Positions 1-64,000 of a stretch of DNA of 64,000 nucleotides are shown piece by piece. The notes under the pieces were generated by a model. The model saw nothing but the letters and a program-made list of their open reading frames with translations. It did no database searches and was not told the origin of the DNA. The number at the start of each line of letters is the position of its first letter. Within the stretch, counting starts at the first letter, position 1. The translations under genes and the position numbers were made by a program. Origin of the DNA: Zootoca vivipara (lineage: Eukaryota); assembly GCF_963506605.1 (NCBI RefSeq), contig NC_083282.1, positions 78,802,001 to 78,866,000 on the forward strand, read 5' to 3'.

Positions 1-332
1 AGCAGCCCCAGCTGCGCCGTGCTGCACGTCAAGCCCAGGGACCCAGCAGTGGGCTCAGCGGGCGGCGCGCGAAGCCGCAGCAGCCGGCAGCAGCCCCAGC
101 CGTGCTGCACCGCGTCAAGCCCAGGGCCCCAGCAGTGGGCTCAGCGGGCGGCGCGCGAAGCCGCAACAGCCGGCAGCAGCCCCAGCCGCGTCAAGCCCAG
201 GAACCCAGCAGTGGGCTCAGCGGGCGGCGCGCGAAGCCGCAGCAGCCGGCAGGAGCCGGCAGCAGCCCCAGTCGCACCGCGCCGCACCGCGTCAAGCCCA
301 GGGCCCCAGCAGTGGGCTCAGCGGGCGGCGCA
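1..332. repeat. GC-rich minisatellite, about 4 units of 76-101 bp
   Basis: GTCAAGCCCAGG...CCCAGCAGTGGGCTCAGCGGGCGGCGC recurs at 28, 114, 190 and 291. Confidence 0.9.
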
Positions 333-480
333 AGAAAGCCCCGTACCATACCGGTACTTACCGGTAACAATGCTGTACCATGCTTAATAAAAAATAAGAC
401 ATCCCCCGAAAATAAGCCGTGATGTTTTTTTTTATAGGAAAAATAAATATAAGACGTGTCTTATTTTAGGAGAAACACGG
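1..480. mobile_element. Right part of a Tc1/mariner (pogo/Tc2-like) non-autonomous element with a GC-rich tandem-repeat core
   Basis: Ends AAGACGTGTCTTATTTTAGGAGAAACACGG|TA at 480, the same terminus and subterminal AAAATAAG repeats as the complete element at 5106-5340. The left end is outside the window. Confidence 0.75.
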
Positions 481-482
481 TA

Positions 483-515
483 ATTGGTCTCTAAGGTGCT
501 ACTGGAAGGAATGTT
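483..515 (+). mobile_element. Penelope-like terminal fragment interrupted by the pogo-like element
   Basis: TTGGTCTCTAAGGTGCTACTGGAAGGAAT is identical to the Penelope-type terminus at about 12153-12181. Confidence 0.6.
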
Positions 516-2318
516 TTTATTAAATAAATTTCATTACTGGACCTCAGAGACTGAGGTACATAGGTGACTCAACCAACATACCCAAGCTGCAATGTGCACA
601 TAGGGGTTTTAAAAGGACCAATTTGCATTCAAAACAAATGCACCCTGAGGTTAGAGAATTTCACATCTTCAGTGCAAGACTTCCTCAGGAAGATTTCACC
701 TTCAAAACTACAGCAGAGACTATTCTGAAGGTCAGAATAGCCTGACTAGGGACTTTTGAACTATTACAGCCATGACTGAGACAACTGGAAAACTATCTGG
801 TATCAGATGGCTACAAATCAACTAAACTGTCCAATTATGCAGTGTGAAGAATTATCTCTTGTGTATCCTAAACCTTCTATCTGTTTCAATGAGTGACCCC
901 ACGTTTCAGTATTACGAAACAGGGGGACTTTGTCTCTACTTTCTTGATCCCACTTCGCCTTTGAATTGCTCTGCACCATAAAATTGGCAGGAATTTTTCA
1001 TCCCAACATTTAGACCAAGCTAATGTAGGTAAGGTAGTGTGCATTGTCCTCCCACGTTCATTATGATACAGGAAACCACAAACAGTTGTTAAAAGAAAAG
1101 CAAGAATGAACTGACACAACAAAACAAGCGCTAGAAAGTATGCAGCTTTAATCTAATACTATTAATTGGACTGAATTTCTTAGGGGGAAACCGTCTGCGG
1201 CTCCTGCCGACAGACAACTACTAGACTGTGGGTGTCAGAACATGAAACACTGAATTGCAGGCTGTGCTGGCTGGTTAAGAACAGTTTATCACAGCAAGTG
1301 CTTTCCTTCCACTACTTCCTGTGTTTATCTGGAAACAAATGTTGTAATAACCTCCCATGGAAAAGCAACATAAAAAGCAGTTCAGTTCTTGCTCCGTTTA
1401 AAATCAGTTTATACATAATAGCTGGTATCATCAAAAGGCGGAACCACAAACACCTGAACAGCATAACTGCATAAATAAGGCCAGAATGCTCTAAATCCTA
1501 AATATAGCAATATCATAGCATTACAGATTGATACCTAAAATTGTTTTAGTAAAGCAGAGCCTGTCACTGTGCTGCACTTCACCACACCTTAAAAGAAGCA
1601 GACAAACCTCATCTATCGTAGCTACCCCTCTGGAAATGAACTTATTAAACAGTAAACCAAACATGTAGCTTGCATTTTATAATATAAACTTTTCCAGTTT
1701 ATTCCAATTTAATAAATATGTGTTTCAATCAAGATTACGGGAAATACAAGAACACTACAAACTAAAAAGACAAACACCAGCATGGAAACTGAGGTTCTAT
1801 CTTCAAGAATAGCCACATTTTCTCAAATGGGACATAGTAACTGGGACTGCGAGACCACTTTGGATTAATTTCAAATTGTGAACCAATCTGGAGCTCAAAA
1901 TGTTCTCTGAGCCTGGTCTCAAAGGCTTGCAAAAAAGGAAAACACTACCACAATAGGAAATGGTCAGGGAGGTGAGGAGGGGACCTACAGTTTACTCAAT
2001 GGCTACTTTAGCTTCCAATCAAAGGCTAGAATTTCACCCAACCCTTTCTAATCAGAGTGCTCACAGGCAAGGGTAGCAAAATGTCAAAAACAGCTGCTCT
2101 TGTTCAGTTTTCTAACTATTAATTAGCAAGAGTTTGGTGGCATATGTTCAGCCTGTCCTTCAGTACCCTACCCAACTCTCTTATTATATATTACAATGTT
2201 TCCCATATTACCTGAACTACTATAATCTCAACTGTGGCAACTGGTACCTGTTGTTGGCATCTGTCTGTTGCAAGACACAATGGAGTGTGCTTCTGGGGTG
2301 AAGTCAAACCACTGTCTG

Positions 2319-3229
2319 CCAGCTCTACCTCTCTTTTAAATCAGAACCAGTGAAGGTCCTGTGTGAGTACCTGGAGGCGGCTGCAGGATGGATGGCGGCT
2401 AACAGATTGAGGTTGAATCCTGACAAGACAGAAGTACTGTTCTTGGGGGACAGGGGGCGTGCTGGTGTGAAGGACTCCCTGGTCCTGAAAGGGGTAACTG
2501 TGCCCCTGAAGAACCAGCTGCACAGCCTGGGAGTCATTTTGGACTCACAGCGTCCAAGGAGGCACGGGTCAGTTCTGTATCCAGGGCAACTGTCTACCAG
2601 CTCCATCTGGTACGCAGGCTGAGACCCTACCTGCCTGCAGACTGTCTCGCCAGTGTGGTGCATGCTTTAGTTATCTCCCGCTAGGACTACTGCAATGCGC
2701 TCTACGTGGGGCTACCTTTGAAGGTGACCCAGAAACTACAACTAATCCAGAATGCGACAGCTAGACTGGTGACTGGGAGCGGCCGCCAAGACCATATAAC
2801 ACCAGTCCTGAAAGACCTACATTGGCTCCCAGTACGTTTCCAACCACAATACAAAGTGTTGGTGCTGACCTTTAAAGCCCTAAACGGCCTCGGCCCAGTA
2901 TACCTGAAGGAGCATATCTACCCCCATCGTTCTGCCCAGACACTGAGGTCCAGCGCCGAGGGCCTTCTGGCTGTTCCCTCACTGCGAGAAGCAAAGCTAC
3001 AGAGAACCAGGCAGAGGGCCTTCTTGGTAGTGGTGCCCGCCTTGTGGAATGCCCTCCCATCAGATGTCAAAGAGATAAACAACTACCTGACATTTAGAAA
3101 ACATCTGAAGGCAGCCCTGTTTAGGGAAGTTTTTAATGTGTGACATTTTAATGAACAGTATTTTAATCTTTGTTGGAAGCTGCCCAGAGTGGCTAGGGAA
3201 ACCCAGCCAGATGGGTGGGGTACAAATAA

Positions 3230-3279
<50 letters not shown>
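2319..3279 (+). mobile_element. L2 LINE, 5'-truncated (RT C-terminus plus 3' UTR and (TTA)n tail)
   Basis: Frameshifted ORF2 remnants WMAANRLRLNPDKTEVL and HITPVLKDLHWLPVRF...FRKHLKAALFREVF, then a (TTA)n tail. Confidence 0.92.
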
Positions 3280-3280
<1 letters not shown>

Positions 3281-4885
3281 TCATCCTCCACTATTGAGCC
3301 CAGCACCACCACAGGACTCATGACACTAATACTAATCTTTGGGGTGCGGGAAGAGGAAGCAGCCTCAAATCCTACTTGCATTTTATTTCCTTTAGTCATA
3401 CCATTTTAAGCAGTCCACCAGGATTCAGTTCACACTTACTTACAGGAGCACTGCAGTTGCTTTCCCACAGTTCCAGGAACATGTACAAGAACAAATGCAA
3501 AGATAGAGTTAATGTTATAGTTCATTCACATGTTACTGTTGCCCAGGACAACAAACTCATGGCAAGGAACTACATTAACTGTTCATATATATACACATTC
3601 CTGTAACGGCATTACATTTCAGGAAATAAATTCTCGCAGGTAAATGTTTATTTACAAGCCCCAATTATCAAGAAAGATTGGGACTCAATAGGACCAAAAC
3701 CAGAAGAAACCATTGCTGCTGCAGTTCAGTGGGCAATAGGTGACAAAAAGGGAGGTTAAGAGAGCCCTTCTCCAAGCCTCTTCTTGAGTTACCACACACT
3801 TCATCCCTATTTAATTACTGTGTGGCTTGGGTACTACAAAATAGTTTCCAAAGCCTACAAAAGCAAAACAATATCTCGCCAGAAGTCATTACAGATAAAT
3901 ATTCTATGCCCTGCTCTAGCATATGCAGCAGTAGGAGTTATTTGGCAAAAAGGCTGTTAATTTGCCTATTGCTTAAAATAATTTTGTCACATTGCTTCCT
4001 TCTAACTTTGATGTTTGTTGTAAAGTTTGTTGCAAATTCCATCTTGAAAACATCCCCAATAAATTGGTGCCAATAGTATTCTGGAGAAATGATTAATTAC
4101 AAGGAATATAATACCTGTTTGAATTAAGATGCAAAAATGAATTCTTTAGTTTAAAAGAAAGCAAAGGTATTTTATATTCGTTCATAAATATGGAACTCAA
4201 ACTAGGAAACATTTCAATTAAGCTTTCGAACAGGTGCAATTACATCTCTGTTTAAAATGCATTAACTTGGCAACTTCTTTAAGAGCAACTTCATTCAGAG
4301 ACACTCAACCATCTGGGTTTCAAACACTGCTTATTTGTAAAGGTGACTCAAGTATTACTATGCTGCTAAATAGGTTTTCAAATCTGCTTAATTAACTTCA
4401 GCCAGTCATTTCACTTTCTACATACATTGTGAATTTCAGGGTAATAACATATGTGGAACCAGCCTAGATTTCAAACCAATGTTTCTTGAAAACGAAAGAA
4501 CCTTAAACAATACTGACTGAGACTACCATGTCACTATGACAGGAGTTATAATGCAACATGGTCTATTAATATTGCATATTATTTCCTTCACAATTTGGTT
4601 GTTAATCTCATTGCTTCCCTGATTAACCTCCAGCAGCTTCAAGCAGTATTATCCTTATGTATTTGTTGCCTAATTGTATTGCCAGGATTGGGGTACATCT
4701 TTTTTCTTTTGGTTCCAAGGTTTGGTACACTGGGGTCAGAGATGGTTGCATTCTTCATTTACTTACAACTCTCTAGGTTGCATTGTATTTGGAAAAATAA
4801 AGGTTTTTTATTTAATAGATAGAGAGACATAGTTGTAGTTATAACCTTTTATACATTGCCTGAGTTCATATAACATCAATGGCAC

Positions 4886-6056
4886 CAGGGTGGATTTGAT
4901 TTAAATCAATCTGATTTAAATCACGATTTAAATCACTAGTCAGTAAGGCTTGATTTAAATCATAGTTTTCTACGTAAACACTAATTCTTGCTGGTATAGC
5001 TTTAATATGCAAGTAGATGAATATTTTTAGAATAACAACTTTTCATATTAGTTTTTTATCCCCAGTTTAATGGGTTATTCATATTTGGACAACTTTACTG
5101 TTGTACCCTGTTTCTCATATTTTAAGACATACCCATAAAATAAGCCATAGGAGGATTTTTAAGCATTCAAGGAATATAAGCCATACCCCGAAAATAAGGC
5201 ATAGTGATAGGCGCAGCAGCAATGCCGGCCGTGGCAGGAGGAGGAGGAAAAAAATAAGACATCCCTTGAAAATAAGCCATAGTGTGTTTTCTTGAGGAAA
5301 AAATAAATATAAGACGTGTCTTATAATATGAGAAACACGGTACTTAGGAAGGAGAAAAATAATCATTACCTGAATAATAACAATTTAAATAGATTTATTC
5401 AACTGAAACAATAACATTACAGCATATGTTATTTGCTTAAACAAACATCCATGTTTGTTAACTAATTTGGCTAAACAAAAACAATATGTATATATATTTT
5501 AAGAAACTTAGGCTGTCAGCCCAGCCTACACATGAAAAACTTAAATACTGTCCACTCCAAACAATCAGAAAAATATTGTTTCTATTCTATTCACTGAACT
5601 TCTTGAAACTTAGCACTGAAGGGGTTGTTTCTGTATTCATAGGTTTGTAGAACAATAGGATTAAGGTCTTTTTCTCAACTCTGTTCATGTTATAACATTT
5701 TTGCTGTGAAGAAGAGGCATGTGATCTCTGTTGAGTCAAATTCAGTTTTGAGAACTGCAAAAGTAAACCAAGCACCTGTGATAATATCTTGTAGGCAGAG
5801 AAACTGCCCAATAATCTTACAAAAACCTCTGGAAGAGCATGACATTGCGAATGGATTAATGGAATTTATTTATCCAAAAAATTAAACATATACAACCTTA
5901 TGCTACATAATTAAAAAACTAATCTTTATTTCATGATGGAATAACCTTAGGATGGTAATATATTTTCCTCAAAAAGCATTTTATTTAAAAAAAATCCAAT
6001 TTAAATCAAAAAATCCGATTTTTTTTTAAAAAAATCATTGATTTTTATCCACCCTG
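4886..6056 (+). mobile_element. hAT non-autonomous transposon, copy A
   Basis: TIR CAGGGTGGAT...ATCCACCCTG, perfect 8-bp TSD AATGGCAC (4878-4885 and 6057-6064), subterminal ATTTAAATCA repeats. Confidence 0.93.
5106..5340. mobile_element. pogo/Tc2-like MITE nested in hAT copy A
   Basis: TIRs CCCTGTTTCTCATATT / AATATGAGAAACACGG with TA duplication. The empty site (GTTGTACTTAGG) is present in hAT copy B. Confidence 0.9.
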
Positions 6057-6191
6057 AATGGCACCCCTCCTTTACCGCTGGTTTTGTGCAAGCACCTTTG
6101 GAAACAATTTTTTTTGCACCACATTACTTAGCTCCCAGCAAGTTATCTCTGCCAGCTTTTGGTATAGCCAATGAAAGCCCATGTCCCAAAG

Positions 6192-6469
6192 CAGGGGGCG
6201 GTAAGGTTTACCTCACCTGGGCTGGTTCACTCCAGCAGAGATCCCTTCGAGGGCCGGATTGCGTACACGTGTGCCCGCAATTTCTGGCGCCTGCGTTTGC
6301 ACAGACACAATTTCCGGCGCCGCAGAAACGAGTCCCTGCACCGCACTGGTTTAGCACAGCGCGTGGGGACTCGCCAAGTGGGCGACTTGGTTCGGGGGCA
6401 GCTCATGGGCCGGTTAAACAACCCCTGTGGGCCGCTTGTGGACCATGGGCCTTAGGTTGCCCACCCCTG
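6192..6469. mobile_element. hAT (Charlie-like) MITE
   Basis: CAGGGG...CCCCTG termini and 8-bp TSD TCCCAAAG (6184-6191 and 6470-6477). Confidence 0.85.
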
Positions 6470-6654
6470 TCCCAAAGTAACCATTCATCTACACACCACT
6501 TGGGTGCAGTACCAATTTCTGAACATTTAAAAGTCTCTTTTCATTATTCAGTGTACATAATACAGACATTTTATGTACAATATTAATAGTGCTTTGGTTT
6601 CAAACTTATTGAGGACATTTTGTGCAAAAGCTTCCAAAAAATCATTGTCCTTAC

Positions 6655-6731
6655 CGAACCTCCCACTTCAGCGAGTATTACGCCTATTATATGAGGTCAC
6701 AGCACAGGCATAGGCGAAAGTTCATATCCTC
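6655..6731 (-). other. ADNP: Probable ADNP 5'-UTR exon (77 nt)
   Basis: Strong acceptor ttggttttgtttag| and donor CG|gtaagg in unique sequence. Synteny places it in ADNP, and the size resembles the short last non-coding ADNP exon of mammals. No transcript evidence is available. Confidence 0.55.
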
Positions 6732-8368
6732 CTAAACAAAACCAAGTGTTAAATAAAATTAAAGTGAGATAAGCCTTAAGAGTTATGGTTGTGACAATTA
6801 GTTCTAAAAGCATATTACAGTAGAAAGTGGCACTGTTAAAAAAGTAACTACTTGGAACAAAAACATAGCACACTAGCCAATCCATATCTGCCAATGCAGC
6901 AAAATACTTCGTTGAAAAATAAGCGAAGGAGTTCATCTATAAGCATACAGAACACTTAAGTATGCAATAAATTGGAATTTTATCAGTTTTATGCCACAGT
7001 CTGTTCATTACTAGCCTACATTTTAAGCAAAATCCAAAGTAGTGCTTATAGCAAGGTAGCATCTCAACCTATATATATATATATATTTGCGATTTCATCA
7101 AAACACTGGCTCGTATACTTTTTCTGTACATTAGCATGCCTTTAGTTCTACTTTTCTCCATTGCTGGTCACAGCACTTAAACCTATGCATGCTTAAGTTA
7201 ATAGCTAACTAATTCCCAGTGCTATCAGAGAAAGCACCAACAGGAAGAATTTGTTGATGGCTATAATCCTATTCAGGCATTTGGGAATAATGGCTGTGGG
7301 CTTAAAGTGGGGAGAGGGATGCAAAACCTGCCCCCAATATCCTTGCACACACTGGTTCCACTTCAGAGCTTTCCATATTCAGCACGGAAGTCTGAAGGGG
7401 ATTCTAAGTGCTTTTGGGCAAGCATGCTTAGAATCCTCCCTGGAATCAGAAAGCCTTTACTTGAGAGACTGTCACTTCAGATCTTCATACTGAACATGCA
7501 AAGGACGGAAGTGGAACCAGTACATGCAGGGATGTTCTAGCCAGGCTTGTGTGCATGCACTCCTCTTTCAAGACCACAGTCTTTCATCCCAAGTTCACGA
7601 ATAGGGCTTCCAAATGCACTATCCCATCCCAGTAAGTCTTCCATAACTCTCTATGTGATGCGGGTGACAGTCCCAGGCAATGAAGGGATAGACCTGCAGT
7701 ATTTCTAAGTTAGTCAACTTTGCACATAATGACATACTTGCTCATTAAAATCAAAATAAAGATGTATCTGGAGCACAAAAAGGACACATTTCATAGAAAC
7801 AATCATCTAAGCACAGCCATATTTTAAAATAAACAGGCTTTTTTTGTCTGTAAGTAATATGCAGGCTGTGGTAAACTAGTGCAGTTTTTCTTACCCTTTC
7901 AATGGAAGTTGAAGAATGTCCGATTTCCATAGAGATTTTAGAAGGACAGAAATCTTACAACTGTTCCGAGTATAGTCATCCTAAAGAAAGTTCTAGTGCT
8001 GAGGTGACAACCAAGTGATTCCCCCTTTCTTTTGGGGACAAGAGGACATTTCCAATTAAAAGGGCATAGGACTGAAGTCGGAACTGTTAGCATATATCTA
8101 AATGCAGTAGCGCATTTATGTAGCAGGAGCATTCTCAACTTAAAACCACAATCCAAAATCTGTACACCTTATTAGTAGATAATGTCTACAGAACTTGCTA
8201 ATGGCTAAAGAACTCTACTGACTTGCGGCATGCTTATTTCAACAAGCACCCCACATGACTTTTTTTCTACGAAAGAATGCAGAAATGATCACTGCTATGC
8301 ATTTGCTTCTGCTGCAACTTGCATCAGTTACTTATTCTAATATCAGTTCTGGGGAGTTAGGTTTAGTT

Positions 8369-8775
8369 CAGGGGTCCCCAGACTTTCTGCGCGGCGGGCC
8401 GGTGCCCGCCGCGCCGACCGCGCGGTGGGCCGGAGGGCAGGGGAGTGCGCGCGCAGCGGGCCGGAGGGCGGGGGAGTGCGCGCCCGTGCGCATGCGCACA
8501 CGCACACGGGCGGGGAAAAATCGCCAAAAATCGCTTGTGCGCATGCGTATGGGCCTCCCCCGACCCGGAAGTGCACCAGAAATGACCTCTTCCGGGTCGG
8601 GAGAGGCCCATACGCATGCGCACAAAGGATTTTCGGCGATTTTTTGCCGATTTTTTAGATCGTCGCTGCGCCGCGCGCCGTGAGAGCGGGCGGCGGCAGC
8701 GGGCGGCGTCGCGGGCCGGATTGGAAGGCCGATTGGGCCGCATCTGGCCCGGGGGCCGTAGTTTGGGGACCCCTG
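8369..8775. mobile_element. hAT (Charlie-like) MITE with a CpG-rich palindromic core
   Basis: TIR CAGGGGTCCCC / GGGGACCCCTG, 8-bp TSD GTTTAGTT (8361-8368 and 8776-8783), internal inverted repeat at about 8515-8646. Confidence 0.92.
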
Positions 8776-8830
8776 GTTTAGTTGCAGTAGAGCATGGGAT
8801 CACTGATATTGTTCCAATACCATCATGAAA

Positions 8831-9367
8831 ATGATGATGATAATAATTTATTATTTGTACCCCGCCCATCCGGCTGGGTCTCCCCAGCCACTCTGTGCAG
8901 CTTCCAGCAAATATTAAAATTCATTAAAATGTCACAAATTAAAAACTTCCCTAAACAGGGCTGCCTTCAGATGTTTTCTAAATGTCAGGTAGTTGTTTAT
9001 CTCTTTGACCTCTGATGGGAGGGCATTCCACAAGGCGGGCGCCACTACCAAGAAGGCCCTCTGCCCGGTTCCCTGTAGCTTTGCTTCTCGCATTGAGGGA
9101 ACCGCCAGAAGGCCCTCGGCGCTGGACCTCAGTGTCTGGGCAGAACGATGGGGGTGGAGATGCTCCTTCAGGTATACTGGGCCGAGGCCGTTTAGGGCTT
9201 TAAAGGTCAGCACCAACACTTTGAATTGTGCTCGGAAACGTACTGGGAGCCAATGTAGGCCTTTCAGGACTGGTGTTATATGGCCTCGACGGTCGCTCCC
9301 AGTCACCAGTCTAGCTGCCGCATTCTGGATCAGTTGTAGTTTCCGGGTCACCTTCAAAGGTAGCCCC
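8831..9367 (-). mobile_element. L2 LINE 3' fragment
   Basis: ORF 8932-9372(-) GLPLKVTRKLQLIQNAAARLVTG...HWLPVRF is nearly identical to the copy at 2706-3143. It has a (TTA/TCA)n tail. Confidence 0.92.
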
Positions 9368-9394
9368 TTCAAATGAGAGTTTGAGGCAGGGATT

Positions 9395-10370
9395 CAGGGT
9401 GGATAAAAATAAATGATTTTTTTTATTTAAAAAAACGGATTTTTTTGATTTAAATCAGATTTTTTTTATTTAAATCAATTTTTTTGATTTAATTTGGATT
9501 TTTTTAAATAAAATGCTTTTTGAGGAAAATATATTACCACCCAAAGGTTATTCCATCATGAAATAAAGATTAGTTTTTTAATTATGTAGAATAAGGTTGT
9601 ATATGTTTAATTTTTGGGATAAATAAATTCCATTAATCCATTCACAATGTCATGCTCTTCCAGAGGTTTTTGTAAGATTATTGGGCAGTTTCTCTGCCTA
9701 CAAGATATTATCACAGGTGCTTGGTTTACTTTTGCAGTTCTCAAAACTGAATTGACTCAACAGAGATCACATGCCTCTTCTTCACAGCAAAAATGTTATA
9801 ACATGAACAGAGTTGAGAAAAAGACCTTAATCCTATTGTTCTACAAACCTATGAATACAGAAACAACCCCTTCAGTGCTAAGTTTCAAGAAGTTCAGTGA
9901 ATAGAATAGAAACAATATTTTTCTGATTGTTTGGAGTGGACAGTATTTAAGTTTTTCATGTGTAGGCTGGGCTGACAGTCTAAGTTTCTTAAAATATATA
10001 TATTTTGTTTTTGTTTAGCCAAATTAGTTAACAAACATGAATGTTTGTTTAAGCAAATAACATATGCTGTAATGTTATTGTTTCAGTTGAATAAATCTAT
10101 TTAAATTGTTATTATTAAGGTAATGATTATTTTTCTCCTTCCTAAGTACAACAGTAAAGTTGTCCAAATATGAATGATTAACCTATTAAACTGGGGATAA
10201 AAAACTAATATGAAAAGTTGTTATTCTAAAAATCTTCATCTACTTGCATATTAAAGTTATACCAGCAAGAATTAGTCTTTATGTAGAAAACTATTATTTA
10301 AATCAAGCCTTACTGACTAGTGATTTAAATCGTGATTTAAATCAGTTTGATTTAAATCAAATCCACCCTG
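9395..10370 (-). mobile_element. hAT non-autonomous transposon, copy B (inverted relative to copy A)
   Basis: Same TIRs as copy A, 8-bp TSD CAGGGATT (9387-9394 and 10371-10378). It is the near-identical reverse complement of 4886-6056 without the nested MITE. Confidence 0.93.
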
Positions 10371-11844
10371 CAGGGATTTGAATAAAGTAAGGGAAACAAG
10401 GCATTCTGGGAAAGGTTTCCAGGCGTAACAGGCAACAGAAGTTTCAGGAAGCAGAATAGCTTCAGATAACTGTGACATACTAGACAAGCAAATACATCTT
10501 GCCTGGACTGGCTCCATGAAGCATTCAAGGTAACAGAGGTTTATGTGACTCACTGAACTGGGATCATTAACTTTCCTTCTGAAATAACTAAGTTTCTATA
10601 GAGTATATCAGCCTGTTGATCAGCATTCGAAATTTGCCAGGCACATTTTGCACCTGGCTATTGGCCACATGTGACCAAGTAAAGATGTCCAGGCACCAGG
10701 ATGGCGCCCAACATCTCCAACATCTGGAGGTGCTTGCCTGGAGATCCTTGGATCTTGCCTGTTTTCACACATTAACCACACATCCTGTAGAATTCTATCT
10801 GTGGTGTTTTATCTGCATAATCAGAAAGAATTCCAGGAAGCAAAAAGCACATTGAAAAATATAACTTTCAAACCGTCCGGCCCTAAAATGCCAACTGGCC
10901 ATTCCATTTTGGTGACCGTAATCCTAGTTTAAGGAGTCATTTGGTGCCTTGCTTATTTACCTGAGTTTTTAACACTGCTGTTGATGTAAGCACTGAACAA
11001 ACCAAGACTGTTCATAAGATTAGATTTAGGTCATCTGCTTACAAGACTCCTCCACTCAAGTCAACCTGTTTTGTTTACAAGGCACTATAGCATATGATTA
11101 TGGCACGGTAGTTTTAAAACCATAGGTGAAATTTAAACACATGAGCCAGGATCCAGAAAAAAATTATTAAGCCCAGGCATCCAAATTGTACTAGCTACAA
11201 TTGTACAGTACTAGTGCCCCAACAATTCATTTTTTCTTTGAACAAATTACTCCTTTGTCTCATCATAACCCACTTCTGAAAATCCACTCAGTTGCAAAAG
11301 CGGTTTGTTACACTGCAGGGGACAGGGGCTACTGCTGGATATAAACACCCAAAACCACTTTGGGTTTCTGGAACAATTCATGGTTCTTTGGATATTGGCC
11401 ATAGACCAAAAGAAATTCAGTCTATGAGACAATGATTTAAAAATGTTCAACAGCATATACTGTACATTGTTCATCCGCTATTCATTCATCAGCCTGGCCT
11501 TAGCACAGAGCATGTTGCAGGTAAAGGTTAGAATTTGACAGTTACAAAAAATAGCCCAAGCAACACAAATGCTAACAGGCTACAAGAGAAGCACAGTTAA
11601 ACTAGGATGGCAGAGCAGATATTTTTAAAGCCACTCTGAAAAGGTAAGCATAACCCCATATAACCTTCACCTTCAGCTACTCCAACCCAAATCACAGTAA
11701 ACTGTTCTAGTGTTGGAAATTAGCCAGGTGCCAGGAGCATTTTGCAACTGGCAGAAGCCCAATTGCAACCACATGGAGATCTCTGGATGCCAGGTTGGCA
11801 ACTGACATCTCCATCTGCAGGTAAGCAGAAGAGATTCTTCATTG

Positions 11845-12260
11845 CATTTATATACCACCTTTTTCCTCTGAGTAGTACACGATTCACCCCACTCCTCAAT
11901 CCCTAAAACAACCCTGTGAGGTAGCTTAAGAGGCTGTGACTGACCCAAGGTCACCCAGTGAGCTTCATGACTCGGTGGGAATTTGAACCCTGATCTCCCA
12001 AGTTCTAGTCCAACACTCTAATCACTATAAAAAATTCCTTTCAGTAGCACATTAGAGACCAACTAAGTTTGTTATTGGTATGAGATTTCGTGTGCATGCA
12101 TACTTCTTCACATACCCATGCACATGAAAGCTCATACCAATGACAAACTTAGTTGGTCTCTAAGGTGCTACTGGAAGGAATTTTTTAAATTTTGTTTCGA
12201 CTATGGCAGACCAACACAGGTACCTACCTGCAACACTAATCACTACACCTTACTGGCTTC
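11845..12260 (-). mobile_element. tRNA-derived SINE interrupted by a Penelope insertion
   Basis: CCCAAGGTCACCCAG core and TTTGAACCC box-B-like head. The sequence resumes (CACTACACC) after the insertion. Confidence 0.6.
12029..12230. mobile_element. Penelope-like element remnant with inverted pseudo-LTR arms
   Basis: Arms of about 70 bp (12029-12098 and 12117-12186), reptile Penelope-type terminus GGTCTCTAAGGTGCTAC...CAGACCAACAC, imperfect flanking duplication CAACACT(CT)AATCACTA. Confidence 0.75.
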
Positions 12261-25555: not shown

Positions 25556-26447
25556 AAGTATAAGCAGTGAGGTTAGAGAGAGAAATGAAATGCAAACAGC
25601 AGTGAACTGACAATTATCTTAAACATATGCAAAATAATGACAGAGATAATTCACAAAGCGGTGTTGATAACAGAAACATCCTGGCATCCTTAAGCCTTTT
25701 GAAACTTGTAATGGGAAAAGAAAAGAAATGTCAGTTATCTCAACTCAGGCCCCAGGTGATAGATTTGAACTTCTTGAAAAGTTGTCTTTTCACTCTGGAG
25801 TCTCCTTTTGAAGTTCCTGTGTTCAAGAATGCCCACATTAAGGTTGGTGACAGAGTGCTTGAGGGCACAGAAATATTCTCTAAATATTGCCCTTTCTGAT
25901 ATCAGAGTTGTGTCAATTTATGTTCACAGGTGAATGACTATTATAATAATAGTTGTAAAACAAACAAACAAACAAATAAATTGTCATTACTATTATTTTT
26001 ATGGCATGCCAACTCCCCCCTGCCGTGGGGCTTTCATTTCAGGTCTTTGCACACTTGTGTGAAATCACATTATGATCAGAACACCCATTGAAAAAGCCTG
26101 CAAGCAGCCGTTTGACTTCACCCCCCAGATGTGTACTCCATTGTCTCTTGAAACAGATAGATGCCATCTACTTCAGGATTAATTACATATAGAGTCACAC
26201 TTTGAAAAGTAGGCAAGGCCACATCTGTGCTATATACTTAAAGCAGTATCATACCTGTTTAAACAGTCATAGCTTTCCAAAAGGAATCCTGGGACCTCTG
26301 GTTAGTTAAGGGCATTGAAAGTTGTTAGAAGACTTCTGTTCCACTCAGAGAACTACAATTCCCAGAGTCCCCATGGAAGAGGGAATGATTCTTAAACCAC
26401 TCTGGTTAGTCACCAACAGCTCAGACCATTAGTATGACACTTTGGCC

Positions 26448-26594
26448 NNNNNNNNNNNNNNNNNNNNNNNNNNNNNNNNNNNNNNNNNNNNNNNNNNNNN
26501 NNNNNNNNNNNNNNNNNNNNNNNNNNNNNNNNNNNNNNNNNNNNNNNNNNNNNNNNNNNNNNNNNNNNNNNNNNNNNNNNNNNNNNNNNNNNNN
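26448..26594. other. Assembly gap (147 N)
   Basis: Run of N. Confidence 1.
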
Positions 26595-26789
26595 GTAAAC
26601 ACCAGCAATTAATTAAACATGAGCAAATAGGCATTCATTTAAAAGGAATGCTTTCCATTCAAGTAGTACATTTCTGTTTCCAGTCACTTTGAAGGGACTT
26701 CTTATCCTTTGAAGGAATCAAAGATAATGCCAGCATGCAGACAACCGAGGACGTAAATGGAATTTGTTAAATTTCATTTGTTAAGGGGA

Positions 26790-27074
26790 GGTCCAGTGCC
26801 GAGGGCCTTCTGGCAGTTCCCTCACTGCGAGAAGCAAAGCTACAGGGGACCAGGCAGAGGGCCTTCTCAGTAGTGGTACCCACCCTGTGGAACACCCTCC
26901 CATCAGATGTCAAAGAGATAAACAGCTACCAGTACCTAACATTTAAAAGACATCTGAAGGCAGCCCTGTTCAGGGAAGTTTTTAATGTGTGACATTTTAA
27001 TGTATTTAATTTTTTTGTTGGAAGCCGCCCAGAGTGGCTGGGGAAACTCAGCCAGATGGGCGGGGTACAAATAA

Positions 27075-27120
<46 letters not shown>
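26790..27120 (+). mobile_element. L2 LINE 3' end with (TTA)n tail
   Basis: Matches 2945-3279. Confidence 0.9.
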
Positions 27121-27319
27121 GCTAACAAGAGGGTGTGAAGAGAATGGTGGTCTGTGCTCATATCGGAATGTGTGAGAGCAGCTGCCTGAAACCATCTATT
27201 TCGCAACTTGAATCTTCCTCTGCATATTGGACATAACAGCAGGCTAACTTTAAGGGTTCTTGTGAAGAGAAGGATGGTAATACCTGGCTTGAGTCCTGTG
27301 CATTCAAGGAATTACTGCT

Positions 27320-27457
27320 GCAATAGCTGTGTCGCTAGAGCATGAGACTTTTAATCTCAGGGCCGTGGCATCGAGCCCCACATTGGGCAAAAGACTCCTG
27401 CATTGCAGGGGGTTGGACTAGATGACCCTTGTAGTCCCTTTCAATTTTATGATTCTA
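27320..27457 (+). mobile_element. SINE with a tRNA-Lys-derived head and a CR1 3' tail
   Basis: TAGAGCATGAGACTTTTAATCTCAGGG...TCGAGCCCCACATTGGGC resembles tRNA-Lys(CTT). It is followed by the CR1 tail GGGGTTGGACTAGATGACCCTT...ATGATTCTA. Confidence 0.75.
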
Positions 27458-27614
27458 AATTCCGTTTTGCAAGCATATCTGGCCTTACAAACATTTTTTG
27501 TTTAGGTGCCATGTTAAGCCCAATGAACTCAGGTTCTGATCAAGCGCTGTCTAGGTTCAAAGTAAACTAAAGTCCACCTTTTTCATCTTAGCTTCCTAAA
27601 CATGAATTCAGATA

Positions 27615-27864
27615 CAGTGGTACCTCAGGTTAAGTTCCCAATCCGTTCCGGGGTGCCGTTCACACCCCAAAAAGAACTTAACCCGAGCGGCACTTTAGCG
27701 CATGCGTGAAGTGCTGATAGAGCACTTCTGCGCATGCGCGAAGCACGCAGAACGCTTCTGCGCATGCGCACAGGGCAGAACCTGGAAGTAAACACTTCCA
27801 GGTCCGCCAAGTACGCAACCTGAAAGTATGCAACCCGCAACGTACTCAACCCGACGTATGACTG
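27615..27864. mobile_element. Tigger-like MITE with GCGCATGCGC repeats
   Basis: TA|CAGTGGTACCTCAGGTTAAGT...ACTCAACCCGACGTATGACTG|TA. Confidence 0.8.
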
Positions 27865-27979
27865 TATGAAGTACTATAGCCAGGGCTCTATGTTAAGGGC
27901 GAGGGAGTTGGATCACATACTGTCATTATAATGAGACATGGCCGGGGGAACGAGGTTCTAAGGCTTATAGTTAAAAAAT

Positions 27980-28075
27980 GAAAAAAATTCCTTCGGAAGC
28001 ACCTTAAAGACCAACTAAGTTTTTATTTTGGTATGAGCTTTCGTGTGCATGCACACTTCGTCAGATACACTGAAA
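27980..28075 (-). mobile_element. Penelope-like pseudo-LTR fragment
   Basis: The minus strand reads ...GAAAGCTCATACCAAAATAAAAACTTAGTTGGTCTTTAAGGTGC..., the same family as 12029-12230. Confidence 0.8.
28031..28068 (-). ncRNA. Minimal type I hammerhead ribozyme motif (Penelope-associated)
   Basis: GUAU-CUGACGA-A-GUGUG(CAUG)CACAC-GAAA-GC-UC-AUAC: stem I GUAU/AUAC, intact CUGANGA and GAAA boxes, UC cleavage site, palindromic AGCU in place of stem III. Confidence 0.75.
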
Positions 28076-28127
28076 CAGTTTCTGCACTAGGAGATGCACA
28101 ACAGATGCACTAGGAAATACATACAGT

Positions 28128-28407
28128 AGTTCAAATTCCCACGACGGGGTGAGCTCCCGTTCCTCAGTCCCAGCTCCTGCCAACCTAGCAGTTCGAAAGC
28201 ACGTCAAAGTGTAAGTAGATAAATAGATACCGCTCCGGTGGGAAGGTAAATGGCGTTTCCGTGCGCTGCTTTGGTTTCGCCAGAAGCGGCTTAGTCGTGC
28301 TGGCCACATGACGCGGAAAAACTGTCTGCGGACAAACGTCGGCTCCCTCGGCCAGTAAAGTGAGATGAGCACCGCAACCCCAGAGTCAGGGGTCCTTTAC
28401 CTTTACC
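28128..28407 (+). mobile_element. Sauria SINE (5'-truncated)
   Basis: GGGGTGAGCTCCCG...CTGCCAACCTAGCAGTTCGAAAGCA...GCTGGCCACATGAC...GAGATGAGCACC, then a (CCTTTA)n tail. Confidence 0.9.
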
Positions 28408-29799
28408 ACAGCAAGCTTCTTAATCTCTTGCATTCACCACTATACACAAACATAACAGATCTGGTTGTAGTTTTATCCCTGCTCCCCCAATACAATCACA
28501 ATTTGGGAGCAGAGTACCTGTGGGCCTGCTATATTTTCCAAAAGAGAACCTAACCATTCATGGATAGATAATTTGCAATTCTATACAGCCTGAATTCTGA
28601 AGCTTCATTTCCATATTCCTTTCATGTATACTATGAATTACAAATAACCAAACTCTCTTGAAGTGCAGAGGTATACTGCACAAAATATTACTGCCAGGGA
28701 TCAGAGTGTACTTTTTGTTTTGTTTTTCCATGAACAGTTCACATTAGGATTCTATTAATGTTAGCAGTAATCTAAATATGGAGAAGTGTACAGCCAGGAA
28801 GACATTACTGCACTAGCTGTATTCAAAGAAGTATGCACTGTTGTATTTAGCCGCAAGAAATCTTATGCAGGTGCATCCACGAAAAACAGGCCACACTGTA
28901 CATGTGTCCATATCAAAGTGCTTCTGAAGTTTTTTGCCTATCTAGTCCCAAACGAACATTATTTGTTAAAAATTTCTGCCTTGCCTTTGCATAAAAATGC
29001 TCAAGGAAGCTACAGTCCAGCCATAATTCCTAGAGAGATAGTAATTCTCCAAAGCAGTGAAATTACAGTATGTATTACATAATGTGGTTCAGGCCCTACC
29101 TAAAGGTCCAAATCAAAAGTTTAGCACTGGGAGTGTGTTTTTTGGGCCTCTAGCAGTTATGCCATAGGGCATTTTATGCTGCTTAACATCCATATGAAGC
29201 TGTTGAGAATAGTTATTAAGAGATTTGTGGTCAGGTGCCATCAGTATGCTGATAAAATAAACACAGCTCTATTTCTCCACAACATTTGAATCACAGGAGG
29301 CTGTGCAGGCCCTGGACCAGGGGATGCAGGGAAATAAACGAGGCTTGAATCCTGGCAAAAGGGAGGTTTTAGGGGCAAGTGGTTCTTGTCTCTGAGAAAC
29401 TGGCCGATTTCCCACCCTGGAAAGGATCCCCCACAGCCTGGGGACTTGCATGGGGGGTTTCGCTTGGGAACAACACTGCAAGGGATGTTGTCAGCCCCAT
29501 GTTCGGTGCTGGCAAAGTGGTTGTTTGTTGCCTCCCATCCATTGACAAGGACAGGAGAAACAAGGCTGCAGTTTGCAAGTGTGACTGTTTCACTTTGCTG
29601 CAGTTGCTTGCAAAATGTAGTTTTGTTTTTCCCCTCTGTGCCATATGATGGGAGACGAAGAAGCAAGGCTGCTTAGCACTGGGTTTGGGTCCATGAGAGG
29701 CAGAACCACACCCAGCACTAAATAGGACCTGCCCTCCCCACATCAGCTCATGTGGTAGGGGTGTGATCCTGCTTGGTCCAAATGCACCTAATTTAAATG

Positions 29800-29988
29800 C
29801 ATGTCTGCAGGGGAAAAAATACATGGAAGGGCAGATTGAATGGTATTTTCTGTTGCTCTGACTTATGCAGATGGAGAGGAGCAAATGCACTTGATCCACA
29901 TTCAGCTTCCCTGGGATGCAACATGCAAACGTGGTCTATGTGCCTAAAATCTAACATGCATAGGCCCATTTTTTCCCCTGCAGACATG
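29800..29988. repeat. 21-bp inverted repeat bounding a probable MITE
   Basis: CATGTCTGCAGGGGAAAAAAT (29800-29820) and ATTTTTTCCCCTGCAGACATG (29968-29988). Confidence 0.7.
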
Positions 29989-30104
29989 TGAATCTTTAAA
30001 TAACGAATATCATGTTAAAGAAGGATGCAAATCTCTTACTCCATTCAGAGGAGGTACTCATCCCACACATACCCAAAATTTAAACACAATTTAAATGGAA
30101 TGGG

Positions 30105-30110
30105 TTTATT
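30105..30110 (-). terminator. DPM1: Probable DPM1 polyadenylation signal
   Basis: AATAAA on the minus strand 220 nt after the stop, followed by GU/U-rich sequence (TTGTGTTT...GTATGTGTG). Confidence 0.7.
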
Positions 30111-30330
30111 TTTGAATAGTAAACATTACACAGTGATCATTAGTCACATTTAATAAACAATGCTGCCCAGATTATATGCACTGTATTTTTTCTTCAAATC
30201 AGAAATTAGCAATGATTTTCTATATATAGCCACCAGTAAACTTAGCAAGATTCCACTATGCCATATAAAAATAATTTCTTCAGTCCAATGAAAAGGTATA
30301 TGGAATGCTAGGAAGATTCTCTTTAATAAA

Positions 30331-30435
<105 letters not shown>

Positions 30436-30939
30436 CTATTAAAAAAAAAAGAGCACAAAATTATTTTAGTTTTAACATAACAAGTTCAAGAAGTAATAGA
30501 AAGAAAGAAAAGAGCCACTTCAGCTCCATCTAGCATCGTGTCCAGAATAAAATCTGCTTTGGTGAGAAGGTATGAAATGATGGCAGCTATGTTATCAAAG
30601 CCATTTTCACTCTCAAAATCTAGTTCTAATCCAAAGCATCTCAGCTACCATCTCCTGTAAAAGCATGTTCCTAGTGTGCATGAATGGATCTTGCATGTGG
30701 TGGCAGAAGCACCAATGGCTCAGAACAATAGTTAGGGCTCTCCTTTCTCCTTGTGGTTAACATGGTCTTTCAAGCACTGGCTGAAAACTTTTCTGTTCAC
30801 TCAGGTTTTTGACAGCATTTTAATCTGACGATTTTCTGCAGCAAAATGCCCTGCTATGTTATTCTGTCTGTTAGGTTGTTTTAATGATTTAAATTGTTTT
30901 GTTGTTTGTTTGTTTGTTTTTTAAAAAAACATTTATTGT

Positions 30940-31370
30940 GCTTATATATTACCCTTCATCCTGTTGGACCCCAGGATGGAGTACAAGAAAACAGCATAAA
31001 CACTAGATTAGAACAATGACATCAGCGATTACAGGAGACATAAAAAGTAATTACAGCAGGCATAAAAAATTACTTCTCTGGCTTACACTCCACCCACAAA
31101 CACCTGGTGAAAAGAAGACTCTTGAGAGGAGAACAAAAATACATTATTGAGGGATACACCCGCAAAGGGAGGGAGTTCCACAGATCCGGTGGCACTACAG
31201 AGGGGGTCCTATCTTGCATCACCACCCAATGGGCCATATTTGTTGATGTGACCGTGAGAAGGGCCTTCTCTGCAGATGTCAAGGCCTGGGTGAGCAGATA
31301 TGGGGAGAGGTCCTCCTTCAGCTTTGTATGTTAAAGTCAAGGTCTTGAATTGGGCATGGTTGCAAACAGC
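30940..31370 (-). mobile_element. Old L2-like 3' fragment
   Basis: Remnant SAEKALLTV...SVVPPDLWNSLP...LKSLLF, homologous to the L2 ORF2 C-terminus. Confidence 0.6.
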
Positions 31371-32765
31371 CTGGCAAAAATATTATTAAAACTCTTTGTT
31401 CAAAAGGCAGGGTATAAATATTTTAAACAAAGGGAAAAGCAGAGATAAAATCCTGTTCGGTTTTCTTTTCAGCATCCCCATCTATATGGTGGTGGGTTTT
31501 CCTTATTGCAGCAGAATTCATCACCATCTCAACAGTAGTTAAAATAGTGATATACCTGCAATTAGTGTTATACTTCCAAGGGATACATACTTGGGCTACA
31601 ATCCTACACACACTAGCCTCAGACAACAATTACTCTTGTAGCACCTTAAAAACCAGCACACTTTATTTTAGCATGATTTATTATCAGTTGCATGAAGTGT
31701 AATTCTCAGTTGCTGGTATATATGGTTGTAAATAGTGGGATAAGGGGGAAACAAAATGCAAAAAGTACAAATACCAGCAATTCAGTTGAGAGCTAATATA
31801 TGCACAATGTTGACTGACCCTTTACAAAAGCAGTGGCAGGTATTATCTGAAAGTAACACAGTACTTCCAATGAATGCAGGAAATATTCAATGATAAACGT
31901 GCATAGGATCGCACTGTCAGGGAAATTAGCACCTTTCAATGAACAGAATACTAGACTTGATCTGGAGAAGCATGTGAATTCATATGGCCCTGAGAAAGTT
32001 ACTCCCTCTCATCCTGAGCGCCTTATCTGTAATTTGGGAACAATACTAACCTACCTCACGGGGTTGCTGTGAGAACAAGAGAGTGCTGCTCCTTTAATAA
32101 CTATTGCACATGGTTCTAATTCAGTAGCTAGTCATTTAAATATAGTAAACACTGATTTGCAATGTTTTAGAATGCCAGCTATTTTCGCTATACTGAAGCA
32201 GGAACTTTAACATTCCAGTGTGTAAGACTATATGTTAAATAATACCCAAGGGCCCAAACTCAGACGGTGGAATCCACAGAAAGTCTGGCTAGGTACTCTC
32301 AGTTGGCATACTCAACCAGAAATCAGCTGGCAGGCAGAAGTGAAAAAAACCATGCTTCCCACACACATGCAGCTCTGCCAAGCATGAGTTGTTGCATCTC
32401 TAGGCAATAGTTTTTTCTGCCAATGGAGAGCCAAAGGCATAGGCTTGTCTAGTACATTTTCAGTTGCTTCAGAGACAACAAGGGTACAGTCTTGAAACAG
32501 AATTGCTAAAGAATCTGGGACTCCTACTGGAGGCTCTTGCCAGTGCAGGAAAAAGCAGCTTGGAATGTAGTGGAATGAGACAGTCTAGAACGCTTATGCT
32601 TAAAAAAAAAATCTCATAAAACATGTTTGTTTTCTTAGCAGTCTTGTACCTGTTTGGGAATCCTAAGAAACCAAAAAATCAGTACAATTTTGAAACCAGT
32701 GATTAAAATCAGTGCAGTTCTGAAAGGTTCAGTCCACTATCTTGATTCAAAATGACATCTAAGTA

Positions 32766-33011
32766 CAGTGGTACCTCGACAACCAAACAACTCGACTTCC
32801 GAAGGTTTCGACTTCCGAAGTCGACAACCCCGGAAGTCTTTTCGCCGCGCGCATTCTGCGCCTGCGCAGAAGCGGCACGTGCGGTCGGTCATGTGCAGAA
32901 GCGCAAAATTGCGCTTAGCGCATGTGCAGAACGGGCGCTTTGAGAACTGAAGACTTCGACTTACGAAGACGGCTGCGGAACGGATCGTCTTCGTAAGTCG
33001 AGGTACCACTG
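32766..33011. mobile_element. Tigger-like MITE, CpG-rich
   Basis: TA|CAGTGGTACCTCGAC...GTCGAGGTACCACTG|TA. Confidence 0.9.
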
Positions 33012-33365
33012 TATAGATAAAAACCTGCTCCTTGATGTCAGGAACCATCATGCAAAATTGGGTTACATAGGATGAGATTCAACTGCCCTGTTCTGCTACT
33101 GGAAGCCAGTGCAAGGACTCCCATTAGCACAATGGGGTTCCCCCTCTCCCTCTCGTACCCCACACCTCCCCCAAATCCACTCTGGAGGACTGGGAGAACG
33201 CCCAGAACAACACACTGGGGGAGCCAAGGGGAGATCATTCCATAGGGCAAAGCAGAAATGGAAGGAATGATTTCCTTAGAACTACAAGTGAATTTTGCCC
33301 AATATCTTAAGAGATGTCCAAATGCATAGTGAACAAACAACTTTCCAAAATACAGAGTAGAATCC

Positions 33366-33538
33366 AACAGATGTCAAGGAAATAAGCAGCTTCCTATTTT
33401 TAAAAGACATCTGAAGGCAGCCCTGTTTAGGGAAGTTTTTAATGCTGTATTGTTTTAATTTTTGATTGGAAGCCGACCAGAGTGGCTGGGGGCGGGGTAC
33501 AGATGGACGGGGTACAAATTCTTCTTCTTCTTCTTCTT
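33366..33538 (+). mobile_element. L2 3' end with (TTC)n tail
   Basis: CATCTGAAGGCAGCCCTGTTTAGGGAAG matches the other L2 copies. Confidence 0.85.
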
Positions 33539-33589
33539 ACACCTCCTGGGCCATTTTGCAGCTGTTAGCCAATTATTATTCTATTATCA

Positions 33590-33859
<270 letters not shown>

Positions 33860-33923
33860 TCAATCCATGTCTGACTTTATTATCCGTTTCAAATTGACCA
33901 TTAATTTTATATATTACTGCTCA

Positions 33924-34109
<186 letters not shown>

Positions 34110-34450
34110 TCACTATAGTAACATTGGCCTGCGTCAATACAAATGCATACTTTGGAAGAGTTTGCTAATTTACATCAAGCCAAGAAAAGAAGCATGTAGA
34201 ACAAAAAAGATTTATCTATCTCATTTGTAAATGGTTTATATATTGCCAAACACAACCAGGAGAATTACAAGAAAAAAAGATAATCAAATCTCTGCCTAAA
34301 GGTTTACTATCTATGAAGTAGAACGAAAACAAAAAATGCTATTATCCTAGGACCAAACAAGAATGAAAGACTAGCCTAGAACAGAACAAAAGGAGGAGGA
34401 TAAGAGTTAATAACAGAACTCAGAATCCTCCTGTGTGGCTTTTTCTATTA

Positions 34451-34615
<165 letters not shown>

Positions 34616-35111
34616 TTACATTAACAAAAAATCTATTAACTTCCAGTAATCTAGGTCCAATTTAATACAACAAATTCAGCTTAAGGAAGGCACCAAGTTG
34701 AGAAGGGGTGGAAAAGGGTCCATTTGCAACTAGCGGGTCTAGGTTGTAGTAAAAGGGAGCGATTTCAACTGGGAAACTAATCCCTTTTAATTCTTCCCAT
34801 CTTAGTTTTGCCAGTTCATGAGGACCAGGCAAAAAGCAATAACAGAAGAAAAAAAATCAACATTATAATAATTTTCTTTGTTTTATTATGCCTCCTCCAG
34901 TCCCCCACTGTTTCAAGCACACAAAACACTCGTTTCCATAAAAATAGCGGAGAAAAAGGGGTGGGAAGCAAGACTCAATAAATACTACATGAAATTTAAT
35001 CACTTTCATTTTCTAAGCTATCAGTATCAGTTTCTGCTTCTTCATATGTATCAAATGATGACAAGTTTGAGGTCAAGAGGATAGAAAAGACAGAAACAGA
35101 TCCGCCAATTA

Positions 35112-35275
35112 TGTATATTCCTCTGTATAAGACTACTTTTTAACCCAGGAAAATCTTCTCAAAAGTTGGGGGTCGTCTTATACGCCGGGTCATATTTCTT
35201 ATATGGCGAGTATATCCCAAAATCTATATTTTAACTGGAAAAGTTGGGGGTCGTCTTATACGCCGGAATATACGG
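35112..35275. mobile_element. pogo/Tc2-like MITE
   Basis: Ends GTCTTATACGCCGGAATATACGG|TA. AAAAGTTGGGGGTCGTCTTATACGCCGG is duplicated internally. Confidence 0.75.
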
Positions 35276-36017
35276 TACGTCAACAAAAGGAAGCCCACAA
35301 GCAAAGAAGACCCTGAATTCTCCCTTCTCTTGTGACAACGGCAGTGCCCCCTAGAGGCAAAAATGATTCTTGCTCTTGCATTTGAGTGTTGTACCCTAGG
35401 TGTACAGGAATCCAATACTGTTCATAGTTTTACATAAAAGTTTACCTGTTGCAGTTTTTAGAAATCATTCTGGGGGGAGTATGCTTATGAAAACCTAGTC
35501 TTAAAACCTTTATTCACCATTCTGGAGGAAAATATTTCATAACTCATTATTTTTCAGAAAAACTCAAAAGCATAGGCAGAATAAGTTCCCCCTTGCCACC
35601 ACAGTTTTAAGAGTTTTTTGTCGACTTTCATATCTCTGTGCTGTTATCCTTGTGAAGTTTGGCAGGATTCTGACCTTGCTGCAAACTTTATTCAATTCTG
35701 GTCAAAAATTAAAGTTTAGACTCTTCTTTTCTGATTTCTTTCATTGTTCAACCTATTGCCCATTGCTAATGTACCAAATGTAAATGCAGACAGGACAAAG
35801 CATCTGTTTCACATGAAGAAGGTTGTAGGTTCAAAATCTCCAGGTAAGATTGGAAGGGATTTCTGCCTGAAACCCTAGAGAACTGCTGACAGTGTAGATT
35901 ATACTGAGCTAGTTGGAGAAATAGTTTGACTTGGTATAAGGCAGCTTCCTATGCACCTGGGCAATAAATATCAAGGTCTGATCGAAATATTAAAAAAATA
36001 CTAAAAATACTACCCAC

Positions 36018-36043
36018 CTGATGAACTCTGGAATGAATTTTGG
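36018..36043 (-). CDS. DPM1: DPM1 exon 5 (PKFIPEFI), a 26-nt micro-exon
   Basis: tttcag|CCAAAATTCATTCCAGAGTTCATCAG|gtgggt. Confidence 0.96.
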
Positions 36044-36102
36044 CTGAAACACAAAAGAGAGATATGGGAAAATGAAAATATACTCCAGCTCAATGCAAGT
36101 TA

Positions 36103-36267
<165 letters not shown>

Positions 36268-36757
36268 TCAGAATCATGTATGTGAGCTTTCAGCTACAAG
36301 GCTGATTCAGTTTCTCTTTAAAGTCAACATATGGAGTAAAAAAATGCCATACATTTTTATTGAACAGCTGCTCGATCAATCTCTCTCCTGCCTGTCCTGG
36401 GCAGCAGTTAGTCACACATGCATGAGTTTCAAGCAGCTACTACAACCCCAAAGTGTAGTGTATAAATGGGGATAAACAGTGTAATTTCATGGTTAGAGAA
36501 AATTGTGTAGGTCCAGCTTATTATTTAACTGGAGTTGTGCTATGTTGGATACTGCTGAAAACCAACAAATATGCCTTCCTACCCCCAGAAAGGTATATAT
36601 ACACACATATGGAAGTTTCCCCCAAGTTTCCAACACACACGCCAGCCAATAGAGTTAAAGGTATGATTAAACTTATGCTTTTTAAAATGGTAAACCGCCC
36701 TGGAAGTTCAAGGTCGGAATATAAAACGTGTAAATTCTCAAATTAATGAATACTTAC

Positions 36758-36791
36758 CCAATCCAAGTTTCTTTGCTCTGGGTCTTAAAAG
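36758..36791 (-). CDS. DPM1: DPM1 exon 3 (LLRPRAKKLGL)
   Basis: 34 nt, ttttacag| acceptor and |gtaagt donor. Confidence 0.96.
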
Positions 36792-37727
36792 CTGTAAAAT
36801 ATCAGTGGAAGAAATGAGTAACAGATTAATTGCATTAAATGATCCATGATTGTAGGTTTTTTATTATTATTTCAGCTAAATATTAATATTCACTCAGTTG
36901 CTCTTCTCTCAAATAGGATTGCTACACTTCCATATTTACAAAGCAACATGCCTTTAACATTTGGATTACACAGACATTAATTCAGATCAAAACAGTTATA
37001 GAATATAGAGCTGTAGACCAAGTTTAGAAGATGTGGTTGGCTGAAGATGGGTAATAGAGCTGAAGCTGACTGAATCAGCTGTGGGTGGTGCTTAGTAGTC
37101 CTGACTTTGGGTCTTTGAAGTCATTGCGATGTCAGGTGATTGGCAGATGGTCAACCCACCCACTTGTTCATTTCAGCTCAAAGAGCCAAAAAAGTCCCCC
37201 TCCCTTAGCATAAATTACGGCTCACCACCAAGCACTTCAAAGTAAGGGAGGCTTGACTAGCAGGGTTAGAACATACACCTGCCATGCATCTATGCTCTCT
37301 TAGGTGCTCACATAAAAACTGCAGGGGCTTAGTGCGAGTAAGTTTGTTCATTATCAGAAATATGTACATTGCATTTTTAAAAAAATCATGCATTTCCAAT
37401 TTTTCTTAGCAACACTTCATCAAGAGGTATTCGACTTAATTCTGCAAATTTGAGTGGGCACAGTATCAAATGAATGAAAATGTATTGGATAATATCCAAC
37501 TGAGTCACAATCAGAGTAGAACCCATTCCCATTGCAATTAATGGACAAGTAGAGTCCACTGATTTCAATGGATCTACTCAGACTACAACCAACACTGAAT
37601 ACCATCCGCTGTATATGCAGCTGAAGAAGCATTGCTAACACTGCACCTGGATCCCCTGTTGCATTGCTGAATATGATAAACTTGTGTCACAATGCAAAAA
37701 TTATGGGGAAAGTGGTATCTGGTAGAT

Positions 37728-38440
37728 CAGTGTTTCTCAACCTTTTTTGGGCCACGGCACACTTGTTCCGTCAAAAAAATCACGCGGCACACCACCATTA
37801 AAAGATGGGGCAAATCCTGGGGGTTGGGAATGGGTGGGGGACTGAGGAATAGGGAGGATGAGGTTGGTGTACTTGCTGAGAGAGCCCTCGAGCACCGCCT
37901 CCGTCGTCCTGCCTGCCGCCAGCCCCCGCTCCCTCCTGGGCTGGCCGCGGCTGAGCTGGAGCTGCTGCTGCTGCCGCCACCGCCTCCTCCCTCCGGCCTC
38001 CCCGCTGGTGTAGCCGCCGCCACCGCTGCTCCTTGGCGGCCCGAGAGCCCTCCCCAGCTGGCGGAGGAGGACGGCGAGGAGCCCGCTGAGGTGGGGCGGC
38101 TGCTGCTGCGGCTGCGGCTGCTGCTGTTACTGCCGCCGCTGGACGGGGCTGCTGCTGCTCCAGAGTCCCCGCCGCCCTGCGCCGCTGCCTTCTCCATTGA
38201 GCGGCGGGGAGAGCGCGAGGAGGCGGCCTCGGCCATGAAGCGCTGCCTCGCTCAGGGAGCGAGCGCGAGGAGATGACGGAGGAACACCCTTCGCGCCCTC
38301 GCGCCCTCCAGACTGACCCGGCCGGCTTCCTTTCCTATTGGCGGCCGCAAATCGCCCTTCTCGTTGCCTCACGTTGCGGCACAGCAGCCACCGTCTCGCG
38401 GCACAGTAGTGTGCCGCGGAACAGTGGTTGAGAAACGCTG
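37728..38440. mobile_element. hAT (Charlie-like) element carrying captured host sequence (Pack-TIR)
   Basis: TIR CAGTGTTTCTCAACC / GGTTGAGAAACGCTG and perfect 8-bp TSD TGGTAGAT (37720-37727 and 38441-38448). It lies in DPM1 intron 2. Confidence 0.93.
37857..38236 (-). pseudogene. OSBPL10: Captured fragment of OSBPL10 coding exon 1
   Basis: MEKAAAQGGG...[23 protein letters not shown]...AASPGG...GRR, then after a frameshift AVLEGSLSKYTNLI. This parallels the human OSBPL10 N-terminus as I recall it ([32 protein letters not shown]...[23 protein letters not shown]). It is truncated just inside the PH domain. Confidence 0.85.
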
Positions 38441-38674
38441 TGGTAGATTTCTCACCGACAGCTATTATAGAGCATCCTCTGAGGTCAAGTGATGACAACT
38501 CTAAGAATTAGCACAACTTTATAAAGTGAAAATTAAAACTGCATCCAAATATGATAATTCAGGAAATTTCAAACTACTCCCAATGTTGCTACCCATGTTA
38601 TCAATCTGAATAAACTGGTAAACAATTCAGTGTTAAGAAAATGAATAACCCATGCGTTCTAATTTCATCCCTTA

Positions 38675-38878
38675 ATCAGTTCCACAGAGGCGTTCGTAAA
38701 CGGAGGCATTTGCTCCCCGAAGGCACGCTTCTGCGCACGCGCTGCGCAGATCGCTTCTGCGCATGCGCGATCTGCGCATCCGACTCCGCGGAACCCAGAT
38801 GTAAACACTTCCGGGTCCGTGGCGTTCGTAAACGGAGGCGTTCATAAACAGAGGTAGGTGTAAACTGAGGTTCCACTG
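38675..38878. mobile_element. Tigger-like MITE, left end truncated
   Basis: Right terminus GAGGTTCCACTG|TA, repeated GGCGTTCGTAAACGGAGGC, CpG-rich core. Confidence 0.75.
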
Positions 38879-38889
38879 TAATGTTATTA

Positions 38890-39063
<174 letters not shown>

Positions 39064-39351
39064 TTACGTTTTAAATCCAGGTTCAAAAGTTAAAGTATAT
39101 AAAGTATTATGAAAGGCAGTAGGGGAACAGAGAGAAATAGCCAATGTTTCCTCATCAAAGGTAAATGGTGTTATTAATTCTATTACAATGCACTCGCCTC
39201 TCAAAATGGAACTGAAATGCTTCATAGTGTCCTAGCTCCAAGTAAATACAGCAGAATAACAGTAGAGTTTGCACTGTTGACCAATGTTGGTTATTCATTT
39301 CATGGGTCACAGTTGCCTCAGGCAATTTGCCTCATTCAGACACTGAATGAT

Positions 39352-39992
39352 TAGAATCCTAGAATTGGAAGGGACCCCAGGGGTCATCTAGTTCAACCCC
39401 TGCGATACAGGAATCTCATCTAAAGCATCTGTGACAGATGGCCACCCATCATCTGATTATAAACCTCCAAAGAAGGAGAGTCCATCACCTCCTAAGGGAG
39501 TCAGCTCTTAAGGTCAAAAAGTTCTCATTTATTGCAACTTGAATCCATTGGTTCAAGTTCTAGCCCCCGGAGCAGGAGAAAACAAGCTCGCTCCATCTTC
39601 CATGGGACAGTCCTTTAGATATTTCAAGATGGCTACTGTATCTCCTCTCAGCCTCCTCTTCTTTGGGCTAAACATACCCAGCTCCTTCAGCTGTTCCACG
39701 TTAAGGCTTGGTTTCCAGACCCTTTATCATTTTCATCACCCTCCTCTGCATATGTTCCAGCTTGTCAATAGCCTTCCTAAATTGTGGTGACCAAAACTGG
39801 ACACAGTACTCCTGGTGTGGCCCACGGCAGAACAGAGTGATACTATTACTTCCCTTGGCTTGGACGCTATATTTCTGTTGATGCATCCAAAAACAGCATT
39901 AGCTTTTTTGTGCTGCTGCATCATACTGTTGACTCATGCTAAGCTTGTGGTCTACTAAGACCCCTAGATCCTTTTCACAAATACTACTGGCA
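39352..39992 (-). mobile_element. CR1 LINE 3' fragment
   Basis: KKANAVFGCINRNIAS and EYCVQFWSPQFRKAIDKLE remnants, plus a CR1 tail. Confidence 0.88.
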
Positions 39993-41071
39993 ACCTACCG
40001 CGTAGGTGTCCCATTCAAGAGATCTGGCCCTTAAACCAGCATTCCAAATAAGTAAGTTACTGTACTACAGTACTCCATAAATAAAGCTATCATATTTGAT
40101 TTTGGCTCTTTATCAACATGCAATAATGTGCTTACAGCTGGTGAAAAATCATGTTTCAGGAGAAGTTGCTGGCAATCTACACACAGCTTGCTCTGTCTGT
40201 CAAAACAGGCTGAAAAATTTCACCATAGGCAAGAATCCTAAGACTGCTTAATGAAAACATTCAAAATCCACACTCTGACGCTTACTCACTTACAGGTACA
40301 CATAAACCGGTCTATAGATTGCCTTGAGACAGTGGTTTGGAAAGTGATTAATAAATTGATTTTCATAATAATATAGGAATGTCCCTGGAAAATCACCATC
40401 CAGTTTACATGCAGATAGGGGGAAATAATGTTTAGGTTTCACTCCTATCCTATACACACTTGCTTGGAAGGAAATCTCACTTGGACACGAAGGAAAAGTT
40501 TACTTCCAAGTAGACACACACAGGTTTGTGCTGTCAGGCTTTAATCCTATGCACACACTCCCCTAAGTGTGAAAACCCCAATGGACACAGTGAGATTTAC
40601 ACGCACAGGGCTTCCCTGCAAAGTCCTAGCTTTTCTAAAACAACAAACAGACAAAAGTCATGTCTAAACATATTCTATGGGGGCGTAATGGGTCTGACGC
40701 ATCCTTAAAACCTTAGTTATGGGCTGGTGCCTGAAACAATAGAAGCAGATACATCTTTTACCCCTGGAAGCTAAGCAGACCCAATACCATCATGCCCTTA
40801 CTTCTGGGTACATATACCACGGATTCATAACCCCCGACACCTTGAAAACGGCCTCGGGAGGAAAGCTTATCCCCACGATATGGAGGATTCTAATTCGCAA
40901 CGGCGACGATGGGAAACGGAACGGGGGTCTGGAAGATGGGACTAGCTATTCCAGATTAACTAACGCGGAGTACAGGAACGGGGCGGATTTTTTCAGGGGG
41001 AGCTCGTTAGCGCTAGGGGATTTTTTGTATATAGAGTCGCTGAAACGATGCAAGTCCCCTCCCCTCAGTCA

Positions 41072-41380
<309 letters not shown>

Positions 41381-42691
41381 ATGGCAGCGGGAAAGCGCGC
41401 TGAGGGGAGCGTGTTGGGAGGCGGCGGCGGCGGCGGGTCCCAGGAGGCGGAGGCGCCAGGCCCTCTTCTCCCGCTGAGCCGGCTGGACATCCGGCGCTAC
41501 TCCCGCCAGCTGGTTCTCCCGGAGCTGGGCGTGAGCGGCCAGCTGCGGCTGTCGGGCTCCTCGGTGCTGGTGGTGGGCTGCGGAGGGCTGGGCTGCCCCG
41601 TGGCTCAGTACCTGGCGGCGGCGGGCGTGGGCCGCTTGGGCCTGGTGGACCCGGACGTGGTGGAGTTGGACAACCTCCACAGGCAGGTGCTGCACCGGGA
41701 GAGCCGCCTGGGCACCCCGAAAGCGCGCTCGGCGGCCTCGGCGCTGGGGGAGCTCAATTCCCGGGTGCGCTGCGTGCCTTACGAGCTGTCCCTGTCGCCC
41801 AGCAACGCCCTGCAGCTGGTCCGAGACCACGACGTGGTGGCCGACTGCTCGGACAACGTGCCCACCCGCTACCTGGTCAACGATGCCTGCGTCCTGGCCG
41901 GGAAGCCCCTGGTCTCCGCCAGCGCCCTCAGGCTCGAAGGGCAGCTGGTGGTGTACAACCACCAAGGAGGCCCCTGCTACCGCTGCCTGTTCCCCAAGCC
42001 GCCCCCTCCGGAGACGGTCACCAACTGCGCTGATGGAGGGGTCCTGGGGGTCGTGCCTGGCATCCTCGGTACCCTCCAGGCCTTGGAAGTGATCAAGATC
42101 GCCTCTGGCATGGGTGCCACATGCCACAGGTCCATGCTGCTCTTCGACGCCCTGGAAGGCAGGTTCCGCCACATCAAGCTGAGGCCCAGGGACCCCAGGT
42201 GTGCTGTCTGTGGGGACAGCCCCACAGTGACCGCCCTCCAGGACTACGAGGAGTTCTGTGGGTCATCGGCCACAGACAAGTGCCGGGCGCTGGACCTGTT
42301 GAGCAGCGAGGAGAGGGTGTCTGTGGAAGAGTACAAAAGGGTCCTGGACAGCCAGGCTCCTCACGTGTTGGTGGACGTGCGCCCGCCAGTGGAAGTGGAC
42401 ATCTGCCGCCTGCCGCATTCCCTCCACATGCCCTTAAGTAAGCTGGAAGGAGGGGACGAAGGAGCCCTGAAGTCCCTGCGGCAGAGGATACACGAAGCGA
42501 GGCAAGGGGCGGACGACAGCTCGGCTCTCCCCCTTTACGTGGTCTGCAAATTGGGAAATGACTCTCAGAAGGCTGTGCGAATATTGCAGGGGTTGTCTCA
42601 GAATGAACTAGGTCCCATTTCTGTCAAGGATATCAGGGGAGGGCTGATGGCATGGGCTAGCAAAATCGATGAAGAGTTCCCCCAGTATTGA
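41381..42691 (+). CDS. MOCS3: Adenylyltransferase and sulfurtransferase MOCS3 (UBA4), intronless, 436 aa
   Basis: RYSRQL, GCGGLG nucleotide-binding loop, [12 protein letters not shown] and CAVC zinc motifs, C-terminal rhodanese domain with CKLGNDSQ, and synteny with DPM1. Confidence 0.98.
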
Positions 42692-44160
42692 TGTTTTCTA
42701 AGAGCGATAGCGTTCTGTTTTTATTCAAGCGTTTCATTGGTCACTGTCGTGGCTGAAAATATTTGTAATAATCCTGCAGAAGCCTTTTCGGAATATATGA
42801 AATTTATTTTTTTAGGAAAAAAGTTGTTGTTGTTGTTATAAAAGATAAGTGTGTGTGCGTCGATTTGTTAAAAAGTCATATGGGCTTGTAGCCAGTGGAC
42901 ATCATTTAGGGATTTTAATTAATTTAATGCATCTAATTTAATTAATTAATGCATCTACTGATGAGAAATGCAAATCGTGGCATTTCAGAAGAATTGCTTC
43001 CATAATAAGCTGGTTAATTTACATCTTTACTTTTGAATTTCTAATACTTTTCCTTTTACTATTGATGCTGCGACATCAAGGCATATATCAGGTTCCATCT
43101 ATGTACATCAAATACTCTTGAGAGCATTGAACATCACCGATCCAGTGAACTTTGGAAATGATACTGAACTTTGAAAATGGCAGTCTCCTCTTCACTTTTC
43201 TTTATCTTTTTCATCGTGTGTCTTTAGTAATTATTTTGCTTAACGAAGCTGAGAGAGTGCAAGTATTGTGCCTTGTTAAATTGAGAGAGAGCACTCTTCA
43301 ATTTTCTCATGTATTCCTTCTTCCCCTCTTTGCTGCATCCCACTGTATCAGTTTGGATGCCATTTGCTGTCTCTACATCTTGGAGAATATTTGCTCCTGA
43401 GTCCTATTGGGTGTATGGGGTTTACATCTTGTACATATCCTTTGCTTTCTCCCACACACTATTGCTGGGAACTTTTGTTATCTAGCACTTCATCTCTTCC
43501 TTTAGCTCCAGTCTCTCCATTTTTCTTCATGACCTACTTGGTTGTGAGTTATAAAATCATGCGAAAGAGGCATTCCTAAATAACTTGGAGGAAGACATTT
43601 ATATAACCAATAACTTGAGGTTTTCCCCCTCGTATCTGCTTGAACCCGACTAGTAGTGGATTTCGGAAAGAGCCATTTTCTGTACAACAAGAAAATGATG
43701 TCCGTTGTGTACTGTACTATTCATCTCCTTGTCTGTACTGGTGTGCAAATGTCCTCTGGCATGAAGGTCATGGCTCATATGTTTACTCAACTAACAGATC
43801 TTGGGAGAATGCTAACAAAACATGTGCTTCCTCAGTACTGCAAAATAAATACATAAATCAAAAATAATTTGACTCACTGAACATATAAATGTATTCACAA
43901 GCATTTGCGTGGCTTTTTCCTGTGTTCAGAGTTCATGATGTCAAACAGATCTTGGAGATTTGGGACAGAAAATAGGGTGAAACAGCTGTGCAATAAATGT
44001 CACAATAGGAGGGAGATTGAGAACCATGTGATTATTTGAACAGATACTGTCCCCACTCCCCCCCCCCAATATTCCTTTGCAGATAGAGGCATTAGATAAA
44101 TGAAGATGAAAGCTGGAGTTTTGGGAATCCCTCTCACTTCAGTTGTTGCTTGCTATAGAA

Positions 44161-45300
44161 CAGGGGTGTCAAACTCAAATTCATCGGGGGCCGCATCAGC
44201 AGTTTGGTCACCCTCAAAGGGCCGGTTGTATCTGTAGGACTATGTGTCCACTCTTTATTATCATAAATTATTGTCACTGCATTCAATTATTACTGTTTTT
44301 GTAATAATGTAAGTAATAACTAGTTCTGAAAGCAGAAACATAGTCAGAATAATGGCAAGTAGATATTCAAATGTACAATTATTGTACAATTTATTGAAAA
44401 ATGATTTTTGGTAACTGCACTGGGTGGTGGAGGCTCACTAGGGTTTCATGCAGGACCTTTGCAGAGCTACTAGTACCTGGAGATGCTGTGGTCCTTCTGC
44501 ATGCAGGACAGATGTTCTGTCAGTGAGCCACCACCCTTCACCAAAGGGACTGGCTGAGGTGGAATCACTGGAGCTGCTCTCCTGGTTCCAGGGTTTAAGG
44601 GCTAGAAGTATAAAGCAGCATCCTATGTTTCTGAGGAGAGGGAGAGGGAGGGGAGGGGAGGGAGGAAGGAAGGAAGAAAAGAGGGAGTGGGAGGGAGAGA
44701 GGAAGGAAGGAAAGAGGGGAGAGAAAGAAGAGTAGGAAATAAGGAAGGGAATAAAGAAGGAAAGAAAAAGAAAGAGGGAGAGAAGACGGAAAGGGAGAAA
44801 GAAGGAAGGAAGGAGAGGGAAAGAAAGAATAAGAACGAGAGAGAGGAAGAGTCCCGAGCCTCTGGGACGCAGCAGTGCTCTGTAGCACTTTGAATCCTCC
44901 TCCTCCTCCATGCGGCGCTGCTGGGTGCTTTGTCTGTGCTTCAGCAGCAGCAGCAGCCGTTTCCAGGCGCCGAGCCGTGGCAGGAGGAGGAGGATTCAAA
45001 GTGCTACAGAGCACTGCTGCGTCCCAGAGGCTCGGGACTCTCCGTGCGGTGCTGCCGGGCGCTGACCTGGCAAGCTGCCTCCTCCTCCTCCTGCTGTGGC
45101 TCGGGGCACTCCACGCAGCGCTGCTCTGGCCGCCTTTCTACCCCCCCCCAGGTCCCAGCTGTTTGTCGGTGCTTTGTCGGCGCGGCGCTTCAGCAGCAAG
45201 GTCCCACTGCTGGGTCCCGCTGGCTGGGGCGCTCGGCGGGCCACATGACGAGGTCTGGCGGGCCGGATTTGGCCCCCCGGCCTTGTGTTTGACACCCGTG
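44161..45300. mobile_element. Composite hAT element with heterogeneous cargo
   Basis: TIR CAGGGGTGTCAAAC / GTTTGACACCCGTG and 8-bp TSD CTATAGAA (44153-44160 and 45301-45308). Confidence 0.9.
44848..45041. repeat. Perfect 60-bp inverted repeat with a 74-nt spacer
   Basis: 44848-44907 is the exact reverse complement of 44982-45041. Confidence 0.95.
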
Positions 45301-45625
45301 CTATAGAATTTATTATTCCCAAATCATCTTTTTTTAAAGTATCTGATTATGTGTTTAAATAGTCAACTTTTACACAGTGAGAACTTTAAAACATTCATAT
45401 CCCACCTCAGTAACAATAATTCTTGAGGCAGCTGACAATATGAAAGCATGCCATAATTAATAGAATACTACAATAAAATTTAAACAGAAAAGCATATCCA
45501 GTCTTTTAGATTGAAGTACTGAGCACCATGCATGCTAATGGCACTGTGTCTCCTGTTATACAGTATTCCTATACTGTTTTTGTCCCCTTTTCATACATTT
45601 ACTAGCTATGACTGTGATCCTGTGT

Positions 45626-45865
45626 GAGCCAGTGTGGTGTAGTGATTAAGAGCGGTAGACTCGTAATCTGGGAAGCCGGGTTCAAGTCTCTGCTCCTCCA
45701 CATGCAGCTGCTGGGTGACCTTGGGCTAGTCACACTTCTCTGAAGTCTCTCAGCCCCACCCACCTCACAGGGTGTCTGTTGTGGGGGAGGAGGGGAAAGG
45801 AGATTGTTAGCTGCTTTGAGACTCCTTCGGGTAGTGATAAAGCGGGATATCAAATCCAAATTCAT
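45626..45865 (+). mobile_element. tRNA-derived SINE (Squam3-like)
   Basis: TGGTGTAGTG box A, GGGTTCAAGTC box B, CTGGGTGACCTTGGGCTAGTCAC core. Confidence 0.8.
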
Positions 45866-45954
45866 TCTAAATGAAATGAAATAGGGCTACTTTTTGCAGG
45901 GTGGAGTGCATGTGTGCTAGAAATTCAATCAAATCTATTCTGGGCACTTTAGAG

Positions 45955-46412
45955 CAGGAGTTTTCAACCCTTTTGAGGTCACAGCTCCCTTGACCAACTA
46001 CATTCTTTCTGTGGCACCCCTGTGGGGCTCAGGAGCCCGGTTACGTCATCCCTTGCCTGCTGAGTTGACAGTCTCTCACCCTTTTTCAGACACCCTCCCT
46101 TGTGGAGTGTTCCCTCAGCCTCAGTCTCCCCTTTCCTTGGGAGTCCTCCAGGCAACTGCCACAGCCACCCCTGGTCTCTGAACCGTCTCGGCTCCTGGCA
46201 ACCCAGCCCCAGAAGCACCATTTGCCTGGGGAGCTTGTAGCCAGGGCTGCTGCAACAAACAGCTGTGCAAGTCTTTAAAAGGCAGGGATGGGAGAGGGCA
46301 TCAGAGGAGGGAGGGAAGGAAAGAGCAACAGAGGCCAGTGTTGCCCTCAGCACCCCTGACCATCAATCAAAGGCAGCCCACGGTGCCACGGCACATTGGT
46401 TGAAAACCACTG
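45955..46412. mobile_element. hAT (Charlie-like) MITE
   Basis: CAGGAGTTTTCAACC / GGTTGAAAACCACTG termini and 8-bp TSD CTTTAGAG. Confidence 0.88.
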
Positions 46413-47167
46413 CTTTAGAGAACACGATAAGTGGTATTTAGCCAAGCTATCGGAGATTAGGGGAAAATACAAAGTGATATGGATGGTACCTGACTAAGTC
46501 ATCTTGGAGTAGATCATTATGATCAGTGGACAAGTTAATTATGACTAACTGAATCCCATTGATTTCAGTGTTTCTACTTGGACTCTGACTTGGATACCAC
46601 TCTATATGGCTTAACTGTAACATGGGTAATGTTTCTAACAGCTTTAATAGGCTGTGAATATTACATTCATTTTTTTCTTCCTCTTAGTGCGCTTAGTGCT
46701 AGAGACTTTTGACATGTGATGAAAATTTACAGTTGAAGCTGAACATACCTTACACACCCACCCCTCCCCATTATCTGTCTGCATGACCTTAGATGAATAC
46801 TAGGATATATGTGTAATAAATAACATAATCTCAACAGTCCAATCAGTTGATCTTGCTAATTTAGATATTTGTGTAATTAAATGTCTAGGTTCAAGAAATA
46901 TGGCCTACCTAGGTTGCAACTCAGAATCATATTGCAATCTTAGATTTATATCACTACAACTACATTCCTGAGAAACCATTGGCTCTTACGGTTGATTTGA
47001 ATGTGTGTTTTCATGTTTGCTATTGTCATTCGTGCTTTCCATATTACATTTTGTACTTGTAGATCTACACTGGCAGTTTCCACAGAGTTCTGTTATAATG
47101 TGGCTAATACCACCCATTGTGTACATCATGTAGCAATCCTGTACCTCTGCAGTAAATTCCTTGGTAA

Positions 47168-47430
47168 TGACTGGCAGACCAACTCTGCGTTGCAAAGATA
47201 TCTGCAAACATGCCATGAAGGCTGGCAACACCAAACCTGCAGATGACCGCAGTGCCTGGAGACAGGAAGTCAGGTTGTGCATCCATAGTGACCAGAGAAG
47301 GAATGACTGCAGCAAAGAGCATAGAGAAAATAAACACCATGGTGCTTGTGCAGCAGCACAACCGGATGCCTTACTCTGTGACAGCTACAACAAAACGTGC
47401 CTCCTGTGTCAGTCTCTACAGCCACAGCAG
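47168..47430 (+). mobile_element. RTE-clade LINE 3' fragment (not Bov-B)
   Basis: GRPTLRCKDICKHAMKAGN...DRSAWRQ remnant. A related piece lies at about 52020-52165(-). Confidence 0.65.
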
Positions 47431-47667
47431 GAAGAAGAAGAGTTTGGATTTGATATCCCGCTTTATCACTACCTGAAGGAGTCTCAAAGCGGCTAACAAT
47501 CTCCTTTCCCCCCCTCCCCCACAACAGAGGGGATGGGGCTGATAGATTTCAAAGAAGTGTGACTAGCCCAAGGTCACCCAGCAGCTGCATGTGGAGGAGC
47601 GGAGATGCGAACCCGATTCCCCAGATTATGAGTCTACCGCTCTTAACCACTACACCACAATGGCTCT
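47431..47667 (-). mobile_element. tRNA-derived SINE (Squam3-like), inverted relative to 45626-45865
   Basis: Reverse complement of the 45626 copy, with a (CTT)n tail. Confidence 0.8.
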
Positions 47668-50307
47668 GGCACTGGCTCTGTGTGGCACTACACCACACAG
47701 GAACTGTACTCTTCCAACTGTTTGGCTTCACCCCAAAAGGGGCACTCCTCCATTATATTCCGAGACAGATGAATGGCAGCAGCAATGACTGGCAGTAACC
47801 TGGAAGCTTCTTAGTGTGATTCAGCCCACACATGAGCTGGCTCTATGGCTGTTGTGGAAAACCCTCATATACATACTAACAGCAGATTTACTAACAGCAG
47901 ATTTACACCATGGGAATAGTCTAGCATGTAAATCTGCCTGCAGTGAAATCTAGTGCAAAATTGCATTTTAAAGTTTGCACAGTTAAATCAACATGTGCTA
48001 GGTGGCGCTGCAGGGTAATACATGATTAACTTTGCATGGCGGGAATCTCAATACATGGGATGAGAATGAGCTGCTTCATTTTAGACAGTTACCATATTTT
48101 GGGAGGACTGGAATTTTGTGCAAATCATATAAAATCGACAGCAGCAATTTGGTACATATAATTTAGCAGTTCAAAAGCAGCACATAATGACAGGCTGAAG
48201 ACAGTTAAAAAGAGAGAAAAGAATGAAGCAAAAAGTTTCTGTGTTGCCTGCATTCATTTCAAGTGTGGTGCTGCAGGTGGCCATGCAGATTTCATTAAAA
48301 TGAATGGACAGTGCTAAGTAGCACAGGCACAATAGGATCACAAACATGCTGGTTAAGTTTCAGGCTGTTGGATATTCAGAATGCTCCAGTTCATGCCCCA
48401 TTAGGGGAATAATTGTCCTACCTAAAATTGCCCAGTACTTAAAGCATTTTAGTTTTTAACTTTCAAAGAAAATTGGGGAGGTTTCTTAAAGAATCAGATT
48501 GTTTCCTGTATGGATAACCTTTACCACAAAATGTAAAGAATCAGATTTTCATGTTGTGCCCCTTCCCTTAAAGCATCAGGATTATAAATCTTGATTAAAG
48601 TACTTTTCTACTAATCCAGGGGGGAAATAAGAATTGAGCTTTCAGAGGTTTCCCCCCCTCCCCCAGTTTCTGGAAAGATTAAGTATATAACTCAAGCATT
48701 ACTGACAAACATTACTGACACACCTTCAGATCTTAAATAGCTAAAACAATTCTTTTGATCAGTTCCTGACAATCCTGATCATACTGCTTTATCCATCTGT
48801 TACAGTGCAAAGTTGATCTACCAGTCTTTGAGGTTAGTCTCAATGGGACTTGTCCCTCTTTTTTCTGGAATCTATAGTATCCATCCTTCTGGGGATGCTA
48901 GCCAGATCCAAGACAAAGCCACAAATAGTGCCCATATTCCTACTTCATGCTGATTCGTGCCTAACAATAAAATGACATACAAAACTATGCCTTAAGAATG
49001 GTGTGTGTGCCGCCCTTTCGCTGAATCCTTGGACAGATGGAACTCAGTATAACTGCACCCATTCTCCCATTACTTCACCTTTGGCCCAGACTCGACCCTA
49101 ATCTTCCATTGATGAACACTTGCTCCTTGCTCACATATGCTTCATGCCAGGCTCTGGACCCAATGAACTTATTACTTCTGCTCCTGCTCGGATTCCTTGC
49201 CTAGAGCCGTTTCTAATGCTGCAGCACTGCTGGCACAAGGAACTTGCATGTGGGCAACAGGACTTCCTCTCTTGCACCCTCAAAATAAGCTCTGGGGGTT
49301 GAGGAATGCACACTAGGAAGAAGAAATGGAAGTCCCATTGTGCCCATGGAGCTCCACTGCGTTATATTGTAAATTGTCCTGTGATCTTTGGATGAAGGAT
49401 GGTATAGAAATAGTAATAGTAATAGTAATAGTAGAAATAATAATAATAATAGGATACAACCACTTGTGTTTGACCATTGCTCCTTCTCTCCTTTCTCCTC
49501 ACAAGTAAATGCCAAGATGTGATGCATAGTAGGGTAAATTCCTTCTTATCCCTTCCCTGCTGCTCTATAATTTGTACTGCTGAAAACCAAGCTTCCTGCA
49601 CATGCATTACTCAGCATAATGTACTTGTGTGGCTAACTGAGCTTCCCCCTGCTCTCAGTACTTCTCAAACAGCAGTGGGACTAGAAGTCCTGATTTTATT
49701 GAAGTCAGCTGTAAAGGTTCTTTTGATTCCAGTACTGCTAGTATATAAAATCCAGCACCCCACGAGCCTTGTTAACAGATAACAATGCTGTTCTCAGGAA
49801 CGGTGTAGAAGCGAATGTTAAGCCAGCATGCTCACTATAGGCAGCATCTGAAAAACATGCTGGATCTCAAAACAACAAAGGATCGTAAAAATTATGCACT
49901 TTCATATACACTCCAACAGGCCTAGTTCTTTTCGATTCTCTCCCTGTTTCAAGTACTCACTGCTCCCCCCCCCAATTTGGGAAACAGCTGAGGATTTCTT
50001 TTAAAAATAATGTTTGCTCAAATATGTAGTACATTTGCCTTCTTGGGGGCTCAGCTCCCTTACCCTGCTCTCTAGAAGCTTAATCTCAGTTTGACAAATG
50101 CACCTTGACCCCTGTGCACATTGTGGAAATGGACACACAGAGACACAGAAATGCCAGTGCTGCTACAATCCTTAACGCTGCCTATCTAGATGAGTTTAAG
50201 CTGCAGCTGTTTTGTAAGTGGGTCCATATGTTCTACTGAATGTTATTAAGTTTACTCGAGCCAGTGTGTTGTATTGGTCAGAGTGCCAGGCCGAAAGGGA
50301 CAGAAGA

Positions 50308-51108
50308 ATGAAATTTACTGCATGTAATGTATTGAAAGAGAATATGTTAAAAATGATGTGTAGATGGTATCTAACACTTGTCAAACTAGCAAAAATGCAT
50401 CATGCAACTGATAATAAATGTTGGAAATGCAAGGAAAAAGAAGGTACGTTTTACCACATGTGGTGGACCTGCCCCAGGATAAAAGACTTCTGGGGAAAAA
50501 ATTATAATGAATTTTAAAAGGTGTTCAAGAATACCTTTGTAAAAAAAAACTAGAGACCTTCTTTTTGCTTGGAGTAGTTGGAGATGAGATCCCCCCAAAA
50601 GATTGTACATTCTTTCTGTATGCCACAACTGCAGCTAGACTACTAATAGCTAAATTTTGGAAATCTCAAGAAATGCTCACAATCAATGACTGGCAGATAA
50701 AGATGATGGACTATATGGAACTCACCGAGATGACCGGAAGGATCCGTGACCAGAAGGAGGAGAAGGCTGAAGAAGATTGGAAGAAATTTAGAGACTATTT
50801 AAAGAAAAATTGCAAGATATAATTAACCTTTAAGGAAGCAGAGTATAGGCTTTAGGCAGTATAACAGAAATTTTATTTAGGATAGTAGGGTAAGATAAAT
50901 TTTTTTAAAAAATGTATGGTTTTAGAAGACGAACCTGCTGAATGTAAAAAAAATGGACAATGTAGCTCAGAGGGGGAGAATGAGGGAAGTCCCTATACAT
51001 TGAAAAGGATAATGTAATGAATGGTAAAAAATTTTTTAAGTGTTATGTGTTTGTTTGTTTGTTTGTTATTAGTGTATAAAATCAATAAAAATTATTCTTA
51101 AAAAACCC
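50308..51108 (+). mobile_element. L1-clade LINE, 5'-truncated
   Basis: ORF2 zinc knuckle CWKCKEKEGTFYHMWWTC, AATAAA and A-rich tail, 17-bp TSD CCGAAAGGGACAGAAGA (50291-50307 and 51109-51125). Confidence 0.9.
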
Positions 51109-52276
51109 CCGAAAGGGACAGAAGAGACCCTGGTTCAAGACCCCATCTGGCTTTAGTTGAGATTCCTGCATTGCAGGGGGTTGGTCTAGATGAGCCTCAG
51201 GATCCTTTCCAACTCTGCAGTTCTTTGATGCTTACTGGGTGACCTTAGGCCAGTCACTATGTCACATTCTCACCTACTTCACAGGGTTCTTGTGAGGATA
51301 CTGTGGAAGAGAACTGTGCACAGCACCTTTACCTCCTCAGAGTAAAGGCAGGAAATAAATGGAACAAATAAACTGTTACGCTCAGTTCTGCACTGCTTCA
51401 TAGGTCAGGCAATTGCTGAGTAAATTTTTAATGAAACAGAACAGCAGCCAGAGGTGAACGGCGGAGTCCTCTGATAGTCAAACTTGGCAGTGTTGTAAAA
51501 TATGTAGATTTCACCTGCGAAATGTTAAAGGGTATATTCTTCTGGGATTCAAGCAAAGTGTTAAGATGAGCCACTTTTACTCGCCAGATTTAAAAGAAAG
51601 TAAGAAATGAGGCAGGGGCTGATGTAAACTTTAAAAAAGTATCACGATCAAGGGACTTAATCTAATTATGGAAGAAATTTCTGGCGCTGACTTTTACTCG
51701 TCATATAATTAGGTGAATGAATGGATACTTCTCCAAGCATTGAAAAGCCTATTAGAGCTCTTGATTAATTATCCACATGACGTTATTTGTTATGCACAGA
51801 GCCTGATTAATCTTTCACTGACTTAGATAAAAAAAGAAAAGTTTGAAATAGAACACAGAGACTGTACTGGATTCATAGCTATTTCTAGGCTATGTTGCTT
51901 TATTGTCTTCTAATGAACAGTAGAAAGAACTATCCATTCTTTTTCTCCCTAGTATTTCTTCCTTGGATAAATGCACATAAGGGTTTTTTGTTTTGTTTTG
52001 AGCCACGGAAGGGCAGGCTACGTAGCTGTAGAGAACAATGCAGGAGAGACATGTTTGGTTGCAGCTGGGGCAGATGAAGGTGTCCGGACGCACCATTTGT
52101 TTATTCTCTCTGCACTCCACCCGTCCATCATTCCTCCTCTGGTCACTGCTATAGATACAGGACCTGGCTGTGTAGGATGGGTGGTGGTTAACAGATTGAG
52201 GTTGAATCATTTGACCTATCCAGGTCAGTCAGTCAAAATATGTTTTGATTAACCCAATAGTGAACCTTTTTAAAAA

Positions 52277-52600
52277 ATTATTTATTTATTTATTTATTTA
52301 CCTACCTATCGCCTATCTGGCTGGGTTTCCCCAGCCACTCTGGGCGGCTCCCAACAGAATATTAAAAACATGATAAAACATCAAACATTAAAAACTTCCC
52401 TAAACAGGGTTGCCTTCAGATGTCTTCTAAAAGTCAGATAGTTGTTTATTTCCTTGACATCTGATGGGAGGGCACCACTACTGAGAAGGCTTTCTCTCTC
52501 TCTGGTTTCCTGTCACCTCACTTCTCACAGTGAGGGAACCACCAGAAGGCCCTTGGAGCTGGACCTGAGTGTCCGGGCTGAACGATGGGGGTGGAGATGC
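52277..52600 (-). mobile_element. L2 3' fragment
   Basis: Matches 8845-9165, with a (TAAA)n tail. Confidence 0.88.
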
Positions 52601-54382
52601 TTTTGATTATCAGGACCCACCTTTGTGCATCTTGGAGACCCACTTCTTACTTTTTTTACAGCATATTTCTATGGTGGCCGCGCTACTATTGTCACCTGGT
52701 TTACGTTGAGTTGTGACCCAAGAGTGGGTGGGTCTTGATCTACCAGCTGAATGAAGGCCAACGGTTGAACCTAGCATTTCCCAGATTGGTGACCTTCACA
52801 TGTTTTTGAACTTCCCGCCAGCCCCAGTCAGTATATCTAATGGTTAGGGGGTGATGGGAGCTGAACTTCACCCAAATAGGAACAGCTGCTTTAACCAGTT
52901 ACATCATTACAAGACTTCAGTATCTTTGCTAAAAATAATATACAGCATTAATTTAAACTGTAGCAGAAGTGAAAACAAGCAAACAGGGTGATGGTAGGCA
53001 GTCCATATGTTTAAAGACACATCTTAATACATATGTACATTTTGACAGTTTATGGCATTTGTTGCAATACATTTTGTTCTGTTTCTGTGCGGCCAAGGAA
53101 ATATTGCAATTCTGACAGTAACGTATTTCTCTTGGTTAGGCAGAAAGTGAATTATTTACAAGTAAGTTATCAAAACCAGCCAAGTCATCTAAAAATTTCC
53201 TCCTGGGTTCAGTATAAACACCACATTAGAGTATATAATGATAAATGTAAAGCTTTCACTTTGAAATAATCTTTCTTAAGGAAACTTGTGGAATTCAGTC
53301 TTTATGAGTTGCAGTATGACCTGTTCTGGTCCAAAAGAAACACTTTGACAGTGGTCACAGTGGACCTTTCACTTGAGGTGTCTTTCTGGCTCTACAACAT
53401 GCCAGACCTACATGCTGCTTAAACAGTCAATCTTGCCTTTCCCTCATGTATCAAGTAGGCTGTCCAATTTAAGGACAACATACATACCGTTATAGCTATA
53501 ATATTTTCATTCTTTTATATATAATATTTTCATTTATAAAATGATGAAAAGCATCTTTCAAAACATTGCAAAACTGCTCTGGAATTTGGGGTGGGTGGCA
53601 AGATGCATTTAGTGATGTCACAGGTACTATGCAATAGGCGCCCTCCATGGCTATACTTTCTTCAGTTCACACTGAACCTCAGCAAATGCTTAAAGAACCA
53701 GCTTTTGAGAATGTATCCTGGTTCCTGGTGCAGAAATACATGTTGTACTGAACACAGTGGGGGACACTTCCTTCGCTGCTCATAAAAAATTACCGGTATG
53801 TCCGCCCTGGGCAGAGTTCTCATGCCAATGTAATACTTCCCATGTGTGTTTCTTCACAAGACTAGTTCCATAGCATGTGTGTGGAGGAACTGGCTCGAAA
53901 ACAAATAGAACTATACAATGCCTTGGACAGCTCAAGACTTTGAGCACATAATTAAGCTTAAAGTCAAATGGTAATTAAGCCTGGAGAGTCCCAAACATGA
54001 AGGAAATGATTTCATAAGAGGATGCCAGGGCATGCCAACATGTGTTACTAGCCTGATGCCCACCAGGGGAAGGGCTACAGCTCAGTCATAGAGGATCTGC
54101 TTTGCATGCAGAAGTTCCCAGGTTTAATCCCTGTCCATCTCCTGATAGGGTTGGGAAAGGCTGTTGCCTGAAACCCTGGAGAGCCATGCTTAGCCAGTGC
54201 AGAACTACTGAGCTTAATGGGCCGATGGTCTGATTTGGCATAGGGCAATTTCCCCCTCTCCCTTGAGGTCTTCATTTCTGATTCCGCAGGTCCTACGCTG
54301 TTATTTGGTTGTGTGGCTACTCTGGATTTTGCTCACCACCTCTTTCAGTAATTCTTCACCCTTTTTTGCAGTCTGATGAAAT

Positions 54383-55337
54383 AAAGGTTAAAGGACCTCT
54401 GGACAGTAAAGTCCAGTCGAATTCAACTACCGGTGCTCATCTCTGCTTTCAGGTTGAGAGAGGCGATGCAATTCTGGGCTGCATGAATAGGAGTATAGCA
54501 TCTAGATCATGGGAAGTAATAGTACCACTGTACTGGTCAGACCTCACCTGGAGTACTGTGTCCAGTTCTGGGCACCACAGTTCAAGAAGGATACTGACAA
54601 GCTGGAACATGTCCAGAGGAGGGCAACCAAAATGGTCAAAGGGCTGGAAACAATGCCTTATGAGGAACGGCTTAGGGAGCTGGGTATGTTTAGCCTGGAG
54701 AAGAGAAGGTTAAGGGGTGATATGTTAGCCATGTTCAAATATATAAAAGAGGGAGAAAGGTTGTTTTCTGCTGCTCCAGAGAAGCGGACACAGAGCAATG
54801 GATTCAAGCTACAAGAAAGAAGATTCCACCTAAACATTAGGAAGAACTTCCTGACAGTAAGAGCTGTTCAACAGTGGAACTTGCTGCCAAGGAGTGTGGT
54901 GGAGTCTCCTTCTTTGGGGGTCTTTAAGTGGAGGCTTGACAGCCATCTGTCAGGAATGCTTTGATGGTGTTTCCTGCTTGGCAGGGGGTTGGCCTGGATG
55001 GCCCTTGTGGTCTCTTCCAACTCTATGGTTCTATGATTCTATGACATTTGTCTGCAGGCAGCTTTTCTGGGTCATGTGGCCAGCATGACTAAACCGCTTC
55101 TGACGCAACAGGACACCATGATGGAAGCCATATACCACAGGGAAACGCCATTTACCTACCTGCCGCAGCGGTACTTATTCATCTACTCACGCTGGTATGC
55201 TTTAGAACTGCTAGGTTGGCAGGAGCTGAGACAGAGCAATGGGAGTTCACCCCCTCACGCAGATTTGAACTGCCGACCTTGCGATCAGCAAGCCACGAGG
55301 CTCGGTGGTTTTTAGACCATGGCACAACCACATCCCT
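54383..55337 (-). mobile_element. Sauria SINE split by a CR1 insertion
   Basis: The 3' part is at 54383-54460 (GGTGCTCATCTC) and the rest at 55045-55337 (GGTCATGTGGCCAGC...CTGCTAGGTTGGCAGGAGCTG). Confidence 0.8.
54463..55043 (+). mobile_element. CR1 LINE 3' fragment
   Basis: [20 protein letters not shown]...[21 protein letters not shown] and an (ATTCTATG)-type tail. Confidence 0.93.
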
Positions 55338-57059
55338 GCTCTGGTGAAGAGCACTTAAAGTAGACAGAGACTGGAAGAGGCAGTATTTCACTATGTAAGA
55401 TTGAGGCAGGCATCAAGGGTTGGCATGGCTGGGCATCTGTCTGAAGTCCATCGGGAGCCACTGCCAGTGGTCAGAGTGGACAATAGGGAGCTAGATGGAT
55501 TCAGGGTCTGACTTTGTAAAAAAAACAAAAACAGGTTCCCATTATTGGTTCTCAGTCCCACTTCCTCTCAACTAAGGGGCCGAGGATGCCTCACTCATGG
55601 CCTCTCTATACCTTGTTGAATGCACTGTGTATGTCCCCACTCTGAAGGTCACCCCCCCCCCAAAGTGTTCAAACTGACTCTGGCCAAATAAGCAATAAAT
55701 AACAATTGCTCTTCAGGTGTCCAACTGCCAGGGGTCACTCACAATCTACCACAAAAGGAAGAAATTGCTGGGCGCTGTTGCAGGCTCCTGCGGACATTGG
55801 CACGTGGCCCCTCTGTTGCAAAATAACTGCTGCCCCCCCCCCAACACACCGAATGTATCCGTGCAGTTGCTAAGGAACAAGAACTCTGCTTCCATCTCCA
55901 AATTTAATTTTTTCCCCTCTCATGACTTTACCTTGAGAAATCACTCCCCTCTGACACAAATGGAGGTCTCCTTGAACCCAGATGCTGAAAATAAGACTAA
56001 ATCCTATACTGTACAGCAAAATAATAATAATAAAATAAAAATGCTGCCACATAAGCTGGGGTTAGTCCTCTCTGCTGGAGGAAGGTCAACTTTGTGAAGC
56101 ATCGGAAGGACTCTGCTTTTTATTTCATAGTTGTGGGAACTGGCCGTGCCATAAGTTATTATTTTTTTTAAGAATAGCTCTACTGATGTACAACACAGAG
56201 AGAGAAGTGGGATTGTGCTGCTAGCCCAAATTCGGCCATTTGGCATAATGGCTGAAATAGCCTCCATGAGTGGAGGCTGCTCTATTAGGGTGGGTGGGCA
56301 CTGCCCTACCACTCTCAATCTGCTCTTTGGCAGCCCCACCTGCCTTGTCTTTCTTCCTTACACCCAGCCCAGGGAGTGGCAATCATGCCAGCTTCTTAGG
56401 CCACACTCATGGCATATGTTTTAATCACTATGATGCCACTTTAAACTGTCATGGCTTCCCCCAAAGCATTCTGGGAGCTGTAGTTTGTTAAGGGGGCCAA
56501 GAGTTGGGTAGGGTTCCCTGTGAAAAGTAGCCCTGGGAGCAAAATCGGGGCCTCTGAACTCATCCATCTATTCCGCCGCCCTCCCACGCCCCGCAAATGT
56601 TGCAGCTTCTGCAGTATTACTCGTCTCAGTACTCTTAACACTCTATTGCATCACTTGGTATACATTTTTATAGCAATAAAAATATTTTTTAAACTTATGC
56701 AAAGGGCCTGAAGGTGGCAGTGTAAGATGCAAAAATAAGTCACACTTATTGCAGGTTCCAATTTTGCTTGGACTGTACAGTTAGGTTAGAAGGCTGCCTC
56801 GGCATGAGGGCCTCATTCTCACTGTCTAAAAATTCGCTTTGTAGGTTGCTTGCTCCTTCATTTCTTTTGCAGCAACCACATGGCGTTTCTACTGACAAGG
56901 TGATTATGTTGGTTTATTTGAAGCTTTTCCCAAGCCCCATCCTCTCTCCTTACTCCTTCAGCTTGCAAAAGCTCTCTTTGTCCTCCTGTTGGTGTGTGTG
57001 TGCGTTGTAAGGCATATAAAGCAGCAATGTGAGATGCAGTCTAGTAACACGACAAAACC

Positions 57060-57100
<41 letters not shown>

Positions 57101-57364
57101 CCACACAAAACACTCCCCCAGAGTGCATGGATTTTCTTTCTTTTGCATACTGGAATGGAGCCCCCTGTACAAAGACAAGAATCAAATTTGTTGCTCCACT
57201 CCTCTTTGTCTCTGACCCCCACCCACTGCTGGCATGTGGCCCCTGAGAGGTTTCCAACAAAGAAATGTGGCCCTTGTGCTGAGCATAGGCCCCTACAACA
57301 GTTTTATGGAATGCTGCTTCCTGGAATCAGTACAGGTGAGAGGTGGCCTATAAATAATTTAGAT

Positions 57365-57717
57365 CAGTGGATCCCAATTAGCTAAATACTGCGGGGGCCC
57401 TGTTTTTTAAAAGCCAAGCCATGGGCCCCTTACTTTTGAAAATGTTGATATTTTTGTGGAAGTTTGTGTTATGAAAGTGGTGTCACCAAACCCACCAACA
57501 GGATGTGCATCTCACATGACTTGTGTGACAGCACGGCGCCCCAAAACATGTTTTGGGGCGCCATGACCTCACGTGAGATACCTGTCTGGCCCCTATCTCA
57601 CATGTTTTGGGATGCTGTGCTGTCATGCGAGAGCATGGCCCCCCAGAACAGGATGTCTTGGACAGTTGATGGGTAGATGCTATGGACCCACTGCAGACCA
57701 CCAGTTGGGAACCCCTG
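57365..57717. mobile_element. hAT MITE with a palindromic core
   Basis: CAGTGGATCCCAA / TTGGGAACCCCTG termini, TSD ATTTAGAT/ATTTAGCT (one mismatch), internal palindrome GGCGCCCCAAAACATGTTTTGGGGCGCC. Confidence 0.78.
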
Positions 57718-58919
57718 ATTTAGCTTAATATGCCCCACAAATCACTGTATCCACAATTGTGAGGCCTAAGGAGGTTATGATGATGCCTCCTCAGCTCTTG
57801 CCTTTGGCACATGGCAGCTGAGTGGCTATAAAGGTGGGCCTTTTACCTCTTCCCCAACAAAACACAGCAGGTAACAGCTGCAACATTCAGCATTGCCTGG
57901 TCTTCTTCCTGAGCGGGATTGCAGTTTTAAGGCAACTTCTGTCCCTGGTTGGAAGCTGGCAGATGAGAGCTGGTGCTGGGCCCGGGGCAAGATGCACGAT
58001 CGAAGACTGCCCTCCCTAAATCTTCCTACAAGCCAAATGTTGCTAGTTTCTTTAAACAAGTTTTGAAGTGGCTTAGGTTTCCCTTAGGGTGGGAAAGATT
58101 GAAAATAAATGAACAGCATTTATCAGAATGGGATAGTTAATAGGCTTATTAAAAACAACACTGTTCACAAAACCGAGTGAAAATAAACAAACTTAACATT
58201 TTTAGCTCTGATACATTACTAAACTACTTAATTAGCAGTGCTATTACATTTGAATGAAAACATACTGCTTATGACTGATCATCAGTCTATTGGCCTGCAG
58301 CACATTGAACAGGGCTTTGCAGACTTTTCTATTAGCAAATAATTCAACAATATCACCAAAGCTTAATTTTCCTGCAAGTTTTGATTCAATGGCCAAGGTT
58401 CCCAAATAGTGAGGCGCTCTTCAGCTACAGTCTCTGGGAAAGCAGTCATGGGCTCAAGGTGTATGCTCTGCTTTGCCATGTCTGAATCATATTAATAAAT
58501 ATTGATGCTTACAGATCAATAGATGGGGCAATATAGTCACTCTGTGGTTTGTTGAGACAGGAGCAAGGACACTGTATCTTGGTATTCGGGAGCCACCTAG
58601 TGTCGTGGCTCCCCAAATAAAGGTGAGCCTATAACACTGCAGCACAAAGACACACATTCAGAATGTTATTGGAGGCACCAGTGTGAGGTTTTATATAATC
58701 AAAACCTGGGAAAGAAATATAGTTTCAGGCTGTTACAAAAATGTAATACAGAGCAGAGAACAGCCCCAACAGTTCATATAGTGCATGGATGCTCTTGTGG
58801 CCACTTGTGTATAATTTATTTGCAGGTGTTTGTTTACCAGCATGCTTCATGCTTATATGGATAAATTATGTAAGGCTGCTTACAAGGTCCTGGGCTTATT
58901 TACTGATGTATAAGGAAGT

Positions 58920-59553
58920 GAGAGAAGACTCCCTGGAAAAGACCCTGATGTTGGGAAAGATGGACGGCACAAGGAGAAGGGGACGACTGAGGACGAGATG
59001 GTTGAACAGTGTTCTCGAAGCCACCAACATGAGTCTGACCAAACTGTGGGAGGCAGTGGAAGACAGGAGTGCCTGGCGTGCTATGGTCCATGGGGTCACG
59101 AAGAGTCGGACACGACTAAATGACTAAACAACAACAAGGAAGTGAGAGCTGGACCATAAAGGCTGATCGCCGAAGAATTGATGCTTTTGAATTATGGTGC
59201 TGGAGGAGACTCTTGAGAGTCCCATGGACTGCAAGAAGATCAAACCTATCCATTCTGAAGGAAATCAGCCCTGAGTGCTCACTGGAAGGACAGATCCTAA
59301 AGCTGAGGCTCCAATACTTTGGCCATCTCATAAGAGAAGAGAAGACTCCCTGGAAAAGACCCTGATGGTGGGAAAGATTGAAGGCACAAGGAGAAGGGGA
59401 TGACAGAGGACGAGATGGCTGGACAGTGTTCTCAAAGCTACGAACACGAGTCTGACCAAACTGCGGGAGGCAGTGGAAGACAGGAGTGCCTGGCATGCTT
59501 TGGTCCATGGGGTCACGAAAAGTCGGACACGACTAAACAACTAAACAACAACA
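58920..59553 (+). mobile_element. Two head-to-tail Bov-B 3' fragments (58920-59136 and 59137-59553)
   Basis: Each ends GGGGTCACGAA.AGTCGGACACGACTAAA...(CAA)n. Remnants include ESWTIK...IDAFELWCWRRLLRVPWTARRSN. Confidence 0.92.
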
Positions 59554-60074
59554 AGGACCAAACTACAAACAACCAGCAGCACAGCCTTGGCTGGACCTCC
59601 AGTCCGAAGTCAAGGTGCCACAGCTAGGCACAGGCGAACATGTCAGGTTTGCTTTCTCTGTTTCTTGTTTTTCCAATCTTAATTGCAGTTCTCCACATTT
59701 CCACATCAATTTGCATTTTTTTTAAAAAAAAGTCCTCCTGAAAACCCTTCAGCGAATTTCTCCCAATATACACAATTTTGTATGCAATTTCCCGTAATAG
59801 GTACATTTTTGGAAAGCAATCCCCCCCCATATAATGCATTTTTATATGCCATTTTCACAAATGCATGGATTTGTAGGCACCTTTATTTGAGTTCATACAT
59901 TTTTCACACATTACTTGGCTGGTCGAAGTGGACTGCAAAATTAAGATGAGTGCGAATTTTGAAGAATAGCTGTGTTTCACTTCAGATATTGGTCCAATAA
60001 GTGAAGATTATGCAGGTTTGCCTTTAAATAGGAGCCAAATCCAATTTCTCCCCCATTGTTTGATGGATTTCCGT

Positions 60075-60148
60075 ATTTTAGTGTTTTGTTGGAAGCCACC
60101 CAGAGTGGCTGGGGGAACCCGGCCAGATGGGCGGGGTATAAATAATAA

Positions 60149-60190
<42 letters not shown>
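60075..60190 (+). mobile_element. L2 3' terminus with (TTA)n tail
   Basis: GTTGGAAGCCACCCAGAGTGGCTGGGG...GATGGGCGGGGTA followed by (TTA)n. Confidence 0.85.
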
Positions 60191-60191
<1 letters not shown>

Positions 60192-61875
60192 CTACCCATA
60201 GCCTTGGGAACCGTAGTTTTTGCCACCACCAGTTTTACAGTTTGGCTACTCCCACTTTGGCATCCCCCAGTCTGGTTGGATCACAGGTCAATGCGACCCT
60301 CAGCCTGAAAAAACCAAGCTGCCCCTGCAATAGTACAAAAAACCCAAAACCATCCTAAAGTGTTTGCCAGCCTCTCATTACAAAGACTGAGTAAGTGCAG
60401 TTTTGCATTTTAAACTCACTTAAATAATAGCACCATCATGACTACACAAATAAAATTTGTTTGCTTCTGCTGCCTTGAAGCTAAGCACATTTTCATGCAC
60501 AGTTTTGTGGCAGGAAATGATACATTTTTGAAGTTAAAAACAATAAAACAAGCACCTGGAACCATGTACATAAGACCATTAAGTCCAGGGTCTAAAATTA
60601 CCTAGCTGACTTTAGCCTGAAGCCTTGTGAAAACTGATGAAAGTTACATAAGCATAACAGATAGCAGGGCTGGGCTCTTTATTCCTGTTTAGCTGACGTT
60701 TGTATCTGGAGCAGGCCCGAAAAGTGGAAAGGAAGTGATATTCCTATTAGGCAGAGAGAAGACACAGCTGCTGCTAGTCTAGTGCGAGCTCAACATGCCA
60801 TTTTTTTTCTTCCAAGCCTGCAGTTTATCAGGTGTGCCCTGCAGTATTGACTTTGATGGTGATTGCTGCGGAGGGTTCTGCGTTATGCTGGTTTAAGGAA
60901 TGAAGAAAGAAGGGGAAATTGATGCCAGAAGGAAACAAAGAGGGAGATTTCATTAATGCTAATTAAATTCTTAAATCTTTCTTTAGGCTAATGGCAAGGG
61001 ACACCTGGATGAGGGTTTGGCTGCCAACTGACCAGAAATAATCATCCTGGTGTGTTCCTGCACTATTAACAGTTAACAGGAGCTTGATCTACAGAACTCG
61101 GCAGGTTCTGCTTTTCACACCTATGGAGATAATCTCTTCAAATTTCTCCAGCTGAAAGCCCTGTTCAAGGTACCAGAGCAATGGCGGCTAAAAATCCCAT
61201 TTTGGGGTTTAAAAGCGTTTTTTCTTTTCTTTTAAACGTGTATACTTCTGGAAGCTTAGGCAATCTTGCAAGTACAAGACTGCCAAGTTACATTTGAGAG
61301 ATTTTTCACTACAAAATGATAGAATTGGATACGCAAGCATACGAGTTCGTTATTAGAAGGAATAAGTATGCAGAGGCACTGCTGTTTGATGAACGCATTT
61401 TAATATTTTGAAGTATTTGAAAGTGTCTTGAGCGATTATTGTAAGCAGGCCTATTAACTTCTGAGTAAACATGCACGGGAACATGGTGAATGTGATCGGA
61501 TGTAGACATTGTGGAGTTTTCTTGTTTGGGCCCCCAAATACCTGCTGATGCATGACTTGTCATGAGGTAAAGAACAGAGGTGGAAAACCAGCAATTTATT
61601 TGAACTGTTGGAGTGATTACTTGGGCCTAGATCTCACTGACTAGAGGCAATTGATGTAGGAGGCAATATTATATAAAATTAGCATGTGCAAATTTTATTC
61701 AGATCTGTGCCATGGGCACTGTGCCAGTACTGTCCATGGCTTTGTGCACACAAAACTAGATGTCAGGAAGAAAGCTCATCGCTGACATCCTGGTTTTCTT
61801 TTTAACTTACAGCAGAGCATCCAGTCATGTGAGCCTCACCTTCACTCTGAATTACCAGAGTCTAGACACAGGTTT

Positions 61876-62223
61876 GTCTTTGGAGTGGCTTGCCAGTTCC
61901 TTCTCCAGGTGGATCACGTTTAGTCAAAACTCTCCACTATGACCTGTCCATCTTGGGTGGCCCTGCACAGCATAGCTCATAGCTTCTCTGAGTTTGGCCA
62001 CCTCATGAGAAGAGAAGACTCCCTGGAAAAGACCCTGATGTTGGGAAAGATGGAGGGCACTAGGAGAAGGGGACGACAGAGGATGAGATGGTTGGACAGT
62101 GTTCTCAAAGCTACGAACATGAGTTTGACCAAACTGCGGGAGGCAGTGGAAGACAGGAGCGCCTGGCGTGCTATGGTCCATGGGGTCACGAAGAGTCGGA
62201 CACGACTAAACGACTAAACAACA
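61876..62223 (+). mobile_element. Internally deleted Bov-B (5'-region segment fused to the 3' end)
   Basis: 12-bp TSD AGACACAGGTTT (61864-61875 and 62224-62235). A Bov-B 5'-region segment is joined at about 61995 to the RT C-terminus. Confidence 0.8.
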
Positions 62224-63437
62224 AGACACAGGTTTACCATCCCACTTAGTTTTAGACCAGAGCCCAGAGAAACCCTAACAGGGCAAAACAATATTCAGGT
62301 GAAATATTAGAAGTTACCAAAAGGTCAAGGAAAGAAACCCCACCAAGGTTTTCAGCTATAAATTTTCGTAGGCTGTTGTTTAGATGAGGAGCACACCTTT
62401 TGAACGAGTTGAGTAAAAATATTTAGAATCCAATAAATCATCAGGCAACTTGGCAAGCATTCTGGCTCGGACCCAGCTGCCACTCTGAGCTGAAACTTTA
62501 GGCAGCAGAAGCAAGCCAATGCCAAAAGTAGCAGCCTGCAAAGTTAGGAAGCCAAGGGCTGCATGCGAACCATACATTTAAAACACATTCCTTCCACATC
62601 CTAGGAACTGGTTTACCTGCCCCCACCAGGACTGTAATCCCCAGCGCCAACAACAATGCACATGATTCAGTTGTTGGGGAGGGGGAGAATGTGCTTTAAA
62701 TGTATGTTGCGTACTCAACCCAAGGACACATGGTTAGGAAGAGAAAGGCTGGCCCTGGCAAGATCAGGTGCAGGAAAATTGTGTCACCTTGACAAGCATG
62801 AATATGCATGGGCTATTTTTGGCAGTGCTTGTGATAGTAAAAAAAAAAAGACCACCCCCGATTCTCTGTTTCATTCAGTGTCTGCAAGTCACACGTAGCT
62901 CATGTTCTCCAACTACTCTGGACTCTTCCCAATCGGAAGTGGAATGTGGAGTATCACGTTGTGCAGGGTTTATATTGCTTTAGGTATCGGGAGAATGCCT
63001 TCACCTCCTACTCAGGGCCTCAGATGGAAATGGGGAGGGGGTTGGGTTACCAGGATCTCCTGTCCAGGATCTTTCTGTCCAGCAGTCCTTTTCCTTCTCT
63101 TGGGAGCAAAGGAGGCTGCCTTACACTGAGTCAGACCACTGGCGACACTGGCTAGCTGTGACTTTCCAGATTTTCAGGTTGATCTCTTTCCCAGCCCTAC
63201 CTGGAAGTGCCAGAGGCTGACCCTGGGACCTTTTGCATGCAGAGTATATGCTCTGCAAGGGAGCTATGGCTCTTCCCCCACTTGACTGATCCACTGCTCA
63301 GCCTAGGGCAATGCAGTGGTGGCTGGTGGGATGGCCAAGGGGGACATTGGAGGGGGGATCAAGGGGGCCAGTGGAGGCAGAACCATTTTTTCCTACTTTT
63401 CTGCCCTTCCTCCTCCCTTGCAAAGGGAGCTATAGAC

Positions 63438-63563
63438 CTGGTGTGGGAACCAAATGCTGCTGAACTACAACTCCCATCATCTCTGGCCATTGGCCATGCC
63501 TGCTGAGGCTGATGGGAACTGCAGATCAACAGCTGCTGCAGGGCCAAAGGTTCCCCACACCTG
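63438..63563. mobile_element. URR1-like hAT MITE
   Basis: GGTGTGGGAACC / GGTTCCCCACACCTG termini, TSD CTATAGAC/CTGTAGAC, ACTACAACTCCCA core. Confidence 0.75.
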
Positions 63564-63877
63564 CTGTAGACGCGTAGGCAATGCAGTAGTATTGTTAACT
63601 CAGGCTCCGACTGAACTCAACTCTGTGAGGTAGTTTAGACTTAAGAGACTCTGTTTGGGCAACCCCTTCGCTTATTAATATAGCAGAAAATGGGCAAGAG
63701 CTCGTCTCACAACAAATGCCCATACTGGAAGCACCTTGTATGAATGAACACAATTCAAAAACATTTCATTTGGGCCAATTTGGGCGATAGCTCTGGGATG
63801 GCCAATTCACATATTCAACTCATTTGATGCACTGGCCATGAACTATATGCACCAGCTATCCGTCTTTGTTATGGAAC

Positions 63878-64000
63878 CATAGAATCATAGAATTGTAGAG
63901 TGGGAAGGGACCCTGAGGATCATATAGTCCTGCAATGCAGGAATATGCAGCTGCTCTATAAGAGGATTGAACCTGCAACCTGCATTATCAGCACCATGCT
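63878..64000 (-). mobile_element. CR1-tailed tRNA-derived SINE running off the window end
   Basis: (CATAGAAT)n CR1 tail, CCTGCAATGCAGG, TTGAACCTGCAACC box-B-like motif. Confidence 0.65.

What the first reader, a model, noticed from the sequence alone, without database searches (positions are those of the whole stretch)
37728..38440. hAT Pack-TIR carrying a captured OSBPL10 promoter and exon 1 inside DPM1 intron 2
Seen: a 713-bp element with hAT TIRs and a perfect TGGTAGAT TSD, whose CpG-rich core (about 37857-38375) is not transposon-like. On the minus strand it has a CCAAT box (38341-38337), a GC-rich leader and ATGs at 38236 and 38197. It encodes MEKAAAQGGG...[23 protein letters not shown]...AASPGG...GRR and, after one small frameshift, AVLEGSLSKYTNLI. 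Knowledge: this matches my recollection of the OSBPL10 (ORP10) N-terminus and the first strand of its PH domain, and OSBPL10 is not part of the ADNP-DPM1-MOCS3 block. The upstream CCAAT region points to DNA-level capture rather than retrocopying. Inference: this is a Pack-MULE-like gene-capturing DNA transposon in a lizard. CpGs are retained, so it is young or unmethylated. The cargo lies in the same sense as DPM1, so it could act as an internal promoter or alternative first exon upstream of DPM1 exons 3-9.
Basis: partly seen in the sequence, partly recalled or inferred. Interest (0 to 1): 0.9.

Follow-up and report, generated by a model that had tools for sequence, protein, structure and literature searches.

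The report
Lizard hAT transposon carrying OSBPL10 start
A 713-base cut-and-paste (hAT, SPIN-like) transposon in intron 2 of the lizard DPM1 gene carries a broken copy of the upstream region and most of the first coding exon of an unrelated gene, OSBPL10; this is a real case of a kind of gene-fragment capture already described in animals.

Summary
Window 37728-38440 is a non-autonomous hAT element. It has 15-bp terminal inverted repeats (14/15), a perfect 8-bp target-site duplication TGGTAGAT, and subterminal GCGGCACA repeats. Its left end matches the published Anolis SPIN_NA1 terminus 16/16.

The core at 37857-38375 is 72% G+C with CpG o/e 0.80. On the minus strand it encodes an OSBPL10-like N-terminus. 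The only database hit is turtle OSBPL10 (E 5.8e-5 against 5.8 billion proteins). The alignment score is 206, against about 85 ± 9 for shuffles (z about 13.5). After one frameshift comes the first PH-domain strand, 10/12 identical.

The copy is dead. It is frameshifted, keeps about 12 PH residues, and stops about 7 codons before the end of exon 1, so the native splice donor is missing. It lies in DPM1 intron 2, in the same sense as DPM1.

- the parent locus
- copy number
- presence/absence polymorphism
- transcription or promoter activity

An earlier, unchecked note of this scan reports a second OSBPL10-carrying hAT elsewhere in this genome, and about 25 notes describe similar Pack-hATs there. 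Verdict: a new member of a known kind (Pack-TIR, Tan et al. 2021), of moderate to low interest.

The parts
37720..37727 (.). Left copy of the 8-bp target-site duplication TGGTAGAT
   Evidence: (D19)
37728..37743 (+). Left terminal inverted repeat, CAGTGTTTCTCAACCT
   Evidence: I5. It matches the SPIN_NA1_AC terminus CAGTGKTTCTCAACCT 16/16 (table in PMC3014272 read).
37728..37856 (.). Left hAT arm, about 129 bp. It includes subterminal CGGCACA-type repeats at 37752-37765 and 37783-37795. The origin of 37796-37856 is unknown (hAT interior or filler).
   Evidence: D10, D12, I7, I9. OSBPL10 similarity stops at 37857.
37857..38197 (-). OSBPL10-like coding part of exon 1. It runs from MEK... to ...GRRR in one frame (38197 to about 37898), has a frameshift between 37906 and 37892, then reads AVLEGSLSKYTNLI (37898-37857). 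It is truncated about 7 codons before the exon-1 end.
   Evidence: P0001, E 5.8e-5; 10/12; 83.6 bits, 62/113; z about 13.5; exon-1 end in orthologues
38198..38375 (-). CpG-island-like sequence upstream of the OSBPL10-type ATG: 178 bp, G+C 0.685, CpG o/e 1.10. It holds an in-frame upstream ATG at 38236 and a CCAAT at 38341-38337. It could be 5' UTR with or without a proximal promoter; this was not resolved.
38376..38440 (.). Right hAT arm, about 65 bp, with GCGGCACA repeats at 38376, 38398 and (inverted) 38410, and the right TIR at 38426-38440
   Evidence: D11, I3, I5, I23; right terminus 14/16 to the SPIN_NA1_AC consensus
38441..38448 (.). Right copy of the target-site duplication TGGTAGAT
   Evidence: D19
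38947..39045 (-). Host gene DPM1, exon 2 ([17 protein letters not shown]...GSDKI); context only. Boundaries are approximate to within a few bases.
   Evidence: translation; Glycos_transf_2, E 6.6e-8
36756..36791 (-). Host gene DPM1, exon 3 (LLRPRAKKLGLG); context only
   Evidence: translation. Assignment to DPM1 is by comparison with my own knowledge of the DPM1 protein.

Best explanation
This is a non-autonomous hAT transposon of the SPIN (Buster/Charlie-like) group whose interior has been replaced by 519 bp of host DNA. That DNA comes from the 5' end of an OSBPL10-type gene: about 140-180 bp upstream of the start codon plus 341 bp of coding exon 1. It is therefore a 'Pack-hAT', or Pack-TIR.

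The likely mechanism is inferred from published models, not shown here. While a double-strand break or stalled fork in a hAT element was being repaired, synthesis switched template to the open, GC-rich OSBPL10 CpG island and back. This left hAT ends around a gene fragment. The composite was then probably moved by a hAT transposase supplied in trans, into the TGGTAGAT site in DPM1 intron 2.

The captured piece cannot make protein. It is frameshifted, keeps only about 12 residues of the PH domain, and lacks the exon-1 splice donor. It most likely sits as a neutral passenger, transcribed only as part of the DPM1 pre-mRNA intron.

The confidence given (0.85) is for the core claim, a hAT element carrying an OSBPL10 5' fragment. 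I put transposition of the composite at about 0.6.
For: Shown:
- TIRs 14/15, a perfect 8-bp TSD and subterminal repeats.
- Left terminus identical to the published SPIN_NA1_AC terminus; the central TAGA of the TSD fits that family's NYYTARRN target.
- No transposase ORF and no Pfam domain.
- Cargo matches OSBPL10. Turtle OSBPL10 is the sole hit, at E 5.8e-5 in 5.8e9 sequences.
- Unfiltered tblastn gives 83.6 bits and 62/113 identities.
- The alignment score is 206, against a shuffle mean of 80-89, sd 9, maximum 129.
- The match is collinear from the initiator MEK to GRRR, followed by 10/12 identity to the first PH strand in a shifted frame.
- Scores fall with phylogenetic distance: turtle 206, mammals 145-179, fish 71 or less.
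- No further OSBPL10 exon lies in the window, and other GC-rich stretches score 37 bits or less.
- The element lies between DPM1 exons 2 and 3.

Inferred:
- The capture mechanism (PMC8277862).
- Mobilisation of the composite.
Against: - The lizard's own OSBPL10 locus was not seen, so parentage is inferred from a turtle orthologue at 55% identity over a low-complexity region.
- With BLAST's default masking only the short PH-start block survives, weakly (E 0.006-0.07 in the window).
- phmmer against 1.8e9 representatives gave nothing.
- No second copy was examined here, so transposition of the composite is unproven, as opposed to in-place filling of a resident hAT.
- The right arm is only about 65 bp. 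In one tested Buster element, ends of 58-64 bp gave very limited activity (PMC12637253).
Confidence: 0.85

Rival explanations
1. In-place origin. An ordinary SPIN-like MITE inserted into DPM1 intron 2 first. Later a break inside it was repaired by gap filling, with the OSBPL10 5' end as filler. The TSD would then date the MITE's insertion, and the composite never moved.
For: Tan et al. found that most animal Pack-TIRs are single-copy and arise this way; only 4 families were multicopy (PMC8277862).
Against: Gap filling shows a strong bias towards nearby donors (57% within 15 kb), and no OSBPL10 exon lies in this 64-kb window. The replaced part would be almost the whole interior, whereas in-place gaps were a median 4.6% of the element. 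An earlier unchecked note reports another OSBPL10-carrying hAT on another piece of the genome, and two independent in-place captures of the same exon would be unlikely.
Confidence: 0.3
2. The cargo works as a portable CpG-island promoter or alternative first exon inside DPM1. It would start transcripts that splice to exon 3 at 36791.
For: - Same orientation as DPM1.
- CpG o/e 0.8-1.1 against 0.14 in the left flank.
- CCAAT about 100-145 bp upstream of the two ATGs.
- About 30% of animal Pack-TIRs are transcribed, mostly as chimeras with their host gene.
Against: The native exon-1 donor was not captured. Only weak cryptic donors follow. No expression data could be laid, and no listed holder of the stretch is on record as RNA. 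In the published cases transcription was mostly driven by the host gene's own promoter.
Confidence: 0.1
3. The fragment came from OSBPL10 mRNA (an RNA-templated or retrocopy-type event) rather than from genomic DNA.
For: This copy contains no intron sequence, and the 140-180 bp upstream of the ATG could all be 5' UTR.
Against: There is no poly(A) and no 3' end. A 5'-only fragment is the opposite of what LINE-mediated retrocopying gives (established knowledge). The fragment lies precisely between hAT arms.
Confidence: 0.05
4. The OSBPL10 likeness is a chance effect of G/S/A/R-rich low-complexity coding in a GC-rich hAT interior.
For: BLASTP with composition adjustment finds no alignment for the long frame. 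phmmer, Pfam and the Atlas give nothing.
Against: Composition-preserving shuffles never exceed 129 against the observed 206. The match starts at the initiator MEK, is collinear, and is followed at the right spacing by the non-repetitive LEGxLSKYTNL block. Other GC-rich stretches of the window score 37 bits or less against 83.6.
Confidence: 0.03

Closest known systems
Pack-TIR / Pack-hAT elements of animals (Tan et al. 2021, Nat Commun 12:4280, PMC8277862), e.g. the frog Pack-hAT-N8_XT carrying 291 bp of the CAPSL 5' UTR
   Same: A non-autonomous TIR transposon with intact ends and TSD, whose interior is a short host gene fragment. hAT is the commonest carrier superfamily (208 of 370). The frog example also took the 5' end of a gene. 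The element is intronic and co-oriented with its host gene, as in most transcribed cases.
   Different: The cargo here (519 bp) is larger than the published median of 224 bp. It replaces nearly the whole interior of the element. Whether it is multicopy, which is rare in that survey (4 families), is not established here. The paper's main text does not mention lizards or Anolis; its supplementary species list was not read.
SPIN_NA1_AC / SPIN-group non-autonomous hAT elements of Anolis carolinensis (Novick et al. 2011, PMC3014272)
   Same: The terminus matches CAGTGKTTCTCAACCT (left 16/16, right 14/16). The TSD is 8 bp with central TAGA, as in the family's NYYTARRN target. The size class is similar (SPIN_NA1_AC is 745 bp).
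   Different: TSD positions 2-3 are GG, not YY. That paper's main text contains none of the terms 'captured', 'host gene' or 'exon'.
Pack-MULEs of rice
   Same: They acquire host gene fragments, prefer GC-rich sequence, and raise local G+C sharply (PMC5861414). Here a 72% G+C island sits in a 39-40% intron.
   Different: A different superfamily (Mutator, 9-11 bp TSD, long TIRs), in plants, with thousands of elements and documented expression and translation.
OSBPL10 (ORP10), as represented by P0001 (Chrysemys picta bellii) and P0002/P0003/P0033/P0039
   Same: The N-terminal low-complexity region runs from the initiator MEK through [30 protein letters not shown]..GRRR, followed by the start of the PH domain, LEGxLSKYTNL.
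   Different: It is only a fragment. It is frameshifted, has about 12 of about 95 PH residues, and has no lipid-binding (ORD) domain. It lies outside the OSBPL10 locus, inside a transposon.

Membership tests
hAT superfamily, non-autonomous element | 8-bp target-site duplication | tested here: met
   TGGTAGAT on both sides, 8/8 (D19)
hAT superfamily, non-autonomous element | Short TIRs with a terminal YARNG motif | tested here: met
   CAGTG... and CAGCG..., 15-bp TIRs 14/15 (I5). The motif definition is from PMC3014272.
hAT superfamily, non-autonomous element | No transposase gene (depends on a transposase supplied in trans) | tested here: met
   713 bp in total. The ORFs have no Pfam domain.
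SPIN group (SPIN_NA1_AC-like) | Terminus CAGTGKTTCTCAACCT / CAGYGGTTCTCAACCT | tested here: met
   Left 16/16, right 14/16 to the SPIN_NA1_AC terminus (consensus)
SPIN group (SPIN_NA1_AC-like) | Target consensus NYYTARRN | tested here: inconclusive
   TGGTAGAT has the central TAGA, but GG where YY is expected. The neighbouring element's CTTTAGAG fits fully.
SPIN group (SPIN_NA1_AC-like) | Similarity of the subterminal and internal sequence to the family consensus | not testable with these tools
Pack-TIR (Tan et al. 2021) | TIR element with recognisable ends whose interior is non-transposon host sequence | tested here: met
   Interior 37857-38375 encodes the OSBPL10 N-terminus.
Pack-TIR (Tan et al. 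2021) | A parental copy of the captured sequence elsewhere in the same genome | not testable with these tools
The window itself holds no other OSBPL10 exon.
Multicopy (transposed) Pack-TIR | Two or more copies with the same chimeric junctions and different TSDs | not tested
There is no second copy in this window.
Functional OSBPL10 paralogue | Intact reading frame with a complete PH domain and ORD domain | tested here: not met
   Frameshift between 37906 and 37892. Only about 12 PH residues remain and no Pfam hit is found.
Processed pseudogene / retrocopy | 3' end of the mRNA with a poly(A) tract, and LINE-type flanking duplications | tested here: not met
   The fragment is 5'-only with no A-run, and is bounded by hAT arms.

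The most novel reading that the evidence does not exclude
This lizard may harbour a recently active SPIN-like hAT lineage that repeatedly picks up CpG-island 5' ends (promoter plus first exon) of host genes and spreads them as multicopy families. That would be a vertebrate counterpart of rice Pack-MULEs. The OSBPL10 element would be one such family, scattering portable and possibly unmethylated CpG islands into introns, where some could act as new internal promoters.
Probability: 0.25. Interest if true: 0.65.

Novelty: new member of a known kind. Interest (0 to 1): 0.35.

Why it matters
Taken alone, this is one more dead gene fragment inside a transposon in an intron, with no sign that it alters DPM1. 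Its value is as a well-anchored example. The cargo is identified by tool results, and the breakpoints are mapped to within a few bases.

It belongs to what the scan's earlier notes suggest is an unusually rich set of hAT-borne first-exon and CpG-island fragments in this one lizard genome. Suppose genome-wide analysis confirmed many multicopy families with a bias towards 5' ends. That would go beyond the published animal survey, which found only four multicopy families in 100 genomes. It would also give a vertebrate system for studying how DNA transposons acquire and spread promoters.

Tried and rejected
1. phmmer of the 169-aa ORF against 1.84e9 representatives gave 0 hits. The query is low-complexity and the database very large, so this is uninformative.
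2. Pfam on both reading-frame pieces gave nothing. This is expected, since only about 12 PH residues are present.
3. BLASTP with composition adjustment of the long frame against P0001 gave no alignment. I replaced it with an unfiltered search plus shuffle controls.
4. ESM Atlas gave no usable hit.
No read-depth, polymorphism, empty-site or RNA evidence was obtained.
The turtle OSBPL10 locus, the source organism and other copies could not be fetched.
7. A protein search used an ORF that crosses the flank/hAT/cargo junction, hoping to catch Logan ORFs from other insertion sites. It found nothing. This says nothing about copy number.
8. A second protein search with P0001 found mammal, bird, fish and frog OSBPL10 fragments, but none named as squamate. 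Full-length OSBPL10 is outside that tool's length range.
9. I considered that 37796-37856 might be OSBPL10 intron 1 and rejected it. Exon 1 should continue with ...LQGWQN, and no frame encodes that.
10. The two hAT elements in the window share only about 30 terminal bases. The second one therefore cannot serve as an 'empty' reference for the family.

Full report
**Observation**

The stretch 37728-38440 (713 bp) is bounded by 15-bp inverted repeats, CAGTGTTTCTCAACC and the reverse complement of GGTTGAGAAACGCTG, which are 14/15 complementary. It is flanked by a perfect 8-bp direct repeat, TGGTAGAT, at 37720-37727 and 38441-38448 (I5 and D19). The terminal pattern, allowing up to 2 mismatches, occurs three times in the 64-kb window against 0.11 expected. 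Two of these are the ends of this element. The third is an end of a second element at 45955-46412.

Inside the ends are repeated GCGGCACA-type motifs in both orientations, at 37752-37765, 37783-37795, 38376-38383, 38398-38405 and 38410-38417. This is the usual layout of subterminal binding repeats in hAT elements, a point from established knowledge.

G+C rises from about 0.40 in the flanks to 0.68-0.78 in the core. CpG o/e is 0.80 for 37857-38375 and 1.10 for the part upstream of the ATG, against 0.14 in the 928 bp to the left. The minus-strand ORF, the two ATGs (38236, 38197), the CCAAT (38341-38337) and the shifted frame reading AVLEGSLSKYTNLI are all present as described.

**The transposon**

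The left 16 bases are identical to the terminus that Novick et al. list for SPIN_NA1_AC of Anolis carolinensis, CAGTGKTTCTCAACCT. The right end differs at 2 of 16 positions (table read, PMC3014272). That family's target consensus is NYYTARRN. The TSD here has the central TAGA but GG at positions 2-3. The TSD of the neighbouring element, CTTTAGAG, fits fully.

The element is too short for a transposase, and its ORFs have no Pfam domain. It is therefore a non-autonomous hAT element of the SPIN group. An earlier follow-up on this genome used the same label for another element. I confirmed the label here only for the termini, because no family consensus was available.

**The cargo**

A word-indexed HMMER search of the 169-aa minus-strand ORF against 5.8 billion proteins returned a single hit, P0001. 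This is a 200-aa 'oxysterol-binding protein-related protein 10' from the turtle Chrysemys picta bellii, at E 5.8e-5 and 41 bits.

The region is rich in G, S, A and R, so I tested it against composition:
- Unfiltered tblastn of P0001 against the element gives 83.6 bits, with 62/113 identities.
- A Smith-Waterman score of 206 compares with means of 80 and 89 (sd about 9, maximum 129) for 2000 shuffles of either partner, so z is about 13.5.
- The reversed sequence scores 85.

The alignment begins at the initiator MEK and is collinear through [39 protein letters not shown] and GRRR. Immediately after, in a frame shifted by one base, LEGSLSKYTNLI matches P0001 residues 90-101 at 10/12. Pfam places the start of the PH domain of P0001 at residue 90.

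With BLAST's default masking only this short block survives, at E 0.006-0.07 for the whole window.

Other N-terminal OSBPL10 fragments score in order of relatedness: mammals 145-179, fish 71 or less. Elsewhere in the window, GC-rich stretches reach 37 bits at most, and there is no PH-domain continuation. This is therefore not the OSBPL10 locus itself.

**Breakpoints and state of the copy**

Two mis-annotated mammalian fragments (P0033, P0039) read into intron 1 after ...[11 protein letters not shown](R). Several Logan ORFs enter exon 2 at RYFVLDF. Exon 1 of the gene therefore ends about 7 codons beyond the last OSBPL10-like codon of the cargo, at 37857. After that point no frame encodes LQGWQN.

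The capture breakpoint thus lies inside exon 1, and the native splice donor was not taken. The other boundary is near 38375, where the GCGGCACA repeats of the right arm begin.

The cargo consists of 341 bp of coding sequence plus 178 bp upstream of the MEK codon. A frameshift lies between 37906 and 37892. Orthologues have nine bases (EPA) between RRR and LEG, whereas the cargo has five. The fragment cannot encode a protein of the family.

**Host context**

On the minus strand:
- DPM1 exon 1 is at about 41072-41170, head to head with MOCS3 (41381-42691; ThiF plus Rhodanese domains, E 2e-80).
- Exon 2 is at about 38947-39045 (Glycos_transf_2, E 6.6e-8).
- Exon 3, LLRPRAKKLGLG, is at 36756-36791.

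**Mechanism**

Shown: a composite of hAT ends and a host 5' gene fragment, with the footprint of a hAT integration.

Inferred: how it formed. Tan et al. (PMC8277862) describe two routes. One is transposition-independent gap filling of a resident element, which typically gives single copies and uses donors mostly within 15 kb. The other is template switching at a stalled fork followed by transposition, which gives multicopy families with distant donors.

Three things favour the second route:
- The donor is not within this 64-kb window.
- Nearly the whole interior is replaced.
- An unchecked first-reader note (s1-853059) reports another hAT carrying the upstream region, exon 1 and splice donor of an OSBPL10-like gene on another piece of the genome.

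I could not examine that copy, so I put composite transposition at about 0.6 and in-place filling at about 0.3.

Whether capture was at the DNA level is not settled by this copy, which contains no intron. An mRNA origin is unlikely on general grounds, because the fragment is 5'-only and has no poly(A).

**Function**

The promoter or first-exon idea remains untested and is somewhat weakened. The exon-1 donor is missing. The best donor-like sites downstream of the ATGs score only 4.7-5.3 bits on a simple matrix, and they lie in the hAT arm.

The CCAAT, the high CpG o/e and the orientation are compatible with a captured proximal promoter, but they do not demonstrate one. High CpG content may mean a recent insertion or germline hypomethylation, and I could not separate the two.

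The most likely state is a neutral intronic passenger, transcribed only within the DPM1 pre-mRNA. In Tan et al. most transcribed Pack-TIRs were likewise driven by the host gene.

**What could not be done**

The parent locus, copy number, empty sites, polymorphism and RNA evidence are therefore all open.

One untested lead comes from the word shares. By my own arithmetic on the coordinates, flanks alone would give about 0.46, and flanks plus hAT arms and junctions about 0.62. Runs X8-X10 show 0.48 and X1-X3 show 0.60-0.64. This could reflect presence/absence among individuals, or merely drop-out of the 75% G+C core from short-read contigs.

**Comparison and novelty**

This is a Pack-TIR as defined by Tan et al. 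2021. In that survey hAT is the leading carrier (208 of 370), and the frog multicopy example also carries the 5' end of a gene. The preference for GC-rich gene sequence parallels rice Pack-MULEs (PMC5861414).

The scan has already noted about 25 'Pack-hAT' candidates in this genome. Three follow-ups judged comparable cases real, and one of them called its case an already known kind.

I therefore class this as a new member of a known kind, with interest 0.35. A wider possibility deserves a genome-wide test: that this lizard has an active hAT lineage which systematically acquires and amplifies CpG-island first exons. That is not established by this locus.

Noticed in passing
window 45955-46412: A second SPIN-like non-autonomous hAT element, 458 bp, with a perfect TSD CTTTAGAG and TIRs CAGGAGTTTTCAACC / rc CAGTGGTTTTCAACC. 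It shares only about 30 terminal bases with the OSBPL10 element. On the minus strand its interior has a TTTTAAAG motif and an ATG-led frame of about 47 codons that ends at an AGG|GTGAGA donor-like site. This might be another captured promoter and first exon. CpG o/e is 0.16, so it looks older or methylated.
   Followed up: partly
window 37400-38800 (runs): The word shares fall into two groups among runs of the same species: 0.60-0.64 and 0.48. These fit 'flanks plus hAT arms' and 'flanks only'. That hints at presence/absence polymorphism of the insertion, or at drop-out of the GC-rich core from short-read contigs.
   Followed up: no
window 41072-41381: DPM1 exon 1 (minus strand) and MOCS3 (plus strand, a single 436-codon ORF with ThiF and Rhodanese domains) lie head to head about 200 bp apart. 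This is a shared bidirectional CpG-island promoter region.
   Followed up: partly
window 26448-26594: A run of 147 N (assembly gap or masked stretch), left as it is.
   Followed up: no
window 38640-38920 and 27725-27806: A G+C-richer stretch (0.50-0.56) just right of the element has short internal direct and inverted repeats and an 80-84% match at 27725-27806. It is probably another interspersed repeat in DPM1 intron 2.
   Followed up: no
proteins P0033, P0039 and P0021-P0038: Several database 'proteins' named or clustered as OSBPL10 fragments are ORFs that run from exon 1 into intron 1, or from intron 1 into exon 2. They were useful here for placing the exon-1/exon-2 boundary, but they are mis-annotations, not isoforms.
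   Followed up: partly
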